The notes under the pieces were generated by a model. That model searched no databases and had not been told where the DNA came from. It saw nothing but the letters and a program-made list of their open reading frames with translations. A DNA stretch of 63,642 nt, counting the filler, from Perkinsus chesapeaki ATCC PRA-425 (taxonomy: Eukaryota; Protista; Perkinsozoa): assembly GCA_013115145.1 (NCBI GenBank). It is 8 parts of 8 records of this genome, joined end to end, with 100 filler letters (N's around TTAATTAATTAA, not from the genome) between each part and the next. Parts side by side here need not be neighbours in the genome. Positions count along the whole stretch, not along the records: positions 31,003 to 48,362 come from JAAPAO010000683.1; 7 more parts are not named here. One strand, 5' to 3'. Positions 1 through 63,642 of the stretch are shown piece by piece. The translations under genes and the position numbers were made by a program. How positions within the stretch are numbered: the first letter of the stretch is position 1; each line of letters begins with the position of its first letter.

Positions 1-2350
1 AGACCTAGGTGCCTCGGCGCCGCTCCTTGGTTGCTTGCAGTTTCCTCGCTGGTAACATCAATCTTGGACAAGGGAAACTCGTAACCAATGCAGGCCGCCG
101 TAAGGCGCATGCATAAGGTAAGCAGAGCAATCATACGGAGAGAGCCAAACACTAGTACGTCATCCAGAAAGTCGAGCCAGTTTATACCGTGCTTTGCTAG
201 GGACAGTTGGACGTCACTAGGGGTGGTAGCCGGGGGTGCCAGATCAGGCAGACGAGGGTTACGGGGCTCTCCAAGGAATAGCTGTATAGCCATGCACACT
301 GCTGTCATCAATAGCCTCACTCCGAAGGTCATGGCAGCGGAGCCGAATCCAGCTCCAAAAGCGGCGCGGTCGGTCCTGTAGAGTTCACCGAAGCACTTGA
401 TGAAGATCCACCCGACTTCATTTACCTTCAACCTGTTTTTATAATAAGCTTTGGATAAATCCAAAAAAACTGTGGTGTCCGTGGAAGAGCACCGTCCTCT
501 CCACGACATCACTAGTGCTGTACAAGGCTGACCATCCCAGCTAGCTTTCGGGCGAGTGGAGTTCCAACGTTTAAGATCTATCACAGCACGGGTAGAGGTA
601 GACTTCCAGGCTCCTTGAAACCGAGGGAATGATACCCCAGCCGGTCCTTGTTCCTCCTTCAGGTCGCTGCTCTTGACCCACCAGCCGTTGGAGATGAACT
701 TCTGACATTCATTGGCAAAGGAACTTCGCTGTTCCTCAGTGAGTTTGCTCAACATTCTCACGGAAAAATCACCGGTGTTGGCGACCGGTGGGTCTTTGGC
801 ATCCCACCGAATCTCGACAGTGTGGGTCTGGTTGGGCAGGTCGCGCTTCTCTTCTGGTAGGAGTTCACGCACCCTTCCTTGGTAGTCCTCAGCAGCTGGC
901 AGTGGTGACCACTCTCGTCCGCGCTCCACCAGGAGTTCTCGAGCTTTAGAAACGCAGATCTCGCACTCGTCTGCAACACTAGCCTCGGCTGAGAGCAGAA
1001 TGCTCAAACCATCTTGGGTGGGTCCTTCGGCGCAGTCTGGGAGTGTGGGGGGTTCCGGGCCTACAGTATTGTTGCCAGATGGCCCCTGCCCTCCGAATGA
1101 CACTGAAAGCCCAAGCTTCTCCATGTCCTTCCAGCCTTATAANNNNNNNNNNNNNNNNNNNNNNNNNNNNNNNNNNNNNNNNNNNNNNNNNNNNNNNNNN
1201 NNNNNNNNNNNNNNNNNNNNNNNNNNNNNNNNNNACCACCGAGTGTACCGGCGATACCGCGCCGACTGTCTTCGTGTCCTTGTGCCGAAGTCTCTCGGAT
1301 CTTCTTGGCTCGTCATCATCCTGGGTCACGGCGGTAGCTGGTGGTTGTGGTAGATGTTGGAACTTGCAGGCTTCACCAAACTTGCAGGTTCTGTGCTTCT
1401 CGAAATAGTGACACACCCCCGGGTCGCTCTTAACCTGATCGGTGCTCTTAGTGTCCTCTGGTTTGACCGGTACACTCTCTGGCGCCGTGTGTATGTCCGG
1501 CATGGAGTGTCTGCGGTTTGCAACAGTGTATGGTGGGGATGCCTCACTCTTGTGGCTAATGCTCGTACTAGATGAAGTTTGATGGCTATATTTACAAGCA
1601 TCTCCATACTTGCATGTGCCGTGCTTCTGAAAGTGCTTGCATAGAGTTGTCAGTGGTCCTATGACAGGCTTCGCCGAGCATATACCCAGGAATTCATCTA
1701 CCGAAGGAAAACGAAAGTCCTTGCTCATCAACTCGATGGTGGCATGGAAGTCGTTGATGCTCTTAGTGACGCGTAATTTGGGTAGTAACTGGCCACGCAT
1801 ACCAGTGTCTTTGAGTACATGGAACTGGGAGATTGACCTCAGAAGGCGGTCACGTCTCAGCGTCCAGCCTCCGGTAGATGTAAAATCGATGTTCTCTACT
1901 TGTGAACATCTTAACTTCTCTTGATGGCAATAGTCAGACCAAGTGGTGCCAGCGGGTTCCAGCTCAACCCAGTGTTGGAGAGCCAACGAAGAATCGTTCA
2001 CCACGAAGTCAGCGTCTAACTTTTTGGATATCTCCTGTAAAGCCTCATAACACGACGCTAACCAAGTCTTCATCGAGCTTATGGCTGCTGCACGTCTGTT
2101 CTCGTCTGACTCACAGGAGTGGATGTCAATAGTTTTCCATTTGAGGATGCTCTCTAAGTGCGCGAGGCATCCTTCTTGGACGATGAGTGCCTGTTTAGCA
2201 GGTAACAGGCGTGATAGAATGGCCAGCTTCATAGGAGCTGCCAGCTTTGCCAGGTCGAGGGTGGTACAGAGTTTCTTCCAATAGGACTCATTCCAAGTGG
2301 TGGATTTGCTTATACTCCACGCCTTGGCCCACTCGTCGACCGAGAGTTGT
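1..2350 (-). mobile_element. BEL/Pao-like LTR retrotransposon fragment: gag with two CCCH fingers followed by the RT region, cut by the window edge and gaps
   Basis: The minus frame from about 1046 to 1 reads QTHTVEIRW..ECQKFISNGWW..RAVIDLKRWN..FLDLSKAYY..AAFGAGFGS..DFLDDVLVFG..RHLG (RT motifs). ORF 979-2232 has CKHFQKHGTCKYGDACKYSH and CHYFEKHRTCKFGEACKFQH. It resembles the fragment at 49745. Confidence 0.7.
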
Positions 2351-2450
2351 NNNNNNNNNNNNNNNNNNNNNNNNNNNNNNNNNNNNNNNNNNNNTTAATT
2401 AATTAANNNNNNNNNNNNNNNNNNNNNNNNNNNNNNNNNNNNNNNNNNNN
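2351..2450. other. Assembly gap with artificial TTAATTAATTAA spacer
   Basis: The same construct recurs near 30903, 48363, 49645, 50751, 57682 and 62365. Plain N-runs occur at 1143 and 19286. Confidence 0.95.
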
Positions 2451-2461
2451 AACTGTTACAG

Positions 2462-2582
2462 TGGGGCTGGTGAAGTAAGTCAGGATCACTACTCTGTCCT
2501 TGAGTTATATGATTAATGAAACTTTTACATTGGGGCTGGTGAAGTAAGTCAGGATCACTACTCTGTCCTTGAGTTATATGAT
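2462..2582. repeat. 52-bp direct duplication with period 69
   Basis: TGGGGCTGGTGAAGTAAGTCAGGATCACTACTCTGTCCTTGAGTTATATGAT occurs at 2462-2513 and 2531-2582, next to a gap. Confidence 0.85.
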
Positions 2583-2855
2583 GTTAAGTTGAACCAACTT
2601 TGAACCATAATTGTAGTCCTGACTGTAACTAATCTTACTACTATGCAAAAAAATATATCGAAGCTCGGAACTGGACCAATTGTCGAGAGTGTAAGATCGT
2701 ATCGCTTATAATTGGTATATGTCTGTTAAGAACACTGTCGTATGATAATAGCGGTATTGTTTAATACAACATGAGCACCCTTCCATACTTTAAAATAACA
2801 CAAATAACAATTATCAGAAACATCATCTTAGTAATAATAGCTATTATTATTGTTA

Positions 2856-5063
2856 TTAGGCATGTACACTTTGCATTGGTATGAATTCCTAAAGGTAATA
2901 TAAAGAATATTGAAATGTATGTGTCATAATACGTACAATCGCAACTGTAGCAGCATTATCCTCTATTAATGTAGCATGCCCCCAGAATTCTGGTATATAT
3001 AATATATCACCTAATAATATTGAGATAGTAACACTCCTAAGCTACTCCTACCTGGTAGCTGTTCTAACTCTATAACATGTTCGACATCACTTCCACGCCA
3101 CACATCCCATTCAACACCCGATGGTAGATGAGACCAAAATGAATATCTTGATGGTTTTAAAAGCCACTTTTTCCGACCACATAATAATAACTATCATAAA
3201 AGTCATAACAATAATGATGCCTTTAACAACAAGCAGCAGCAGTAGGAGTAGTAGTAGGAGTAGTAGGAGTAGTAGTAGGAGTGGTAGTAGGAGTGGTAGT
3301 AGGAGTGGTAGTAGGAGTGGTAGTAGGAGTAGGAGTGGTAGTAGGAGTGGTAGTAGGAGTAGTAGTAGTAGTAGTAGTAGGAGTAGTAGTAGGAGTAGTA
3401 GTAGGAGTGGTATGTTACATTTAAAGCAGCATGATGAGTATGCATCTGTGATCCAGCTTTAGGTGGTCCAATACCAAACTGTGGATATCTAGCATAAGCT
3501 ACATTATTCGGTCCAAGTAAGCTGAGCAACGCCTCTCCGTAATATTTTATTAATGCTTGTTTATGGCCCAAACTGGCATCAAATCCATAAAGTGGTGCCT
3601 GACATGCCCTAACCGGGAATTGAACTCACGACCTTATTGTCATCACTTTCATATTCGTATCATGATTTGCATATTGTTGAATATATTGGGCTAATCTGAT
3701 ACTCTCCTGCCGATAACTGAATATATTATGTGCATAGTTCAATCTTTAAAGTAGTATTATCATCTTTACCCTAATATTTTGCCATAAGGTATTTGTGACA
3801 CAGCCAAAGTCTGAATGAGCAAACTATCGGGAATGCTACTGAATCCATTATCCCATACAAAGTGAGGTAGAAGTGAGCGTATAATAACCTGAACAATGGT
3901 AATGTTGGTGCTAATGACTGATATTAATCATAAGGTCGTCGCCGTGAACATGAGCTATATTACAGGTTTATTCATAGTAAGGTAATAATCCCATTTTATT
4001 ATACGTTCCTTATTGTTCAGCTTATTAAGGACATCATATTCTATACCATAATATTCTTTATTGTCCTCTATATTACTAATACCTCCACCAACAAGTGATA
4101 TTAGATAATTAGATCTAAATGTCAGATATCCCTAATTATTTAATATTTAATATCATCACATGTTTTGCCATCCCCAAGCCACTGCAAGATGAGCAGGAGT
4201 TCTACCATAATTATCGATTGAATTTAATACTCCTTCCAGATCACCATTTACTCGTTTAATTCCTTCAATTAGCTTGTTAATAACCTGATAACCACGATGA
4301 TGATCCTTTATCGTATTTGCTCTTGTTGTTGTTATAATGATTGCCTGTAGATTGCCAGAAGCTGCTGCTAAATGCATTGTAGTGCACCCATTATGATCTC
4401 TTCTATTAACATCAATATCATCCAAACTCATCGTTACATCACAAACATCACTTTGCCATTTATGTAGGCCCATTCGAACTTCCTCAGAGGACACTGGTCT
4501 ACACTGGACTGCTTGCTGCTGTTGCCTGTTGTTGTCTTTGCAGAATGTGTATCTTTACGACATATCTTTATATAGTATTAATATTGCCGGCTCCTTTACC
4601 CGTATAATGTATCTGGTTGTATTGACGGTATTCGTTTAGTTCCTGCCATTATCCTGTATTATTATTATATACTTTTATTTTAACATTAACCTACGCATTA
4701 GCCTTATGTCTTGGTGTTGCTAATAATGCTGCCATTAATGGTGTTCTATTATCAATTGAACTATGATGTGATGAAACATACATGGCATTTACATCTCTTC
4801 CTTGAATATCCTCTGAATTATATTATTTATAGTAATTCATAGTTATTGTATTACTTCTATTATTAACTATATTATTTGGCATAATCATTCCATCATTTGA
4901 AGTGGGCGGCCTTTGAAGATCCTTCAATGCATTTATTGATGTTGTCCTTCTAACATGATGATGTATCTATAATTTAATATTCTATATATTGCCTTTAACC
5001 TACTAAAGTAGACCATCGTGATGACCACTGTGGCACTAACCATCTACGACACCACCTTCTCAT
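2856..5063 (-). CDS. Multi-exon ankyrin-repeat + JmjC (JMJD8-like cupin) protein
   Basis: Ankyrin motifs DHNGCTTMHLAAASG and DNYGRTPAHLAVAWG. Spliced C-terminus QFGIGPPKAGSQMHTHHAALN|LLLCGRKKWLLKP..EQLPG|DILYIPEFWGHAT..EFIPMQSVHA*. The start (5063) is tentative. Confidence 0.8.
3238..3409. repeat. Compound AGT/AGG/GGT microsatellite inside a JmjC intron
   Basis: Runs of AGTAGG, AGTGGT and (AGT)n. It lies between donor AAT|GTAACA and acceptor ATAG|TTA on the minus strand. Confidence 0.9.
3599..3646 (-). other. 48-nt intron containing a tRNA 3' fragment (sense orientation)
   Basis: GTGATGACAAT-AAGGTC-GTGAG-TTCAATT-CCCGG-TTAGGGC-A-TGTCAG. Removal restores the frame ..DTNMK|APLYGFD.. Confidence 0.8.
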
Positions 5064-5211
5064 ACAGCAATAGAGGCTAAGCGGAAAATGAAAATGACGG
5101 CAACAAAAAGAACATAGTATTTTGGGCGCGCGCGTAATTTCGTGGCGCGTTCGTCGGGCTCGTCCTCTTTTTCGCATCATCGCTCTCCTCGTTCATATTG
5201 ATCGTGTTCAT

Positions 5212-5630
5212 ATGTCATTTGAGATTATATTTGCGGCAATTGCTGTTTGGTTGGTAACTCCAACAGTTGGACGTAGACCAAGTAATATAGATATACAAGG
5301 AAGAGTTGAAATGGAATATCCTATTGATGATGATGATTAATGGTAAAGGGTTAAAGCAACAACATGTATATTATATTATTATTTAGATGATATTGTTAAT
5401 ATACATGTATATTGTTAATGCAGTATTCTTTAAATTGACTTGTGTTTTTACTCCTTTTTTATTCATAGGCCTCCTCATCATCCGTTTAAATGCGTTTTAT
5501 AATTTTGTGCGTTATTTCTTCCTTAACTGTTGGTATGCAGTTATATGAGAAAGGTAACAAGAATGAACTTGATGTAGATAGACAAGGAAGAGTTCAACCA
5601 CAAACATTTGAGATTAATGTTAAACCATAA
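5212..5630 (+). CDS. Possible small secreted hypothetical protein; exon structure unresolved
   Basis: Hydrophobic N-terminus MSFEIIFAAIAVWLV and coding-like segments IDIQGRVE / VDRQGRVQPQTFEINVKP*. An in-frame stop at 5338 is unexplained. Confidence 0.25.
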
Positions 5631-5760
5631 CATTATATTACCTTTATCACCACCCATTCTGTATTTAACAGCGTGTGATGATACTTCATGTAACCTATGT
5701 TATTGTTATTATTGTTGTGTTATCGAGTATTATTATTAAATATTAGTCACTATCATTATT

Positions 5761-6368
5761 ATGACAACTATCCAACAGTTTATAAATAATGTAGTTGATA
5801 AGTAATATCGATCAAGTTTATTATTATTACATTATTTTTATTAGTGTTGATGGTATAGAATCGGTAACCATATCGGATAGGGAAGGTGTTGAGATAATAT
5901 CATCATCGTGTACGCGCAGTTGCCATCCAACTTGACGACTTAATTACCATATTTAGCTACCCAATCAAATAATAAGATAACGGATGAGGTGGAATCAGAT
6001 GAGCAAATCCTAACAACAATATTTTCCCTCACGAGCGATCAAGTAAGTGTCGTCATCTTCATCTACTATGTCTTAACGGTATAGTATTATTGTTATTAGT
6101 GTACAAAGCTTCCAGAGTTTGGTCCATGCTCATTTGTTATAGCTGGTTATGGTGATGGTAAACAACTACTACAAGCTACAGATAGTCCATTAGTTATAAC
6201 AATTATGGCTGATACACATGAAATTGATAGACGTAAGCGTTATACTTTACGTTATATTAATAATACTTGTTAGGTAATCTTATTGGGGTATTAGAGGATG
6301 TTAAGATAGCATTAAAAGAGATGAGAATGATGTTTGATCAACAACAACAACCACAGTACAACAATTAG
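5761..6368 (+). CDS. LAMTOR3: Ragulator subunit LAMTOR3/MP1-like protein (roadblock fold), 5 exons
   Basis: Spliced translation MTTIQQFINNVVDN|VDGIESVTISDREGVEII..ILTTIFSLTSDQ|CTKLPEFG..LLQATDSPLVITIMA.. resembles MP1 (VEGLHAIVVSDRDGVPVI..FLSTFALATDQGSKLG..LPLVVSFIA), compared from memory. Confidence 0.7.
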
Positions 6369-6632
6369 TTAGAATTATATTTCCTTATTTATAATATTAT
6401 TAAGTTAGAGTAACATAAAATATCTACAATGCTGCTCAAGCTTCCTTCATCCCCGTTACTCCTCCCTATTATTACTTACCAACGCATCCAGTAGTAACAG
6501 TATTTCGTTATGCTTGTTAATGCTTACAGTAATAATAACAATGCTTATTTTACGAACCGAAGTTATAGGGATAAGCATTTATTTCAGCCAATTGTAGCAG
6601 CAAGCGAGAGTAATATTTCATCATGGCTCGCG

Positions 6633-6637
6633 ACTAT

Positions 6638-6696
<59 letters not shown>

Positions 6697-6710
6697 TTAC
6701 TACTACTACT
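6633..6710. repeat. (ACT)n microsatellite
   Basis: About 25 ACT/ATT units in the intergenic region. Confidence 0.95.
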
Positions 6711-6846
6711 TAGAGTAGTCAATGTCATTACACTACTGATCGTTTAACACAACAGCACATATATCAAACATAACATTCACGATACCGACAATAATAATGA
6801 TGACTAGCTTTACAGCAGAAGCATGCTATTCGTGGGTCTGCAAGAT

Positions 6847-8931
6847 TCATGATGGAAGTTGGTTATTTAAAAAATCATGAAGCATCTTTAATGATTGTCG
6901 AGGAGCATCCATTGGAGTATTATGTCCAGCATTATATACCTAATTAAAGATCATCAACGAAACATATACACCATAAATTTACCCGGATGAAGTTTAATTG
7001 GCCACCCGTATCTGGTAGAGTAAAACTTCTTAGTGTGCCGGTAATATCATCATTACTCTAAGCCAAGATAAAACAATGATTATTCATTTACTCACTTTAT
7101 AGATAATATCTTTGGCAGTCCTGAATCCCTCAGAACCTCTCCATTCCAGCTCTTTAGTCCACGCTTCACCACCCATCCAATTACATGCATAATCACGATC
7201 TCCATGGAATATTAGTGCCTAAATGGAGATAGAAGGTAGCAAAGAACAAGGTGAGCATCAACAGCTTAAACCTACGCGGAGATCATCATCATCGATGAGC
7301 CTCGAAATGTAATGGTGATAATTACGAGCTCGATCGTTACGGAATTTCTGAGTTACCTGACACATGAAATTTCAAATAGCACGCCGCTGAGCCCGCTATT
7401 TTTACTTCACTGTTTAAGGGGCTCCAATTAATACTATTTCCGAATCTCCTCAGTATATCTTGCCTCCTCATAAATGCCTCTATCTAGAGGATCAAAGCAA
7501 CAATAGAAATCCATGAAGCTGAAATCTCACTAAACTTTCAACAGTGCCCAGCCTGCAGCACCAATTGACATTTTCTAATGGCCTTACATTGAGTCTCAGC
7601 TGCTTCGATGACACGTCACCATGTTTTCTATCCAAATGGTATCTATATAAGTAATCTGTACTCATTGGAGCATTCACAGCTGTCTCACTTACATATCGAT
7701 ACCCTTGGCAATAACGGGTGCTATGAGATCATCATGACAGGTGTCCCAGGCTACTGCGCACGGTTCACTAAACCACTCCCAAAATTTCACTAATAATGAT
7801 TCTCCAGGATTGTTGCACTGGTGTATTAGATCTACACAAACTCGCGAGCTCTTTCTCAACACATGATATCTGAGTTCATTTTCGGAACCTATATGGTCCG
7901 GTGTCAACGTCTAACTTCACCACCTATCTTCATCAATAAGGTTGTTCTCCTTCGCCATTTCGAGATAGAAGTCCCATCTGCACGAGTTCATGTGAAAAGG
8001 AAGGATATCAGCATTAAAGTAAGATTACTGTATTTCTGGCATGACATCAGCGTTGCCCAGTATGATTCCCTTTAATTGAACAAGCGATTTCCTCTCCTTA
8101 AATTTAGCTGCCAAAGGAGGTATAAAATGACCTACAACAATTGGATGTTGTGTTTTAAACCATTTAGGATTCAACCTGCATAAGATTGACCGGCTAAATA
8201 AACATCATTATTATATTCTGGGTGTGATGAGAAGAACTCACTGATGGCCAAGTATCTTTTAAACAAGAATATGAATGCTTTGGATAAAGTATACTACGTC
8301 GATTCAGATGCCTCAACTGAACATTTTGGTATGTTTCCTTTGCTAAAGCCCACTTTAGCCGGTTGATCGATATATAACATATTGGCGTATGTATTCCACG
8401 AGTACCTTGGAACATCTGCTGAACAGGTTTAAGAGGAAACCTCGTACGGATTCACTCTTGTATGCAATCCTGTATCATCATCAACAATACACGGTCCACC
8501 ATTACCTGATAACGCACTGTATAGACTACTAACTCCGGGACCACCTTGGAGGTAGACTAGTGTAGGACAACTACTCGAGTTTTTACGAGATCCAAAGAAC
8601 CAATAGAATAGCCTATCAATAAACATACAAAGCTGGAATCGGCTGTTGTTCTACTTTGTATCACATTGTCCATTTAGATAACCATAATATTGAACCACCA
8701 ATTCATCACATACCTTTTTCTTTACTAATTCATCCCTTCCGAGCTTGTGAGACGGACCACTTTTACTCGGCTTTATGGATGTGAGCTCTGCGATTGATTA
8801 CCACTATTCAAAAATGGACAACATAGATGGGGCTCACTTAAAGAGGATGCCTTCAATGTGTCTGAGCTCAGTACCAATGCGAGGATGACAACTACCCAGC
8901 TTCTTAGGCCGCGTTTGTCGTAATAGCTCAT
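6847..8931 (-). CDS. Secreted serine carboxypeptidase (family S10), multi-exon, apparently intact
   Basis: Signal peptide MSYYDKRGLRSWVVVILALVLSS. Motifs FYWFFGSR, LQGGPGVSS, NP|YSWNTYANMLYIDQP, GQSYAG, LKGIILGN, ACNWMGGEAW and NAGHNTPMDAP..NQLPS*. Confidence 0.88.
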
Positions 8932-10669
8932 AGTAGATTCAGCTTTCATCATCCAAGTCGACGGTCTCCCCCCGTCTTTTGGTGCATGCGGTTGTCTCCC
9001 GTCTCGTCTCGAGGGTGAAGATATTAGTGTCTCAGTGAGGCCGAGATTGAGAGCCTAACGCGCTGGGAACCTCCCTCGTTAATGCCGGCTTCGAATAAGA
9101 GTATAAATACAAGTCTTTTTGATAGATTCGAGATGACATCTATAATGTAGATTCTACATACGGCATTCATTCGGCCATACAGTGTGGCATCATTCTATCA
9201 TTATCATATCTCCAAGACAAGTGCTTCCGGCTTCGCTTTCGCGGTGAGAGTCATAGTCCGATTTTACTGTTCCCTGCTTTTAATGCAGCATTACTAATGC
9301 TGGCATCCTTTGTAATGCTTGTTTTCCTTCCTGCTTTCTAATTTACTACACACTAAGCAAATGTAACTCGAAGCTGTTTGGAAGGTTAAAAGTTGTAGCG
9401 GGTAATGAGTGCAAAAGTTAATCAGGACGGAGTTGCATCGAATGTTATCGACGAGCGAGAGAACAAATAAAGGAGTCTCAAAGACTTAGACGACATACTT
9501 GCTATAGCTTATGCCCGAATATAGATGAGCCTCGCATTTATACATATTCTGCCTCATGACCACACCTGCATGTACTGATAAGTTATTTGGTTAGCAGTTA
9601 GATACTAACACAGGGATAACCAATTCACGGAGATTTACAGTACCATACCCCAATTTGCAACTGTTAATAGATGATAACTCAATCATCAATAATGAAGAAA
9701 AGCACCCAAAAGCGAATGATCAACGAGTATCTGTTCGGAGAGGTAACCACTCCATCACCAAGCTCTTCAGTAAGACTCCAGCTTAAGCCGTGGACCTGCA
9801 GGGCTGTATCCGCTATACCTTGCCGCGATATTGGTGAGAATTTGAGGTCGCGAAGTCTCAAATTGTGGACATTTCTCATAACAACTGCGCGGTTGTTATC
9901 TCTTTTCTTTGCGAGATTGTCCGACTTATTGATTGCACGTGTATGAGCATCATAAAGTTTGAATAGAACTCACCAGCTTGGAAAAATGGGAGCTTCGAGA
10001 AGGCCACATGGCAAGCATGAAATAGGACATGCGACCAGCATAATAGAGAAGGGTACGCCGGACAGGCCATACTCATGGACAGTTCGGAGGCAGAAGTTAC
10101 TAGTAATACATAGAATAAATAGAGGTCGATCAATTAGATGGATTGATATGGCGCGCCATACCATGCGCTACGTTCGTCACGCGCTTGAGTTCGTTTTTGA
10201 TCTAGGATTTCTAGATCGATACCAGTGGCATTTTTTAAAGCAGGGGAACAGGAGCCGGAGCTCTCCCAGGTTGCTTCATTTTGCAGTACCTGATCAATTA
10301 AGGTGTACAGCTGACGTGTTCGAGCGGGAAATACTATGCAACTGTAGGCGGCGCAGAGCCATTAAGCCATTCCTTATTTAACGGGTAGCCACACTCGTGC
10401 CCACCCGGGTCTCAACTGGCGGTGAGTTCTCGAGACGTCCTCCCAGCAGCGAGTCTTTCTAGGGCCAGAGCACCCTACGGACACTTCGCGTAATACTTTG
10501 CGCTGTTTTATTGCCTCCCTGGCCACATGCTATGGTCCTTGTAACGCCACTGGCCCGCCACTCACATTGAGGCTGATCGGTTAATACTTCTGATTATTGC
10601 TCGTTCTATATACGTCGACGATGTGTTCAATCCACAATCATCAGAATCTCTTGGCATGAGTTAAAGTGT

Positions 10670-13600
10670 TCATCCGGCTAGACTCGGCTTCAGATCCCCG
10701 GGCGGTAAAGCAGCCTTGTGCGATATATTCGGCAGGAGTAAACGAATGATGTTGGAGTTATCCTCAGTTATCATAATCTCGTCTCCTCTCTCGCTTGCAT
10801 CTATTTCTCGCCATGGTTCTGGCGGTTTGCCAAGAAAGCCGAGTGTTAGTACTTCTAATCATACGTTAATGATTTCTAAGGGTTCAGTCGAGTTAATAAT
10901 TACCGATATAAACCGTGTTATGTCTTTAAGCTTTACAACTCTGCTTCAACTCAACAAAATGGATATAAAAACAACACCAATAATGTACCGAATCATGGCA
11001 TTAATCCTGATCTGCATTATGCCCTCCACCGCCACCCATAGCATTATACGCGGCATCAACAGCTTCCTTTGCCTGATCTTCGGCATTCTTAGATCTTTCC
11101 ATAGCCTGTCCAGCAGTATCCTCAGCCTCAGATGCCTGCTTTACCGCCTTCTCAGCGATTCCTTTACTTTCGGCAGCAACATTCTTCGCTTTGTCCGCTA
11201 GGCCCTTGCTCTCCTCAGCGACGTGTTTTGCAGTATCCGCTCGCTTTAATGCTTCCTCCGCAAATTTCCTATTTTCCTTAACTGTTTTTTCTGTATTATC
11301 GACCTTCACCTCAACTTTATTCAACTCGTCTCGCGTCTCAGCTAAGGTCTTCTTATTTTCCTCTGCAAATCCAATCGCTTTCTCTCCAACGCCCTTCGAC
11401 TCGTCTGCCAATTGCCTAGCCTCTAGCGCCACTTCACCTGCCTTCTCAGCATTCTTAGCAGCATCCTTTGACCTCTTATCAGCCTCTCCTGCTAGCTCCT
11501 TTGCCTCCACAACTTGTCGCTGTACCTCGGCAGCGACAAGCTGGCTTTCACTAGACTTTTCATCAGCTGCTTTTGACAGTTCTTTGGCCTCCTTCGCCAC
11601 CTCCTTGGCTTCCTTGCTCTCCTTTATAGCTTTCACTGCTCCCTCCTTTGCCTCGTTTGCTACAGCTTTCGCTTCTTCTGCGATTCCCTTGGCCTCTGTA
11701 GTAGATTTCAATACATTCTCAACCATCGGTATAACATCTTCTTCCATATCTTTACTAATCTTCTCTTGCGTGTCATGATTCTTCCCTATTGTGACCTACC
11801 ATTGATGAAGGTCCCCCTCCAGCCCACTGAAGCTTGTTTTTTCACGTACCTTCATTTCCGTCTGACTGTCCGTCATTTTTGTCAACTCCGTTTGAATACC
11901 ATCAATTGTTTTATTAATACTATCTACTCGTTCTTTAACCTACAACCAAATCCTCCCTTATCCCCATAGCCCACCCCACCCCCCCGCCTACCGTATTAGC
12001 AACCTTGGTAGCAAAGCCGTTCTTAGTCAATTCCAATTCCCTACGAATGCTCTCTTGAAATACTTTTGTAGTGTCCTGGATATCTGCCACGTTCCTCGAC
12101 AGCTGAGCATATCTAACATTATAGATACTATTAACAACAACGAAGCATCTGAGGCCATTTACTTCTCCTCTGCAGCCATGGCCATCCTTTCTCTATCTGC
12201 CACATGGGATGCTGAAAGTGCCGCTGACATATCATCTGTTAGAGGATATACAACCATGCTGCTGCTGCTGGTGATTCAATGGTACTAAGATCCTTCCGTA
12301 ACCGTTGCAATTCCTCCCTCGTTATATTATGCTTCTGCTTCAAGTCGACCGTGCGATCTTCTAGAAGTTTCTGAATTCACAAGTGAGTAGTAGTAAAAGT
12401 GTACTTCATGTTCAAAGAGCTAATCCTCGCCACTATAATCCTCCAAATAGCAGGATATATCCTGGCGATAGCAGAGACCATTAAACACTATCTGCTAGCT
12501 ACAGAAAAGTTCATCGAGGGCACCGGGAGCTGCTGCTGCTGCTGGGAGGCATGCTCGTTGTGTTGCTCGTAGTGTTCAGCAGCGCGCTTACGTAAAGATG
12601 AAATAGAACAAAAGCGTTTAGAGTTAGGATATGGGAGTAGAGAACTAGCATTACGTAAAGGTGCAAAGTTTAACATATAAAGAACTCCCATAATGCTTGA
12701 CAATGCATCATCAACATCATTATTATCATCATAACTCACCTTAAATTGTACAACGGTTTCATTTAACTTTCGACTTTGTCTACTTGACTCGTCAGCTACT
12801 ACTGCATCGCATGCTTCACGAGTGTTATCAATATCATCCTAATTATTATTAATAAACTACTGCTGCTGCTGCTGCTGCTGCTGATGTGATCATTATTTAC
12901 CTGTAACCTCTTCACATATGCATCCACATCACTCTGCACCCCATCCACTTTATCATTCACCAACTGTTCGATATCCTTCACGGTTCTCTACACCATGAAT
13001 CACATCCAATACTTCTATAATTTCTAACCTTCAGATCTTCCGTAACCTTTTCGAGCTTCTCTGTTAACTTTCTAGTAGACGCACTGAGTCCTTCATCAAG
13101 CTTGTTCATCCTGCCAGCCAGCTCACCTTCTATTAACTGCATTGAAGCCTGAATGGACTCATGTCATTCCTTATATATAGAAATGCGATTTACTTTCATA
13201 TCAGCCGATCGTTTCTCCATTCCTCTATTAATCCTTCGTTCTCGTTCATCTACATCCTTTTTTATTTCCTCCACAGCAATTGCCATCACCTTCACGTCTG
13301 CCCCCACCGAATGTATGGCCATCACCCCACAGCACCAGCTTACCCTTTTGCATCTTTTCTGCACCCTTCTCAAGATGTTTCGACAAATCTTCGACATCCT
13401 CCCGAGTTCTAGCATCCAGTGATGATATCAAATTACGTAGCTGACCGTCAATGACCGCGCATCTGTAAGATTCCTCTTATCGAATAATTTCCAAGGCTGC
13501 TCCTCACTTGTCAGATATTTCCCTTTTGCTTTCTTCTATTTTCATCTCATATCTTTCAGCCTCTGCAGCACTCTCAGCTGATAGCCGCGCTACCTTCATA

Positions 13601-16600
13601 TTCATATCCTGATAATCAATAACACTTAATGCCATTCAATGCCAGCTAAGAATGAGCTCTAGGAGTAATCCCGCTACTCTGAATTTTCCTACCCCAGGCC
13701 CTCAGAAACAAGGATTTGTCAAGGTCAACCACGTGAGGGGGATATTCCGACAACAACAACAACAACAACAACAACAACTGTCTTACATGTGAAGTTGATG
13801 ATACCACTTTACCAAGACCACCAATGGATCTCTCGATACTCTCTATTCCAGATGATATCTTAGTCGCCGCTACCATGATCTACATACAATATAATATACA
13901 CCGCCATAATGAGCATAGTCAAGTAAGGTTGAGATCAAACTGCTGCCCTTTGTATACTGTATCGCTGCAACACTAGTATGCCATATCACCATCATCTTAC
14001 TTGCGCCTGAACTTTCTCATCTACTTCATGTATCTTACCATCAGCTTCAATCTTCTGTGAATCAACACGTAGAGCCACTTCTTCTATCAACCTAACCGAA
14101 TCCTAACCTTCCCACCTCCTCCTTCTCATTGCCCTCCTTACTTCCTTGTAGCTTCATCCCTAACTCTCGTTCGTTCCAATATTCCGTCCTTTGTAGCATC
14201 TAAACGTCTTCTTTGTTGAGCCTCTGCATCCTGCATAGCTTTCATCGCTCTATCAATACTATCTATCAATGATCGGTTACCACCTGCCATTCGACCTCAT
14301 CAACCTCATATAACCACCCAGCCCACTTTTAACAACTTCCTGAGTTGCTCGTAGGGCCGCCTTAGTATCATCCATGTCAGCCTCTACTTGCCTCGAAGAC
14401 ACCTGTTGGCCTTGTCGCAGATCTTTCTCCATAATACCGATCTTATCGTATAAGTCCGTCACTATTTTCTGTATCTAAAAGCTCTCCTCCAAATCCCTTC
14501 TAATATTCCCTTCACCTTCATAACAGAATCTTTGTCCTTTTTCAGCCATCGTTTGTGAAGCTCATCCGTTCGTTCTTCCACTAGATTGACTGTCCTCATC
14601 TTCTCAACCTCAACAAGATGCTCACAAGAGTCCACAATACGTTTCTCGCTCGCCATCATCATTTCACCAATCTAAACATCTCTCTTTCTATCGATCCAGC
14701 TTACCCATTCCCACCTCCTCTGTCGAAGAGTCGATATTAATTTTAGCCGTCTTGTTGAGTGCAATTCGTATACCTTCGAGTTCTCTGCTCAATTCCTTTG
14801 ATTCTCGAGTGATTCTATCTTTCAACTTCCTCTCTGTCGCCTCCACTCGACCTGTCATAAAGTTATATATACAACAGGAGTTGTCCAATATCTAGTATCA
14901 ACAGTGAGTGGTAAAGCCCTCTTCCCTATTCGCCGGCCGTTTGGATTGTCATAATAATAATAAAGTCACTACGTTGTTGGATATTATAAAGTATTGGTAT
15001 ATTATATCTGTCAGAATGCATGGCACTTTCTATTAGTTTAAACGAAGAGAACAACGATGGATGAAAATGTCGACGAAACTTTTCAACTTAAGTTTATAAA
15101 TTAACAACATTCACCGACTCAAGAATGTAAAGTTGACTGAGCTACCGGCTCAGTACCCGGCGAATACTATTTATGCATCATCGCGTATCCATTTCACCAC
15201 AATGATGACGATGACTATGGATGGTTGCGAGATAGATACCAACTCGCCGCCTTCTTACTTTCAAACTTCTTCCTCCTCTCTTCTCCATCCGTTGTCAACT
15301 CTTCCAGTCTTCTTCTTAATTCATCATCGCGTTGCCCAAGTTCATTAGCCACATACTGCCGATTCTGCCGATAATCCCATCATCCTCCCCGCGTCCAACG
15401 ACCATCGCTTACCTCTCGTTTATATCGAACCAACACCTCAGCCATTCCATTCTCGCTCAGTTTCACTTCCTCCCTGATCTTCATTTCCATCACACTTTTA
15501 TCGTCCCTCAGTGCCTTCCGTATCTTCCTGCATTCCTCCGCTAAATCTGCCAACCTATCTTCATTGTGTCGCTGCTTCTCCTCGTATCTATGTCCCTGTT
15601 TGTCCTTTATTTCCCATAACCCCCCTCCCACCGTTTTGCCTCAGTCTCAGCTGCTGTCGCCGACCTTGTCGATATTTCTGATTGCATTGCCTCTAATCTT
15701 GTTACTTCATTTGTAAGTAGTTCCCTTATTTGCCCATTATTAGATACCATAGACGAGGACACTTCATCAACTTCCTACAGTAACAACAACAGTTCCAACA
15801 GTAGAGCTCAAAGACGAATATCACCAACAGCGGTCAGGTGGGGACGATGAAGATAAATATGAGTAAATTTCACTGGAGCTAGTATTTTTGTGGCTAGTTG
15901 AGAATTCCATCAAGTTGGCAAAGATGCATTGGATGTTCCTTCAACTTCCTACTCCTACTACTTCACGAATCTTCTGATATAACTGATCCAAGTCCTCTTT
16001 GCCTTCCATAGCCATATCTGTTATCCTCTCTGTTAGCCCTTGTATCCTATCATTGAATGTGTCTCGATATCCAGTAATAGACAAGTTAACTTTATTCAGC
16101 TCATCATCAATGTATCTAATCACATCTAGTTCCATCCAGTTCACTTTCCTAGTACTAGCGGGAAGTTAAACAATAACAAAACAAAAAGATCCTATTCAGT
16201 TGAATAACAGTCGCTTCCAGATTGTTAAGTCCGATGCTGCTGCTGCTGCTGATGTTGCTCTTGTTTACCTGGTTAACCTGTCAGACCGATCAGCATCATC
16301 AGTTGCCCTCCTTTGCATCTTCTTCTTAAAAGTGTCCATTTGTTTCTGCATCTCTTGGTAATTATTTAACTAATAATAAATATGAACTAGGTATAAACAG
16401 GGTTGTCATGAACCCTCCTTACCATGGACGTGTTAACTGCTTTAATGTTATCTCTTAATAACACAGCTAACCTTCGAGACTCCTCTGCTCGAAGTGATGC
16501 CTCACTCGTCAATGCCTCCCTCAAAGCTTCCTGTGCTCCTGAGACCTCCTTCCGTAAAGATTTTAATGAATCGACCATGCCAACCTGAAAGACGAGGGAA

Positions 16601-18975
16601 AATCGGTATGAAAGTACCACGCACCTCAAATGAGCCCATTTTCTCCAATAAATCATTCTTTAAACTCTTCGCTTGATCCACATTAAAGCTCTTACCGTAT
16701 GTCTCGGCCATACCTCTCGATAACGCCTATAGATCCACTAAGAAAAAGCTACTCAGTAGTTGGTGCGGTCTCACCTCAAGCTGTTGAAGAGCTTGTGCTG
16801 CCGACCTCATTGCCGTTTTAGCATTGCTACTTGTTGTATTTGATTGTTCCTTGAGAAAAGTACGGTATGAGAACAATCCACAATACCCAACTCACTCTCA
16901 ATATATCAATAGTTTTCCTAGTATTATTCGTCTCAGTTGTTAACCTATCTTCAAGTGCTACAATAACCGCCTCTCCACGATGTTCTTCCTCGGACACCAA
17001 ACTGCGTATCAAACTCACGAGATCATCGTGGGTGGATCGCAAAGCCTGACGACGACATTGTCGCACTCTATTGGCTGCTGCTGCTGCTGCTGCTGTTATC
17101 CCACCTCTTCCCTATCCCGCGTGGATTGTGCAATTGCTGTCTCCTTTGCTCTATTAATACTTTCATCGATCTCAGTCCTATTGGATGATATCTAAACCAT
17201 ATCAACAATGATAACCACAGTAATCGAGATCGTCGTGAATCGCTATAAAACGAATACTTTACCAATACTCTACACAAGACCACCCTAGCTCATTTTAAGG
17301 TGTAATAAGACGACACGTATAGGTTTAATAAACTATCAAGTACATATATTAATAAGACACCACGAAATACTCCACCAATCGATTGCCCATTGCATCAGCA
17401 TCAGTATACTGCGTCCCTCACCAAAGCTATAAGCTCATCACATCTTCTAGAAGTCTGTAAAAAGCAGGTCTCCTTAACAGCAGCCATCTGCCTTGTTATT
17501 AAACTCATCACCGCAGCACTACCGCCGTCGGTTGGTTGCTGAGCGCTCCTTATCTTTGGTGATGTCCCATCTAAACAGGATATTCATTTCCTTTTCAACA
17601 ACTACTCCCCAGATTCACCTTCATCATCCCTCTCAGCAATGTTATCTATTTTCCCACCTACCCCCATCAAACCAACATTAAGTCTGTTAACCTGCTCCCG
17701 TATAGATGAAATCTCCTCCCGTAGTTCATCCGAAATCGATGTGAATGTACCTAAGACCATAAAGTTGCCTCCATCTATCTATCGCTCCTTACTTTGTGCA
17801 ATACTATATTGCCTGACCCCCTCTATATTATTCCTCACTTCTTCATTTTCCGCCTCAACAGTTGCTAACCGTGCTCTTAGATCTACTTGTGATTTACTAG
17901 CTCCTCGTAATTGTCGTGCTAGTATTGTATACTCATGTCGAGTCTGTTCATGTACCTTAATTAAAAACCCACAATACGCCGCAGCCGCAGCCGCAGCAGC
18001 AGCAGCCCTTGGATAGGGCCGGTTGCGGTTGTAGGTTATATATACAACAAAAGTGTGCATCATATTCTCAGCAAAAAAAGGTTGTATAATATTAATCCAC
18101 CTCCCAGCAGCCCTGCTGCTGCTGAGGATATCCTATACATGATGATAGAGGATGAAGGTGTGAAGGAGGAGGAGGAAACTTGAATGTAAATAGACAAGTA
18201 ATAGCTTACAATATTAAATTCGAGGACATGCTTCAGAAATTAAGGCTCGAAAGAATATAGGTATTTTCATACAATAAGAATCACAACTCGTGAGTCGGTG
18301 AACTACAGCCTAGAAGCATGTGAATGATGGCTACCAATATTAATAATAGATAAACTTTGTACTAGGCAGCAGAGTGGCCTCCTACATGACAAACATACAT
18401 TATTATTTTAAATATTTATAACTGATAAGATATAAAACAAAGTAAGTCGTCGAACGTCTTTCTAACTCTGCATGATATATACGATATTATTCTTCTCACC
18501 AATGCAAGTTGACTTTGTAATTTCCTCAATAATTGTCCATCAACTTCATTCTGTGAGTCTACTCTAATCCCCACAGCTTCCAATCTATCTTCTTGTTTAT
18601 CAAGTCTTTCCATCAGATGCGCCATCTACCACCACTCTACAGTCATAAGAGGCCTCTTCAAACTGACCTGTCTCTCTAAAGCTGCTGTTATTGCGCTATT
18701 ATTATTATCACGATTATCAACCAAGGCTTGGTGATCAACCCTATGAGGTTGATAATATCGCCTATGGGAATGATAGCCGCCATTAGCAACCTAACCCTAA
18801 TATCCAAACACATCTATAACAGCACTTGACAAACCTCTGGGACAGATCCTTCTGGTGACTTTGGTGATAGGCCATCACCAAGGTCAATGGCTACATGACG
18901 GCTTGGTAAGCCTGCTGCTATTGATGATGGTCTAATAGTTGGTAAATGACGATGATGATGGGATGATGATGACAT
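10670..18975 (-). CDS. Giant multi-exon coiled-coil protein of unknown function
   Basis: Dozens of E/K/R-rich heptad exons separated by short GT-AG introns, plus an Ala-rich exon at 11001-11790. Putative first exon MSSSSHHHRHLPTIRP.. and last exon ..LKPSLAG*. Termini are approximate and it could be more than one gene. Confidence 0.7.
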
Positions 18976-19162
18976 ATACACACAATAAACTGAAAGCTGT
19001 TAATAAAAGGACACCACATACGTAGGTATTCGTGAAATTAGGCAAAATAGGGATTACCGGGGAAAACAAAGAAAAATTGAAACCTGAAATAGCCACCAGT
19101 TGCGGGGAAGCTATTCCAAGAAATAGTTATCGGTGTCACCGTGGAAGTATTCATTTAAAAGC

Positions 19163-19454
19163 TGCCTCATCCGACCATTCTACTAGTAGATTACCATAAT
19201 TATATTCTATTGCCTCATCCGACCATTCTACTAGTAGATTACCATAATTATATTCCATTGCCTCATCCGACCATTCTACTAGTGANNNNNNNNNNNNNNN
19301 NNNNNNNNNNNNNNNNNNNNNNNNNNNNNNNNNNNNNNNNNNNNNNNNNNNNNNNNNNNNNNNNNNNNNNNNNNNNNNNNCCATAATTATATTCCATTGC
19401 CTCATCCGACCATTCTACTAGTAGATTACCATAATTATATTCAATTGCCTCATC
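19163..19454. repeat. 48-bp tandem repeat array spanning a gap
   Basis: Unit TGCCTCATCCGACCATTCTACTAGTAGATTACCATAATTATATTCYAT, seen on both sides of the N-run. Confidence 0.9.
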
Positions 19455-19577
19455 GACACTTGTATACATCCCCAAAGTGTTATTATTAATTGACAAAATC
19501 GACTAATGATAACAAACAGAGTGAACTGAGTATTCAACAACAACAATAATAACAATATCGTAATGTATCATTAACTA

Positions 19578-21414
19578 TCATCGTGCTGCCCCAACTATCG
19601 TTAGAACAAATAAGAATAAGTTTATTATATCCATATATAACATTAATGCTCCGGCAATATATTGATCAACACCCAGTTGAGCTCGTCTATTCTTACCACC
19701 AACAATCATTTGAGTGTCAATAACGAGATACATAGAGAAGACCAATGCCCCTATTGAACCGTATACGATTTGAAGATATCTGTTATACGGCAGGAATATC
19801 ATTACAAGTCCCATAAAAACCAACACCATCAACAACACCAAAACAAATGGTTGATAGCCGGTAAAATCAGTCTTAATGAACCAAGCAAATGCAGTTAAAA
19901 CGAATACTGCAGCAGCCGTGGAGCCAGCTGCTATAACTACTGCCTCTGTGTCATAGTATACACATATAAAACCAATCATCAGGCCCATGGATGCAGTGAA
20001 GATAAATAATAGAATATAATTTATTGGAACCTAAAAAGATACATTAAATAGTTTAATGCTTTGTTATATAAAAAATGAACACCTACTACACTTCTTGACA
20101 TCAGAAAACGTTGTTATTATCAGGATTGGTGAAGTGTGAATTTACCAAATTATAATACAAAGAGTATTATGTATACACATACAACTACATATTTATACAA
20201 AGTACATATTTATTAATAAGATTATCCTACTTAGTTTTGTAGTGGTGCCGAAGCTGTGTAAATATGTTGTAGGATTCTCTATCACTAGTTCACCGAACAA
20301 TTGCGACTGTTGTTACCAAGGCTTAATGGCTTTTACTCAATAATTCAACTCACAACAATACTCTACCGTAATTTTGTGGCGCGTGGTAATGAGTATTGAA
20401 GCCTGTTTCCGCGGAAATGTGCACACACTAGTACCGCATATGTGTTAGGACGATAAGGACTACTAGTCGGCCACAGTTCGAGTCATCATATCACCATTTT
20501 GGCGATCCCTAATATAACTACATCCCAGTCGTAATAATAAAATGTCCTAACATATCCTATATCTAATAACATATGCCTTCTCTATTCTCCGTATTACCAT
20601 TTGACTTGCCTTTGGTACACAGACCAATACTATTAATGTTGTAAACATAACCGCCATACTTAACCACATTACCCATACATAGTCGTTAACAAACTCCAAG
20701 GCCCAATCATCTTTACCATATACAAAAGGGAAGGCTATCATTGTAGTTACAACTAGCTGAGCACAAAGGATACCATATACCTGATTAAAGCAACACCATT
20801 TAACTTCGATAAGGTTTTTGTGGACCGAACAGGCATTCCTAGAGCCAGCGAGATGATGAGCGGAGTCTAGCTACTCTATATGACAAACCGGAAGGTCCAA
20901 TTCCAAGGCAAATTTGGTATTATAGATGACAGCAGCGTCTTAGACTTCTGATTACCTTTTTTATAAAATTATTTCTAACGTTCTTGTCCGTATCAGGTCC
21001 AAACTCTATTATCTGCACCTCCGCAGCTCCTATATAGGTCTGTGGTGGAGGGGGACTCTGCGAGTAACCATAATCATTTTGATATCCATACCTAAACATA
21101 TTATTACCCTATAAATTTCGGACCCCCTTTAATAACCTATATTCAGTGTAAAGAGTAAGCCCTTTTCTAGAGTAATGTCCACTAATGACTATAGGTCCCA
21201 AGCGAATGTTGTAGAACTAATTTAAATATAAATTGTTATGTACACTAGCTAAACCAGATTTGTTAAAGTGGCTTCTGAATTCATACCGATTTCCCCGATA
21301 ATATTACGTTGCCTGTTGTGCCGGTTGTTGAGGATAATAATATGACGTATTATATGGATCCTGTTGTTTACCAATAACAACACCTTGTACAATGGGAGGA
21401 GGATTAGATGACAT
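19578..21414 (-). CDS. Lifeguard/TMBIM (Bax inhibitor-1 family) membrane protein, multi-exon
   Basis: P/Q-rich N-terminus MSSNPPPIVQGVVIG, multiple TM segments, and family motifs FIKTDFT, YLVIDTQMIVGGK and DQYIAGALMLYMDIINLFLFVL. Confidence 0.9.
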
Positions 21415-21514
21415 TATAACGCTTAGGTACAGTTCAATCGGACAACAGCAGCAACAACAACAACGCGTCACAGACCAACAGCTCGAGATTCCAAGCCACA
21501 CATTTCTTCTTGCT

Positions 21515-21550
21515 GAAGGCTCAGGTTCGATCCCGGGTAGTGACATTTTT
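21515..21550 (+). other. Intergenic tRNA-gene 3' fragment with oligo-T
   Basis: GAAGGC-TCAGG-TTCGATC-CCGGG-TAGTGAC-A-TTTTT. No convincing D-arm or anticodon arm upstream. Confidence 0.7.
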
Positions 21551-22379
21551 CCGATCAAAAATAATCCGAAGTCACCTTCATATGGGGTACTATCACAGGG
21601 TCATCCTGTTGTAATTGATGTTTGTATAGGTCACTGTTACTGGTCTTAATTCCACCTTATACGACACATAACCGTATAATTGACTAACATTGTTTATTCC
21701 TATTTATAGTTGTTGTTAACATGCCCTCACCAACAGGAGGAGGTAACCCTGAGGTCATTGCCCAGGCCATTGTGGAGAATAATGAGAATAGGACAATGCA
21801 TAGGTTATAATAGGGAGTAGCTGGCATAATACCATAGTCTATTGAAGGTGTACTACTGGTTCACCTTTAATGTGACCACTGTTGATATCAAAGATGTGTC
21901 GATCACACATTGATAATAATTGCGATGTATAGTTTATATTGAATGCTATATAAAATTAGACTATACTTGATGCTTATTACTGGGCTATCCAGAAAAATGG
22001 CCCACCCCCAAAAATTTAGATTGGGTGCGTGAGGGTTATAATGTGGGTTTGGTATCAACTTGTGCCTCTCTTTGCGTGGTCTACAACGGTCTATAAATCC
22101 GTAGTATGCTCCTTCCAGTCTTATTCACACTAAGAATACATTATATATATTGCCCTATCTAAATCTTCGAGTTGCCGGATCAGCGCGACGTGCTGCACCA
22201 AAGGTTACAATCGGTAAATGGCCTATGAGACAGGCCTAGTCATGGTATGAGTTATACCCTATTACTCTTACCTGCCATACAATTCCTGTATTTGATACCT
22301 TTGGTAACGCATAACCCTCTGAAGGGGAACTGCTACCAGACTCTATCACCAATTGGTAGTTACTTCACCGTTTATTAGG

Positions 22380-25300
22380 TCCAACTTGCTCCGACTGCAA
22401 TTGGATGAATTATTATCTTCATCGAATCCTAACTGGAACAAGCTTAATAAGCTCGATAGGACTGTGAAGGAGGTATCATACAAGCGAAGTATTATTACAG
22501 ATTATTATCTTATCAGATAATTAATAGGATAAAGAGCACTAAGAAGCGGGATTTAGGGGATAAGTTTGAGGAAGTAGTGGCATTCAAATTCAGCGTGATA
22601 ATTATAGTGGATTTGCTCAGGAGTTCCCAAAAATGTATTTCTATCCGAATAACCAACAGCACAAGTTTGTATTTTACCCACCAAAAGACGTACAAGTGAT
22701 TGGTAGTTATTCAAAGAAGGCATGTACTAAACCAAGGCTTAGTGTCGATATTGCGGTAGGATTAGGGGGGGGGAATATAGTATGGAGAATAGGGCCTGGT
22801 GAATTGACCTCACCATGTCTATTTAATAGACTCTATTGAATTCAGTGAATAAGAATGATAGTTTTATTATTATTCTTCCATCGGAACGTCTTTGTTAGGT
22901 TGTTATACCAGCTAAGTGCTTGCAGAGTAAAGATTATCTGAATGGAAGGTATCTAAATAAACGTAATATAAGTAGGGGATGGAAAGATTCTAATGAGGTT
23001 GATTAGGGAACGCCTATGTTGGAGAGTTGAAGAGGCAATTGATGGAAATGATAGATGAGTCGAAAGGTGAAATTGATATTGGATATCTTTGTGGGGATAG
23101 AGCCAAACCAATTGTAGAGGTAGTATCTCAGCTCCATGCATGCAAGATACATAAGAGGTTTACTTGGTTTTGACGGTTTCAGATATGTCCGAAAGGCTCG
23201 GCGTGGGTCATTAGATTGCTCCCCTGCATTAATGATGGAACTGACCCTACGGCTACATCTGGTCCGGAGTCAAGTTGGTTGGCGAGGCTTGGTTTGGATA
23301 GGAATTGCTATCGTGAAGATGGCCAAGTTGCTGGGGACCATCCGACACCTCTGTAAAAGGGTTCGCGTATTCCGCACTATGAAGATTTTGCGAGGTATCT
23401 TTCAGTTACAACTCGGAGGTTGCTGAGGATATCTTGATACACTCAAGCTTGTCGATTGGAGTCGATCATCCATCCCAGTTGAAGGCGGTGACACTGTTAA
23501 AGATCTGGGCATATCAGAGAGGGTTCCTTTATAGGAGGGATGCCGGAGAGAGCGCTGGACTGGCAGGGTAATAAAGGGGGTTATAGCGCAACGGTTAAGG
23601 TCACTGGTTAATGTGGAGGAGGCGGAGGTTCCATTCCTACGTAATGCATTTTAGATATCATATAGCAGCTATAGTGGAGCATGTTGTATCATCTTCAAGC
23701 CTTCCACAGTCTACTAGTGCCTATCAGATATTCAAGCTCGCATTGGTAAGATACGAAATAGGTTAACTCAAGGTCATTCAGGATTATCAGGTACTTCTTT
23801 CTTCAACCGATTGGAAAACCAATGCTTTGGTTTTGGGTTCTCAAGAAAAGGAGGAACGCTCACTTCCAAAGGCAGGTGATTCGGTAAGACATGTCCTGTA
23901 TTGTCACTACACTGGCCGGTTCAGTTAGTTGGATTAGTTAAACGACTTTGTTATCTCGCATACCATCCACGAAAAGAATGTAGTTCATCCGTTTACCCTC
24001 CCCCTACCTTCTCGACACAAAGAGTATCCTTTTTAAATATCATCCAGTAGGCTATAGTTGATTCTTGGATTGTCTGTGGTTACTAGGGACAATTTAAGTA
24101 TGATGTTAGAGGCCATCATAAATACAAATAGCATTCCCTCATCACACTGGAAATCGCAAGTGTTATATCATTATCATTATCATCAGGCTCAACTCTTTGC
24201 TGGTTTTGATAGAAGTTATAATATATTTTGGCGTATTAGTTTGGTAACAATGAGTGAGTTAAGTTTATCAGCAAAACACTCATTGGAGGTAAGTAGCTCT
24301 GCCTTCCCATTCCACTCCCGTCAAACCCGTTCTCAGTTGCTCGACGATCCCAAGGAGGCCGATCCTTTCATGGAGGTTTTCGGCGAGAGGTTATAATTTC
24401 GTGGCGCTGCGGTCATTTTTTAATTCTCTATTTTCTTAGTTCTGGTAGAACTCTGCGGTTACGTTGGGATTTTGCAATCACTTTCCCAATGACTGGAACC
24501 TTCTTGGATTCCCGTCAGTTGGAGGGGAAAGTAAATCGATTACTCGGGCGAGCGCTAAACGATAGACTGAAGTCATTGGCAGTTAGGAGAGGCAGCAAAG
24601 ATAGTGTTGTAATAGGAGGTAGTAGGGAAGAGGGAATGTGGTGAGGATGGTAATTAAATGGCGCGCGGTTTTTGTATAAGGTATCTTGGATAGCGAACAT
24701 ACCGGAAGGCTGTTGGACAAGGGACCATCACCGAAGGCAGAGGAGGCAGAGGCTTGGCGTATGGGAAAGAAATATCTTTAGGGTCTCGCACTGTGAAGAT
24801 TTTAGGCGAACTTTGGGGACCGAAATCTCAGTTAAGAAGGTTCAAGGATGGCACGATGCTCGAATGCTGTGTTTGGGATGGAAGTAGCGAGGAGTCGGCT
24901 GAGGGACAGATCATTGTGATAGGAGGGTATCTTAGGTTGAAGAGCGATCTATTCATTCAGGAACACGTCTTGAATCATCATGACATATCTTATGATCATG
25001 TATATGTTACTCCATTGGGTCACATCTCTGGATTGAGAACATCTGATAGGTTAGTCGAAAGGGAAGGGAGGAGTTGAAGGTGATGTTCGAATAGGAATTT
25101 ATGGGCCAACTTTGAGTTGTTGCGGAATTCATTGATGAGCATGGAGGAGGTACCATTAGCGATTAAAGATGTCCGTCCAAGTAGGAGAGGGAGGGAATTG
25201 AACCGGGGTCGTTTGGATGAAAGGCATGAATGTATCCCAGGTGATCCAGCATTCAGCTATACTTCTATTGATCAAGATGGGCCACATATATCTGGCTTGT

Positions 25301-27121
25301 TGGAGATTGTTATAGAACTGGAGTCTAATGCTGCATGGCCAACTAAGGTAGTCGTCATCCTCATTGAACCCGTTTTACAGTTTTTTAACTCGGTATATGA
25401 TAGGATATTCATCGGAATAGCAGGTCTGGTAGGTGGTATAATATATTGTTCCTTAACTACTACTTCCCTTTGGAGTCTTGTATATTACTACTACTGTAGA
25501 CGGGCCTGGGGCGGACTTCTAGTACTAGCTGAGATCTTATATGACTCTATGCTATCTCTTCGCTAAACTATGATATTCATGAAATTCCCTATTTCTGTAC
25601 AATATATACTATGCTTAGTGACTTGGCTAAAACTTGGCCGAAGTTCAGGCTTTGAATGTGCGGGTTCGAGCTTGGTATTGTTGTCAGCCTGAAGCTATAA
25701 TCGATACCAAGCTGGCATTGCTGTTGAAGATCCGTGAGGGGTTGTTGGTATCTGATGACTTTTCTGATGTTAACATATCAGCTACACAGAATCCACTTAT
25801 TGATGTACATGTTGGGGGACGTAGAGTAACATATAGATGTAGAATGTGGCATAGAGAAGAGGTGAGCTCAAATGGATGTACCAGGGATCGAACCCACAAC
25901 CGTTTCATCTTAGGTCCTCCAACTTGCCACAACGGCTACGACAACCACACCTAGCAAGCAAAGGATGGGTAGGGTTTGGGGTGGACAAGAGGTATTTTGT
26001 TGGATTCAGATTGGGAGAGTTTGTCACCATTGAGGACTCTTTGGTATGAGCCGACACATAGGAATTGGATACATTCAATGACGGCATTATATCCGGTAAT
26101 AATAATATCGCTGGGATTAGAACCCACGACCATTTTGATTAGTGTTTGGCACCGGCTATTCGAGCAGCCAAACGATGGTTGGATCAGAGGCTGTTACTAA
26201 GAGGAGTCGATCTTGATAACTTTGCGGAGTTGAGCATGATGTAGCGTTGAGGAAATGCAAGATTCGTCGAGTTGACCAAGATCTTATCAGGCACGTAATC
26301 ACCAGCGAGAATCCCCAATCTCCTCACACAGCGATGCTTTTATGGTTGAAACTTATTGAGAGTTGGCACAGAACTCAGAGGCCGGTGTAAGGTCTCGGGT
26401 TCGAATCCCACGACTTGCATTTTAATTGGCAGATATCTCCTACAATCACTAACCCCCGGTGAGGATGGTGATGAGCAATCATCTGAGGAAGCTCAGAACT
26501 TACTGATGAAGTTGCAATCATGTTACGAAGCTGTATCGGTCTCTACTAGGCCACGAATGTGGATAAGTAGTCGACTGGACCCACACTGTCTTTTGGTAAG
26601 AATAAATACCCTCACTGGGATTTGAACCCGCATCAGGTTCGCACACCTAGTAGCGCATTATGTCAAAGAATGGCTTCATTAGCAACAGCTTCGTTAAAAC
26701 ATGCATTGAACAGCCGATGGGATCGAATACTCAAACCACTACCATCTGAGAACCTGTCCTCTTTGGACGTTGTTATTACATTGACCAAGAATAAGGTTGA
26801 CGTATCCCTTCTGCAGCAGCAATGCACTCGACACTTTGGTTCAGCCGGAGTCTTCCTGTGTGGGAGCCGTGGAACTATAATGGGTATTAAATGGCGACCA
26901 GGATCGAGCGTGGCATCGAGAAAACAGCTGGCTGGGGGAATGCAACACTTGGCTGTAACGGAGGACTTGGTTGTTCCTAATTATGCATGGGTGTTGAAGA
27001 ATATTGTCAGCGGAATGTGTGGTGGAGTGGTTAAGAATGTAAAGATGCATGGGGTAAGGTCGTTGGTTGGTTCCCTTGTCATGTCACATTCCCTATTCAG
27101 GTGGCCACCAATCTTCTCTAA
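22380..27121 (+). CDS. UTP22: Nrap / U3 snoRNP-associated protein 22 (NOL6/Utp22), many exons
   Basis: SNLLRLQLDELL, AYQIFKLAL, LWGPKSQLRRFKDGTMLECCVW, WPTK|PEAIIDTKLALLLKI and IRAAKRWLDQRLL match the Nrap family pattern. The true start lies upstream of 22380 and is unresolved. Confidence 0.85.
23600..23654 (+). other. Nrap intron with a degenerate tRNA 3' fragment (sense)
   Basis: GAGGC-GGAGG-TTCCATT-CCTAC-GTAATGC-A-TTTT-AG. Removal gives ..IAQRLR|YHIAA.. Confidence 0.55.
25181..25240 (+). other. Nrap intron containing an antisense tRNA-Glu(TTC)-like anticodon + T-arm fragment
   Basis: Reverse complement ATTCATGC-CTTTCAT-CCAAA-CGAC-CCCGG-TTCAATT-CCC. Removal gives KDVRPS|DPAF. Confidence 0.65.
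25862..25913 (+). other. Nrap intron containing an antisense tRNA 3' fragment
   Basis: Reverse complement AAACGGTT-GTGGG-TTCGATC-CCTGG-TACATCC-A-TTT. Confidence 0.8.
26096..26142 (+). other. Nrap intron containing an antisense tRNA 3' fragment
   Basis: Reverse complement AATGGTC-GTGGG-TTCTAAT-CCCAG-CGATATT-A-TT. Removal gives TALYP|CLAPAIRAAKRW. Confidence 0.75.
26387..26432 (+). other. Nrap intron containing a sense tRNA 3' fragment
   Basis: GT-AAGGTC-TCGGG-TTCGAAT-CCCAC-GACTTGC-A-TTTT-AATTGGCAG. Removal gives QRPV|YLLQ. Confidence 0.85.
26596..26636 (+). other. Nrap intron containing an antisense tRNA 3' fragment
   Basis: Reverse complement CTGAT-GCGGG-TTCAAAT-CCCAG-TGAGGGT-A-TTT. Removal gives DPHCLL|VRTPS. 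Confidence 0.8.
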
Positions 27122-27387
27122 CGTAAAGTACCTTACCAACCTATCTACCAACGTAAACTGTTTCTCGTCATGTATTTCGGTGTCGTGTTGGCAAGTGATC
27201 GCCACCTATTTTGATAAAAAGTAAAGAAACCTTGCGAACTCTGGTCTGTTTCTGCATCACTCTGCAGATTAGATTAAGTATTCTTCGTCACCACAAGTTA
27301 TACCACTGTCTGTTTAAGTCAGCCAGCTCCATCGTTAGATGTTAACACGCGTTGCAGTTTCTCTATTTTCCTGTGCTTTTCTATTAC

Positions 27388-28581
27388 ATGTCACGATTAC
27401 ATCCATTTATATTTTTATTCATTACCATACCAGTTCTTTCTCGAATAGCGTCAACAACCTCACCATTAACTACTACTCCGACACCCCTTAATGATAATGA
27501 TGATGTTGTTGAAGTTTCTACTCAAATGTCATTTGACAATCCCCCTCTCGATCGGATATACTTTTGTCCTCGAGATAAAATAGACGAGTCGCTCGGTAAG
27601 ACCAGTTGGCCAGCTTATCCAGTTTATTTAAATACCTCCGAATGTCTTGGTTATGAACAGATAATGAATCTGCCTAATCGTCAAGAAAATCTCCATTGTA
27701 TTGCGAATGCTACCGATGCACTTATAACCGCTTTGACTAGTGTTGGTCTAAAAGATAGCTTCTTGGTTTGGGGTAGCCTACTTGGATGGTATCGTCATAA
27801 TGGTGGTGTTATTCCATGGGACTTTGATGGTGATATCGCTGTTATGAAGGAATCTTGTAACGCTACAATCGATGCTTTACATTCAAAAGGGAGTGGTGTC
27901 CGTAATATAGCTCAAGCTGTTGATGCCGAGCTACCAGAGGGATACCATATGGTCACAATCACTGATGATGGTGTCAGTACTGATCTCACTACTTTCTCAA
28001 ACTGTGAAGTTGGTGAATTGAGAATTGAACGGTATTGGCCTGGAACTGAAGATCGTATGTGTTACACTGATCTGTGGTTCCTTGACCATGAATCTAGTGA
28101 AGGTGCAGATTGCCATTGTGATTGGAATGTTCCATCACCTAGAGTTTGTATTGAAAATCCATATTATTCTCGTGGCTGTATTGCTGAAGCAGATATGTTT
28201 CCGTTGAAGGATGACAAATTGGTGGATAAAGTATCAGTAAAAGTTCCACATAATCCATTAGGAGTTTTAAGACGTCTTTATCCGACTGGTATTGACATTA
28301 AAAACATGGCTCCTGTACCAAAGAATCCTTTATTCGAGAATGATTGGTCGATTGTAATATCGGCGGCTCCACCAACAGCTACCGCAACAGTATCAACAAG
28401 CCACCATCAAAGCAATGGATATGGTAACAGCCTGTGGTGGTATTTTATAGCAGCTATTGGTGCCGTTGTAGTATCAGCGTGTATATATGTCCTTATATCA
28501 AGCCGTAAACATATTGTTGAATATAAACGAACACCTCCACAAAATGAAGATGCTAACAAGCCTGAATATGTGATTGAATAA
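27388..28581 (+). CDS. LicD/fukutin-related nucleotidyltransferase-fold protein; intronless type I membrane protein
   Basis: Signal peptide MSRLHPFIFLFITIPVLSRIAS, motif WGSLLGWYRHNGGVIPWDFDGDIAV, C-terminal TM WWYFIAAIGAVVVSACIYVLI. Confidence 0.85.
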   Translation: MSRLHPFIFLFITIPVLSRIASTTSPLTTTPTPLNDNDDVVEVSTQMSFDNPPLDRIYFCPRDKIDESLGKTSWPAYPVYLNTSECLGYEQIMNLPNRQENLHCIANATDALITALTSVGLKDSFLVWGSLLGWYRHNGGVIPWDFDGDIAVMKESCNATIDALHSKGSGVRNIAQAVDAELPEGYHMVTITDDGVSTDLTTFSNCEVGELRIERYWPGTEDRMCYTDLWFLDHESSEGADCHCDWNVPSPRVCIENPYYSRGCIAEADMFPLKDDKLVDKVSVKVPHNPLGVLRRLYPTGIDIKNMAPVPKNPLFENDWSIVISAAPPTATATVSTSHHQSNGYGNSLWWYFIAAIGAVVVSACIYVLISSRKHIVEYKRTPPQNEDANKPEYVIE

Positions 28582-30149
28582 GCCTTATTTTCCACAGCAT
28601 TTGATCACTGTATGTATAATTCCTTTGTTAGCAAGTAATCGTCTCAAGTGATTGATCGTGTTATATTCCAGTTAATACCACAGTCAAGGATAACACGGCA
28701 AAGTATGCAAGGCAGACTATGGTATGAGACTCATGCTATGAGTAACTGAAAGTTCCGAACTGAGTCCGAAACTAACTAGCAAAAATACGTCACCCTGCTA
28801 ACGACGCACAATCCATAATCCGTCCTTTACCGCTTAGTGAGACAGATTACAGAGTAGCTATCGTTCGGCGTTTTGGAAGATAACCATATGTGAAACTACT
28901 ATGGTCTGCGAGGACAGAAAAATGCTACTAAACGATCAGTACAAGATGGCCTGATATTGATGAAGATACAATATTCATTATCGTGTTGTCTTCTTGTACG
29001 TTGTAGACTATCATATGTATCAGCACAGTAATTACATTACGGGTATCACAGACTTGATCATAAGGGAAGATGGCAAACAGAATCCAGTCTGGAGGTATGA
29101 CAGTAATTATTGACTTGATATCTAGCCTTAACATATTTGATATTATTACTATCTACAACCGTTTTGTACTCTGCACTTAGCTCTGGGTGGAAAAGTGATA
29201 TGGAAAACAAATCACCGTGTCAACTGCAAAATATGATGCATGGCAACTTACCGCATAAAATAACGGTAATGAAAAGCGACCTATCGACCGCGGTCGACAC
29301 GACAGGCTTTTAACTGAAAGGTCAGAGACACCTTAAGGCGTTCATGAGGATTCGAGTAGGTGTAAATGTGACAACTGTGGTATTACAGTAGTGCTACCAC
29401 AAATGTTTCTTCGTTCGGAATGAATCATTCCTGAGTAGTTGAACTACTGTAGTTCCTAGAACAAAAGCTCTGGAGACTGTAGGCCTTAAACCCATTAACC
29501 GCATGCCCGATGACACGATATCTTCAAGCCATTTGAATGCGGCAGCCAGTGGTTTTGATAGCGATATCCGGTCACCACGAAGACTTTCGATAAAACTTTC
29601 AAGGACCTTTGGTGATACTTTCAAGGGCTTCCTCGTAGAAGAAGTCTTCAGCTTTATCTCTGTATACTGTCCGAACATTTGTGAGGCCTTGTCGTTTACG
29701 CTCCCGGAGTCAGGCTGTCTATGGAAGCTGAGCTCGTTGAGCGGGCCCCGTTCACCTTGTGTGATCTCATCTGTCTCGTTTACACACTCCTTGTTAAAAT
29801 TAAGTAAAATTAACTGACCACTAGCTGATTTGAACTAAGCTTCACTTAAGAACCGGTGGGATAAACGCTCAGGACGCGTCGTGCTAGTGGTCTATCAACT
29901 CCCTCGCCGAGTTATCGCCTTCGTATTACGTACTCCGTAAGTCGAGAGTCGTACTGAGTAACATACTCGGTGAACTGTGTCAACCCTCACTAGATCCATG
30001 TGACACAATTTCTCCGAGCACCGGATACCTGCGAAGTGTTTCTTAGTTGGCCCTGGTTGCTTCGTACCCTCTCGTATTTTGCTTGCCATAAGTTATAGAG
30101 CACAACTGTACTTAACCCTTGTAGTAGCAGAGCGCCACTGTAAAAGTTG

Positions 30150-30650
30150 AATCATTGCTCGTCAGTCTGTGTGGCGCGCATGCACACGATCTTATGATAT
30201 GTACGCGTGCGCATTATCGATGCCGCAAGTCTGCATGAGTAGGTCTCACTAACTCTGGGATGTTCTCCTTTTGAATACGAATAATATAAAATTGACGAGA
30301 ACAATATACTAGCATGAACTCTCAATGCACTGTTGTACCGGTCTGGTATCGCCGCGAGGCTTAACACGGTGATGTCACCGCGGACTCTCTAAATCGGGAC
30401 AGCCAGAACCAACACATTCTGACTTCCCACACCTTCAAGCTGTCTTTCGTTGCTCAGTATTGATCCCTACTATAGTGAAGATTAGGTTTAGCTATCTTTA
30501 GGGTGGGTGTAAACCGTCGATACCCACGAAAACTTCGCCCAAACGCCGTGTCCGTTCTGTAGCGTAGATAGCAAAAGAGACAGAATTTGGTCACCGTGAC
30601 AGATGCGAGCGCTTGTGTAGCAACGGTTTTTCCCCTCCTTTGAACCATCA
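30150..30650 (-). pseudogene. Degraded LTR-retrotransposon integrase-like fragment
   Basis: AAIPDRYNSALRVHASILFSS resembles the rve C-terminal YNS..H.S motif. Broken frames. Confidence 0.35.
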
Positions 30651-33600
30651 GAGGCTTTCGTAATGATTCTCCTTAGGGAGCGGAGAGTGGTATGTTGGAG
30701 AATGCTGTCTTTAGTACAGTGTTATCAATCAGAGCCTTTTATGAGAGCGACTGCTACTTTCTTTGTGATGACGATTGTGGAAGTTGCTGGTCATAGTTGG
30801 GTTATCAATCTCAGGGGTGATATTAAAAGTGGCCTACCAAGGCATGGTGAAACCACACATGCTCATCCAGATCAATATTATGCAGTAAGTGATTTATCGT
30901 ACNNNNNNNNNNNNNNNNNNNNNNNNNNNNNNNNNNNNNNNNNNNNTTAATTAATTAANNNNNNNNNNNNNNNNNNNNNNNNNNNNNNNNNNNNNNNNNN
31001 NNGCTAGATATCTTAGCTCATACGCAAAGGGGACATCTAACACAAATGGATACTGTCTACACAAATATCTTCACACCTCAAGGATCTTAGTAAGAGCCTC
31101 TTACCATACGATGGTGGCGGCCTTTCTCCCGACTGCATATTGCATACAGTAGATACATTTAGTATATATTATACACTGCAGCGTGTGTAATAAATCATTA
31201 GTGATGACTCGAATTACAAGACAGATACGTAACCAGTGCTACTGGGTCACTGAGCATTGCCTAGACGCGCTTATGAAGCAACTTGAGCCGCTTCATAGCC
31301 TCAAGTTGAGGACCTGCAAAGAGGAGCGCTTTGATGAAAAAATTCCGAGCCATATGTGGTATCTGTTTCGGAATCTGCTGACCCGGGTATAGCCTACACT
31401 GTGTAGGGAGGCACGAAACAGTATGGGATATAATTGTTGAACTGACAGTGCGCCTCCCTCCATATTAGCAAATGTGGGCTCTTTGGTTTTTGGGTATGCG
31501 CCAAGACGCAGATCACCTTTTATGGCACTCAAATGTGATAATTATATCATTTCGGTGGAATTATGGGAGCTAGATTTGCCCAGCTAGCTTATGAAGTGTA
31601 GCTTTACACTTCATATAGCTTTTCACTTCAGCTTATATACTCATTACGTATAAAATGCCTCCGTTCGGACGCAAGATTCGGTCATGTAGGCCGCGTGACA
31701 GTTGTGACTGTTGATTTGTGTAGGTCTAAAATTCCACTCGCCCGTTTTTTCGTGAAACGGTCGCGTCCGGTAGCTCAATGCATTTTCCATAGCCTGAAAC
31801 CGATATATCTAAAATTTCATGCCCTAACTCGTAAAATTGAATGAATGAGCCCTGCCAATCGAAAAACACTCTTTAGATGGCGGGTACTGTACCAAAACTT
31901 GAAAATCACAAGTTGCGGAATTGAAGTTGCAACCTCCATCCTAGCTCTGATTCGCTAGTGCAGTAGTGACAAGGCAACTAGGTTTGACAATTAATATCCC
32001 GAAATATAGACGAACCTAAAACATGGGGTCGTCTGATGGTCTCACTACATCCCATGTTCTGTTACAGAACTTCTGTAGCCAGGCTACAGTAGACTTGCAC
32101 TTAAAATATATGTGTGGTACGATTCCACGACAGTTCGAATCGCACTCGAATTAACGGAATGAAAACTTGAATCCAGTGGCGCGACAAACCAATGTTTTTT
32201 ACAGTAGTTCTACCATCCTGAGGTGCTACCGAGCATAAGAGCAATAATAAAACTATTCACTCATTCCTGTGGCTGTTGTCGCCTACAAACTGTAGACTAT
32301 AATTTGTGTGTAACATGGCAACGCTAGGAACCAAGTTGGTTCAACCAACGCCAACACTCATCTAGCAGCTTCGCGAATTGCACTTGAGCTTCGCGTGTAA
32401 GTAGATGTCTGACGGCTGTTAGCTACAATTTAGACTAGCTTATTCCATATAGTCTCAGATCACGAAGCAGGTATCTATAACATATAAGATACGACGATGT
32501 CATGAATACATGACGGACTACTTCAATTCGTCATATACCTATATCATACATATTGGAAGACTCCACTAAGCCCGAGCGTCAACCGAGTTGAGTGTTGGTT
32601 GGGGTTCACCTGCAGAGACGCGGTTATCGTTCGATCCGCAGGGATCGAAAAAACCGCCCCAGTACATTGAACCTCATTGACAGCCTTGTGGTAACACCAG
32701 GCTATCAAAAACAACGCAGTTTTCATCGTTCGTTGAATTGAGCCTTTGTAACAGTCAGTTCGATGGAAAATTGATGGAGTTTTTGTGAGCATGTCATAGT
32801 CAGTCTGGGCTCAGACTGACAGACTAAATAAATAGCTTATCACAGCAGTAAGATTATGAAACTTCTAGTGATACCGGTATCATAATAGTTGAAACTGACA
32901 ATTATACCTGAATGATGAGGGATATCCCTAATCATTTTCGGTTCACCTCTTCGCAGTTACAGACTGAAGTATATAGCAATTGGCTCGAAACCTCGTAAAG
33001 CGAACGTACTCAGTTCCCAAAAGCTTATGCAAACCGCCATATCTATCGTTAACTCAGTATCACGTTCGACATTGTGAGAAAATCATCTGGTCGGGTTCCA
33101 AATGGGAGGGTGGCTTCAATCTCGTCTACTATGCTAGTTTATCGAGAAACGATCCTGATAAGCGGAATGAGCTGGCGAATGTAGCGGCTGTGAGATCTCC
33201 CGAGATTAAGGGACCGCACGCACACCTCAAATAATTTCAGACACAAATGCACGAAACAAAGATATTGGATTTGCACTATATTGAAGCACCCTCCGTAGGG
33301 GTATCTTCTAACTGAAGATTCATAACAAATACGATGTGTTGGTCGGGCACGGCTCGTTGTCGAGCTGAGCCTGGTTCGACCATCGATACAAAAATCGATG
33401 TTTCATGGCTCAAAAAGAGAGCAATTGGCGAGAACCGGTACGGATCTGTGTATGACCTGAGCTGGTTGCCAGACATCGTACAGGATGTGGCGGAGACTGC
33501 CACTAGACGCAGGTTGCGTCATACAATCACCAGAGTGATTGAAATATTAAACTCTCGAACAAAAGAGTGCTGACATCTGTCTCACGGGTTCCCGACTATT

Positions 33601-33894
33601 CATACAAACAATATCTAGCCGCCAAGAGATCGTCTCGCACTGTTTGAGATGGGTATTTGAAAAGTTATAGTAATGCTAGTATAGCAGATGACCATGACGG
33701 TCTAATCTGAGTAATGCTAACCTTAACCAGCGCCCATCACGTGCGTGGATTTGCCCTAACGGTACTTCCTCTGTGTTGAAACACCCTACTGACTCAGTAG
33801 TACTGAGAGTTGAATAGAAGATATTGCATGCTACTGTTACAGTAGCGCTTAACCTAACGCTATTCGAAGACTTTGCTATTATCTTCAGGGTTGT

Positions 33895-34085
33895 ACATTC
33901 GGGAACAATTTTTTCCCAAGAAATGTTCCAAGGACTAAATGGGAAGAAACAAAGGTTGGCATTGTTCGGAACAATGCCAACCTTTGTTTCTTGGGAACAA
34001 TTTGTTCCCGGGAACAATGTGAAAGAGGGAACAAAAAAGCCGCAGGCTTGAAAATTTTTTTTACGATTGTTTTTCGGCCAGAAAT
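33895..34085. repeat. GGAACAA/TTGTTCC motif cluster, probably a DNA-transposon subterminal region
   Basis: Multiple direct and inverted copies of GGAACAA within about 190 bp. Confidence 0.5.
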
Positions 34086-36117
34086 GAGGCTTGAATTGTT
34101 ATCTTGCAGTATAGTTCCCACTGGTGAAAAGGGTGAGATCAGTTCCTCTGCTCAGTCCGTTCAGGTTTCTCTGGAGGGAATTTTGGTTACGGTCCGTTGG
34201 GGAAACGTTCGTGCAGTATGCAGGTAAAGTGCACAACCTACTTGACTTGCACACTAACGATAGTTGCTTCGACTGGGTAGTGTTGTATATCCAGTGGATA
34301 TTAGCCACCTATCTGCATCTGTAACCTTCAGCTTCCTCCAGACCGTTAGCCTGCTCTTCCGACACGGCTAATAGAAAGAAGAATCATCAGGACTCAACTT
34401 TCGTACTGCAGATCTGCCCATGAGAAAACTGCGTACTGAATGGCTACTATACATTGTATAGTATACAACGATTGTATTACAATCATTACATTACATCATG
34501 TGCAATGAAACACGCATGTATCATTATGATACTATCATAGGGCCGCTATAAAACAACGCAACACTTGCTGACAAGAAACAAAAAAGACCGACTGCCTGCA
34601 CCTAGAGTCTATGCGGGAGAATATGCACTAGCGATCTTAAAGCGCGCGTAAGCGCGATGGAGGATCAAACTGGTTCGAACTGGCGTTTGACCGGCAGCTA
34701 GTCAGTGACTAGTAGTCACGGTAGGCTAATATTGGCTTAGTTCAATTGAGGCAATTGATTGATGCATTTATTACTGATAACTCTAGACCTAGGATAGATA
34801 GGTCTAGCATAGACCTCGGATAGACCTTTTGAATAATATGCATCTAGTGGTCGGGACCTGTTTATTTGAGTCAAGAGTATCAGTTTTGTGTGCTCAGACT
34901 GCGCAACTCACGCCGATGAGCAGGACCGCGAGTCCGACGGTGAAACGGCAGTGGCGCTCCCTCAGCTTGAGGAGGCCTGAATGGGTCTATATGAATGGGT
35001 CTTATCGACCCTAAGGGTCGATAAGCCCAAATAGATCTGCGCGGTGGCAGAGTCAGTACGGACCTGTGTATAGTCTGAGCTGGCCGCCGCAGATAACTGA
35101 GATAACTGAGTAGCCGGAGACAGATTGAGAACAGATGCAGTTTTGTCACAAGGTTGAATCGCCGTTAAACGGAGTTAGTCACAAACTTTGTGACTACGCA
35201 GCGTCCTACCTACGCATGGCCTAAATCCAGTTGCGACGCAGCGGCTGAGTGCAAACTCTACACTGTAGAGGGACTGATACCCAGCTCATGATTCATAGCA
35301 TTGATTTGATCTCAAACTAAGAGGGCTCATCAGAGAGGCTAGTCAGTACTCTCAGAGTACTACGCTGCATGCGTAAAGGGCTACACCAGTAGAGTGGCTC
35401 ATGCAGGCCAGGATCTGGGGGCCAGGTACTGCGCAGAACGTGCGGGGCTAGCATGAATTGAATGACATACCGACCGAGTAACGGCTCGCATAGACTGCAG
35501 AGTGCACAGTGACCCATATAAGACACACACTGTGCAGGCAGCTCACTGGCGATGGTACAGTGCAGAATGAGTGGGTTGATAGAACTGATATCTTCCGTGA
35601 TACATCTGGAAGACATTACAGTGATCTACATTACGTGGTCGGGGAAGTACCGAACCGCTATTTAATACACCCGTGAATCACGGGCCGTGATTCGGTGAGT
35701 TCGACTACGATAAGGAATAGGTTATTCCAACGAGAGTACCGTAAACACCAGTAGGGTTCCGTTCAGCAAATTGCTTTGAGTCACAGCCTGTAACCCTATT
35801 GTGGTTTTGAGGAGGAGATCAAAGAGTGACCTTCGCAATATTGTTCGACATTGAGAAGCCTCCGTCACTGAGGCCTTCAGTCTGAGGGCCTGAAGCTCAG
35901 TCAGTGATCTGATGGAAGAGCCTCGGTGTCGAGATGGGCCCTGGAATCGGTGCGTGCAGTCCCGCTCAGCGTGTAGTACTTACAGCAAGAGGGAGCAAGG
36001 ACAGATGCAATGGGTCAAAACGGGAGCATATCAGGAAAACAGCTTCTTGCGTGCCTGTGTTCCACATGGGACCTCATCCTCTTCTCGTCCTCGTCACTGT
36101 GAATTATACAATTAGCA

Positions 36118-36205
36118 CCCGGCCCTGTGGCTGCTTCACACGAGAGAGCGGGATTGGGCGATGTCAAGGCAACACTGACCTAAAGGCTCCTGGAAGGTCG
36201 CAACG
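36118..36205. repeat. Dispersed repeat, second copy at 62253-62340
   Basis: Shared CCCGGCCCTGTG..GAGAGCGGGATTGGGCGATGTCA..GTCGCAACG. Probably an LTR or UTR piece. Confidence 0.7.
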
Positions 36206-36779
36206 CTCACCTTGTAGAGTTTAGCACAGATAGACCATTCAGGCCCAGTTATAGCAATAACTGAGGGCGTTCAAGACCGTCATCCCGCTCAACTTTTGGA
36301 GTGTGGCACACTCAGTGTGTTCGGGTTTCGGGTGTGAGTATTCCTCCCGCACTCCCGTGTTCGATGGGATTTTACGGTGATGTGTTAACAACTGAGTAGC
36401 AAGTGCGTTGGACCCGCAGTATGAGTAATTCCTTCGTTCGAGCCCACTAGTTGCACGGCTGTGAGAGTCTTGCTTACTGGTATCAATTACGTCCCTAACA
36501 GGTTTTAATCCTATACAACAATCCAAAACCAGTCAATCTTTTAGCATTTCTAGCTTAGCAGGTCCATCTTGAATTAGTTGGCGCGCTTGTTTGTGCTTGC
36601 GTACAACCCGGGATTAGTAGGGGATATAAAGACTCGTAGCTACATGTGGCCGAACAGAATCGATTTACATACAATATAGCAGGCACACAGCTACAAATGG
36701 GTACATGTAAAATACAGGAACCCCCTACCACACTATGTCAGCTATGGTCTAGTAAAGTATAGTGAGGAAGCAAGATATC

Positions 36780-39362
36780 GAGTCACTTAGCTAAAACATT
36801 CAATACCTTCAACATCACACAGCTAATAGAAAGCTGCGGAACTACAAAGGACGGTGAAGAAATAACCACTCCGACTGGCAGTCGGCGAATGTGTCCACCT
36901 TGAACAAAATGACGAAGGTGCAGTCGGCTATCACCATGGACATAAGAGAGTTCCATCCTTCTCGAGATCTTCAACTGCAGGGATCATCAATTGGAGCTAG
37001 AACAGGTAGCATTCCCTTAAGAGCATGCAATAGAACGGGACAAGTGATGATAGACCGTGATTCTGATCTGAAGAAGATTACCAGCTTTACAGATTTTGCG
37101 TGTTGTTTTCTGAGGTATGCTCAAACTATGTCGGTGTTCCATCCTATGTCTGACAAGAGCTCTAATGTCTCCGACACTGGATATGTTCCAGGAGTGAGTT
37201 TCTACGACTTACTCGCCTACTGGCGTAGACTCTACGATAGTGCAGTTCCTTTGACTGTGGTTGGGGTTCTTATGTACGACCGTCAGTACAGAGACCAGTT
37301 AGCGCTAAAAGTTAGTCAAAGAACAGTGGCTATGAGTGACGGCTTTCGAACGGATGTCAGTCCAAGTATCATGGCTGCGGCCTTAGCTCAGGCCAACCAC
37401 TTGGCGATTATGCGGGGAGTGTCTTCATCATCTTTGGTCTCGGACACGTCGAGGAGGCCGTCACCAGCCTTGTGCAGGATTTCCTCAAAGGTCGGTGCCA
37501 CTTCGGAAAGGACTGCAATTACTCCCATGACTTATCCTCGAGGCCCGCCCAGCGCAACACCAACCCTCCGTATTCAAGGCCTTCCGGTAACAACGGTGTC
37601 CAAGTTAACAACTCACATAGCCAGGCATCGGGTCAGCCTACCGGGAGCGTTGGGCAGAGAGGCGGTAAGAACTAGATATCGCTTAGCGTTTTTTTTATTT
37701 TTTTCTTCAACTCTATTCGTTCCTGTTCTAAGTAAATCCTTACGAAGGATAGTGAGTCATAGCATAGTAAGTTTTGAGTATAAGTGTAGGGCAGATTGCC
37801 CTGTCGTGGAAATATAGTGTCAGATCATACTTGTTTGAGGAGAGTTGCGTATATTAGTGAGTTTAATCTGTTTTAGGTGGTGAGGGTGCTAAATACCATG
37901 GCACCGTCAGCGATTACCAAGATGGTTCGGGCAAGCCGAAGATGTTTCCGTCATCGGACGTGGTTCGCGACGATCACCGTGATCTACATAGATTTCTTGA
38001 GTTAGTGGGGAGAGTAATCGATGATTACGAACTCCACATCGTCCTACAGAATAGCATCGGTGAAGACGGCCGTCTGCTGCCTGAGCGCGCGGAAGAAGTA
38101 GCGGGTCTTTTTGATAGAGCCACTGTAGAGTCACGACGATTGGTACAACAACAGTTTAACGTTGATCTTGGAACGGCGGCTGTCGGGGGGGCGTTGAGGC
38201 CTAGTTTGCTACAGTGGCTTAGCGACGTGGCTGGTGATTCAGACAACGACGTGGAGCTTTGTGGTGAGCTCAACAACGGGATCATCCCGTTCGATGATGG
38301 CTAGATTCATCCCTTGCGGCAAGGGAAATGGCGTCATTTATACGCAATGATCATGCTGCGGCAACACAGAGCAAGTACGGTTCCGTTGCTGACTTCTACC
38401 GTGAGGTGGTTGGGATTGTAACCCGCCCTTTTCCTGCAACGGGTTTGTCAATTACGTTATTTATAGTATAAATTTTATACGGAGTTTAAAGCCGCGCGGG
38501 CTATAAGTATTCTACAGTCAATAGTTATGTTAGTGCAGTAAAGACTACGAACCTGTCATATGGTCATAAGCTATCGGTTTTTGATGAGTATCAGATTGCA
38601 AAGGCGCGCAAATCAGCGGCAAAAATATGCGATTTATCACTGGAGCAAAAGGAGCCTTTAACGCGAGGCCAAGTCGTCGCGCTTGGCGATTTAGACGCCC
38701 ACTATAATAACTCATATGTAACCGCGTGTTTGGTGGGTATATATGCGTTTTTAAGGCCAAAGGAGATCATAAACTTGAATGGTGCGGACTTGTCGTTTCC
38801 GATTGTGTATAGCCGATCAGTCGCAAAATTAGTAATTAGATTTTCGAAGACCAATCAGTGCGGGAAAATGGAGTTTGTGTATGTGGGCTGTGTGTCGGGT
38901 AGGCCGCACGATCAGACCTGCGTTCATCATTGCGCGTTTCATCGCCTGTTGAAGTTGTCCGTACGACAAGCAGATTTACCGCTTTTCATGATCTGTGGGG
39001 AACGCTTGAATTACGATAAGTTCTCATCCGAATTCCGCTGCGTCCTGCGACGCATTGGGGTCCTAACCTTAAGTCTTGAGGATTACGGGCTTCATTCGTT
39101 GCGTCGAACTGGAGTCCAGTTGGGTTATGGCCAAAATGTGGATGAGCATGTGCTGAGAGAACAGGGGCGTTGGTCTTCTAATGCTATACACGAATACCTC
39201 CGGGGGGCCTCTGCGCCCAAACGAGTTCGTTTAGCTGAAGTGATGATGAGAGATGGCGAAGAGCTCGAGTGTGTTTCACATGAAGGTGTGTATCCCGTCC
39301 CGGAGGGTAGATATGCGATCTGTATCGATATTTATAGTGTGCATCTATCTCGTACACAATAG
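36780..39362 (+). mobile_element. Internally deleted DIRS/Ngaro-type YR retrotransposon (gag - truncated pol - YR)
   Basis: Gag (36891-37675) is homologous to the 44609 gag (DLLAYWRRL vs DLIIYWRRL) and has a frameshifted CCCH finger. The pol N-terminus (37877-38304) is homologous to 46276. RT and RNase H are absent. YR follows on the same strand. Confidence 0.8.
38560..39362 (+). CDS. Tyrosine recombinase of YR retroelement (5' end degraded)
   Basis: Catalytic R (FLRPKE), K (SKTNQ), HxxR (HSLRRTG) and GRWSSNAIHEY (W, Y). Confidence 0.85.
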
Positions 39363-39529
39363 ATACTATATATTTATTTCCCGATCTAAGGCTCAACTTG
39401 GCCTTGCATGTGAGATTGATACGAATTAGTGACCGGTAAAGGCAAGGTACGATACCTGCTGAGGGTTTTGTGTTTTGAGTTGATGTAGAGTGGAACACGG
39501 TCTCCCCGGGAATTCTGGTATCGAGAGTG

Positions 39530-40080
39530 GGTGAAGCGTCTCTCCGGTGGATAGCTGCCAAGTCGCTAGTGTCGATATATATATCGGCACCCTGAACCCT
39601 CTGCAGCAGAGGCTCTGCTAGTGGCAGCGGCACCACCGCGTTGAGCGCTATGACCTCGAAATTTGATTGCCCACCCGGTTTGCGGGCTTCGGGTCTCAAC
39701 TTCGCGTTTCGATACCACACCACTCGGGAGGAAGGAATGAAAGTAATACAGGTTAACGAAGTTGAACCCTTTCACTTGAGGACGTCTCCCGATTGAGTTT
39801 GGCACGCTCGTTTATGAGTATGTAGCGTTTGGATTTTTATGGGCGAGCGAAGTATGTTTCGATGACTGTGAGCAAAAGTAAGGTTATTTTCGAGTTTTTT
39901 TTTTTTTTATTTTCTTTTCCCGTCCCGCCCTTGCTGGTGAAGCGTCTCTCCGGTGGATAGCTGCCAAGTCGCTAGTGTCGATATATATATATATATATAT
40001 ATATATCGGCACCCTGAGCCCTCAATTTCGGGTTTCGATACCACACCACTCGGGAGGAAGGAAGGAAGGAACGAAAGTAA
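39530..40080. repeat. Pair of direct repeats (39530-39746 and 39936-40080) downstream of YR
   Basis: GGTGAAGCGTCTCTCCGGTGGATAGCTGCCAAGTCGCTAGTGTCGA(TA)nTCGGCACCCTGA..TTTCGATACCACACCACTCGGGAGGAAGGAA occurs twice. The second copy has a longer (TA)n and an internal deletion. Confidence 0.9.
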
Positions 40081-40775
40081 ACGCTCGCCATGAACTACTT
40101 GGAAGCCGTTGGGAGGCTTCCGGAAACACTCGCGTAAGATCGATTTCTACCAAAAAAATAAGGAAAGCCTAGAGAACCTAAAGTTACCTGTTCATTGGTT
40201 ACATGAGCCCAGTCAAATTGTCCGCCATGTACTCCAATGTGTCCGGCAATCAACCATTTTGCTGAAGTCTTGTAGGTACTCATATTCACCACTTGATTAT
40301 CATTCACCAGAGGTAACCCTTGCAACCAAAAACTGTTGTATAGGTCCAATGCCAGAGAGTGCCTAAAAAGCGCAAAATCAAACAACGCATATTTCTCACC
40401 AAAGCGATATCATCTAGTTCATTTCCTAATCCACCCCAGCCTTGAGCTTCCGCAGGTTTAACCTTCACCCGATTGGTCCTATATCGCCGTGCTGGGTAAG
40501 ACTGACTTTTACCGCAATACTCGGTAGGAGTCCTACCGTAGGACTAAGACCCATAAAAGTCTCCGGACTCAATTGATCGGCAGCGTAACCATGAACAAAC
40601 ACTTTTATCAGTGAGAAAATAAACAGAGAATAACACCAAGGCCCTCACAGTATTATTGAAATGAGCTTTGCGATTCATAATATAATTCTTCTTCTGGTAA
40701 AAGCAACTCCGTGTGAAACTCATCCTGGGACTCCCAGGCTGAGAGCCCAACCCAATGTTCGTGCCCTGCTTCACC

Positions 40776-42120
40776 GGGATGTTAACGATTGGTACACGTA
40801 AATTAGGTACACTTAATGTTTGATCTCCATAAATCACGTTCATACTCAACTCGTTTGCTTGAAACACGTACACAGTCAGCTCGTTCGCTCCTATCCAGAT
40901 CATCGGCAGTTCGACCACCAAAAGTACGTTCACTATTATCTCGTATCCATAAGCTCGGTACACTTGCATTCAGTACACTAAAAGTTCGTACACTTTCATT
41001 TCGTTCACCCCCATTTCATACACCAAAATCTCAATCCACACTTTTTTCATACACGCATATCTCGTACACTTTCATTTCGTACACTCGAAAAATTTTAAAA
41101 GGCAGTTGATGCGGCCGCATCAACTGCCTTTTAAAATTTTTCGGCGCTTAACTCCCAGCATGGTTACCCCGCGCTTTCAGCTTCTCACACTCCCATGAAC
41201 TGAAAATACCCCGGGTTAAATATCCCGCTCCTGGGCGCGTGGGTCTGGTGGGCTGGTAGGCTGTGGGTCGAGCCTAGCCCTCGAAGCATCGAGTCGGTCC
41301 AACAAACGTACCCCATAGGGGGCCGCGTAGATTACGTTCCGGCGGCGCGGCGCGACAAATTGTCGCTGACAAATTCGGTCGACTTGGCGCACCGTCGGCG
41401 GACCAACCGATGCTTGCTCCCGGGAGCGGAGGGATGGGATAAAATATATCGCAAGCGGCGGCAGTTTTCGGGAAATGACTGACCACGATACCGGTTGCCG
41501 AGAGCCGTTTCGCGAAACCGCACGCTGACGATGAGCTGCGCACCACGGATGATACGATATTGTGTCGCGGAAGCGCGCTGTGTGCCGCGCCCATTCGCAT
41601 CGGCATTTAACATGCGTTAACATGTTAACACTCATTAGATTCGAACCTAAAACCATGCCCATGTCAGATAGCCCTCATACCACTAGAGCAATCCTACGTG
41701 GAGTCACCGACTCCTCGGAGAGAGGTCCATGAGCGCGCGGCGTCACGCCGCCCTGCGCGCGCGTACGGAACGCCACGTTAACTGGATACCCGCCGGATTT
41801 TACAACGAGACACTATCGTGTATCGATATATAAAATCCCTGCTAAGTATCCGTCGTCAACACAGTAGAACATTGGGCGAGCTGCGAGGACGAACGGCTGC
41901 TTAGGAGAGACTACAGGGTGTCTCTACGGCTTCCCAAATCTTAGTGTACGACACTCATATGAACGGAATTTTTGTGTACTACTTGGCCCCGAACCTATTT
42001 TTGGCATTTTGTCGACAGAGATTTGAGTGTACGGGAATTCGGTGTACCAGTCAAAAGTCAAAAATTCCGTGTACGAGTTTCATGTGTACGTAATTTATGT
42101 GTACCAATCGTTGTACACGC
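40776..42120. mobile_element. Non-autonomous DNA transposon, GTACAC-repeat family, copy A
   Basis: Left arm 40776-41087 is nearly identical to 58897-59208. Right arm (about 41943-42120) matches about 59867-60052. Terminal inverted sequence AACGATTGGTACAC / GTGTACCAATCGTT. No matching TSD found. Confidence 0.8.
41086..41143. repeat. Perfect 58-bp palindrome centred on GCGGCCGC
   Basis: CGAAAAATTTTAAAAGGCAGTTGATGCGG|CCGCATCAACTGCCTTTTAAAATTTTTCG. Confidence 0.95.
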
Positions 42121-42199
42121 AAATAGAAAGACTCGAACCATTAGCAACATTGGCGCGTCCTTAAATAGAAGGGTCCTTGAAGCATAGACGCTTATTGGT

Positions 42200-44082
42200 G
42201 ATCTTGCGGAGAGTCCCAATGGCAATTAGAGAGACGTCAGCACCAGTGTCGTAGAGGACAGGGCGCACAACACCGCAAACAGATAGATCATCAACGACCA
42301 TAGAGATCTTAGAGGATCTAGACGACGTGCTAGAAGAATGAACACCATTATCAGTATGGAATGCATTAGACTTGGAGTTGAGGTCGGCAGTACTAAGGGG
42401 AGAGACCCATATAGTAGAGTTAGGGTCTGAAGATTGTTGAACTCGTCGACCACTTGAGCATTAGTAGAACGTGTCGATGGACCAGGCCGGGTGGTAGACA
42501 ATTTACCAGGCCGGTATCGATTACCTGCCTTGAACTTCTGCTTATTAGACTTAGCAGTCCTGCCCTTTGATTCCTGGTTTTCGGGTCGGGGTCCACAGGT
42601 TTAGAAGCCGGGCATACATAAGCTAGATACCCAGACTTTAGACGTCTTTGACAGTTCAAGGACTTAGTGGGGACCTCGCACAGATCAGTAGAGTGGTTGC
42701 GGTTACCACAATTAGAACATCTAGTCGCTATATCACTAATCTGACCAGCACATAGACGCGCAGGATGGCCAGATTGTAAACAGCGATAACAAGCGATAGA
42801 CATAGAGTCAGCACCGACCGCGAACGGATAGGGATCAGTAGACTCGCTATCAGTAGCTTCTAAAGTATGAAGTCGAGCAGTAGAAGAACCATTAGACTTG
42901 TTCTTAGCGGACAGACGAGAAGTGACTATCTCATCATAGAGCTTTTGTCGTTATTCACGCCCAAGTCGACGACGCTCGAAGTTCGACAAGGTAGAAACGA
43001 GCTTATCATAAGACACTCTAGAGTCGCTGAGCTCCTTGTCAACCTTCTCACGTAGATATTCGGAGTTGAGACCATCGTAGAGGCGACGCTTGAGAATGTA
43101 CTCATAGGTGCAGATACCCATAAAGTGGAGCTCGGCAACAATAGTCCATTGTCAATAGACTCTAATCTCTCAATATAGTTAGAAAGAGACTCGGAGCTAC
43201 CTTGACGACAGGTAACAACTTGTTACCTGTCGTTACTGGGGTTACTATCGAAAGTGGGGCTTTGTTGATTGAAATATGCCTTGTGTTTTATTAATTTGCC
43301 CTTGTGTTGGACGAATTCAGCCTTTCGTTTTTTATTTCTGACTTTTGTTTTACGATTTTCAATCTTCATTCTAGGAGTAGCTACGAACTCTGAATTTCAT
43401 TCGTCTAATAATGACTTTCGTTCAGTGATTTGAAACTTTTGTTTGACGAAAAGCTGGTTTTGTTCATTCAACTTTCCCTTTTGTTTGACGAATTTGAGAT
43501 TGAAAAGGTGTAGATGAGTTGGAGTGCTCCGAAGTACGTACAATAGGGGCTTTAGGACGATGACTATCGTGTCTAGAAGTAGAAGAACTACTAGAAGACG
43601 ATGCAGTGAACATGTGATCTAGAACCAGCACGGATCTTGTGATGGTAAGAGCCGCGATCTTGAGAGTGCGAACCACTAGAAACGACATGCTGAGCAGAGT
43701 GCTGTAGTGAACGAGAACCACTAGAATGCACTTTAGAATTCTCTACACGAGATGAAGACAAATTCAGAGGCAGAGGCAAACAACTAGAAGGCATAGCAAT
43801 CGAATAGGGCACTAGAGAAAGTTGACCTTCAGGCCCTGGTACCATTTTCCAATTAAAATTGGTGGCACCTTCTGGTAGTTGAGGAACACTACCAGATAGA
43901 GAAATAGCATGCTGTAGTAGACCTCCTTGAGTCGTAGCAACCTTACAAGAAGATTCGAAGTTGCTGTAACCAGTAGCTGCAGCAGCTAGAGTTTCCTTAG
44001 AAACGGTCTTGTTCTGAATGTCAAGAGCCTTGCGCTTAGCGGCGGCCTTAGAGGTCGGAGTCCTGACAATGGTACCGGCCAT
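42200..44082 (-). pseudogene. Degraded LTR-retrotransposon gag-protease
   Basis: CCHC knuckles CYRCLQSGHPARLC and CSNCGNRNHSTDLC. Retropepsin motif PVLYDTGADVSLI near 42225-42262. Broken frames. Confidence 0.7.
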
Positions 44083-44097
44083 ATAGACAGTGCCAAC

Positions 44098-44335
44098 GGG
44101 TGTATCATGTCTCGTACACCGAAAACTCGTACACTTTCACTTCGTTCACCAACCGTACACTGAATACTCGTACACCCCTCGGATCCGTACATCGTTAATT
44201 CGTACACCTTCAATTCGTACACATAAAACTCGTACACCCAATACCCGTACACAAAAAAATCGTACACATAAAACCCGTACACAAAAAACCCGTACATCGA
44301 ATACCCGTACACTATCAAGTCTTACACATTCTCGA
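44098..44335. mobile_element. Isolated terminal arm of a GTACAC-repeat transposon relative
   Basis: Begins GGGTGTAT (reverse complement of the ATACACCC terminus), followed by many CGTACAC units. Confidence 0.65.
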
Positions 44336-44608
44336 GGTCAATTTATTGGGCAGATTAATTCGCGCCCTGAGGCACAGGCGTGCGTGCAGAATATAACACA
44401 ATCGCGCGCGCGTGCAAACATCATGCGTACATTGAACCACTCAGGATCTAAACTGAGACGCGAGGGTCCTTTCTAGTAAACCAAGCCCGAGCCCAGCGGC
44501 CGGCCTGTGCTAGTAGCGACAAGAGACTTGTATAAGCGCTAGTAGCGCGGTCTCCAAACCCCCCCTTTTTTTTACAGTTATTGACCATCAGTCAACTACT
44601 CCACCCCT

Positions 44609-46009
44609 ATGGCCAACCCTAATAACGGTATTAATGGCAATGGAGGCGGAAACGGCATCCCCAACAACAACAACAACAATGGCGACAACAATAACAACAA
44701 CAACAATAATGACAACAACAACAACAACAACGCTAATGGCAACAATGGTAACAACAATGCTAACAACCATGGTAACAACAATGATAACATCAACGGTAAC
44801 AACAACGGTAACATCTACGGTAACAACAACGGCAACAACAACGCTAACCATGGCAATAACGCCATTGGTAACAACAACGGTAACGCCCTTGCCCTAGGTG
44901 CCGAGGCTCGCCCCAAACCTATCAATGACGACCTACTTCGGCTTACGAATGGACTAGACAAGGTCCCAGTCAAACGCGTCCTCGATCTCTGCTCCCAGCT
45001 TGGTATAACCACAGCCGAAATCCTAGCAACGACCGCCAAGCAAGAGGCTGTCTGTGGCGCTATAACTAGGTCGTTGGCCGTCAATGAGCAGATTATCTGG
45101 GGCGTGCTATGCGAAAGGGCAACCGCAGTCCGAAATAGCCCGGTCAAAGTCGATATGGTGGAACTGTCCGGCCTCCTCGCCAACATGACGCGCAAGTATG
45201 GCAGCCCCCCTGATGCGTCCCTAATAACGTCGAGGGCGAGCATCCTAACTAAGATGAAGAAGATAGACGAGGCTCTGACCATGGACATCATGGAGCTGCA
45301 CCCAAACCGAGAGTCCAAGTCGGCGAACCGCAGCACCATCAACATCTCCGAAAACAATCAGCTAGTGACCGAAGAGGAAACTCCGAAGGGTAAGGCTCGG
45401 GATTTCTCGGAGTTTTCGATTTGCTTTATGCGCTGGGCAGTGATGCTGTGTACCATTCACCCTATGTCTTCCAACGCCGACACGTGCCAAACCAGCGGAG
45501 CCAGCCTCATCGACCTCATCATTTATTGGCGCAGGCTTGCTGATCTATTGGCCCCGCTGACCATGGATCACCTGGTTCAGTACGACAGCGACTACCGAAG
45601 GCGGGTCGCCATTATGATAGCTGGTGAATCCACTACGCTCTCCGAGGCTCTGAGACAAGACGTGGCCCCTACGGTGTTATCAAGCGCTCTGGCGACAGCG
45701 GCAATGGCAGCGGCGGCGGCTACTAAGAAGAATAACGACTCCAAGCCCACCAAGACTCAGAAGGCGCCAAAGTCGAACGATGCATGCTACCACTTCCTTC
45801 GCGGCTCATGCCGCCGCGGCAACTCCTGTCGCTTTGTCCACGACACCCAGGAGCAAAAGCGCCGCAGGTCGACGCCAGCCTTTGGTCAGAGGTCGGAGCC
45901 GTATGATCGCCAGTCGCAACATGAACCTAAATCATCTTGGTCAAGCTATGCTTCTCCCAAAGACAGCCCTTCGAGCGCCGAAGCCAGTCGGAAGGCTAAA
46001 AGTGAGTAA
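44609..46009 (+). CDS. Gag of DIRS/Ngaro-type retroelement: Asn-rich N-terminus, CCCH finger
   Basis: 466-aa ORF with a poly-N/G tract and CYHFLRGSCRRGNSCRFVH, immediately upstream of RT/RNase H. Confidence 0.8.
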   Translation: MANPNNGINGNGGGNGIPNNNNNNGDNNNNNNNNDNNNNNNANGNNGNNNANNHGNNNDNINGNNNGNIYGNNNGNNNANHGNNAIGNNNGNALALGAEARPKPINDDLLRLTNGLDKVPVKRVLDLCSQLGITTAEILATTAKQEAVCGAITRSLAVNEQIIWGVLCERATAVRNSPVKVDMVELSGLLANMTRKYGSPPDASLITSRASILTKMKKIDEALTMDIMELHPNRESKSANRSTINISENNQLVTEEETPKGKARDFSEFSICFMRWAVMLCTIHPMSSNADTCQTSGASLIDLIIYWRRLADLLAPLTMDHLVQYDSDYRRRVAIMIAGESTTLSEALRQDVAPTVLSSALATAAMAAAAATKKNNDSKPTKTQKAPKSNDACYHFLRGSCRRGNSCRFVHDTQEQKRRRSTPAFGQRSEPYDRQSQHEPKSSWSSYASPKDSPSSAEASRKAKSE

Positions 46010-46135
46010 TTGGTTTCTATTGTCGCCGATAAGTTATCGGCTTCTACTAATCGTATTTCGTTGACTCGTCTTCGCGCTGCGTTCTGGGAGTGCCCAGAGT
46101 CTAATAAGACAACAGACTACACCACTCGCCCTCAG

Positions 46136-48285
46136 ATACAGGGCCGGGTAAGAGCCACTCGTGGCCGTGTGATGAGCTGCGCGAGCGCGAACCCGACGCC
46201 CCAGCGGGCTTCCAAGATGGTACGGGAATTTCCGCAGAGCTCCCCGCAGATGACGCCACACACCCGCCCAAGGCGGTGTCCGATCACGAAGCGAAAGCCT
46301 TCTACATCATCAACAGGATCACTCAGAAGTGGCGGCTTGCTGAAGAGCTAAGCACCAGTCTAAGTCCATCCGGAGCCATCCGGGCCGAGTGCATAGACCG
46401 GATTAATCTACTCTTCATCGATGCCTCAAACGACCTCCGCAGAGAGCTCACTGAGGCCTTCCCAGGGTACGGTGCGGAGACCGCTAGGGTCGGTGGTCCC
46501 TTATACCCCGGAATCATCCGTCTGCTGAGTACAATTTTTGACGAGGGCCGAGATCCTACACTGGCGGACGAATTAAACAGCGGTGTACACCTTGGGGCTC
46601 TGACTACGCTGTCCGTCTCTGGAGTCTTTCCACCGAAAGATACCCAGAAGCCCAGGGAGGAGTTCGCTCCGTGCAGAAGCCCCCACTATGAGAACTATGT
46701 CAGCGCGCGCGATGCCAAACAAGCGGTCGAAGAGGCAATACAAGCCGAAGTTAGAGCTGGTAAGATCAGAGAACTAGCCCCTCATCAACTCCGCACCCCC
46801 GGAAGGCTGTTTAGCAAGCTTGCGGCCATACCCAAGCGCCTGGATGCCTCAGGGAACCCAACTGCCTACAGATTGGTAGAGGACCTGAAACGAAGTGGAA
46901 CTAATCAGCTGATAGACCTACATGAGAGCGTACAGCTTCCTTCAGCGGGAGACCTCAAGCAGCTCGCCCAGAACCTAATTTTCGACGATACGGGTGCTCT
47001 CAAGGACTACGTCGGAGCAGTGACGGACTTCGAAGGGGCGTATCGCCACCTTTTCATCTGCCCTGAAGAGCGACACCTTTGCTCCCTGAAGCTGAACAAT
47101 AAATACTATGAGAACCTCGCGATGCCCTTCGGGGCCCCCAGCTCTTGCTGGAACTTCTGCAGGCTATCCAGCAAGTCACATCGCATACAGCATCGGCTTG
47201 GAGAAATATCGCGCATACTAACCGGACAAAGCGAGTCCTCGCGAGGGCTTATATACATTGATGATGCTATATGGCTGTTACCGGTGGCTGGATACTTTAC
47301 CTTACTGGTCAAACTCCTGGTAGTTCTACCACTCATCGGGCTCCAAATATCGTGGCGCAAATGTATCTACGGCTCCAAAAGTCTGCGCTTCATAGGATAC
47401 TCGATCGACATTGGCACTGGTGCACGGCAGGGACCACATATCAGCATCCCCCCCGGGAAGCTCGAGAAAATTAAGTCCGAGCTCGCCGCTCTCCAGGCCC
47501 AGGGGGCCACAGGAGCGTGGGTTAAAGACATAGAACGGCTATCTGGGCGGCTGAACTGGATCTCAATGGTGTGTCCTTTCACACGCTCCTTTATCTCACC
47601 CTTGTACGCAATTTGCCAAATGGCGTGTAAAAAGGGCCTACACAAGGTTCAATTCTCGAAGTCATCCGAGACGCACAAATGTCTCAGCTGGTGGGCAAGC
47701 ATTGTAGACGAAGCCATACTGCCAATGAACCCCTTTAGGCTAGCTCTACCCTTAGCCCCTACGGCCATACAGGACCGTGTCCGTATAGCAACTGATGCGT
47801 CCACCATAGGCATTGGTGGTTGGGCTTCATATCGGGGACGAGTCCTGTGGTTTAAGGTCGACTTAACCAACGTTGACAACCTGCACGGATGGAGACAGTT
47901 CTTGGTCAACAAGAGCTCCCCGCAGTCAGGTGATATGGTTCTGTTGGAGACGATGGCAGGCGTAATAGGTATCACGGCTGCTCTAGACGGCTTCGAAGAA
48001 GGTATTTCCGACCGCACATGCTTCTCCTTCTTTACCGACAACGCTGGCACGAAGCGGGCGCTGACCAAGTTTAGGTCTCCCACGCCCAGAATTAACGCTA
48101 TCCTTATGGCGACTGTAAGTCGACTTGCCAGAGTATGTTATCGATGGCATGCTGAGTATATACCATCGGCCGAAAACAAGGCGGCAGACATCATAAGCCG
48201 CGAGGCTAAACCCGCACCTTTCCTCCCAAAGCACTGGATTAGACTTAAATGTCATCTACCTCCCGCACTTCCGGCCTGTCTCTGA
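46136..48285 (+). CDS. Pol (RT + RNase H) of DIRS/Ngaro-type retroelement
   Basis: RLVEDLKRSG, DFEGAYRHL, AMPFGAPSS, YIDD, then RNase H ATDAS, LETMA, TDN, ADIISR. No integrase or protease. The frame is open from 46108. Confidence 0.9.
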
Positions 48286-48289
48286 TAGT

Positions 48290-48362
48290 GGTGTTCATGT
48301 CCCATACACCGAATACTCGTACACCTTCGACTCATGTCTCGAATACTCGTACATTTACGACC
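48290..48362. mobile_element. Partial GTACAC-family arm directly after the pol stop, cut by a gap
   Basis: GGTGTTCATGTCCCATACACCGAATACTCGTACACC resembles 44098-44170. Confidence 0.55.
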
Positions 48363-48462
48363 NNNNNNNNNNNNNNNNNNNNNNNNNNNNNNNNNNNNNN
48401 NNNNNNTTAATTAATTAANNNNNNNNNNNNNNNNNNNNNNNNNNNNNNNNNNNNNNNNNNNN

Positions 48463-49644
48463 GGAGAAGTATATTCCTCGAGGCTTCATTCCTTACGCCT
48501 GGACGAACCAGCCTAAGAAATTGAAGGGTGGATGGAAAAAACGTAGGGGTGGATCTGGTCGCCCCAAAGGTGGAATCAGTGATATCGAGGAAGTTTCTTT
48601 GAAGGCTGGCGACAAGTTGATTAAGGAGTTCGAAGGGCTGAGCTCCCTAAACCAGCACAGTAAGGCGAGGTTCTTCGAACGGTTGGCTGAGGATCACGGA
48701 GTACTACATCTTCTCAAGCCTTCCCAGGACAAGCCGGATAACTCCGCCGCAGTTGGCATTTCTGGTGTGAAGTCTTATGCCTCCAAGCTGAGCCTATCAC
48801 AAAGGCTCAGCTAGAGAGGCTTGCTAGTGACATCAATCGCGACTCGGGGACAAAACTATTCCCAAGTAGATCTACTATCCGAGCCTCACTTTCACAGTAT
48901 AAGACTAACTTCTCTCCGTGATGAATATGTCGTGGCGAAAGATATCCTGAGCTTCGTATGTCAGTTCTTTGGTCTCTCCACCTCTACCACATCAAGAGGA
49001 CTAGCGGACTTGCTGGTTGTAGGCTTAGATTATGGCGGTGGAACGACAAAAGTTGTGGTACGACCTCATGCTATTGAAGGTGGGCACGGATGTTTGGTTT
49101 TACTGCATGCTCGAAAAGATTCGAGGCCTATCACTGAGCTAATTGTTCACGAGCTCGCACCGCTAAACAGTAGATTTCTACTTCGGTACAGCGGGGATAA
49201 TAGGCAGCTTCAGTTCCTGGCTGGGACGTCTGCTAATGCATGCTGGTTGTGTGGGGCGGTCGAAGGAAAGAGAGAGGGACGAAACACTTTCACTTTGTCA
49301 CGTGGCTCCGACCGCTGGGAGTCTGCAACTGTCTGGGAGGCGGAGTATCGTGCGAAGTGTCAGCGTTTGAGAAAGCCGCCTGCTCATATCAATGGACAAA
49401 AGTGGCTCCCGCTGATAAGTAAGGACTCTCTATTACTACCTTGGCTCCACATACTTATGGGTGTCGTGCGGAATGTCTTCGATGGTATGATTCGGTCCGG
49501 AGCATCTCGAGACGATTTGGAGGATCTGTTGAAGACTAAACTTCATATCGCACCCACAAAGCCTATCTCTGGTACCCTCGAGAAGACCAATATCCTGGCC
49601 TTCGCTGGTAAAGATTGCAAGACCTTGGTCGAGAGCTTGAGTAC
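48463..49644 (+). pseudogene. Chapaev/Transib(RAG1)-like DDE transposase fragment with one in-frame TAG (48812-48814)
   Basis: VGLDYGGGTTKV, YSGDNRQLQFLAG..ACWLC and LLLPWLHILMGVV follow the D.GG..K / GD..C.LC / P.LH..LG pattern of CMC/Transib-type transposases, compared from memory. Confidence 0.55.
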
Positions 49645-49744
49645 NNNNNNNNNNNNNNNNNNNNNNNNNNNNNNNNNNNNNNNNNNNNTTAATTAATTAA
49701 NNNNNNNNNNNNNNNNNNNNNNNNNNNNNNNNNNNNNNNNNNNN

Positions 49745-50750
49745 GCTTTTTATAAGATCCGCCTGGGATCGAACCGGGTTCTCCGGATTACTAGCAATGG
49801 ACGCCACTACTACACCAATTGCGTTATATTTGGGCTGAGCTTCGGTCCCTGCTCACTCGGAGGAAAAGTTCTGGTTCTCCTTAATGCGGTCTTCTCTGTT
49901 CTACTCGGTCGGGAGATCAGGATGAAGAGCATTGAGGAGGCCTCAGTCTATTTCTCCGACGTTATAATAGTTGTGTTCTATGATGACATTTGTGTCATGG
50001 GAAATCCCACTAAATGTGCAACTATCATATATTTACTGTGCTACATAGCACAATTGGTAGGCGATTCCTTTCCAGAGGAAAAGAGGGAGGAAATCACGAA
50101 GGAGGGTACACCTTGTCGTCATTTGGGTGTCCTTTGGTCGAAGGACCCAAATGATAGGCTGGTCCTCTCATGTGTCCCGATTGAACAGTCAGCAAGTTTT
50201 GCGCCTGAAATTGTGTCACGGAGAGATATTTTTTCTCTAGCGGGTCATAGATACGACCCACTCAAACTGCACCCCATCGCGCGTTTAGTAGCTGACAGAA
50301 TGCGCCGCTGGGCCGGTCGCTCTGAAGGGGGTAATTCTCGCTCGGCTTGGAACCGACGATGGGAATTGACGGCAAAGCAGATGGGGACATTGCAATGCCT
50401 CCTGAGCCTAGCCGATCAAGACATGAACGGGGCTTGTGAACACCGGAACTTTCCCCCAGACTTCTCTTCGATTGTGGCATACTCTGATGCTTGTGTCTCC
50501 GGCTTCGGGTTCTCGATTTGTATTACAAATGCTGAGTACTCAGTCGATGATCCAGCTACGTGGATGCTTATTGAAGAGTGTGCTGATGAGTACGGTGACA
50601 AGCAACGTTCTTGGCACATCAACAGAAAAGAGTGCCACCCAATGCTATCCGTGCTTCGCCGCATCTTATATTGGATCAGGATTTTACGACGAAGGATACA
50701 CTCAATAAATATCTTTAGTGATAACTCGAGTGCCTTATCTTGGGCGGGTG
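49745..50750 (+). mobile_element. BEL/Pao-like pol fragment (RT C-terminus + RNase H) between gaps
   Basis: AFYKIRL..IFGLSFGP..FYDD..RHLGVLW..SRRDIFSLAGHRYDPL..AYSDAC..IFSDNSSALSW. Confidence 0.75.
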
Positions 50751-52595
50751 NNNNNNNNNNNNNNNNNNNNNNNNNNNNNNNNNNNNNNNNNNNNTTAATT
50801 AATTAANNNNNNNNNNNNNNNNNNNNNNNNNNNNNNNNNNNNNNNNNNNNAGTTGAGCTTGTCAAGGAGTACTGACACGAATGTTTATCTGCATCGCAGG
50901 GCAACCTGGCTCGCTAACTAAACCCCGTCAACGAATAATCTTCGATGTTCCTTCATCACGCAGTCAACTCCACTGGGCCGACGAATTTCGGCGCCGGCTG
51001 CTTCATTACAGCCCATTTTCCCCTGTGAGAGTAATCTCACTTGAAACAAGCCTTTGTTGAGCGCCTTCTTGCCTCGAGGGCGTTCCCATGAACGAGCAAC
51101 ATGCAGTGGCTCAGAGTGGAAAGGCTATCTATACCTTAGCGTGGACAGCTCTTACAGTAGGATACAGTAACTTATGCTCTAACAGGGGAGCAGAATTGAA
51201 GATAAGTTGCTGGTCTGGGAGGTCGTATGTGGAAGGGAATGGCTTGAGTCAAGCCATCTCTATCCACATAATCGTCAAGCCGCTTGACGAACTCCAACAA
51301 TTGGAGTTCAATTTGAGCGGCGAGATTTCCTCTGCGTTAGCGCATTGATGAGCACTGCCTATTAGGCAGTCTGGAATACCAGGAGTCCCTTAAGACCCCC
51401 TAATCGGTCGGAATGACTAAGAGTTAATTCAATTGAGTTGATGGCCCTGTTCCCGAAGTAGCCGGAAAAGTAGATCGATCGAAGGGGCAGAAAAGTGTAC
51501 TAAGATTTGTTGCTCGACTGTCGATTCAGTTGTGTTGTCATGGCGAGTTGCATGAAAACAAGTTCGCGAACCCTTTCAACGTGAAGGTCAGGGGGATGGC
51601 AGCACTGACGGAGTAGCCGATAGGACATGATCACATCGTAATCCGCAACTAGTGGATGTCAGTGGAATTGTGTGAATGGATCTTGTTGATAACAAGCTGT
51701 TATTTCAACTGACTGACAATGCAAGGATGTAACTCACAAGCATTTAAACCTTACACACTATAGGTAGCGACTGGCACTACCGATAATCGATTGACATTAC
51801 TTGTACAATACTCGATGAAATTATTGTACCGGCTACCAGGACAGTAAAAGCATCTGAAAAACAGGCGTGCGGTATTGCCGTACCGTATGAGTACGGTACG
51901 TCTGAGACGGGGCAATCTCCTAATGAGCCATGGAGTTCATGAGACGCGGAGTAATTGGTGTGTCCCGCCCGTTCCCGCTTGTTCGTCGCCACTCTAGACT
52001 ATTGTATACACTCTTGATGTTGAGTTGAGTTTAAATTCTAGCCAGTTGACTGTGTGAAGGCACTGACTGCTAGAGTGAGACTGCCTGCCCTGAATCTAGT
52101 AACGTATGTGACCCAGTTGCTATCTGGCCCAGATAATCTGGGCTTTCCATTTCCCTCCCTAATTGACACTTCAAGTGTCACACATGCAACGCAATTCCGC
52201 TAGTGGAGCACGTAGAGATCGTTTCTCGACAGCTAGAGTAATGAGCGTTACCTTTGAATATTCAATATGGCCGTTCAGCGAAGCTCATAACTGAGATCTG
52301 AAAACCGTTCACCTGACAGATCTCAGCAACCCCGCCAAAGCGCAAATCAGACGCCCAGATGAGAATGTTCGAAGGATGATATGATAATATCTGCCAGACA
52401 TTATCATGCCAGATATCGTCTGGCAAAGACTAAAGCTGATAAAAATCGGACTTCCGATGAACATGATTATGAGGCTACTTCTGCGCTCCGAGAAACCTTT
52501 TCAATACACCTGAAATTAGAAGGAACTAACCAGCCATGGTGGCTTGGATTACTTTGATGAATGTGCTATGTAAAGGTCGTACTGTCTCAGAGTGG

Positions 52596-55283
52596 TCATA
52601 TCGCTACCAAGTTGCGAGAGATAAAATCATTGACAAATCGTAAGGATTCTGCGGGTTTCTCGCGAGGAACACCATGGCCGGCGTTATACACCTGAAAGGA
52701 AAGCGTCGCAGTATCTCATATCCAACCAAAGAAGGGCGCTCATTGCTAAGGAATTTAAAACAGGACTTGGAGAACTCACCTGGACGAATGTATAAAGCCC
52801 ACGTTCAATACTTCTTCTCAGCCCAATAACTCGACCGGTATTATCCTGAGAGTAGAACAGATCTCGCCCAAAAACAACTTTCGTGTAAGCAAAACTCAAT
52901 GAGAGTCCCGATGTAATCCCTTGAGGATTAGTTTGGGCCGAACTGTTTGGCATAATGGGGCAGGCAGCGAAAAAGATAGCATCTTTTATATGACTACCTT
53001 AACAGGAACGTCTAGTGCGGCTTTGAAAGCCTCCTTTTTGGACCATTCCAGACCCAACATCCATTGCTTGAGCCCCAAGTAGTTACAGACATAGTCACGG
53101 TCACCAGCCATAACCATAACCTATTTAAGTAGATCAACCAAACTTATAAGTTTTACTTATACTCACACGGACACCAGACTCCAACAAACTTGGAATACTT
53201 TGGTCTACCTTGAGGAGGGAACAATATTTGAGATTACTATTGAATACCTGCTGAGTTTACTAGCAACATCTCGCACTGCTCTCACCTCCTTGCTCATTTC
53301 GACATAGTCACCCCTAACGCCGAAAAAAAGCTTCACCATGGTGCTGTTCATGTACTCCTGGACCTGCCTCGTCGAACGATACCTCACCTACCTCTTCTGA
53401 AGTACCCTACGTTAGGTGGAAGCTCCTGATTATCACACCCTTGTGGTAGCTGGTCTCGCGGATGAGGGCAAGTTTGAGGTAGATCGTATCTGGAATCCAT
53501 CGTCAAGGTCCGTCTACTCCGTATTAATCACAGATTGTAGCCGTTGTTCACCACAGGTAAATTTACCATTCCTCCACAGAAAAAATAAGCCGTTTCGCAC
53601 AAGGTATCTGAGGCGCAGATACAAACAGGTCGCCCGGCAGCCCTCCTGCGTCATGTCTAGCTTTCTAGCTTTCTCAAACTGTCTAGCTTTCATCCACTTA
53701 CTTTTAACATTACATGCTTTGATTTTTTCAAGGCAATCAGGCATCGCTGCCACCATTTGATCATACCTGATATTATTCGGAATAACCGCCTGATACGGTT
53801 GAGCCTGATCGCAAGCTCACTGGTCTTGAGATATAACAGGACTAGTAGTGGGGCTTTTGAAAGCCATTTCGGGATAAGAAGGGTACCTGACAATCTCAGC
53901 GCTACCAAGGACGTGCATCACGCGAGGTATTCGCGGCAGCATACACGCAGTCAATTTGACTGAGTCAAATCATTTGACTCAAATGAGACCGCACTGGAAA
54001 GAGAGGATACGGGCGGACGATGTCCGCCACACAATGACATTGTCCACCGGACATTCATGTGGCGGTTAGTCCGAAAACTGGCAACTCAGTGGTCGGCGAG
54101 GTCTTGCGAACAAACGAGAAATATCAACAAGGAAAAAAACAGAAGAGAGTTCTAGAAACGCAGTCAGATGGAGGAAGTCGCCGCTAGGAATGGCCCTACA
54201 GAGATGAGATCCGCTAAACTCTGGGCCTCAGACAGTACAACGGGAAAGACAATACACCCTACTGTGACAAAGCATCTATCATGGCATTCACGAATATGAG
54301 TCCCTCGAGGGCAATGGTCGACTGGCGCACAATTGCAGCGACCTGTGGAAGGAGATGACCTGAGGAATGTCGAATAGAGTCATGTCTCCAGCAGCAACTG
54401 GTCTCCAACCGTTCAGAGGACTGTCAGGGGCTTGAAGACAACAACTCCAATAGAAAGCTAATCACTCACCTCCACCTGACATCCCTACTAGGTAGAAGCC
54501 TCCTTTGTAACGAGTATAACCAAAGAGAAGCTTTATAAAGTTGCATCTGACAAGAGTGACGAGTGTCCGACCTACTCGACTACTGTGTACTAGCGCCTTT
54601 GATTGAACAAGTTTAGAGGCGCAAATTACGCACGCCCCCGCGCTACGATTTTCGGAGACTTTAGGATGCAGAAGATGTACGTCGAGGGCACCTACATATT
54701 ATTGACAACTTCTCTCTCGGTCTTCTCAACTGATGAACCAGTACTAAACCCAACACCAACGGGATGATCCAACCAAACAACGTTTGCTTTAGTTGTCCAC
54801 GAGTATCTAAACCAGGAGTTGCTCATTCGTGAATGGAAGGAAATTGTACGGGTTCCGTTCCACGGATGTACCATCAGAGTTAACTGTGCACGGTCCATTT
54901 TGAGAGACGGTGAAGGTAGTAGAGGCTCCCGCAGGCCCCGCACTCAATACTAAGAATACAGGATCGTTGGAAGGATCATTACGAGACTCGAACGTCCAGA
55001 AGAAGTACCTAAGCAACAACCATCATTTTGAATGCCATCATTACCAACTGCTACGAAGCAACGGCAAAAATGAGAACGAGTTTATAATGCCTCACTCTTT
55101 GCCAGGATTCACTTTATATCGTCCGGAAGCCTGGTTAACTGTGGGATCACAGAGGCCGCCCTTGCCCGTGTGCAGGATCTCAATAGTTTCATTACCTGTA
55201 TAATTACCGTACGAGAGTACGTCTAGGCTTAGGACATACCACAGTATACACAGGGCAGGCTGAGCAGCAACACGAAGATGCAC
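52596..55283 (-). pseudogene. Second S10 serine carboxypeptidase; nucleophile exon(s) replaced by about 0.75 kb of unrelated sequence
   Basis: N-half YFFWTFESRNDP..SAGPAG..NGPC..SWTTKANVVWLDHPVGVGFS. C-half AGDRDYVCNYLG..LEWSKKEAF..VYNAGHGVPREKP. No GxSY motif found in 53940-54690. Confidence 0.7.
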
Positions 55284-58200
55284 AAGGAGATCATTTAAGG
55301 TCCTTTAAACGCGCTGGAAGAAGATAGCCGCCCCAACTACTGAATTAGATGGGTGGTGATACGAGTCACAAGTTAACTCTACGACTTGGCGCTGTGGAAC
55401 ACTCAAGGAGTGTGTAAGGAGACGCTCCCCCCCGATACTTCATAGGGCAACCCATACCCGAATCTTAATTCCATATCTCAGAAATTGAGCTAAGAAAATA
55501 TACAGTAGATGTAATAGTATAACCTGATAATAGCTTACAACTCATCTTGAATCAGAGTCGTTGGTGCGACTCTGATTCAGCTCAGTCGAAGTGTATTCGA
55601 GCGCAAGCACTGACGCGCGGAGATTGATAGCAGTAAATGAATGGACTTCTCAATGACTAGCGCAGGTTTTCCTGAGAGGGAGCGCCTCTCTCACCGAGGC
55701 AATGATGAAAGTAACTATCAAAACTGGCCGATTCTGCGTTGTGCGCCACCCGCTCCCTTGTACATGCGTGCACAGGTAGTTCCCCTGCGAAAGTAAGCTA
55801 AGCAAGAAGAAGACTTTGTAGACTACCTTCTTGTCTCGTGTTCGTCTATATGAACGAGTAACAAGCAACAGATTCCCAGTAGGACCTCTTGACACTAGTT
55901 GCATTATTTGGAGCGAAACCTACTGTATGAGAATTAATCTCTCGTACGAAAGCTGCACATAGTGTGACGCCCTAACTGACTAGTAGTCAGTGAATGTGAG
56001 ATACAACTTACTTCTGTATGTCTACATTAAGAAGTATTTGCATGCCTGAGTTCGAGAGAGCCGCCGCGAGAAGCACTGATTGTATGGATCGCCGTGATGA
56101 CGCTCGAGAAAGAGCTGGGAATAACGTTAAACAGCTACTCGCCTACCTCTTCTTAGGAGCGGGTGGCACGTAGACATTGGAGTTTCACCTGGCTTAGGTC
56201 AAAAAATGGTTTACGCGAAGTGCTTTTCGAAATCTAGACTTTCGACATGAGCCTTAAGCCATAAGGATACAGTTGACGAACCTGACGCACAATAAGATCC
56301 AGCGACGGGCCGAGTGAAACAGCTAGAACACTAAGAAGAACAACGGCGCGTTGTCAACGGGGGACCATCGATTGGTGACTTTACATTGCGTATCTTATCG
56401 GTGATAACCGTTATCACTGATAACGATAGTACAAGTGACCGAGACTGTAACACAGTGCATGCTACGGAGACGTGCGGCATTGCCGTACCGTATGAGGGCA
56501 AGTGCTGATGATTATGCTTGGCCTACTTCGGTACCATCGAGACGCCTTAACTGACCCTGAGTAGCCAATTGTGCAAACCGTATGTCTATCAGTGTCCAAA
56601 CTTTGGACTCCAAAGTGCCGCTTGATCAGAACGATAGAAAAGTTTTATCAAAGGCTCAGCCTCGGGTGCACTCCACTAAGATTACCTACTGAAGTTTACT
56701 AGGTAGTCTTAATGCGGTGCACCCAATTACTAAGTCAATCTGGGTAAAATAGCGATCGGGATGGTCGCTTTGCTAGCCTGGCTCTCTCTTCGCGGCAGTC
56801 GCATTCTGAGTGAAATGCCTTGAGAGCAACTGGGCCTGGTTCGACAGTTGACACTTAACTGTTACTATTCATGTCTGCCAATGTCAGTGTACTATTCGCA
56901 GACAGTATTAATATTCGGCACACGAAGTGTTTCGAAGTAAAATCTAGACTAGTCCGCCTCTCGGTCACGCACGCATGCGCATCGGAGAGATGTCACGCTT
57001 CTTTATAAGAACCTCATGGTGAGAGTTAGTGTCGGTAATGCATCCGAGCTTTGATTGTCATCTTTCTTGAAAGTGACAACGAAGCTGAGACGGGAGACCC
57101 CTCTGTTCATCTGCGGGTTGCGCTCCTCGGCTCCACGTTCTCCTTACACGAGGCGTAACACGTTTTCGGGTTCTGAATCAGAACTTCTGATGCATGCGTC
57201 GGACCGGCAGACCAACTACCTGGTCCTGCCCTCGGCCTCATGAAGGCTACCTCTCGCGCTGGACGACGGCCTAGAGTAGTACACTAAGCTGGGTTTGGTC
57301 CACGTCCGTAGTTCGTGACCCCTAGTTACGACTACCGACCAGGGTGCATGGCATACCCGCCTTACTTCTCGGGCCGAGTTCATGCGAGTGTCCAGACACT
57401 GTACTCGAGCTGACTTACTTGAGCGGGGCCAAGTTGGGCCTCTTTAGTTCCTGACGGCGACGGGACGTGCCCGTCGTTCAGACGTGTTTCACGAGCACAA
57501 ACTACCGCAGAGCCTGTGTGCAATCTTATACGAGGTACTACCTCGTATCAGGAGGTACCTCGGTAGTAGCCGCATGGGGGACATCCACGGTTGTTCTGGG
57601 TACCCCTCGGTGTGGATGGTCAAACCCAAGCAAAGAAGTATATTACAAGCAATCCCGGAAAATCTGAGCTAAAGCTGTTAATNNNNNNNNNNNNNNNNNN
57701 NNNNNNNNNNNNNNNNNNNNNNNNNNTTAATTAATTAANNNNNNNNNNNNNNNNNNNNNNNNNNNNNNNNNNNNNNNNNNNNCCACTCTTACCAACGTCA
57801 TATCCAGGAAGAGACCACGGTTAGAGGGCCGGACGAAGAATTGATGATGATAGAGTTGGATTGTGTGGCTGCGTACAGGAATGTACCTATTAAAGAGTCG
57901 GAGCGAAAATATTGCATGAATTTTGTACCACCGAAAGAGGCTAAACCCGGAATACTGATATGCCACTCTCGTTTACCTTTCGGTTTAAGTCCATCAGGCC
58001 TTCTATGGGTGCGAGTCTACAGTGGAGTCATTATTATTATTAAAAGATTGATAGCCTTCGAAGACGCTGAGGGCGTACAAGTGTACATAGACGATTTGAA
58101 CTACCTAACGGTAAGAGGCAAGGTAGCCATCAAGCTGATTGAAATACTACTATTACATGAGGTCATCGGTGTCGACCTCTCGTACCACAAAATACGGGTA

Positions 58201-58896
58201 TCATCGACACCAGTAGTACTGGGATTTCAATGGGATTTGAGTGTCGGCACAGTAACGGTTGCGATTGATAGGCAAAAGAGATTATTAGATCAGATATCTC
58301 CTCTAGTGGGCCCAAATACTACAAATAAGTCGGTATCAGTGCAGCTACTACAGTCCATAATAGGCAGATCTGCTTGGATGGCCCAAATCATTTGTCAGTT
58401 TCGCCCTTGGCTGAAACCACTCTATGGCAGGCTAGGTATTGCCAGGCGCAAGGAACTACGTGCGATTAACCTGACAACGGAAGCGTCGGAGAGTCTACGT
58501 TTTATACTTCACTGTCTTGAGAAGCCTACCAGCATAAGCTCGAACACTTGGGCACTCCTGGGGGCAGGATGCAGGCTCGACGGTAACGAATCGGTAGGAG
58601 TAGTCGTATCCGATGCGTCGCTCCATTCGATGGCCGCGTTAGTGATGTTACCAGAAGCTTCATATTGGTTCATGCTCTCCAGCGCACAGAAAGAAGTTCG
58701 CTCTTTGGTGAATAAGAATATCGACAAGCCTGAGGAAGAAAAATGGACAAGTGGAGATATCTCATCTTTAGAATTGATAGCAGCGCTCGGAGGCGCGAGC
58801 TTACTTCCGACAAGATCTCCGGGCTTGCTACTGTGTGACAACATAGCAGCGGTGGAAGCCATAAACCGAGCTGCAGGGAGAGCAGCCAGAATGAAT

Positions 58897-60052
58897 GGGA
58901 TGTTAACCATTGGTACACATACATTAGGTACACTTAATGTTTAATCTCCACAAATCACGTTCATACTCAACTCGTTTGCTTCAAACACGTACACAGTCAG
59001 CTCGTTCGCTCCTATTCAGATCATCGGCAGTTCGACCACCAAAAGTACGTTCACTATTATCTCGTATCCATAAGCTCGGTACACTTGCATTCAGTACACT
59101 AAAAGTTCGTACACTTTCATTTCGTTCACCCCCATCTCATACACCAAAATCTCAATCCACACTTTTTTCATACACGCATATCTCGTACACTTTCATTTCG
59201 TACACTCGTCCTGCTCTCACTTAAAAAGACCAACATGGGATTCGTACCGACAACCTCCGGAAGTATAGCACCCACGCTTACCACGTGACCACGTCAACCA
59301 CAGATATAATAATCTCAGTGTTCCTTTCACCCTCGCAGGACATCTGCGCCGCTCCGCCGGTGATTCCTCGACATATTTCAATCTTTTACAATTTGCCCGT
59401 TTGCAACTTAAGTGCTTATTCTGCATAATGCATTTCCCATAGTTACTTTGCCATGTCTATCGCTTCAAACGACTCGGCCGATAGCTTTATACAAAACTAC
59501 CCGTTCGAGAAAGCAAATGGTAACTCTTCTGACGATGACGGTAATATCAATTCCATATGATTGGGTTATTTAGTATGAGCTTGCGACCAATGTCATCTAC
59601 TTCTGCATCGCCATTCTACCATTAGTGAGCACGATCATCGTTGATCACCACAGACATGGTAGAACGGGACTCCCTTACGAGAGCGCTCGATGTCAAATTC
59701 TTCAGCTCGCTATTCGCAGATTACGAGGCCCTACCTGGATTTGAACTCGCGGTCTCCGGATTAAAGGTACCGTGCTCTGCCAGTTGGACAGAAAAAACTC
59801 AGCGTAAGTGTACGAACACTTGTGTGTACGACTTTGAGATGAACGAAATCAAACTGAACCGAATTTTAGTGTACGACATACAAGTGAACGAGATTTTTGT
59901 GTACTACTTGGCCCTGAACCAATTTTTGGTGTATCACATTTTGTCGACAGAGATTTGAGTGTACGGGAATTTGGTGTACCAGTTAAAAGTCAAAAATTCT
60001 GTGTACGAGTTTCATGTGTACTTAATTTATGTGTACCAATCGTTATACACCC
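58897..60052. mobile_element. Non-autonomous GTACAC-repeat DNA transposon, copy B, with 8-bp TSD GAATGAAT
   Basis: GAATGAAT at 58889-58896 and 60053-60060 flanks GGGATGTTAACCATTGG...CCAATCGTTATACACCC. Confidence 0.92.
59727..59789 (-). pseudogene. 5'-truncated, decayed tRNA-like sequence (Lys-TTT-like loop) inside copy B
   Basis: GTCCAACTGGCAGAGCA-CGGTA-CCTTTAA-TCCGG-AGACC-GCGAG-TTCAAAT-CCAGG-TAGGGCC. Stems are poorly paired. Confidence 0.6.
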
Positions 60053-60342
60053 GAATGAATAACATCGTGATGAAGACCTCTCAGATGTTGGCGTTTGGCA
60101 GGGGGCTGAAGGCAGCTCATATTACAACACATGACAATTGGCTGGTTGATAGACTATCACGCACCTTAGATATCGTTGACGCGAGAGAACTGATGAGAGG
60201 ATCTAGTTTCCAAGAAGTTGATGGTTTGTACCTACTACACAACTTATTAGACCAATCAATTTACTGAGAAGGTTTACCAGTCAGAAATCAGTGTCGGGTT
60301 AGTGTTTAATTGGGCCAACATCCTTAGTTGTGAGTTTTGTCA

Positions 60343-61635
60343 ATGAAGAACGGCGGCATACGAGAATGGTTGGCGGAGAAGAAAGCGGAGAAGGATGTTA
60401 TCTTCCGTGAGTACCTGAGGACAAAGAATTTAAATGAAAGCCCTGTGAAGGGCCCAACAGTGCGTCCTGATGTACATATTCGACAGTTGGATACCCCCAG
60501 GAATCTGGAAACAGTGAGGATATCTGACCAAGAAGTAGAGACCTTTATACACGGGGCAAGAGCCGTCAATACCCACAAGCAATATAACTCCATAACTAAA
60601 GGATACCGAGACTTTGTCGCTACACAGGATCCATCCGCGGACTGCTTCCCAATTATACCGTCGATGTTGGTACGATACGCGATTTACCTAACAAGAAAAA
60701 AAAGGGCGAAGGAGACTATATTGAAATATATTCGAGTACTACGTATGGTAGACAAATCATCAGCGGGGGCGAGAAAGTGGTCTGTATCTGAAGAAGAACT
60801 GATGAGATTGACGAGGGAGGCAGTGAGACGAAAGTCACCAAGCTCACGACCAAAGCAAGCACTGACTTTAACAGACCAACAGTTACGTAATGCTGCATTA
60901 GTGACCCCACCTTCAGGGAGGAAGTCGGGATCCACCGCAGTGCTTTTAGGAGTTGCCGCATGCTTGCGACCAGGTGAATTAGCTGACCTAGAACGAAGGG
61001 ATATAACAGACGATAGATCCAACAACGTACTCTGGGTTAACGTACGCGAGGGTAAAACCGACATTGAGCGCTGGGGAGAATCGGTGCTGGTGGCCTGCTG
61101 TTGCACCGAAAATGGAAAGACAGAGGTTTTCTGCCCCTTTCATCGTACGATTGAACTTCTTGATGAAGTCGATGTGTGTCGCAAATTGCAGACGACATCC
61201 ATTTTTGGATGTACAAAAGAAGAACTGAACAAGGACATAAAGGACGTATTGAGAATTGTGACGGGATCATCACACAGAGCTACTGCTCATGCCTTACGTA
61301 AATCGGCTGCTCATCTAATGGCGGAAAGGGGAATGTCCCCTCAAGAAATTGCCGACCATGGAAGGTGGAAATCAACTACCACAGTGCTGAACACATATCT
61401 ACGCCAATCATCTTCATACGAGGATAAGGCTAAGGGCTACGCCTCCAAAATCTTCAACCCAGCCGTTTCGACAAGCACATCATCGAGCACGCGTGCAAGC
61501 TGCGCGGTAACTAGCGCACGCCACAGTGATCGAATCGAGCCTACGACTATCAGCCATTCACGGAGAGTGAGAAGATTGACGACAGAAGCAGAGATAATGC
61601 TTAGAGAAATGATCCGCAACAAGAGGCAGGACTAG
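60343..61635 (+). CDS. Tyrosine recombinase of DIRS/Ngaro-type retroelement, intact ORF
   Basis: N-terminal SAM-like region (KETILKYIRVL), R (CLRPGEL), K (EGKTD), HALRK and GRWKSTTTVLNTY. Directly downstream of RT/RNase H on the same strand. Confidence 0.9.
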   Translation: MKNGGIREWLAEKKAEKDVIFREYLRTKNLNESPVKGPTVRPDVHIRQLDTPRNLETVRISDQEVETFIHGARAVNTHKQYNSITKGYRDFVATQDPSADCFPIIPSMLVRYAIYLTRKKRAKETILKYIRVLRMVDKSSAGARKWSVSEEELMRLTREAVRRKSPSSRPKQALTLTDQQLRNAALVTPPSGRKSGSTAVLLGVAACLRPGELADLERRDITDDRSNNVLWVNVREGKTDIERWGESVLVACCCTENGKTEVFCPFHRTIELLDEVDVCRKLQTTSIFGCTKEELNKDIKDVLRIVTGSSHRATAHALRKSAAHLMAERGMSPQEIADHGRWKSTTTVLNTYLRQSSSYEDKAKGYASKIFNPAVSTSTSSSTRASCAVTSARHSDRIEPTTISHSRRVRRLTTEAEIMLREMIRNKRQD

Positions 61636-62531
61636 TAAGATCATACCTCGGGTAATGAAAAAAAACATAGAATTTGGCATCCAAAAGTGTGATGGAAATC
61701 AATCTGTGTGTTAGGTATTCGAAATGGAGTTCGAACTATGGATGGAAATATACGAGAATTTAGATGGTTTCATGACTAAAGGATCACGCGTTTGCGATAG
61801 TCACAGTTGGGGTGCGCACTCTATATGGGAAAGTCCCGATGTTGCAGAAACCTTAAAAAAATATTGAGGGTGTTAGGCTAGAGCAGTATACATGGTGCAA
61901 GTCGTACATACGAAGTCCTTTCCCAACAGATCACGCTGGCCGGGTTACACACTACCTGCTTCTAAGTACTGACTTGGACTGACCGTTACCTTGGGCGAGC
62001 GTGGAGGAGCGCAAATGACTACCAAAGTTTTGGCAACAGTTTTTGGCCTACAAGACGGTACATCTTAGATAGGAAAAGGAAAATGCTTATATTTACCCGA
62101 AGGTGGTTAAGTTAGCAGAGTACTAGTAGCAGACCCGTGATCACGGGGCCGTTAGTATGACGCGTATCAGGCGCATAATATCGCTATTAGAATCTCGGAG
62201 TCCTATTCATTTAAAGCACTTGGGCAAGTTGGACACTCCAATGCATGGTTAACCCGGCCCTGTGACGACGCCACACGTGAGAGCGGGATTGGGCGATGTC
62301 AGTGCAGTGCCGAACTTGAGACACTTGGAAAGTCGCAACGTCCACTCGATATAGTCTACCAGTCNNNNNNNNNNNNNNNNNNNNNNNNNNNNNNNNNNNN
62401 NNNNNNNNTTAATTAATTAANNNNNNNNNNNNNNNNNNNNNNNNNNNNNNNNNNNNNNNNNNNNTTACCAGGTCACCTTTTGCATAGCGACTACACCTCA
62501 GTTTTTCAGTGACACCTCAGAATACCATGTT

Positions 62532-63491
62532 CTACCTTTTTTTACCATTCATTTTTATAATTCCATCATTATTATTTACCACTAAACTATGTAACTCAAT
62601 ACTATCATTAATGATTAGAGAACATTTGCCATATACTGGGATACTACCCGATAAAGAAGTTATTCTACTTTCATAATGTTGTACTAAGTCAATTTGGCAA
62701 CCAAGCTTCTGGGCTGCCTGTAAAGATATCAACGTTCTTGAACATCCCGTGTCAAGTACTGATATTACTCTGATGCTACCTATAGAAACATATGCTGAAG
62801 GGTGTCCTACACCGCAGGCATCTTCCCATTTTTCACCTACTTTCAATCTCTTATTTGATTCAACATCGCCATCACCTTCATCATTTCTATTCCTTTTCCC
62901 TTTTCCTTTTCCTTTGCCTCTGCCTTTAGATCCTTTACTCTGCCAATATCCTTTTCCCCAATGTCTATTATCATACCAACCTTTGCCTTTTCCTTTAGCT
63001 CTATTGTATCCTTTGCCTTTGCCTTTTCCTTTATCATTATAGTGCCAATATCCAATTGCCACTACTTCATCTCCATCATCCTTAATTTCACTATCATCAT
63101 CATTCTCATCTAAACTATCTCCTACTAACGTTACTGCTTCAGTTAACGTTTGTTTAGGCAACTTTGTAAATGTATTGTAATATCCCTCGACAATCTTTGA
63201 TTGAGGTAAACTTTTCCAAAATACTTGAACACCTATTCGGTCCCTCACATCAGATGGCAAATTCGGGAATGCTAATTTAGTTAATCTATGGATTTCCGTC
63301 GAATGACGGAACACATCCTTTTTATATCTCATCTTACACAATGTACTAAACGCATGTTTTGGCGTTTCGCTATACTGCTTAGTTAACTCGGCAATAATGC
63401 CGTAATAAGTTTTATCAGGAGTCTCACCCGGATCATAGTTTAACCTTCTATTATAAACCTCCCATGGTTTATCTGTGAGGCAAAGCCCCAT
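62532..63491 (-). mobile_element. Ty3/gypsy-like gag-protease ORF
   Basis: Capsid-like region (VRDRIGVQVFWKSLP), GKGKG-rich basic linker and retropepsin VLDTGCSRTLIS. Stops at the protease end next to a gap. Confidence 0.7.
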
Positions 63492-63642
63492 AATTTATGG
63501 GCCATAAACTCCAAAAGCTCCTTATATGGCAACCTCAACAGTCGTGCTCGACCTTCAAATTTTGAGCGTCATTCCTCTAGTGTCTGACCCTTAGGGTCGT
63601 AAGGCACAATTGCCCTTGTAATGGCTATAGCTCTCCCCATTT

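Follow-up and report, generated by a model that had tools for sequence, protein, structure and literature searches.

Organization of the Nrap Locus

The window, that is, the whole stretch of DNA analyzed (63,642 nucleotides, filler included, from Perkinsus chesapeaki), carries a gene for an Nrap (Utp22/NOL6-like) protein, which was modeled by exact placement of the annotated protein P0001 (991 aa) on the window and contains the Pfam domains Nrap D2-D5. Its introns have a median size of 48 nt (n = 25); all have GT..AG ends, and in the P0001 mapping their removal regains both reading frame and homology, as expected of U2-type introns. The gene, its relevant introns (I07 for intron 7, and so on) and related features are listed below; segments resembling the end of a tRNA gene are called modules.

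Nrap gene: 21721..27118, plus strand; 26 exons, 25 GT-AG introns, 991 aa.
Spacer relic: 21470..21549, plus strand; in the divergent spacer upstream of Nrap; tRNA-length, with B-box and A-TTTTT; 31.5 bits.
Intron 7: 23353..23405, plus strand; probable decayed sense relic (GGGTTCGCGTATTCC ... TATGAAG-A-TTTT), read by eye and weaker.
Intron 8: 23568..23654, plus strand; 87 nt; decayed sense relic of whole tRNA length; module 23618-23652, end GCA-TTTT-AG; RNA junction.
Intron 14: 24759..24805, plus strand; probable sense relic with the T-loop deleted (AGGGTCTCG..CAC TGTGAAG A TTTT AG), read by eye and weaker.
Intron 17: 25181..25240, plus strand; 60 nt; antisense tRNA relic; module 25179-25213 on the minus strand, without a T-run.
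Intron 19: 25862..25913, plus strand; 52 nt; antisense tRNA 3' part; module 25869-25903 on the minus strand.
Intron 21: 26096..26142, plus strand; 47 nt; antisense tRNA 3' part; module 26099-26133 on the minus strand.
Intron 23: 26387..26432, plus strand; 46 nt; sense tRNA 3' part; module 26389-26423, then A-TTTT.
Intron 24: 26596..26636, plus strand; 41 nt; antisense tRNA 3' part; module 26603-26637 on the minus strand.
Intron 25: 27054..27100, plus strand; 47 nt; sense module in a decayed state (GTAAGGTCGTTGGTTGGTTCCC...); R1, a tRNA 3'-module model, gives E=0.13 in the window.
Putative GT-AG intron of another gene: 3599..3646, minus strand; 48 nt; sense module AAGGTC GTGAG TTCAATT CCCGG TTAGGGC A.

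Spliced junctions are present in RNA contigs for I03, I04, I05 and I08 (the last through a loose contig end), and RNA contigs are absent over I17-I24. Introns lacking an RNA junction are modeled from the protein mapping, from a BLASTP alignment that runs without a gap across the splice point of I17, and from intron positions that two relatives share although the lengths differ. I22 opens with a stop codon in frame. At I08, the RNA contig stops at 23567 and resumes with 27 of the 30 letters of 23655-23684, which, together with the exact protein mapping, places this intron at 23568-23654. The initial annotation, which had described six motif-bearing introns, was exact for I17, I19, I21, I23 and I24 and wrong for the first, given as 23600-23654; among these six, I08 alone has an RNA junction.

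tRNA-Gene Ends within the Introns

The B-box motif GGTTCNANYCC, previously reported in these six introns, matches exactly in each of them. The window as a whole holds seven matches, against 0.22 expected and never more than one in a shuffled sequence, and the seventh, at 21524, falls in the 621-bp spacer that precedes the Nrap ATG. As described initially, two intronic copies are sense (I08, I23) and four antisense (I17, I19, I21, I24), no copy has CCA after the discriminator, and five of the six have the canonical tRNA spacing (5-7-5 arm, 7 nt, A, TT to TTTTT), which is also found in the spacer copy (6/7 in all); I17 lacks the A plus T-run at this spacing. The chance of the tRNA-end spacing is about 2e-9, or 9e-9 (about 1e-8) after allowing five offsets. 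The copies have G53, T54, T55, C56, A58 and C61, then a 7-nt acceptor strand, discriminator and oligo-T, as expected of tRNA-gene relics, and the 5' extents of the relics form a series of 5, about 15 and 33 nt and full length. Beyond G52-C62 and G53-C61 the T-stems are poor, with 10 of 21 outer pairs forming against about 8 expected, and two window copies have C or T at position 57, an unusual base there for a tRNA.

Functional tRNAs were not detected: ARAGORN called no genes, and Rfam gave no tRNA match at E<=10, even on stretches of 106-111 nt. I08 and the spacer relic were accordingly rejected as whole tRNAs, since neither is supported by the tRNA-finder or Rfam; in the spacer relic the acceptor strands pair at 6/7. 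The only Rfam match in this test was weak (E=1) and was to a plastid UTR family with a consensus that, read by eye, is antisense-tRNA-like. RNA secondary structure was also rejected as the signal, because seven folded introns gave z-scores of -0.9 to +1.2, no better than shuffles. The B-box is a poor fit to the branch-point sequence yUnAy, for which better candidates lie closer to the 3' splice sites, and a primer-binding-site-like (PBS-like) complementarity to mature tRNA 3' ends was rejected because TGG/CCA is absent.

Module and splice sites can overlap: the 5' splice site of I23 (GTAAGG) overlaps the variable loop AAGGTC, and in I24 the variable loop supplies the 3' splice site. Some introns resemble each other beyond the B-box, namely I19/I21 over 23 nt, I21/I24 over 18 nt and I07/I14 over 15 nt (CGCACTRTGAAGATT is common to the last two), all three pairs exceeding the maximum of 1386 shuffled comparisons. 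The earlier argument that differing sequences rule out copies of a single SINE is a weak one, neutral sites being saturated, and these pairs share 15-23 nt.

In about 50 kb of Perkinsus sequence searched, one further module lies in another gene; positions 3601-3635 on the minus strand match R1 at E=5.6e-5, outside the training set. Read by eye, removal of this putative intron joins two ORFs in frame, and its retention introduces a stop; RNA contigs do not cover it. The neighboring coiled-coil gene, which has many short introns, contains no B-box. Exon 20, with an A-box-like string 44 nt upstream of the I19 B-box, was considered as an exonised antisense tRNA 5' half and rejected, because its peptide aligns without gaps to fungal Nrap. 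Matches of 21-31 nt between other genomic contigs and the Nrap gene were set aside as mostly chance (estimated for 5 kb against 88 Mb); a 31-nt match at 25193-25223 is the sole standout among them.

At least 8 of the 25 Nrap introns are largely tRNA-gene relics, and about 12 of them probably are. The tRNA origin is well supported by the AAGGTC variable loop, the T-loop invariants, the exact end spacing, the series of 5' extents and the absence of CCA. Most of the relics are tRNA 3' parts, running from variable loop and T arm through the 3' acceptor strand and discriminator to the oligo-T terminator, and they occur in either orientation; the variable loop (GT-AAGGTC) or the T-run plus AG would now form or adjoin the splice sites.

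Conservation among Three Perkinsus Lineages

The orthologous Nrap locus of P. olseni (L003), found through its LicD neighbor, and that of a third lineage (L001) were compared with the window, so that the comparison covers one locus. ORF-based searches for relatives found L001 alone for Nrap; for the gene at 3.6 kb they came back empty. All 23 alignable Nrap introns are common to the three loci, and the relics predate the split of these lineages. Four-fold site identity between the window and L001 is 0.363, against 0.253 for unrelated sequence, and is thus near saturation, at an amino-acid identity of 0.81. Identity in intron interiors (0.45-0.55) is at the shuffled level (0.48 +/- 0.055).

Within this background, the window and L001 agree at 59 of 66 B-box positions (P about 1e-11), and the module B-boxes are conserved at dS about 1.4, in excess of their neutral surroundings, as expected of conserved extra-TFIIIC (ETC) sites. 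They also match the B-box consensus GGTTCGANTCC, the sequence hallmark of such sites, with four exact GGTTCGAATCC in L001. All six B-boxes are kept on the same strand in the three lineages, with G53, T54, T55, C56, A58 and C61 identical in 18/18 copies (score 1.00). Per-position conservation falls to 0.54-0.59 in the outer stem and 0.46 in the acceptor, and no conservation across the lineages was found in T-stems, acceptor segments, trailer or RNA folding. The I08 B-box is retained in both L001 and L003. Applied to the P. olseni locus, which was outside its training set, a model built from the window and L001 gave eight matches at E<1e-3; these fall within Nrap without exception, the other 9 kb being empty. 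The I25 module is well preserved there (R1 E=7e-5 at L003 4686-4720). Conservation extends beyond the B-box in I17, I22 and I23, and in I17 it runs end to end (0.72). Other constraints therefore also act on Nrap introns, because I17, I22 and the motif of I07/I14 are conserved outside any B-box.

Probable Selection on the B-Box

The reading preferred here, to which roughly an even chance is given, is that ancient tRNA-gene relics serve as minimal intron bodies whose B-boxes purifying selection maintains as double-stranded DNA, most likely as ETC-like sites. The B-box is probably a selected DNA site, because within the relics it alone (tRNA positions 52-62) stayed intact across three lineages; the remainder has drifted to noise. 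The selected object would be double-stranded DNA, because sense and antisense copies are equally conserved, without stem compensation or RNA stability, and the conservation exactly tracks the internal Pol III promoter element. The initial annotation had proposed selected intronic TFIIIC sites: the selection is strongly supported by the 59/66 identity and 18/18 invariance, and TFIIIC as the selecting agent is what we infer. TFIIIC is possibly the binder, and the B-boxes would then bind it without driving a functional tRNA, so that the locus would hold an array of 6-9 putative TFIIIC sites. Against this reading, the B-box cluster is specific to one gene, the short-intron coiled-coil neighbor having none, and T-runs, needless for a pure TFIIIC site, last in part of the copies; the constraint outside B-boxes in I17, I22 and I07/I14 and the unusual position 57 also count against it.

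These T-runs would be at home in working Pol III units nested in the introns, whose promoter would be the B-box and whose terminator the T-run; such units would make small RNAs, either tRNA-like or antisense. The discriminator is followed by a T-run in 6/7 window and 5/9 P. olseni copies; I08 and the spacer relic are tRNA-length, with T-runs and an A-box-like to B-box spacing of about 44 nt, and in P. olseni intron 12 a perfect A-box, TGGCGCAGTGG, precedes T7. However, the A-box region is missing from most modules, because they start at the variable loop, no tRNA is called by ARAGORN or Rfam, and acceptor and trailer are not conserved, with only 2-3 of 6 T-runs surviving in L001, which makes such units rather unlikely. 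A T-arm-like hairpin in the pre-mRNA, bound by a splicing regulator, a T-loop modifying enzyme or, as feedback, the Nrap protein itself, would account for a cluster that is specific to Nrap in the window and in P. olseni and for the conservation of I17, I22 and I23 past the B-box. CCA-adding enzymes are among the structure leads (TM 0.33-0.34/0.56), although these concern a rank-20 feature match and the window protein has no model, so that the resemblance of Nrap to the CCA-adding-enzyme fold is one we presume from the Utp22 literature. The hairpin is unlikely in view of the four of six copies that are antisense in the transcript and equally conserved, the outer stem pairs that are neither kept nor compensated (in I21, GTGGG/CCCAG in the window against GCAGG/CCCAC in L001), and folding energies at shuffle level.

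Neutral relics could also owe their B-boxes to repeated short gene conversion, either from abundant tRNA genes or between modules. Some tRNA genes are present in hundreds of copies in P. marinus (over 500 copies of five types; PMC3706591), I07 and I14 are closer to each other within each species than to their orthologues, and four P. olseni modules carry C at position 60, where the others have T. The last pattern also fits parallel T-to-C changes in a lineage gaining GC, which are expected because position 60 is a free pyrimidine. Conversion would, moreover, need tracts of about 11 nt ending at the B-box edges, and neighboring stems and acceptors vary between modules and species; concerted evolution was judged very unlikely on these grounds. 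The motif is short, which leaves room for chance or a gene-modeling artefact, but the motif counts, the exact protein mapping and the cross-species data contradict both, and their probability is negligible.

Origin of the Introns

The proposal that introns arose by capture of tRNA-gene or pre-tRNA fragments is well supported as to the source of the intron bodies (spacing, variable loop, T-loop, oligo-T, no CCA). Such fragments may also have created the introns, but no gain event is visible, because all 23 alignable introns already exist in the three lineages. The fragments would most plausibly have arrived as copies of tRNA genes or primary Pol III transcripts, because oligo-T is retained, CCA is absent and 5' truncation is variable. 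It is possible, though doubtful, that such 5'-truncated copies seeded an intron burst, supplied the splice signals and left B-boxes that were kept as a TFIIIC array; alternatively, they may have inserted into older introns that then shrank.

If tRNA fragments did make introns, they would be an additional source of intron gain, unlisted among transposon-derived introns, and the burst with its TFIIIC array would represent an undescribed gain route and a new setting for a Pol III factor in a Pol II gene. The portions of the literature searched contain no description of introns made of tRNA 3' parts. If the B-boxes bind TFIIIC, they would be a rare extra-TFIIIC case in which long-term purifying selection is evident from sequence alone, in an alveolate parasite and packed into the minimal introns of a single ribosome-biogenesis gene; functions such as insulation, nuclear positioning or Pol II interference would be testable at a compact locus of a culturable organism. 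Introns of 40-50 nt can hold selected DNA elements, which bears on how intronic sequence is treated in comparative genomics.

Comparison with Known Systems

Intact tRNA genes nested in introns share their location and a Pol III terminator with the Nrap modules, which, in contrast, lack a cloverleaf, acceptor pairing and detection by ARAGORN or Rfam. tRNA-derived SINEs, such as MIR and the TFIIIC-binding B-box elements, consist of a 5' tRNA head with both boxes, a body and a tail. They likewise place tRNA-related sequence with a B-box in introns; the Nrap modules differ in representing the 3' end of a tRNA gene, from variable loop to discriminator and oligo-T, and have neither a 5' head with A- and B-box nor a body nor an A-rich or LINE-like tail. 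In Daphnia-type intron gain, filler DNA or cDNA is captured at double-strand breaks. This would fit unrelated short inserts in either orientation, as in Nrap, but predicts no later B-box conservation, and Nrap shows no observable gain event.

Introners are intron-generating transposable elements of Micromonas, Aureococcus, fungi and dinoflagellates. As in Nrap, an inserted repeat forms the intron body in either orientation and its ends partly give the splice sites (PMC11282704), and some Nrap intron bodies resemble each other within the gene. No near-identical copies were found in about 50 kb of Perkinsus sequence, the within-gene likeness being limited to 15-23 nt; the 23 alignable introns show no presence/absence differences among the three lineages; and, by eye, the junctions have no terminal inverted repeats (TIRs) or target-site duplications and the folds are not hairpin-like, features that relic age could have erased. 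The 3' part of a tRNA gene goes unmentioned as a source in the introner review (PMC11282704).

Among the systems compared are also ETC sites, a class defined by TFIIIC occupancy in the absence of Pol III, TBP and a transcript; the Nrap modules are known from their sequence. The extra-TFIIIC sites of C. elegans coincide with CeRep3 tRNA-pseudogene-like repeats and are intron-enriched and clustered (PMC6950938); like the Nrap modules, they are non-functional, tRNA-gene-like relics with a strong B-box, intron-biased and clustered in cis (PMC6950938). The yeast and human sites, again like the Nrap modules, have the B-box only. Unlike ETC sites, the Nrap relic fills a whole intron of 41-87 nt and adjoins both splice sites, and the modules, mostly without an A-box, form an array within one gene that is conserved at a dS of about 1.4.

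Nrap gene structure and orthologous loci

The 991-aa annotated Nrap protein (P0001), which was found by a search of protein representatives, is matched exactly, residue by residue, by 26 exons separated by 25 GT..AG introns on contig JAAPAO010000472.1 (assembly GCA_013115145.1). Pfam searches of the open reading frame pieces detect plus-strand matches to Nrap domains D2-D4, and the introns have a median length of 48 nt (range 41-575 nt).

Features of the window
21721-27118 (+): Nrap gene, 26 exons and 25 introns (I01-I25)
21470-21549: tRNA-length relic (seventh motif copy), acceptor pairs 6/7, within the 621-bp spacer that separates Nrap from a divergent gene
3601-3635 (-): module in another gene, matched by the R1 model at E=5.6e-5, inside a putative 48-nt GT..AG intron

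Among the six introns proposed in the initial annotation, five have exact boundaries and the first is corrected from 23600-23654 to 23568-23654 (87 nt). Checked against RNA contigs carrying the same species label, introns 3, 4 and 5 are confirmed, and intron 8 is supported by one contig that stops at 23567 and then matches 27 of the 30 letters of 23655-23684; RNA support is confined to these four, and introns 17-24 lie outside RNA cover. The BLASTP alignment of P0001 with a fungal Nrap crosses the junction of intron 17 without a gap, so the in-frame 60-nt segment is not coding.

The single-exon LicD gene downstream of Nrap shares 68% identity with a protein of Perkinsus olseni, and a P. olseni contig (L003) has Nrap followed by LicD, as in the window. 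This identifies the window as DNA of a Perkinsus species distinct from P. olseni. In L003, two tandem LicD genes (4877-6022 and 7673-8773) both match window 27508-28358, the one copy matched in the window. A Logan assembly supplied a third Nrap orthologue, L001, which is 73-78% identical to L003 at the nucleotide level; the window is 66-71% identical to either. The comparison of intron presence in relatives, proposed in the initial annotation, shows that all 23 alignable introns lie at matching positions in all three loci, with unequal lengths; neither gain nor loss can be seen between the lineages.

tRNA 3′-end modules in the introns

The window contains seven copies of the B-box GGTTCNANYCC where 0.22 would be expected, and every shuffle had at most one; all seven lie within 21524-26628. 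One-mismatch copies in the window are not in excess (13 versus a background of about 8), ARAGORN found no tRNA gene in the piece searched, and neither did Rfam at E<=10.

In tRNA sense, each module combines what is left of a variable loop (often AAGGTC) with a 5-7-5 arm and a 7-nt segment; in six of the seven window copies A and then TT to TTTTT come next, a count with P ~2e-9 (9e-9 with five offsets allowed). CCA is absent after the module end in all seven. The canonical spacing, discriminator A and oligo-T initially described for five of the six intronic copies hold in five of them, I17 being the exception, and in the spacer copy. As first reported, the intronic copies divide into two in sense orientation (I08, I23) and four in antisense (I17, I19, I21, I24). 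The T-run adjoins the 3′ splice site in sense copies, the A-run directly follows the 5′ splice site in antisense copies, and GTAAGG, the 5′ splice site of I23 and I25, overlaps AAGGTC. The tRNA-like part extends 5′ for 5 nt, about 15 nt, 33 nt or full length, and T-stems are poor outside G52-C62 and G53-C61 (outer pairs 10/21).

R1, a covariance model trained on the window and L001 modules, was run on the P. olseni locus, which lay outside its training set, and gave eight matches at E<1e-3, all within Nrap (I08, I10, I17, I19, I21, I23, I24 and I25), with a weak match in I20 and none in the other 9 kb. Window I25, an intron well preserved in P. olseni, matches weakly (E=0.13). On visual inspection, I07, I12, I13, I14 and I16 resemble decayed relics as well. 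The I07/I14 pair has 14/15 nt in common, and the pairs I19/I21 and I21/I24 have 18-23 nt; each of these similarities exceeds the maximum found in 1386 shuffled comparisons.

The many short introns of the neighbouring coiled-coil gene contain no module, and neither B-box nor module occurs in the three RNA-confirmed introns (5910-5956, 6043-6099, 6233-6273) of a small gene at 5845-6389 (+); the cluster is therefore specific to Nrap in the window and P. olseni. Excision of the putative intron around 3601-3635 (-) joins two open reading frames in frame.

Conservation of the B-box

Identity between the window and L001
Amino acids: 0.81
Four-fold degenerate sites: 0.363 (unrelated, 0.253)
Intron interiors: 0.45-0.55 (shuffled, 0.48 +/- 0.055)
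Exceptional interiors: I17 0.72, I22 0.82, I23 0.72
B-box positions: 59/66 (P ~1e-11 at p=0.5)

The dS between the window and L001 is roughly 1.4 (Jukes-Cantor estimate). L001 keeps all six B-boxes on unchanged strands, four as exact GGTTCGAATCC, and G53, T54, T55, C56, A58 and C61 are invariant in 18/18 copies of the three lineages. Per-position scores across these lineages are 0.46 for the acceptor segment and 0.54-0.59 for the outer stem. Stem changes are uncompensated (I21, GTGGG/CCCAG in the window versus GCAGG/CCCAC in L001), and intron folding energies are no better than those of shuffles.

Other motifs in and around the gene

Intron 22 (26241-26290) is the most conserved intron; its TTGAGGAAATGCAAG is identical across three lineages though without an intact B-box. 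On the antisense strand it looks like the 3′ end of a tRNA that carries a deletion (CGAATC..TTGCATTT), it has CTTGCATTT in common with neighbouring intron 23, and its retention would place a stop codon immediately downstream of the exon (..ATG ATG|TAG). Introns 7 (23373-23390) and 14 (24788-24803) both carry CGCAC-NNN-GAAGATT in all three lineages. Because the middle is closer within species (TAT/TGT; AGC/AGC; GCC/GC) than between orthologues, concerted evolution or a common trans-acting partner is suggested. P. olseni intron 12 (L003 2059-2142) contains TGGCGCAGTGG, a perfect A-box, with a T7 run after it; the counterpart is TGGCGCTGCGGTCATTTTTT in the window (24390-24439) and is lost in L001, and the stretch may be a tRNA 5′-part relic. 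In P. olseni intron 21 (L003 3679-3754), the module lies between perfect 7-nt inverted repeats (ATGGCGG ... CCGCCAT), which neither of the remaining lineages has and which may be due to chance.

Elsewhere in the window, intron 5910-5956 begins GTACGCGCAGTTGCC, with a faint likeness to a tRNA D-arm; a long Tyr/Ser-rich repeat run (YYS/YHS) at 3300-3420 (-) ends the open reading frame 3′ of the 3.6-kb module intron; an AT-rich stretch at 4836-4901 (-) gives a sub-threshold match to SNORD47, a C/D snoRNA family (23.7 bits, E=2.3); and the N run at 19282-19386 is an assembly gap within the range of a neighbouring minus-strand gene.

Origin and possible function

That the intron bodies derive from tRNA genes is secure. 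The presence of oligo-T and the absence of CCA suggest that they came from copies of the genes or from primary transcripts, and the variable 5′ extent of the modules fits truncated copying. The tRNA fragments either would have created the introns or would have entered existing ones, which would later have shrunk.

Purifying selection acts on the B-box. Because conservation is independent of orientation and limited to the promoter element, with no RNA-structure signal, a double-stranded DNA site fits best as the selected object. TFIIIC is the known reader of the B-box, and the intronic copies fit as candidate TFIIIC sites.

Perkinsus introns are mostly <100 bp (PMC3101222), and in P. marinus, tRNA genes and tRNA-targeting Dada transposons are unusually abundant (PMC3706591). 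A 2024 review of transposon-derived introns (PMC11282704) makes no mention of tRNA- or SINE-derived introners, and topical literature searches returned no earlier description of tRNA-relic introns. The closest precedent to the Nrap array is in C. elegans, where extra-TFIIIC sites fall on CeRep3 tRNA-pseudogene-like repeats and are clustered and over-represented in introns (PMC6950938).

Follow-up and report, generated by a model that had tools for sequence, protein, structure and literature searches.

Retroelements copy themselves through RNA, and an intron should be lost from them unless the unspliced RNA specifically serves as the template. Retained introns are rare and informative, because copying through RNA should remove them. 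A locus of Perkinsus, an alveolate parasite of oysters and clams, raises the question of whether such an intron separates gag from pol in a tyrosine-recombinase retrotransposon, and whether its removal is the means by which Gag-Pol is made.

The window, which is the whole stretch of DNA that was analysed, comprises 63,642 nt (filler included) from eight records of the Perkinsus chesapeaki ATCC PRA-425 assembly GCA_013115145.1. Two elements, element 1 (36858-39359) and element 2 (44609-48285), lie in the 17,360-nt piece of the window that comes from JAAPAO010000683.1 (positions 31,003 to 48,362). In a preliminary description of this DNA, element 1 was put forward as a second, divergent tyrosine-recombinase element with the same phase-1 gag-pol intron architecture as element 2. 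The features of both are given below in window coordinates, with a slash marking a proposed splice boundary.

36858..37406, + strand: element 1, first part of the gag-like ORF, frame 0 of the window
37406..37442, + strand: element 1, gag frameshift zone, frame 0 to frame 2, from tblastn matches of P0007
37442..37664, + strand: element 1, C-terminal part of gag, frame 2, ending at the proposed exon 1 boundary
37665..37876, + strand: element 1, candidate spliceosomal intron, 212 nt, phase 1, GTAAGA...TTTTAG
37877..38301, + strand: element 1, pol N-terminal domain, frame 1
38298..39359, + strand: element 1, tyrosine recombinase, frame 0, directly abutting the pol N-terminal domain
44100..44350, + strand: array of CGTACAC units with 15-nt spacing, upstream of element 2 gag, from the repeat search
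44609..46009, + strand: element 2, intact gag ORF, 466 aa, stop TAA at 46007-46009
46002..46135, + strand: element 2, candidate intron, 134 nt, phase 1, aaa/GTGAGT...CCCTCAG/ata
46136..48285, + strand: element 2, pol ORF with N-terminal domain, reverse transcriptase (YIDD) and RNase H, stop at 48283-48285

Content and classification of the two elements

Every relative found is a gene model in GenBank, from Perkinsus olseni, P. chesapeaki or P. marinus, and is cited here by its P number. The family was obtained by a full HMMER scan only; word-index protein searches with the gag, P0001 and recombinase queries returned one Perkinsus protein each, and no relative was found when metagenome and viral contigs were scanned with the family alignment. 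Exons were searched one by one, and natural GenBank proteins were used as the junction-spanning queries.

In element 2, the ORFs flanking the spacer are both intact (466 and at least 669 codons). The first has an Asn-rich N-terminus, a CCCH zinc finger at about 45782-45844, and, over the region common to both, 61 % identity to KAF4660296 of P. olseni; it is presumed to be gag from its position and nucleic-acid-binding finger only. The pol ORF is matched by P0002 (tblastn, 46 % over 46195-48216) and by P0031 (46540-48201). Pfam recognizes RVT_1 (30.0 bits, cut-off 29.6) and RVT_3 (26.0 bits, cut-off 21.6) in P0031, and element 2 pol by itself gives just a weak RVT_thumb match. This ORF ends approximately 35 residues past the RNase H motif. 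The element leaves the piece at 48362, with its 3′ end and recombinase outside view.

In addition to the array at 44100-44350, CGTACAC arrays are present at 48293-48361 and 40790-41090, and in inverted orientation at 41940-42110. As repeat families and inverted pairs, these arrays lie on either side of the element 2 gag-pol and downstream of element 1, and are candidate terminal or recombinase-binding repeats.

The first part of the element 1 gag is matched by P0007 (tblastn, 43.5 % over 36885-37406), and no 5′ part of gag was detectable upstream of 36858. Between 37406 and 37442 the P0007 matches change frame, with 12 residues, or 36 nt, between them. The change is read as a disabling indel; a second intron at this point was rejected, because approximately 36 nt is too short for an intron. 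A CCCH zinc finger is present at about 37478-37531 in the C-terminal part, although all Pfam CCCH matches in this gag are under the curated cut-offs (zf-CCCH, 20.2 bits against 20.5; zf-CCCH_DUS3L, the best E-value at 4.4e-5, 23.8 bits against 30). The pol N-terminal domain is also matched by tblastn with P0003 and P0153, and the reverse transcriptase and RNase H have been deleted.

The element 1 recombinase shares 51 % identity with the corresponding part of P0153 and P0159, and 42-44 % with P0002. It is interrupted by in-frame stops at 38469-38471 and 38487-38489, and contains the motifs LRxxE, HSLRRTG, and GRWSS...Y (R...HxxR...W...Y). No match to it was obtained by Pfam, including Phage_integrase, or by PDB sequence search. 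A structure predicted from a four-row alignment, with a low-confidence mean pLDDT of 52.7, was compared using Foldseek, and all top matches were tyrosine recombinases (XerA, XerH, XerD, Cre, and Flp); the model is weak, and the best match, at E 2.8e-3 and probability 0.99, was among matches none of which reached E 1e-3. Element 1 is a dead, decayed, non-autonomous deletion derivative. Because it is dead, its splice signals are under no current selection, and the gag-pol layout is kept as a fossil without being used.

Protein identity between the two elements is 33 % in gag (36858..37406 against residues 207-359 of element 2 gag, E 3e-32), 26 % in the gag tail, and 28 % in the pol N-terminal domain (E 1e-10). 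On these alignments the elements are homologous but distant, in support of the description of element 1 as a divergent second element.

The best explanation of the content of both is membership of a Perkinsus-specific group of tyrosine-recombinase retrotransposons, which by its domain order looks like Ngaro. The order is gag with a CCCH finger, pol (N-terminal domain, reverse transcriptase, and RNase H), and tyrosine recombinase, with the recombinase in the same protein as the reverse transcriptase in P0002, P0008, and P0153. Ngaro and the DIRS order likewise lack a protease and a DDE integrase and are defined by coding regions for gag, pol (reverse transcriptase and RNase H), and tyrosine recombinase (PMC3783388). 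No rve or RVP Pfam matches were obtained on the full-length relatives, and no protease or DDE integrase was seen. There is no Pfam match to a methyltransferase (Dam) in full-length relatives P0002 and P0005, and just about 100 residues separate RNase H from the recombinase in P0008; the order therefore looks Ngaro-like, rather than DIRS1-like or PAT-like. DIRS1-like sequences have previously been listed for P. marinus (PMC3266345).

Although the gag, pol, and tyrosine-recombinase coding regions are the same as in the Ngaro/DIRS order, the Perkinsus elements differ in several respects. The gag finger is CCCH rather than CCHC, and the divergence of the reverse transcriptase and recombinase is great enough to leave both at the edge of detection by Pfam. 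Ngaro terminal repeats are in A-pol-B-A-B order (PMC3783388), whereas the 15-nt-spaced CGTACAC arrays are seen here in place of resolved Ngaro-type terminal repeats; these arrays alone were found, the 3′ end of element 2 being beyond the piece. In the literature on the order, the recombinase ORF is described as in frame or frameshifted. The papers on tyrosine-recombinase retroelements that were searched mention no intron, and no description of an intron-split gag-pol in this class was found.

The interval between gag and pol

In element 1, the donor GT (37665-37666, context gcg/GTAAGA) is 8 nt upstream of the gag stop, TAG at 37673-37675, which falls inside the interval, and the gag frame ends ...Q R G G K N stop. 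Positions 37875-37876 are the acceptor AG (TTTAATCTGTTTTAG/gtg). A TAA at 37864-37866 is followed directly by the opening of the pol frame at 37867, and the interval ends 10 nt into this frame. The length of 212 nt is 2 mod 3, and one base of the split codon comes from exon 1, which makes the interval phase 1. Its GC content of 35 % is lower than that of the coding parts on either side (57 % and 53 %). The interior has a T run and a YTRAY motif, TTAAT, at -14, and each of its three frames is interrupted (by 2, 10, and 7 stops). No protein homology was found inside the interval by tblastn with the proteins of relatives. The donor G/GTAAGA just ahead of the gag stop, the T-rich interior, and the acceptor following an in-frame stop had all been noted in the preliminary description and were all found as described; removal of the 212 nt also yields the junction peptide predicted there, QRG-G-GEGAKYH, in frame with the pol N-terminus.

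The candidate intron of element 2, at 134 nt, is likewise 2 mod 3, with a donor 5 nt upstream of the gag stop, and CTAAT is found at -35. Its pol frame starts to be open at 46108, and the in-frame acceptors at 46108 and 46141 are possible alternatives to the one at 46135.

Comparison of the two elements shows a common layout, in which a GTRAG donor 2-3 codons ahead of the gag stop begins a phase-1 candidate intron, a non-coding spacer follows that is not a multiple of three in length, and the acceptor is where pol-frame coding starts. The gag and pol frames are without overlap, leaving gaps at 37676-37866 in element 1 and 46010-46107 in element 2, and with the interval removed, gag continues into pol in phase 1 in either element. 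Conserved pol coding begins within 13-25 codons of the acceptor. Both intervals have stops in all three frames and a dip in GC, have 60-65 % pyrimidines in the last 20 nt, are unique within the piece, and contain no transposon-like repeats. A transposon insertion was considered as the origin of the 212-nt spacer and was rejected, there being no second copy within the 17,360-nt piece.

It had been claimed that the intervals match in position and phase while being unrelated in sequence. Both parts of this claim hold, since a BLASTP alignment of the gag tails places the donors, both phase 1, no more than about two residues apart, and 37665-37876 does not align with 46002-46135, although the flanks are homologous and the downstream coding motif CCAAGATGGT (QDG) does align. 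Judged on the general U2-type consensus, rather than on one derived from Perkinsus, both intervals would be U2-type introns, having a GTRAGN donor, a YTRAY motif, and a pyrimidine-rich 3′ end. No Perkinsus intron statistics were found in the literature, and no host genes for local splice statistics were identified, there being no Pfam or Rfam match in the piece outside the two elements. The conservation of GT/AG at the junction is that of the DNA of two copies.

Gene models and alternative readings

Models of P. olseni and P. chesapeaki join gag and pol in single proteins, and several of the relatives combine gag, reverse transcriptase, RNase H, and tyrosine recombinase in a single CDS; KAF4650786 (P0002) and KAF4677994 (P0008) are full proteins of the latter kind. 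In KAF4660296 (P0001), the junction ...RKPK/DTGP... is exactly the join predicted for element 2, ...RKAK/(N)TGP..., and the element 2 acceptor coincides with the model junction. The supporting gene models are themselves predictions, made by the same logic. Donor use is inconsistent among them: the near-identical P0001 and P0152 differ, and there is a difference of 34 residues between P0157 and P0084 at the gag-pol linker. P0017, which is partial at both ends (336 aa on a 1280-nt contig), may have approximately 270 nt of non-coding sequence inside its gag-to-pol stretch. KAF4660296, KAF4650786, and KAF4677994 carry the name 'C3H1-type domain-containing protein' and are annotated as hypothetical host proteins. 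No interpretation of the GenBank-modelled gag-pol intron was found in the papers searched.

Rather than being joined to gag by cis-splicing, pol might be expressed alone, by non-AUG initiation, termination-reinitiation, or trans-splicing of a spliced leader onto the AG, in which case the GT near the gag stop would be irrelevant. Spliced leaders are trans-spliced to many Perkinsus mRNAs (PMC2868825), the acceptor sits right at the opening of the pol frame, and in some related Perkinsus families (P0013, P0015, and P0041) the pol model starts with its own Met and has a basic N-terminus. However, in element 2 the first ATG of the pol frame is 328 codons past the acceptor, and in element 1 it is 21 codons past, downstream of the conserved YQDGSG motif at 13 codons. 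Expression of pol alone also leaves unexplained the restoration of the gag-to-pol frame, in one and the same phase, by both spacers, and the presence of a consensus GTRAG within 9 nt of both gag stops; with 32 GTRAG in 17,360 nt, both elements would have one in the 9 nt ahead of the gag stop with a probability of about 3e-4 by chance. This reading is unlikely, and slightly more doubtful still is one in which the GT...AG is a coincidence in decayed debris, the spacer being mutated or inserted junk and the copies lacking organised expression. Element 1 is indeed degraded (a frameshift, two stops, and the loss of reverse transcriptase and RNase H), many bare GT/AG pairs would restore the frame (element 1 has 8, element 2 has 23), and the gene models of relatives disagree. 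Donors matching GTRAG number exactly one in each element. Debris would not be expected to have the long intact ORFs on either side of the element 2 spacer, a layout shared by two copies whose proteins are only about 30 % identical, spacers that are unique in the piece and free of transposon-like repeats, or an extended splice consensus, branch-like motif, and GC dip all together.

A simple -1/+1 frameshift or readthrough is ruled out, because the gag and pol frames neither overlap nor abut. Translational recoding by stop readthrough and then a ribosomal frameshift is highly improbable. In element 2 the gag frame is open for 113 codons beyond its TAA (46010-46351), overlapping the pol frame at 46108-46351, but an alternative-frame ORF of such length is unremarkable at 57-60 % GC. 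Two events would be needed, and in element 1 recoding is impossible, as there are several stops in every frame across 37665-37876.

Proposed production of Gag-Pol by splicing and its meaning

It is probable that the interval is a retained intron, with Gag made from unspliced RNA and Gag-Pol from spliced RNA, as in Ogre. The gag and pol regions would be separate, non-overlapping frames with a short phase-1 U2-type GT-AG intron between them, the gag stop coming directly after the first few intron bases. Unspliced RNA would then be translated to Gag, ending 2-3 codons beyond the donor, and would also be the template for reverse transcription, a role proposed to account for the intron's persistence in genomic copies. 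Spliced RNA, lacking the stop and the frame offset, would be translated to the Gag-Pol fusion, and the efficiency of splicing would set the ratio of Gag to Gag-Pol, the role played elsewhere by frameshifting or readthrough. Established here are the layout in two divergent copies and the homologies, with no other route to fusing the frames seen; that splicing occurs, that it is partial, and that it leaves only the unspliced RNA to be copied is inferred. The suggestion of a conserved expression strategy is supported by a layout common to two elements about 30 % identical in protein. Whether the whole Perkinsus-specific Ngaro-like clade has kept the phase-1 gag-pol intron as its sole route to Gag-Pol is evenly balanced.

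The Ogre elements of legumes reportedly have an intron, demonstrated experimentally, whose removal joins two polyprotein ORFs. As in the Perkinsus elements, two ORFs are split by a few hundred non-coding bases forming the intron, and the logic is alike, unspliced RNA providing the upstream protein and the genomic RNA, and spliced RNA the fusion. However, Ogre is an LTR element with a DDE integrase in a plant, whereas the Perkinsus elements have a tyrosine recombinase and a host in another kingdom. The split is after the protease in Ogre and after gag in Perkinsus, and splicing in Ogre is said to rest on experiment, whereas in Perkinsus it is deduced from sequence. An intron-split polyprotein is thus known from Ogre, and what would be new here is a candidate case in tyrosine-recombinase elements. 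In copia of Drosophila and BARE1 of barley, alternative splicing, not recoding, also governs the Gag to Pol ratio (PMC3735527). The polarity is opposite: unspliced RNA gives Gag-Pol and spliced RNA gives Gag only, whereas in Perkinsus the unspliced RNA would give Gag and the spliced RNA Gag-Pol.

Dozens of Perkinsus proteins named 'hypothetical' or 'C3H1-type domain-containing' are retroelement Gag-Pol-recombinase polyproteins, with junctions that have been modelled inconsistently. If the retained intron is real, these elements set Gag to Gag-Pol through the efficiency of splicing, and the spliced RNA must be barred from reverse transcription. Such a case would be without precedent in both the DIRS order and the alveolates and would have arisen independently of Ogre, and as a second independent case it would indicate that splicing has been repeatedly recruited to keep Gag and Gag-Pol in proportion. 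Because Perkinsus marinus is open to transfection, the elements would offer a simple system for studying what directs spliced and unspliced RNAs to translation or to reverse transcription.

Two retroelement copies and their Perkinsus relatives

The piece at 31003-48362 (JAAPAO010000683.1) has a G+C content of 48% and is eukaryotic in character, and Pfam and Rfam searches over it found nothing outside two retroelement copies.

Coding features of the two copies
36858-37406, + strand: element 1 gag part, frame 0, 33% identical to element 2 gag
37442-37664, + strand: element 1 gag tail, frame 2, 26% identical to the element 2 tail
37877-38301, + strand: element 1 pol N-terminal domain, frame 1, 28% identical to its element 2 counterpart
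38298-39359, + strand: element 1 tyrosine recombinase, directly adjoining the pol N-terminal domain
44609-46009, + strand: element 2 gag ORF, 466 aa, N-terminus Asn-rich and CCCH zinc finger C-terminal
to 48285, + strand: element 2 pol ORF, with N-terminal domain, reverse transcriptase (RT; YIDD) and RNase H

By its sequence, element 1 is a dead deletion derivative. There is a frameshift in gag at 37406-37442, RT and RNase H are absent with a deletion junction near 38300, and the recombinase contains in-frame stops at 38469 and 38487. CCCH zinc-finger Pfam matches in the gag tail fall slightly under the curated cut-offs. The recombinase is identified as such based on 51% identity to the C-terminal part of the gene-model proteins P0153 and P0159 (longer relatives in the same cluster also carry RT), the presence of the R...HxxR...W...Y motifs, and Foldseek matches. 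The latter are solely to XerA, XerH, XerD, Cre, Flp, and integrases, with a best E of 2.8e-3 from a low-confidence model that has no match at E 1e-3. Sequence-only searches of Pfam and PDB with this recombinase gave no match.

Element 2 is largely intact. Its pol is identified by 46% identity to P0002 (KAF4650786) and a match to P0031, which scores above the Pfam cut-offs of both RVT_1 and RVT_3. The gag N-terminus (44636-44895) is Asn-rich low-complexity sequence from AAC-rich repeats with a period of ~12 nt, which overwhelmed the protein search by word index.

The protein relatives that could be detected are all GenBank gene models of Perkinsus olseni, P. chesapeaki, and P. marinus, the nearest being only 40-61% identical; scans of metagenome and viral collections found none. 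The complete order of gag, N-terminal domain, RT, RNase H, and recombinase is present in P0002 (1385 aa) and P0008 (KAF4677994; 1451 aa), where a methyltransferase would not fit; the relatives that were scanned showed neither a protease nor a DDE integrase. On domain order, this would be the Ngaro-like organisation as defined in PMC3783388.

Repeats around the elements

Repeat features
40790-41090, 44100-44350 and 48293-48361, + strand: arrays of short units containing CGTACAC, 15-nt spacing
41940-42110, inverted: CGTACAC array near the others
41086-41143: perfect 58-nt palindrome of two 29-nt arms without spacer, directly following the 40790-41090 array
39530-39601 and 39936-40023: direct repeats, near-identical over 55 nt (100%) and 27 nt (96%), at a distance of ~406-422 nt

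The CGTACAC arrays lie on both sides of the element 2 gag-pol region and also ~1.4 kb downstream of the element 1 recombinase; possible roles are as terminal repeats or as sites for recombinase binding. The direct repeats, in a non-coding stretch past the element 1 recombinase, suggest a local tandem duplication, and there is an additional repeat pair at 39695/40021. The RT/RNase H ORF of element 2 ends at 48285 with an array directly after it, and no recombinase is visible between there and the end of the piece (48362). P0002, from P. chesapeaki, departs from RNase H ~30 codons short of the equivalent stop and runs on into the recombinase, a layout that hints at a second intron, possibly across the array.

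Candidate introns at the gag-pol boundary

The preliminary description placed a phase-1 intron at 37665-37876 in element 1, and all of its coordinates are correct. GTAAGA starts at 37665, the gag stop TAG (37673-37675) follows ...QRGGKN, and the interval closes with ...TTTAATCTGTTTTAG at 37876, 10 nt past the opening of the pol frame behind a TAA. Removal of the 212 nt, in phase 1, gives QRG-G-GEGAKYH. The interval has a GC of 35%, against 57% and 53% in its flanks, contains 2, 10, and 7 stops in the three frames, and has no second copy within the piece. In element 2, the sequence is aaa/GTGAGT at 46002 and CCCTCAG/ at 46135, enclosing 134 nt, also phase 1, with stops in every frame. Both lengths are 2 mod 3. 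As was claimed, the two intervals are unrelated, with no alignment between them; the codons of the conserved [YF]QDG motif downstream can be aligned. As far as sequence layout goes, the suggestion of a conserved expression strategy is supported.

Element 1 contains eight frame-restoring bare GT/AG pairs and element 2 contains 23; such pairs are frequent and have no meaning alone. Exactly one pair per element has a GTRAG donor, lying 8 nt (element 1) or 5 nt (element 2) upstream of the gag stop. As the 17,360 nt contain 32 GTRAG motifs, the probability of such placement in both elements is ~3e-4. The two donors are at most about two residues apart in a BLASTP alignment of the gag tails. Each interval has a YTRAY motif (-14 in element 1, -35 in element 2) and a 3′ end of 60-65% pyrimidine. 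A further GTRAG follows the proposed acceptor at a distance of 4 nt in element 1 (37880) and 13 nt in element 2 (46148); both are within conserved pol coding and are probably coincidence.

Gag-Pol expression and its alternatives

The gag and pol frames overlap in neither element, therefore simple frameshifting is ruled out. In element 1, each frame is blocked several times between gag and pol. Past its TAA, the gag frame of element 2 stays open for 113 codons (46010-46351) and in doing so overlaps the pol frame. High GC is the probable cause, though readthrough plus frameshifting by this route is formally possible.

The main rival is separate expression of pol, given that the pol ORF of some related Perkinsus families apparently starts with a Met of its own and that spliced-leader trans-splicing is used in Perkinsus (PMC2868825). 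In P0013, P0015, and P0041 (P. olseni and P. chesapeaki), the pol-like model opens with its own Met, in a basic MP.RR... N-terminus ~80 residues ahead of an RDG[ST]G motif, and for some Perkinsus tyrosine-recombinase elements gag-pol fusion is perhaps unnecessary. Separate expression leaves unexplained, however, both the donors and the missing start codon: the element 2 pol frame runs for 328 codons without ATG, the first ATG in the element 1 pol frame comes only after the conserved motif, and conserved pol coding starts 13-25 codons past the acceptor.

P0001 (KAF4660296, P. olseni) aligns to element 2 gag as far as 46000 and to pol from ~46132, with the junction ...RKPK/DTGP... where splicing of element 2 would yield ...RKAK/(N)TGP.... 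P0017 covers only the gag-to-pol stretch, partial at both ends, and its 336 aa on a 1280-nt contig implies, from these lengths, an intron of ~270 nt. Such fused GenBank models are predictions that share the logic of the present analysis. They are also inconsistent at the junction. The near-identical P0001 and P0152, from different P. olseni isolates, use different donors, so that one model has 27 residues which the other lacks, and P0157 and P0084, likewise near-identical and from different P. olseni isolates, differ by the presence or absence of 34 residues at the linker; public gene models at the gag-pol intron are unreliable. All four are labelled as hypothetical host proteins. Exons of the window were searched one by one, and the junction-spanning queries were natural GenBank proteins.

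From the sequence, splicing is the best reading of the gag-pol boundary in both elements, and is probable. The closest mechanistic precedent for an intron here is Ogre, a plant LTR element; copia and BARE also use splicing, but with opposite polarity (PMC3735527). The word 'intron' is absent from an overview of DIRS1-like elements listing P. marinus (PMC3266345) and from a survey of fungal DIRS/Ngaro (PMC3783388), and a full-text search of a limited library yielded no account of a naturally occurring intron at the gag-pol boundary in the tyrosine-recombinase order; this silence is not proof of novelty.

Under splicing, unspliced RNA would encode Gag, ending 2-3 codons inside the intron as follows directly from the sequence, and would be the template for reverse transcription, with spliced RNA encoding Gag-Pol. 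Because the genomic copies retain the intron, splicing would be partial and the template would be chosen between the two RNAs.

Follow-up and report, generated by a model that had tools for sequence, protein, structure and literature searches.

A predicted spliceosomal intron between gag and pol in a clade of Perkinsus tyrosine-recombinase retrotransposons

Introns in described retroelements

Retroelements are expected to lose introns, since they are copied through RNA, and their usual way of joining Gag to Pol is ribosomal frameshifting or readthrough of a stop codon. The few that keep introns, among them Ogre, the Penelope-like elements and the retroviruses, show how an unspliced template is protected and selected. 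The closest analogue of the locus described here is Ogre, a Ty3/gypsy LTR element of legumes that has an intron between its ORFs, the splicing of which has been shown experimentally (Steinbauerova et al. 2008, cited in PMC3735527); the Ogre intron separates the structural from the enzymatic ORF, its removal joins the two, and it is kept in genomic copies, which makes unspliced RNA the necessary template. The mRNA that results from splicing in Drosophila copia and barley BARE1 encodes Gag alone (PMC3735527). Retroviruses possess a major 5' splice donor and a packaging signal within the intron, and only their unspliced RNA is packaged (see PMC10309623). Among the tyrosine-recombinase (YR) retrotransposons, DIRS-1, Ngaro and PAT-like elements combine a gag-like ORF, RT/RNase H and a YR (PMC3783388, PMC3266345, PMC7192593), with ORFs that published accounts call separate, overlapping or frameshifted; a list of hosts of DIRS1-like elements includes P. 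marinus (PMC3266345). Ogre already provides a case of splicing between the ORFs of a retroelement; for YR retroelements we found no description of it, an intron going unmentioned in the YR literature searched, which lies outside the main reviews, so that an earlier remark is possible.

We analysed a stretch of 63,642 nucleotides, here called the window, made up of eight joined parts of the Perkinsus chesapeaki genome. It contains one element with intact gag and pol (element A) and a decayed element of the same clade (element B). We propose that the interval between gag and pol of element A, at 46002-46135, is probably a real and functional spliceosomal intron of a YR retrotransposon. Whereas Ogre is a plant element of the LTR type with a DDE integrase, element A belongs to a tyrosine-recombinase family and comes from an alveolate protist. 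The position and phase of the intron are kept within its clade even where pol identity falls to 24%; for Ogre splicing has been demonstrated, and here it is inferred. The family has the same gene set as DIRS-1, Ngaro and PAT-like elements, and, going by the descriptions of those groups, differs from them in the predicted intron; its Gag has a CCCH finger, and terminal arrays of 15-nt units with CGTACAC accompany element A. If correct, the proposal would amount to a second, independent invention of splicing-controlled Gag-Pol synthesis, in another order of retroelements and another eukaryotic supergroup.

The gag-pol junction and the identity of the element

Based on the ORF list and its translation, the first gag exon of element A spans 44609-46001 (this and the other parts of elements A and B described here lie on the plus strand), and the unspliced gag ORF extends over 44609-46009, coding for 466 aa and ending in a TAA stop at 46007-46009. 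Its product begins with an Asn/Gly-rich region of low complexity (about 44636-44895) and carries towards its end a CCCH zinc finger of the form C-x8-C-x5-C-x3-H (45782-45844), recognized by the Pfam model zf-CCCH (PF00642) over residues 392-412 with 25.7 bits against a cut-off of 20.5; it shares 75% identity with the gag portion of locus L001 in P. olseni. The final codons of the ORF, AGT GAG TAA, include a consensus donor, A|GTGAGT, the GT of which lies at 46002-46003 and the hexamer of which (46002-46007) begins 5 nt before the gag stop codon. From this donor to a pyrimidine-rich acceptor, CTCGCCCTCAG, ending at 46135, we predict an intron of 134 nt, on the strength of the sequence itself and of a homologous interval in all eight complete elements compared below. 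A branch-like CTAAT is situated at 46101-46105, 30 nt 5' of the acceptor AG. As in spliceosomal introns of the U2 type, the interval begins with GT and ends with AG, its donor matches the consensus beyond the GT, and its 3' end is rich in pyrimidines. As the exon ends at 46001 on the first base of a codon, the intron would be of phase 1, and joining 46001 to 46136 gives the in-frame sequence ..SRKAK-N-TGPGK... A second possible acceptor, ATACAG at 46136-46141, has its CAG ending at 46141, 6 nt 3' of the first and also in frame, and in a DNA alignment the CAGATACAG at this site is kept in L001.

The second exon, containing pol, was delimited by translation and by the family profile to 46136-48285. 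Its frame, offset by -1 from that of gag, is closed by a stop at 46105-46107; from 46108 onwards it stays free of stops until a TGA at 48283-48285, with a TAG directly following, and its product comprises 715 aa. The first ATG in this frame is at 47122, coding for the methionine of LAMPFG, 44 codons 5' of the YIDD motif, which leaves 328 codons after the acceptor devoid of ATG. Recognizable motifs include FQDGTG (46210-46227) in a conserved N-terminal region, the YIDD of the reverse transcriptase (47254-47265) and, in the RNase H, TDAS starting at 47791 and ..NKAAD at 48175-48189. The initial annotation had proposed this arrangement, with its donor, branch-like motif, acceptor and alternative CAG, its phase-1 fusion of gag to pol and its pol frame that is open from 46108 yet first offers an ATG within the RT region; each of these is borne out by direct reading of the sequence or by translation.

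To characterize the enzymatic part we used a family profile, A3, built from pol of element A and nine relatives, which matches the Ty3 RT (E=1.6e-14), the RT/RNase H polyprotein of CaMV (E=8.5e-11) and the MMLV RT (1.8e-05). Across the pol family alignment neither YIDD nor the RNase H residues D, E, D and D vary, and together with the profile matches they identify an RT and RNase H of the LTR-retroelement type. The single pol A sequence matched neither Pfam RVT_1, which was hit weakly and by relatives only, nor any entry in a PDB search, where a match came with the family profile. Downstream of RT/RNase H, five related loci (L002, L003, L005, L006 and L011) have an ORF with the tyrosine-recombinase motifs LLRxDE, SKTDQ, HxLRRTG and GRW; when profile A2, built from these ORFs, was compared with the PDB, Cre recombinase came out as the best match, though a weak one (E=0.011), and Pfam searches with the YR ORFs of the relatives gave no match. 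Neither a protease nor a DDE integrase was detected in the gene set of the family. Because the RT/RNase H of the relatives is followed by an ORF with YR motifs, we assign the family, on these motifs, to the YR (DIRS-order) retrotransposons. The label of YR retrotransposon applied earlier to this locus stands for the family, with remnants of a YR also present in element B, and is not matched by a YR gene in element A itself before the end of its piece at 48362, 77 nt past the pol stop; as no such gene is visible up to there, element A may be non-autonomous or truncated.

The flanks of element A are repetitive. Its left flank or terminal region (44094-44330; repeat families D2-D4 and TRF) consists of 15-nt units with the core CGTACAC, for which TRF reports a period of 15, and the heptamer occurs 21 times against 2.1 expected. 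The start of this array (GGTGTATCATGTCTCGTACACCGAA..) recurs at 48288, directly after the pol stop, where the beginning of a second copy occupies 48288-48362 up to the end of the piece. Direct copies of the region thus flank gag-pol, with the right end of element A cut by the piece end, and inverted copies are found at 40790-41090 and 41944-42112. In L002, 42-nt direct repeats are located 5561 nt apart.

Element B, detected by tblastn and translation at 36891-39362, has a gag-like ORF 35% identical to that of element A, with a frameshift within its CCCH finger. Of its pol there remains an N-terminal stub with the motif YQDGSG, RT/RNase H being missing, and tyrosine-recombinase remnants interrupted by stops follow at 38337-39251. 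Between gag and pol, element B has retained a predicted phase-1 intron at 37665-37876.

Conservation of the interval and alternative explanations

We compared eight complete elements, namely A and B from the window and L001, L002, L003, L004, L006 and L012 from the genomes of P. olseni and P. chesapeaki; the comparison loci are genomic loci of fused Perkinsus gene models, and some of the junctions were determined by visual inspection. Each element has a GT..AG interval, about 123 to 311 nt long, between the CCCH finger of gag and the (F/Y)(Q/R)DG(T/S)G motif of pol. Besides element A, with its 134 nt between A|GTGAGT and CCTCAG|AT, the set comprises element B (212 nt, G|GTAAGA to TTTTAG|GT), L001 of P. 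olseni (61% pol identity; 133 nt, G|GTGAGT to CCTCAG|AT), L002 of P. chesapeaki (42%; 311 nt including an AGTC microsatellite, G|GTACGT to GCTCAG|AT), L003 (47%; 270 nt, G|GTAAAG to CTTCAG|GC), L004 (30%; 153 nt, G|GTAAGT to CCTCAG|AT), L006 (24%; 176 nt, G|GTAAGA to CATCAG|GT) and L012 (about 123 nt, G|GTACGT to GGTCAG|GC). The phase is 1 in every case, and only removal of the interval opens a continuous frame between the CCCH finger and the QDGTG motif. The predicted junctions fall at 4560^4694 in L001, 8746^9058 in L002, 1230^1501 in L003 and 4198^4375 in L006. Site and phase are hence kept while length and sequence drift, which is the behaviour of an intron, and the conservation of donor, acceptor and phase among relatives that the initial annotation had named as a check is found throughout the set. 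A partial ninth contig, L005, starts inside the interval and has a phase-1 acceptor preceding YQDGSG. The P. marinus locus L009 was uninformative, having an assembly gap just 5' of pol, and the P. chesapeaki locus L010, a decayed copy of a distant family with weak predicted introns as bridges, was not counted. A search for intron-less genomic copies, likewise suggested earlier, recovered none of the CCCH-gag clade among the loci fetched, a sample that is not an exhaustive coverage of the Perkinsus genomes.

The DNA alignment of element A with L001 shows three conserved stretches within the interval, namely the donor, the acceptor block GCCCTCAGATACAGGGCC and a palindrome of 15 nt, the remainder being of low identity. 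Protein conservation resumes at the first codon past the acceptor, with 50% identity and a pN/pS of 0.44 over 110 codons. The stop of gag comes 1-7 codons past the donor across the eight elements (2-7 in the seven tabulated; 2 codons, GT*, in L012), and the gag and pol ORFs overlap in none. For the seven tabulated elements, the length of the interval modulo 3 is 2, 2, 1, 2, 0, 0 and 2, and in L003 and L004 the gag and pol frames coincide, with several in-frame stops between them. Because the relative frame of gag and pol differs between lineages, only removal of the interval restores the register in all of them. We found no other route to pol in these elements: the initial annotation had held that a conserved frameshift signal or a non-AUG start of pol would speak against splicing, and neither came to light when looked for, the ORFs never overlapping, the relative frame varying and no pol ATG being near. 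Taken comparatively, these features make a strong case for reading Gag-Pol as the product of a spliced RNA.

Four alternatives deserve consideration. The one that we would rank first, while judging it unlikely, is that the interval is an intergenic spacer that is never spliced, with pol being translated on its own through reinitiation, an IRES or a non-AUG start. Such an organization does exist among more distant YR elements, since L011 of P. olseni (31% pol identity) and the metagenomic contigs L007 and L008 have separate ORFs for gag, pol and YR. In L011, the gag lacks a CCCH finger and has no donor at its end, and a 150-nt gap leads to an ATG-initiated pol followed by an ATG-initiated YR. 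Pol of the separate-ORF elements starts with ATG, whereas in the CCCH-gag clade the first ATG of the pol frame comes 21-347 codons 3' of the acceptor and, in the seven elements tabulated, beyond the QDGTG motif except in the decayed element B. Likewise, the pol frame opens just 3-19 codons 5' of the acceptor in these seven, and a spacer leaves unexplained why gag of every lineage ends in a consensus donor and why the phase is always 1. Given the separate ORFs of L011, L007 and L008 and the ATG-initiated pol of L011, the lack of a start codon in pol coincides with the occurrence of the intron, which appears to be derived within the CCCH-gag clade.

A second alternative, to which we give slightly less credit than to a spacer, is that the AG at 46135 serves as an acceptor for spliced-leader trans-splicing, which would generate a separate capped mRNA for pol. 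The spliced-leader sequences of Perkinsus are not known to supply an AUG, and a pol mRNA formed in this manner would still run for hundreds of codons before reaching an in-frame start. Perkinsus does use spliced-leader trans-splicing (PMC3101222), and a pyrimidine tract followed by AG would fit either reaction; trans-splicing, however, accounts neither for the strong donor conserved at the end of gag nor for the constant phase of donor and acceptor. In favour of an intron at this place, introns with canonical GT/AG ends, of 39-1622 bp, are common in host genes of Perkinsus (PMC3101222).

It is more improbable again that the copies are dead relics and that gene predictors, together with the search for bridging GT..AG pairs, created the appearance of an intron. 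The fused Perkinsus proteins in the databases are indeed gene predictions, and a predictor will find some GT..AG pair to bridge two ORFs, as an interval of ~200 nt usually holds one in frame; moreover, some Perkinsus models bridge defects with implausibly short or weak 'introns', and the copies are not all intact, L001 and element B having frameshifts elsewhere. Against this, both gag (466 aa) and pol (715 aa) of element A are intact, the position and phase of the interval are equal down to 24% pol identity, and pN/pS is below 1 right after the acceptor. In every lineage, furthermore, a near-consensus donor hexamer and the gag stop are at most 7 codons apart. The coding strand of the elements has 0.0018 strong-donor-like motifs per nt, or 0.043 expected per 24-nt window, while 6 of the 7 elements scanned have such a motif where gag ends, with L012, found later, having G|GTACGT there; this is more than chance would provide, in a set of eight elements that are mutually homologous and so do not represent independent trials. 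A word search across the junction with the P. olseni fused model P0001 matched only P0001 itself, with no transcript-derived protein among the matches. No reads aligned to the stretch from two small sequencing runs of the same species, which are RNA only by presumption, so that this outcome is a blank and not a negative.

Programmed frameshifting or stop-codon readthrough, the usual retroelement solution and one with which the -1 frame of pol in element A would agree, is of negligible probability and can be set aside because the gag and pol ORFs never overlap, the gag stop at 46007-46009 and the last pol-frame stop at 46105-46107 being ~100 nt apart in element A, with frame offsets that vary (modulo 3 of 0, 1 or 2), several in-frame stops in L003 and L004, and nothing relevant in an Rfam search of 43900-48362. 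Gag-Pol of this clade would thus most likely be made by splicing and not by frameshifting.

Proposed expression of the element

In light of the above, we posit that unspliced RNA would be translated into Gag alone, with the stop codon two codons inside the intron, and that removal of the intron by the host spliceosome would, through the phase-1 junction, place RT/RNase H in register to give a Gag-Pol fusion. Partial splicing would then set the ratio of Gag to Gag-Pol, a role filled by frameshifting or readthrough in other retroelements. The unspliced RNA would serve as the template of reverse transcription, as implied by the survival of the intron in families whose pol identities span 24-61%. 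Such a scheme resembles that of copia and BARE1 in that splicing, rather than recoding, determines the Gag:Pol ratio and the unspliced RNA is the one replicated, with the logic inverted: in those elements the unspliced RNA gives Gag-Pol and the spliced RNA Gag, whereas in element A the unspliced RNA would give Gag and the spliced RNA Gag-Pol. As in retroviruses, the unspliced RNA would be both genome and Gag mRNA; retroviral splicing, in contrast, yields the mRNAs of env and the accessory proteins and not Gag-Pol.

The intron of element A contains a perfect 15-nt palindrome, CCGATAAGTTATCGG, at 46026-46040, identified by DNA alignment and pattern searches, which is identical in L001 of P. olseni (4586-4600) though the rest of the intron has diverged. 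It may be a cis-acting signal specific to unspliced RNA; by analogy with the retroviral packaging signal, which lies in an intron, it could, as pure conjecture, mark the unspliced RNA. Folding of the intron RNA revealed no unusual stability, with z from -1.6 to +1.4 against mononucleotide shuffles.

We also advance, tentatively and as a rather doubtful extension, a broader scheme in which regulated intron retention has replaced translational recoding throughout the YR elements of this Perkinsus clade. Here two conserved phase-1 introns, both predicted, one between gag and pol and the other between RNase H and YR, would allow a single transcript to yield Gag when unspliced, Gag-Pol when the first intron is removed and Gag-Pol-YR when both are, and intronic sequence such as CCGATAAGTTATCGG would mark the unspliced RNA as the sole template. 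If true, this would explain how a retroelement has kept introns over deep time. Perkinsus is culturable and transfectable. Splicing of the gag-pol intron, if true, would make Gag:Pol stoichiometry and the choice of template readily accessible to experiment in YR elements, the replication of which is poorly understood.

The results also bear on the annotation of Perkinsus proteins. The two exons were queried separately, and a search of representatives with pol of element A returned 923 relatives; among the 24 best-scoring ones traced to their source, 19 are gene models of P. olseni, P. chesapeaki and P. marinus (one), the closest relatives all being among these 19, and the other five are Logan, ENA or metagenome sequences. 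Several of the closest models bear the annotation 'C3H1-type domain-containing protein' and join, by prediction, a CCCH gag to pol; Perkinsus proteins so named are models of retrotransposon Gag-Pol.

A second predicted intron at the RNase H/YR boundary

In three relatives that carry a tyrosine recombinase (YR), the genomic loci L002, L003 and L006 from P. olseni or P. chesapeaki, we observed a second predicted intron at the boundary between the RNase H and the YR (about 11070-11180 in L002, 3610-3957 in L003 and about 6447-6510 in L006). It is in phase 1 in all three, splitting a serine codon as A|GT, and in the P. chesapeaki locus L002 it displays a very strong pyrimidine tract, TTCTCATTTTTCTTTTTTTAG. 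The donor site of L003 lies approximately 25 codons away from those of L002 and L006. Once both predicted introns are taken out, each of these loci presents a single Gag-Pol-YR ORF. Element A, the copy in the window, has neither this donor nor a YR as read to the end of its piece at 48362.

A different Perkinsus YR retrotransposon family, represented by the P. olseni locus L011 (2283-6930), encodes a Gag lacking the CCCH zinc finger, the RT/RNase H and the YR as three separate ORFs, each initiated by its own ATG, and no intron signals were found across this locus. This family is well suited as a natural control in comparisons with the clade that carries the intron.

The predicted gag-pol intron and the Gag N-terminus

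Within the predicted gag-pol intron of element A lies a perfect 15-nt palindrome, CCGATAAGTTATCGG (46026-46040), which is kept in the P. olseni locus L001 (4586-4600) and was not found in the more distant elements of the comparison. In L002, AAGTTATCG is situated close to the intron acceptor.

The first ~95 residues of the element A Gag (44636-44895) are nearly purely asparagine, glycine and aspartate, coded by imperfect, AAC-rich 12-nt and 27-nt repeats; the alignment with its P. olseni relative starts only at residue 96.

Repeat arrays and the decayed element B

The CGTACAC core of arrays of 15-nt units occurs 21 times against 2.1 expected. Two of these arrays (44103-44330 and 48293-48362, both +) flank the gag-pol of element A in direct orientation, and an inverted pair (40790-41090, +; 41944-42112, -) encloses the segment 41086-42064, at whose start lies a perfect 58-nt palindrome (41086-41143). 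We propose that the arrays probably serve these YR elements as terminal or recombination repeats. An oppositely oriented ORF of 163 aa (43591-44082, -), for which Pfam returned zero matches, ends immediately at the left array of element A.

Element B (36891-39362), which represents a second, decayed family within this clade, retains the predicted gag-pol intron; its CCCH finger is interrupted by a frameshift, its RT/RNase H is wholly missing and its YR contains stops. Element B could be a derivative that arose by internal deletion and is possibly non-autonomous. Just 3' of it is a ~400-nt tandem duplication (39530-40067), in which 55-nt and 47-nt segments match at 94-100% identity with a spacing of 326-422 nt; an (AT)13 run (39981-40006) falls within it.
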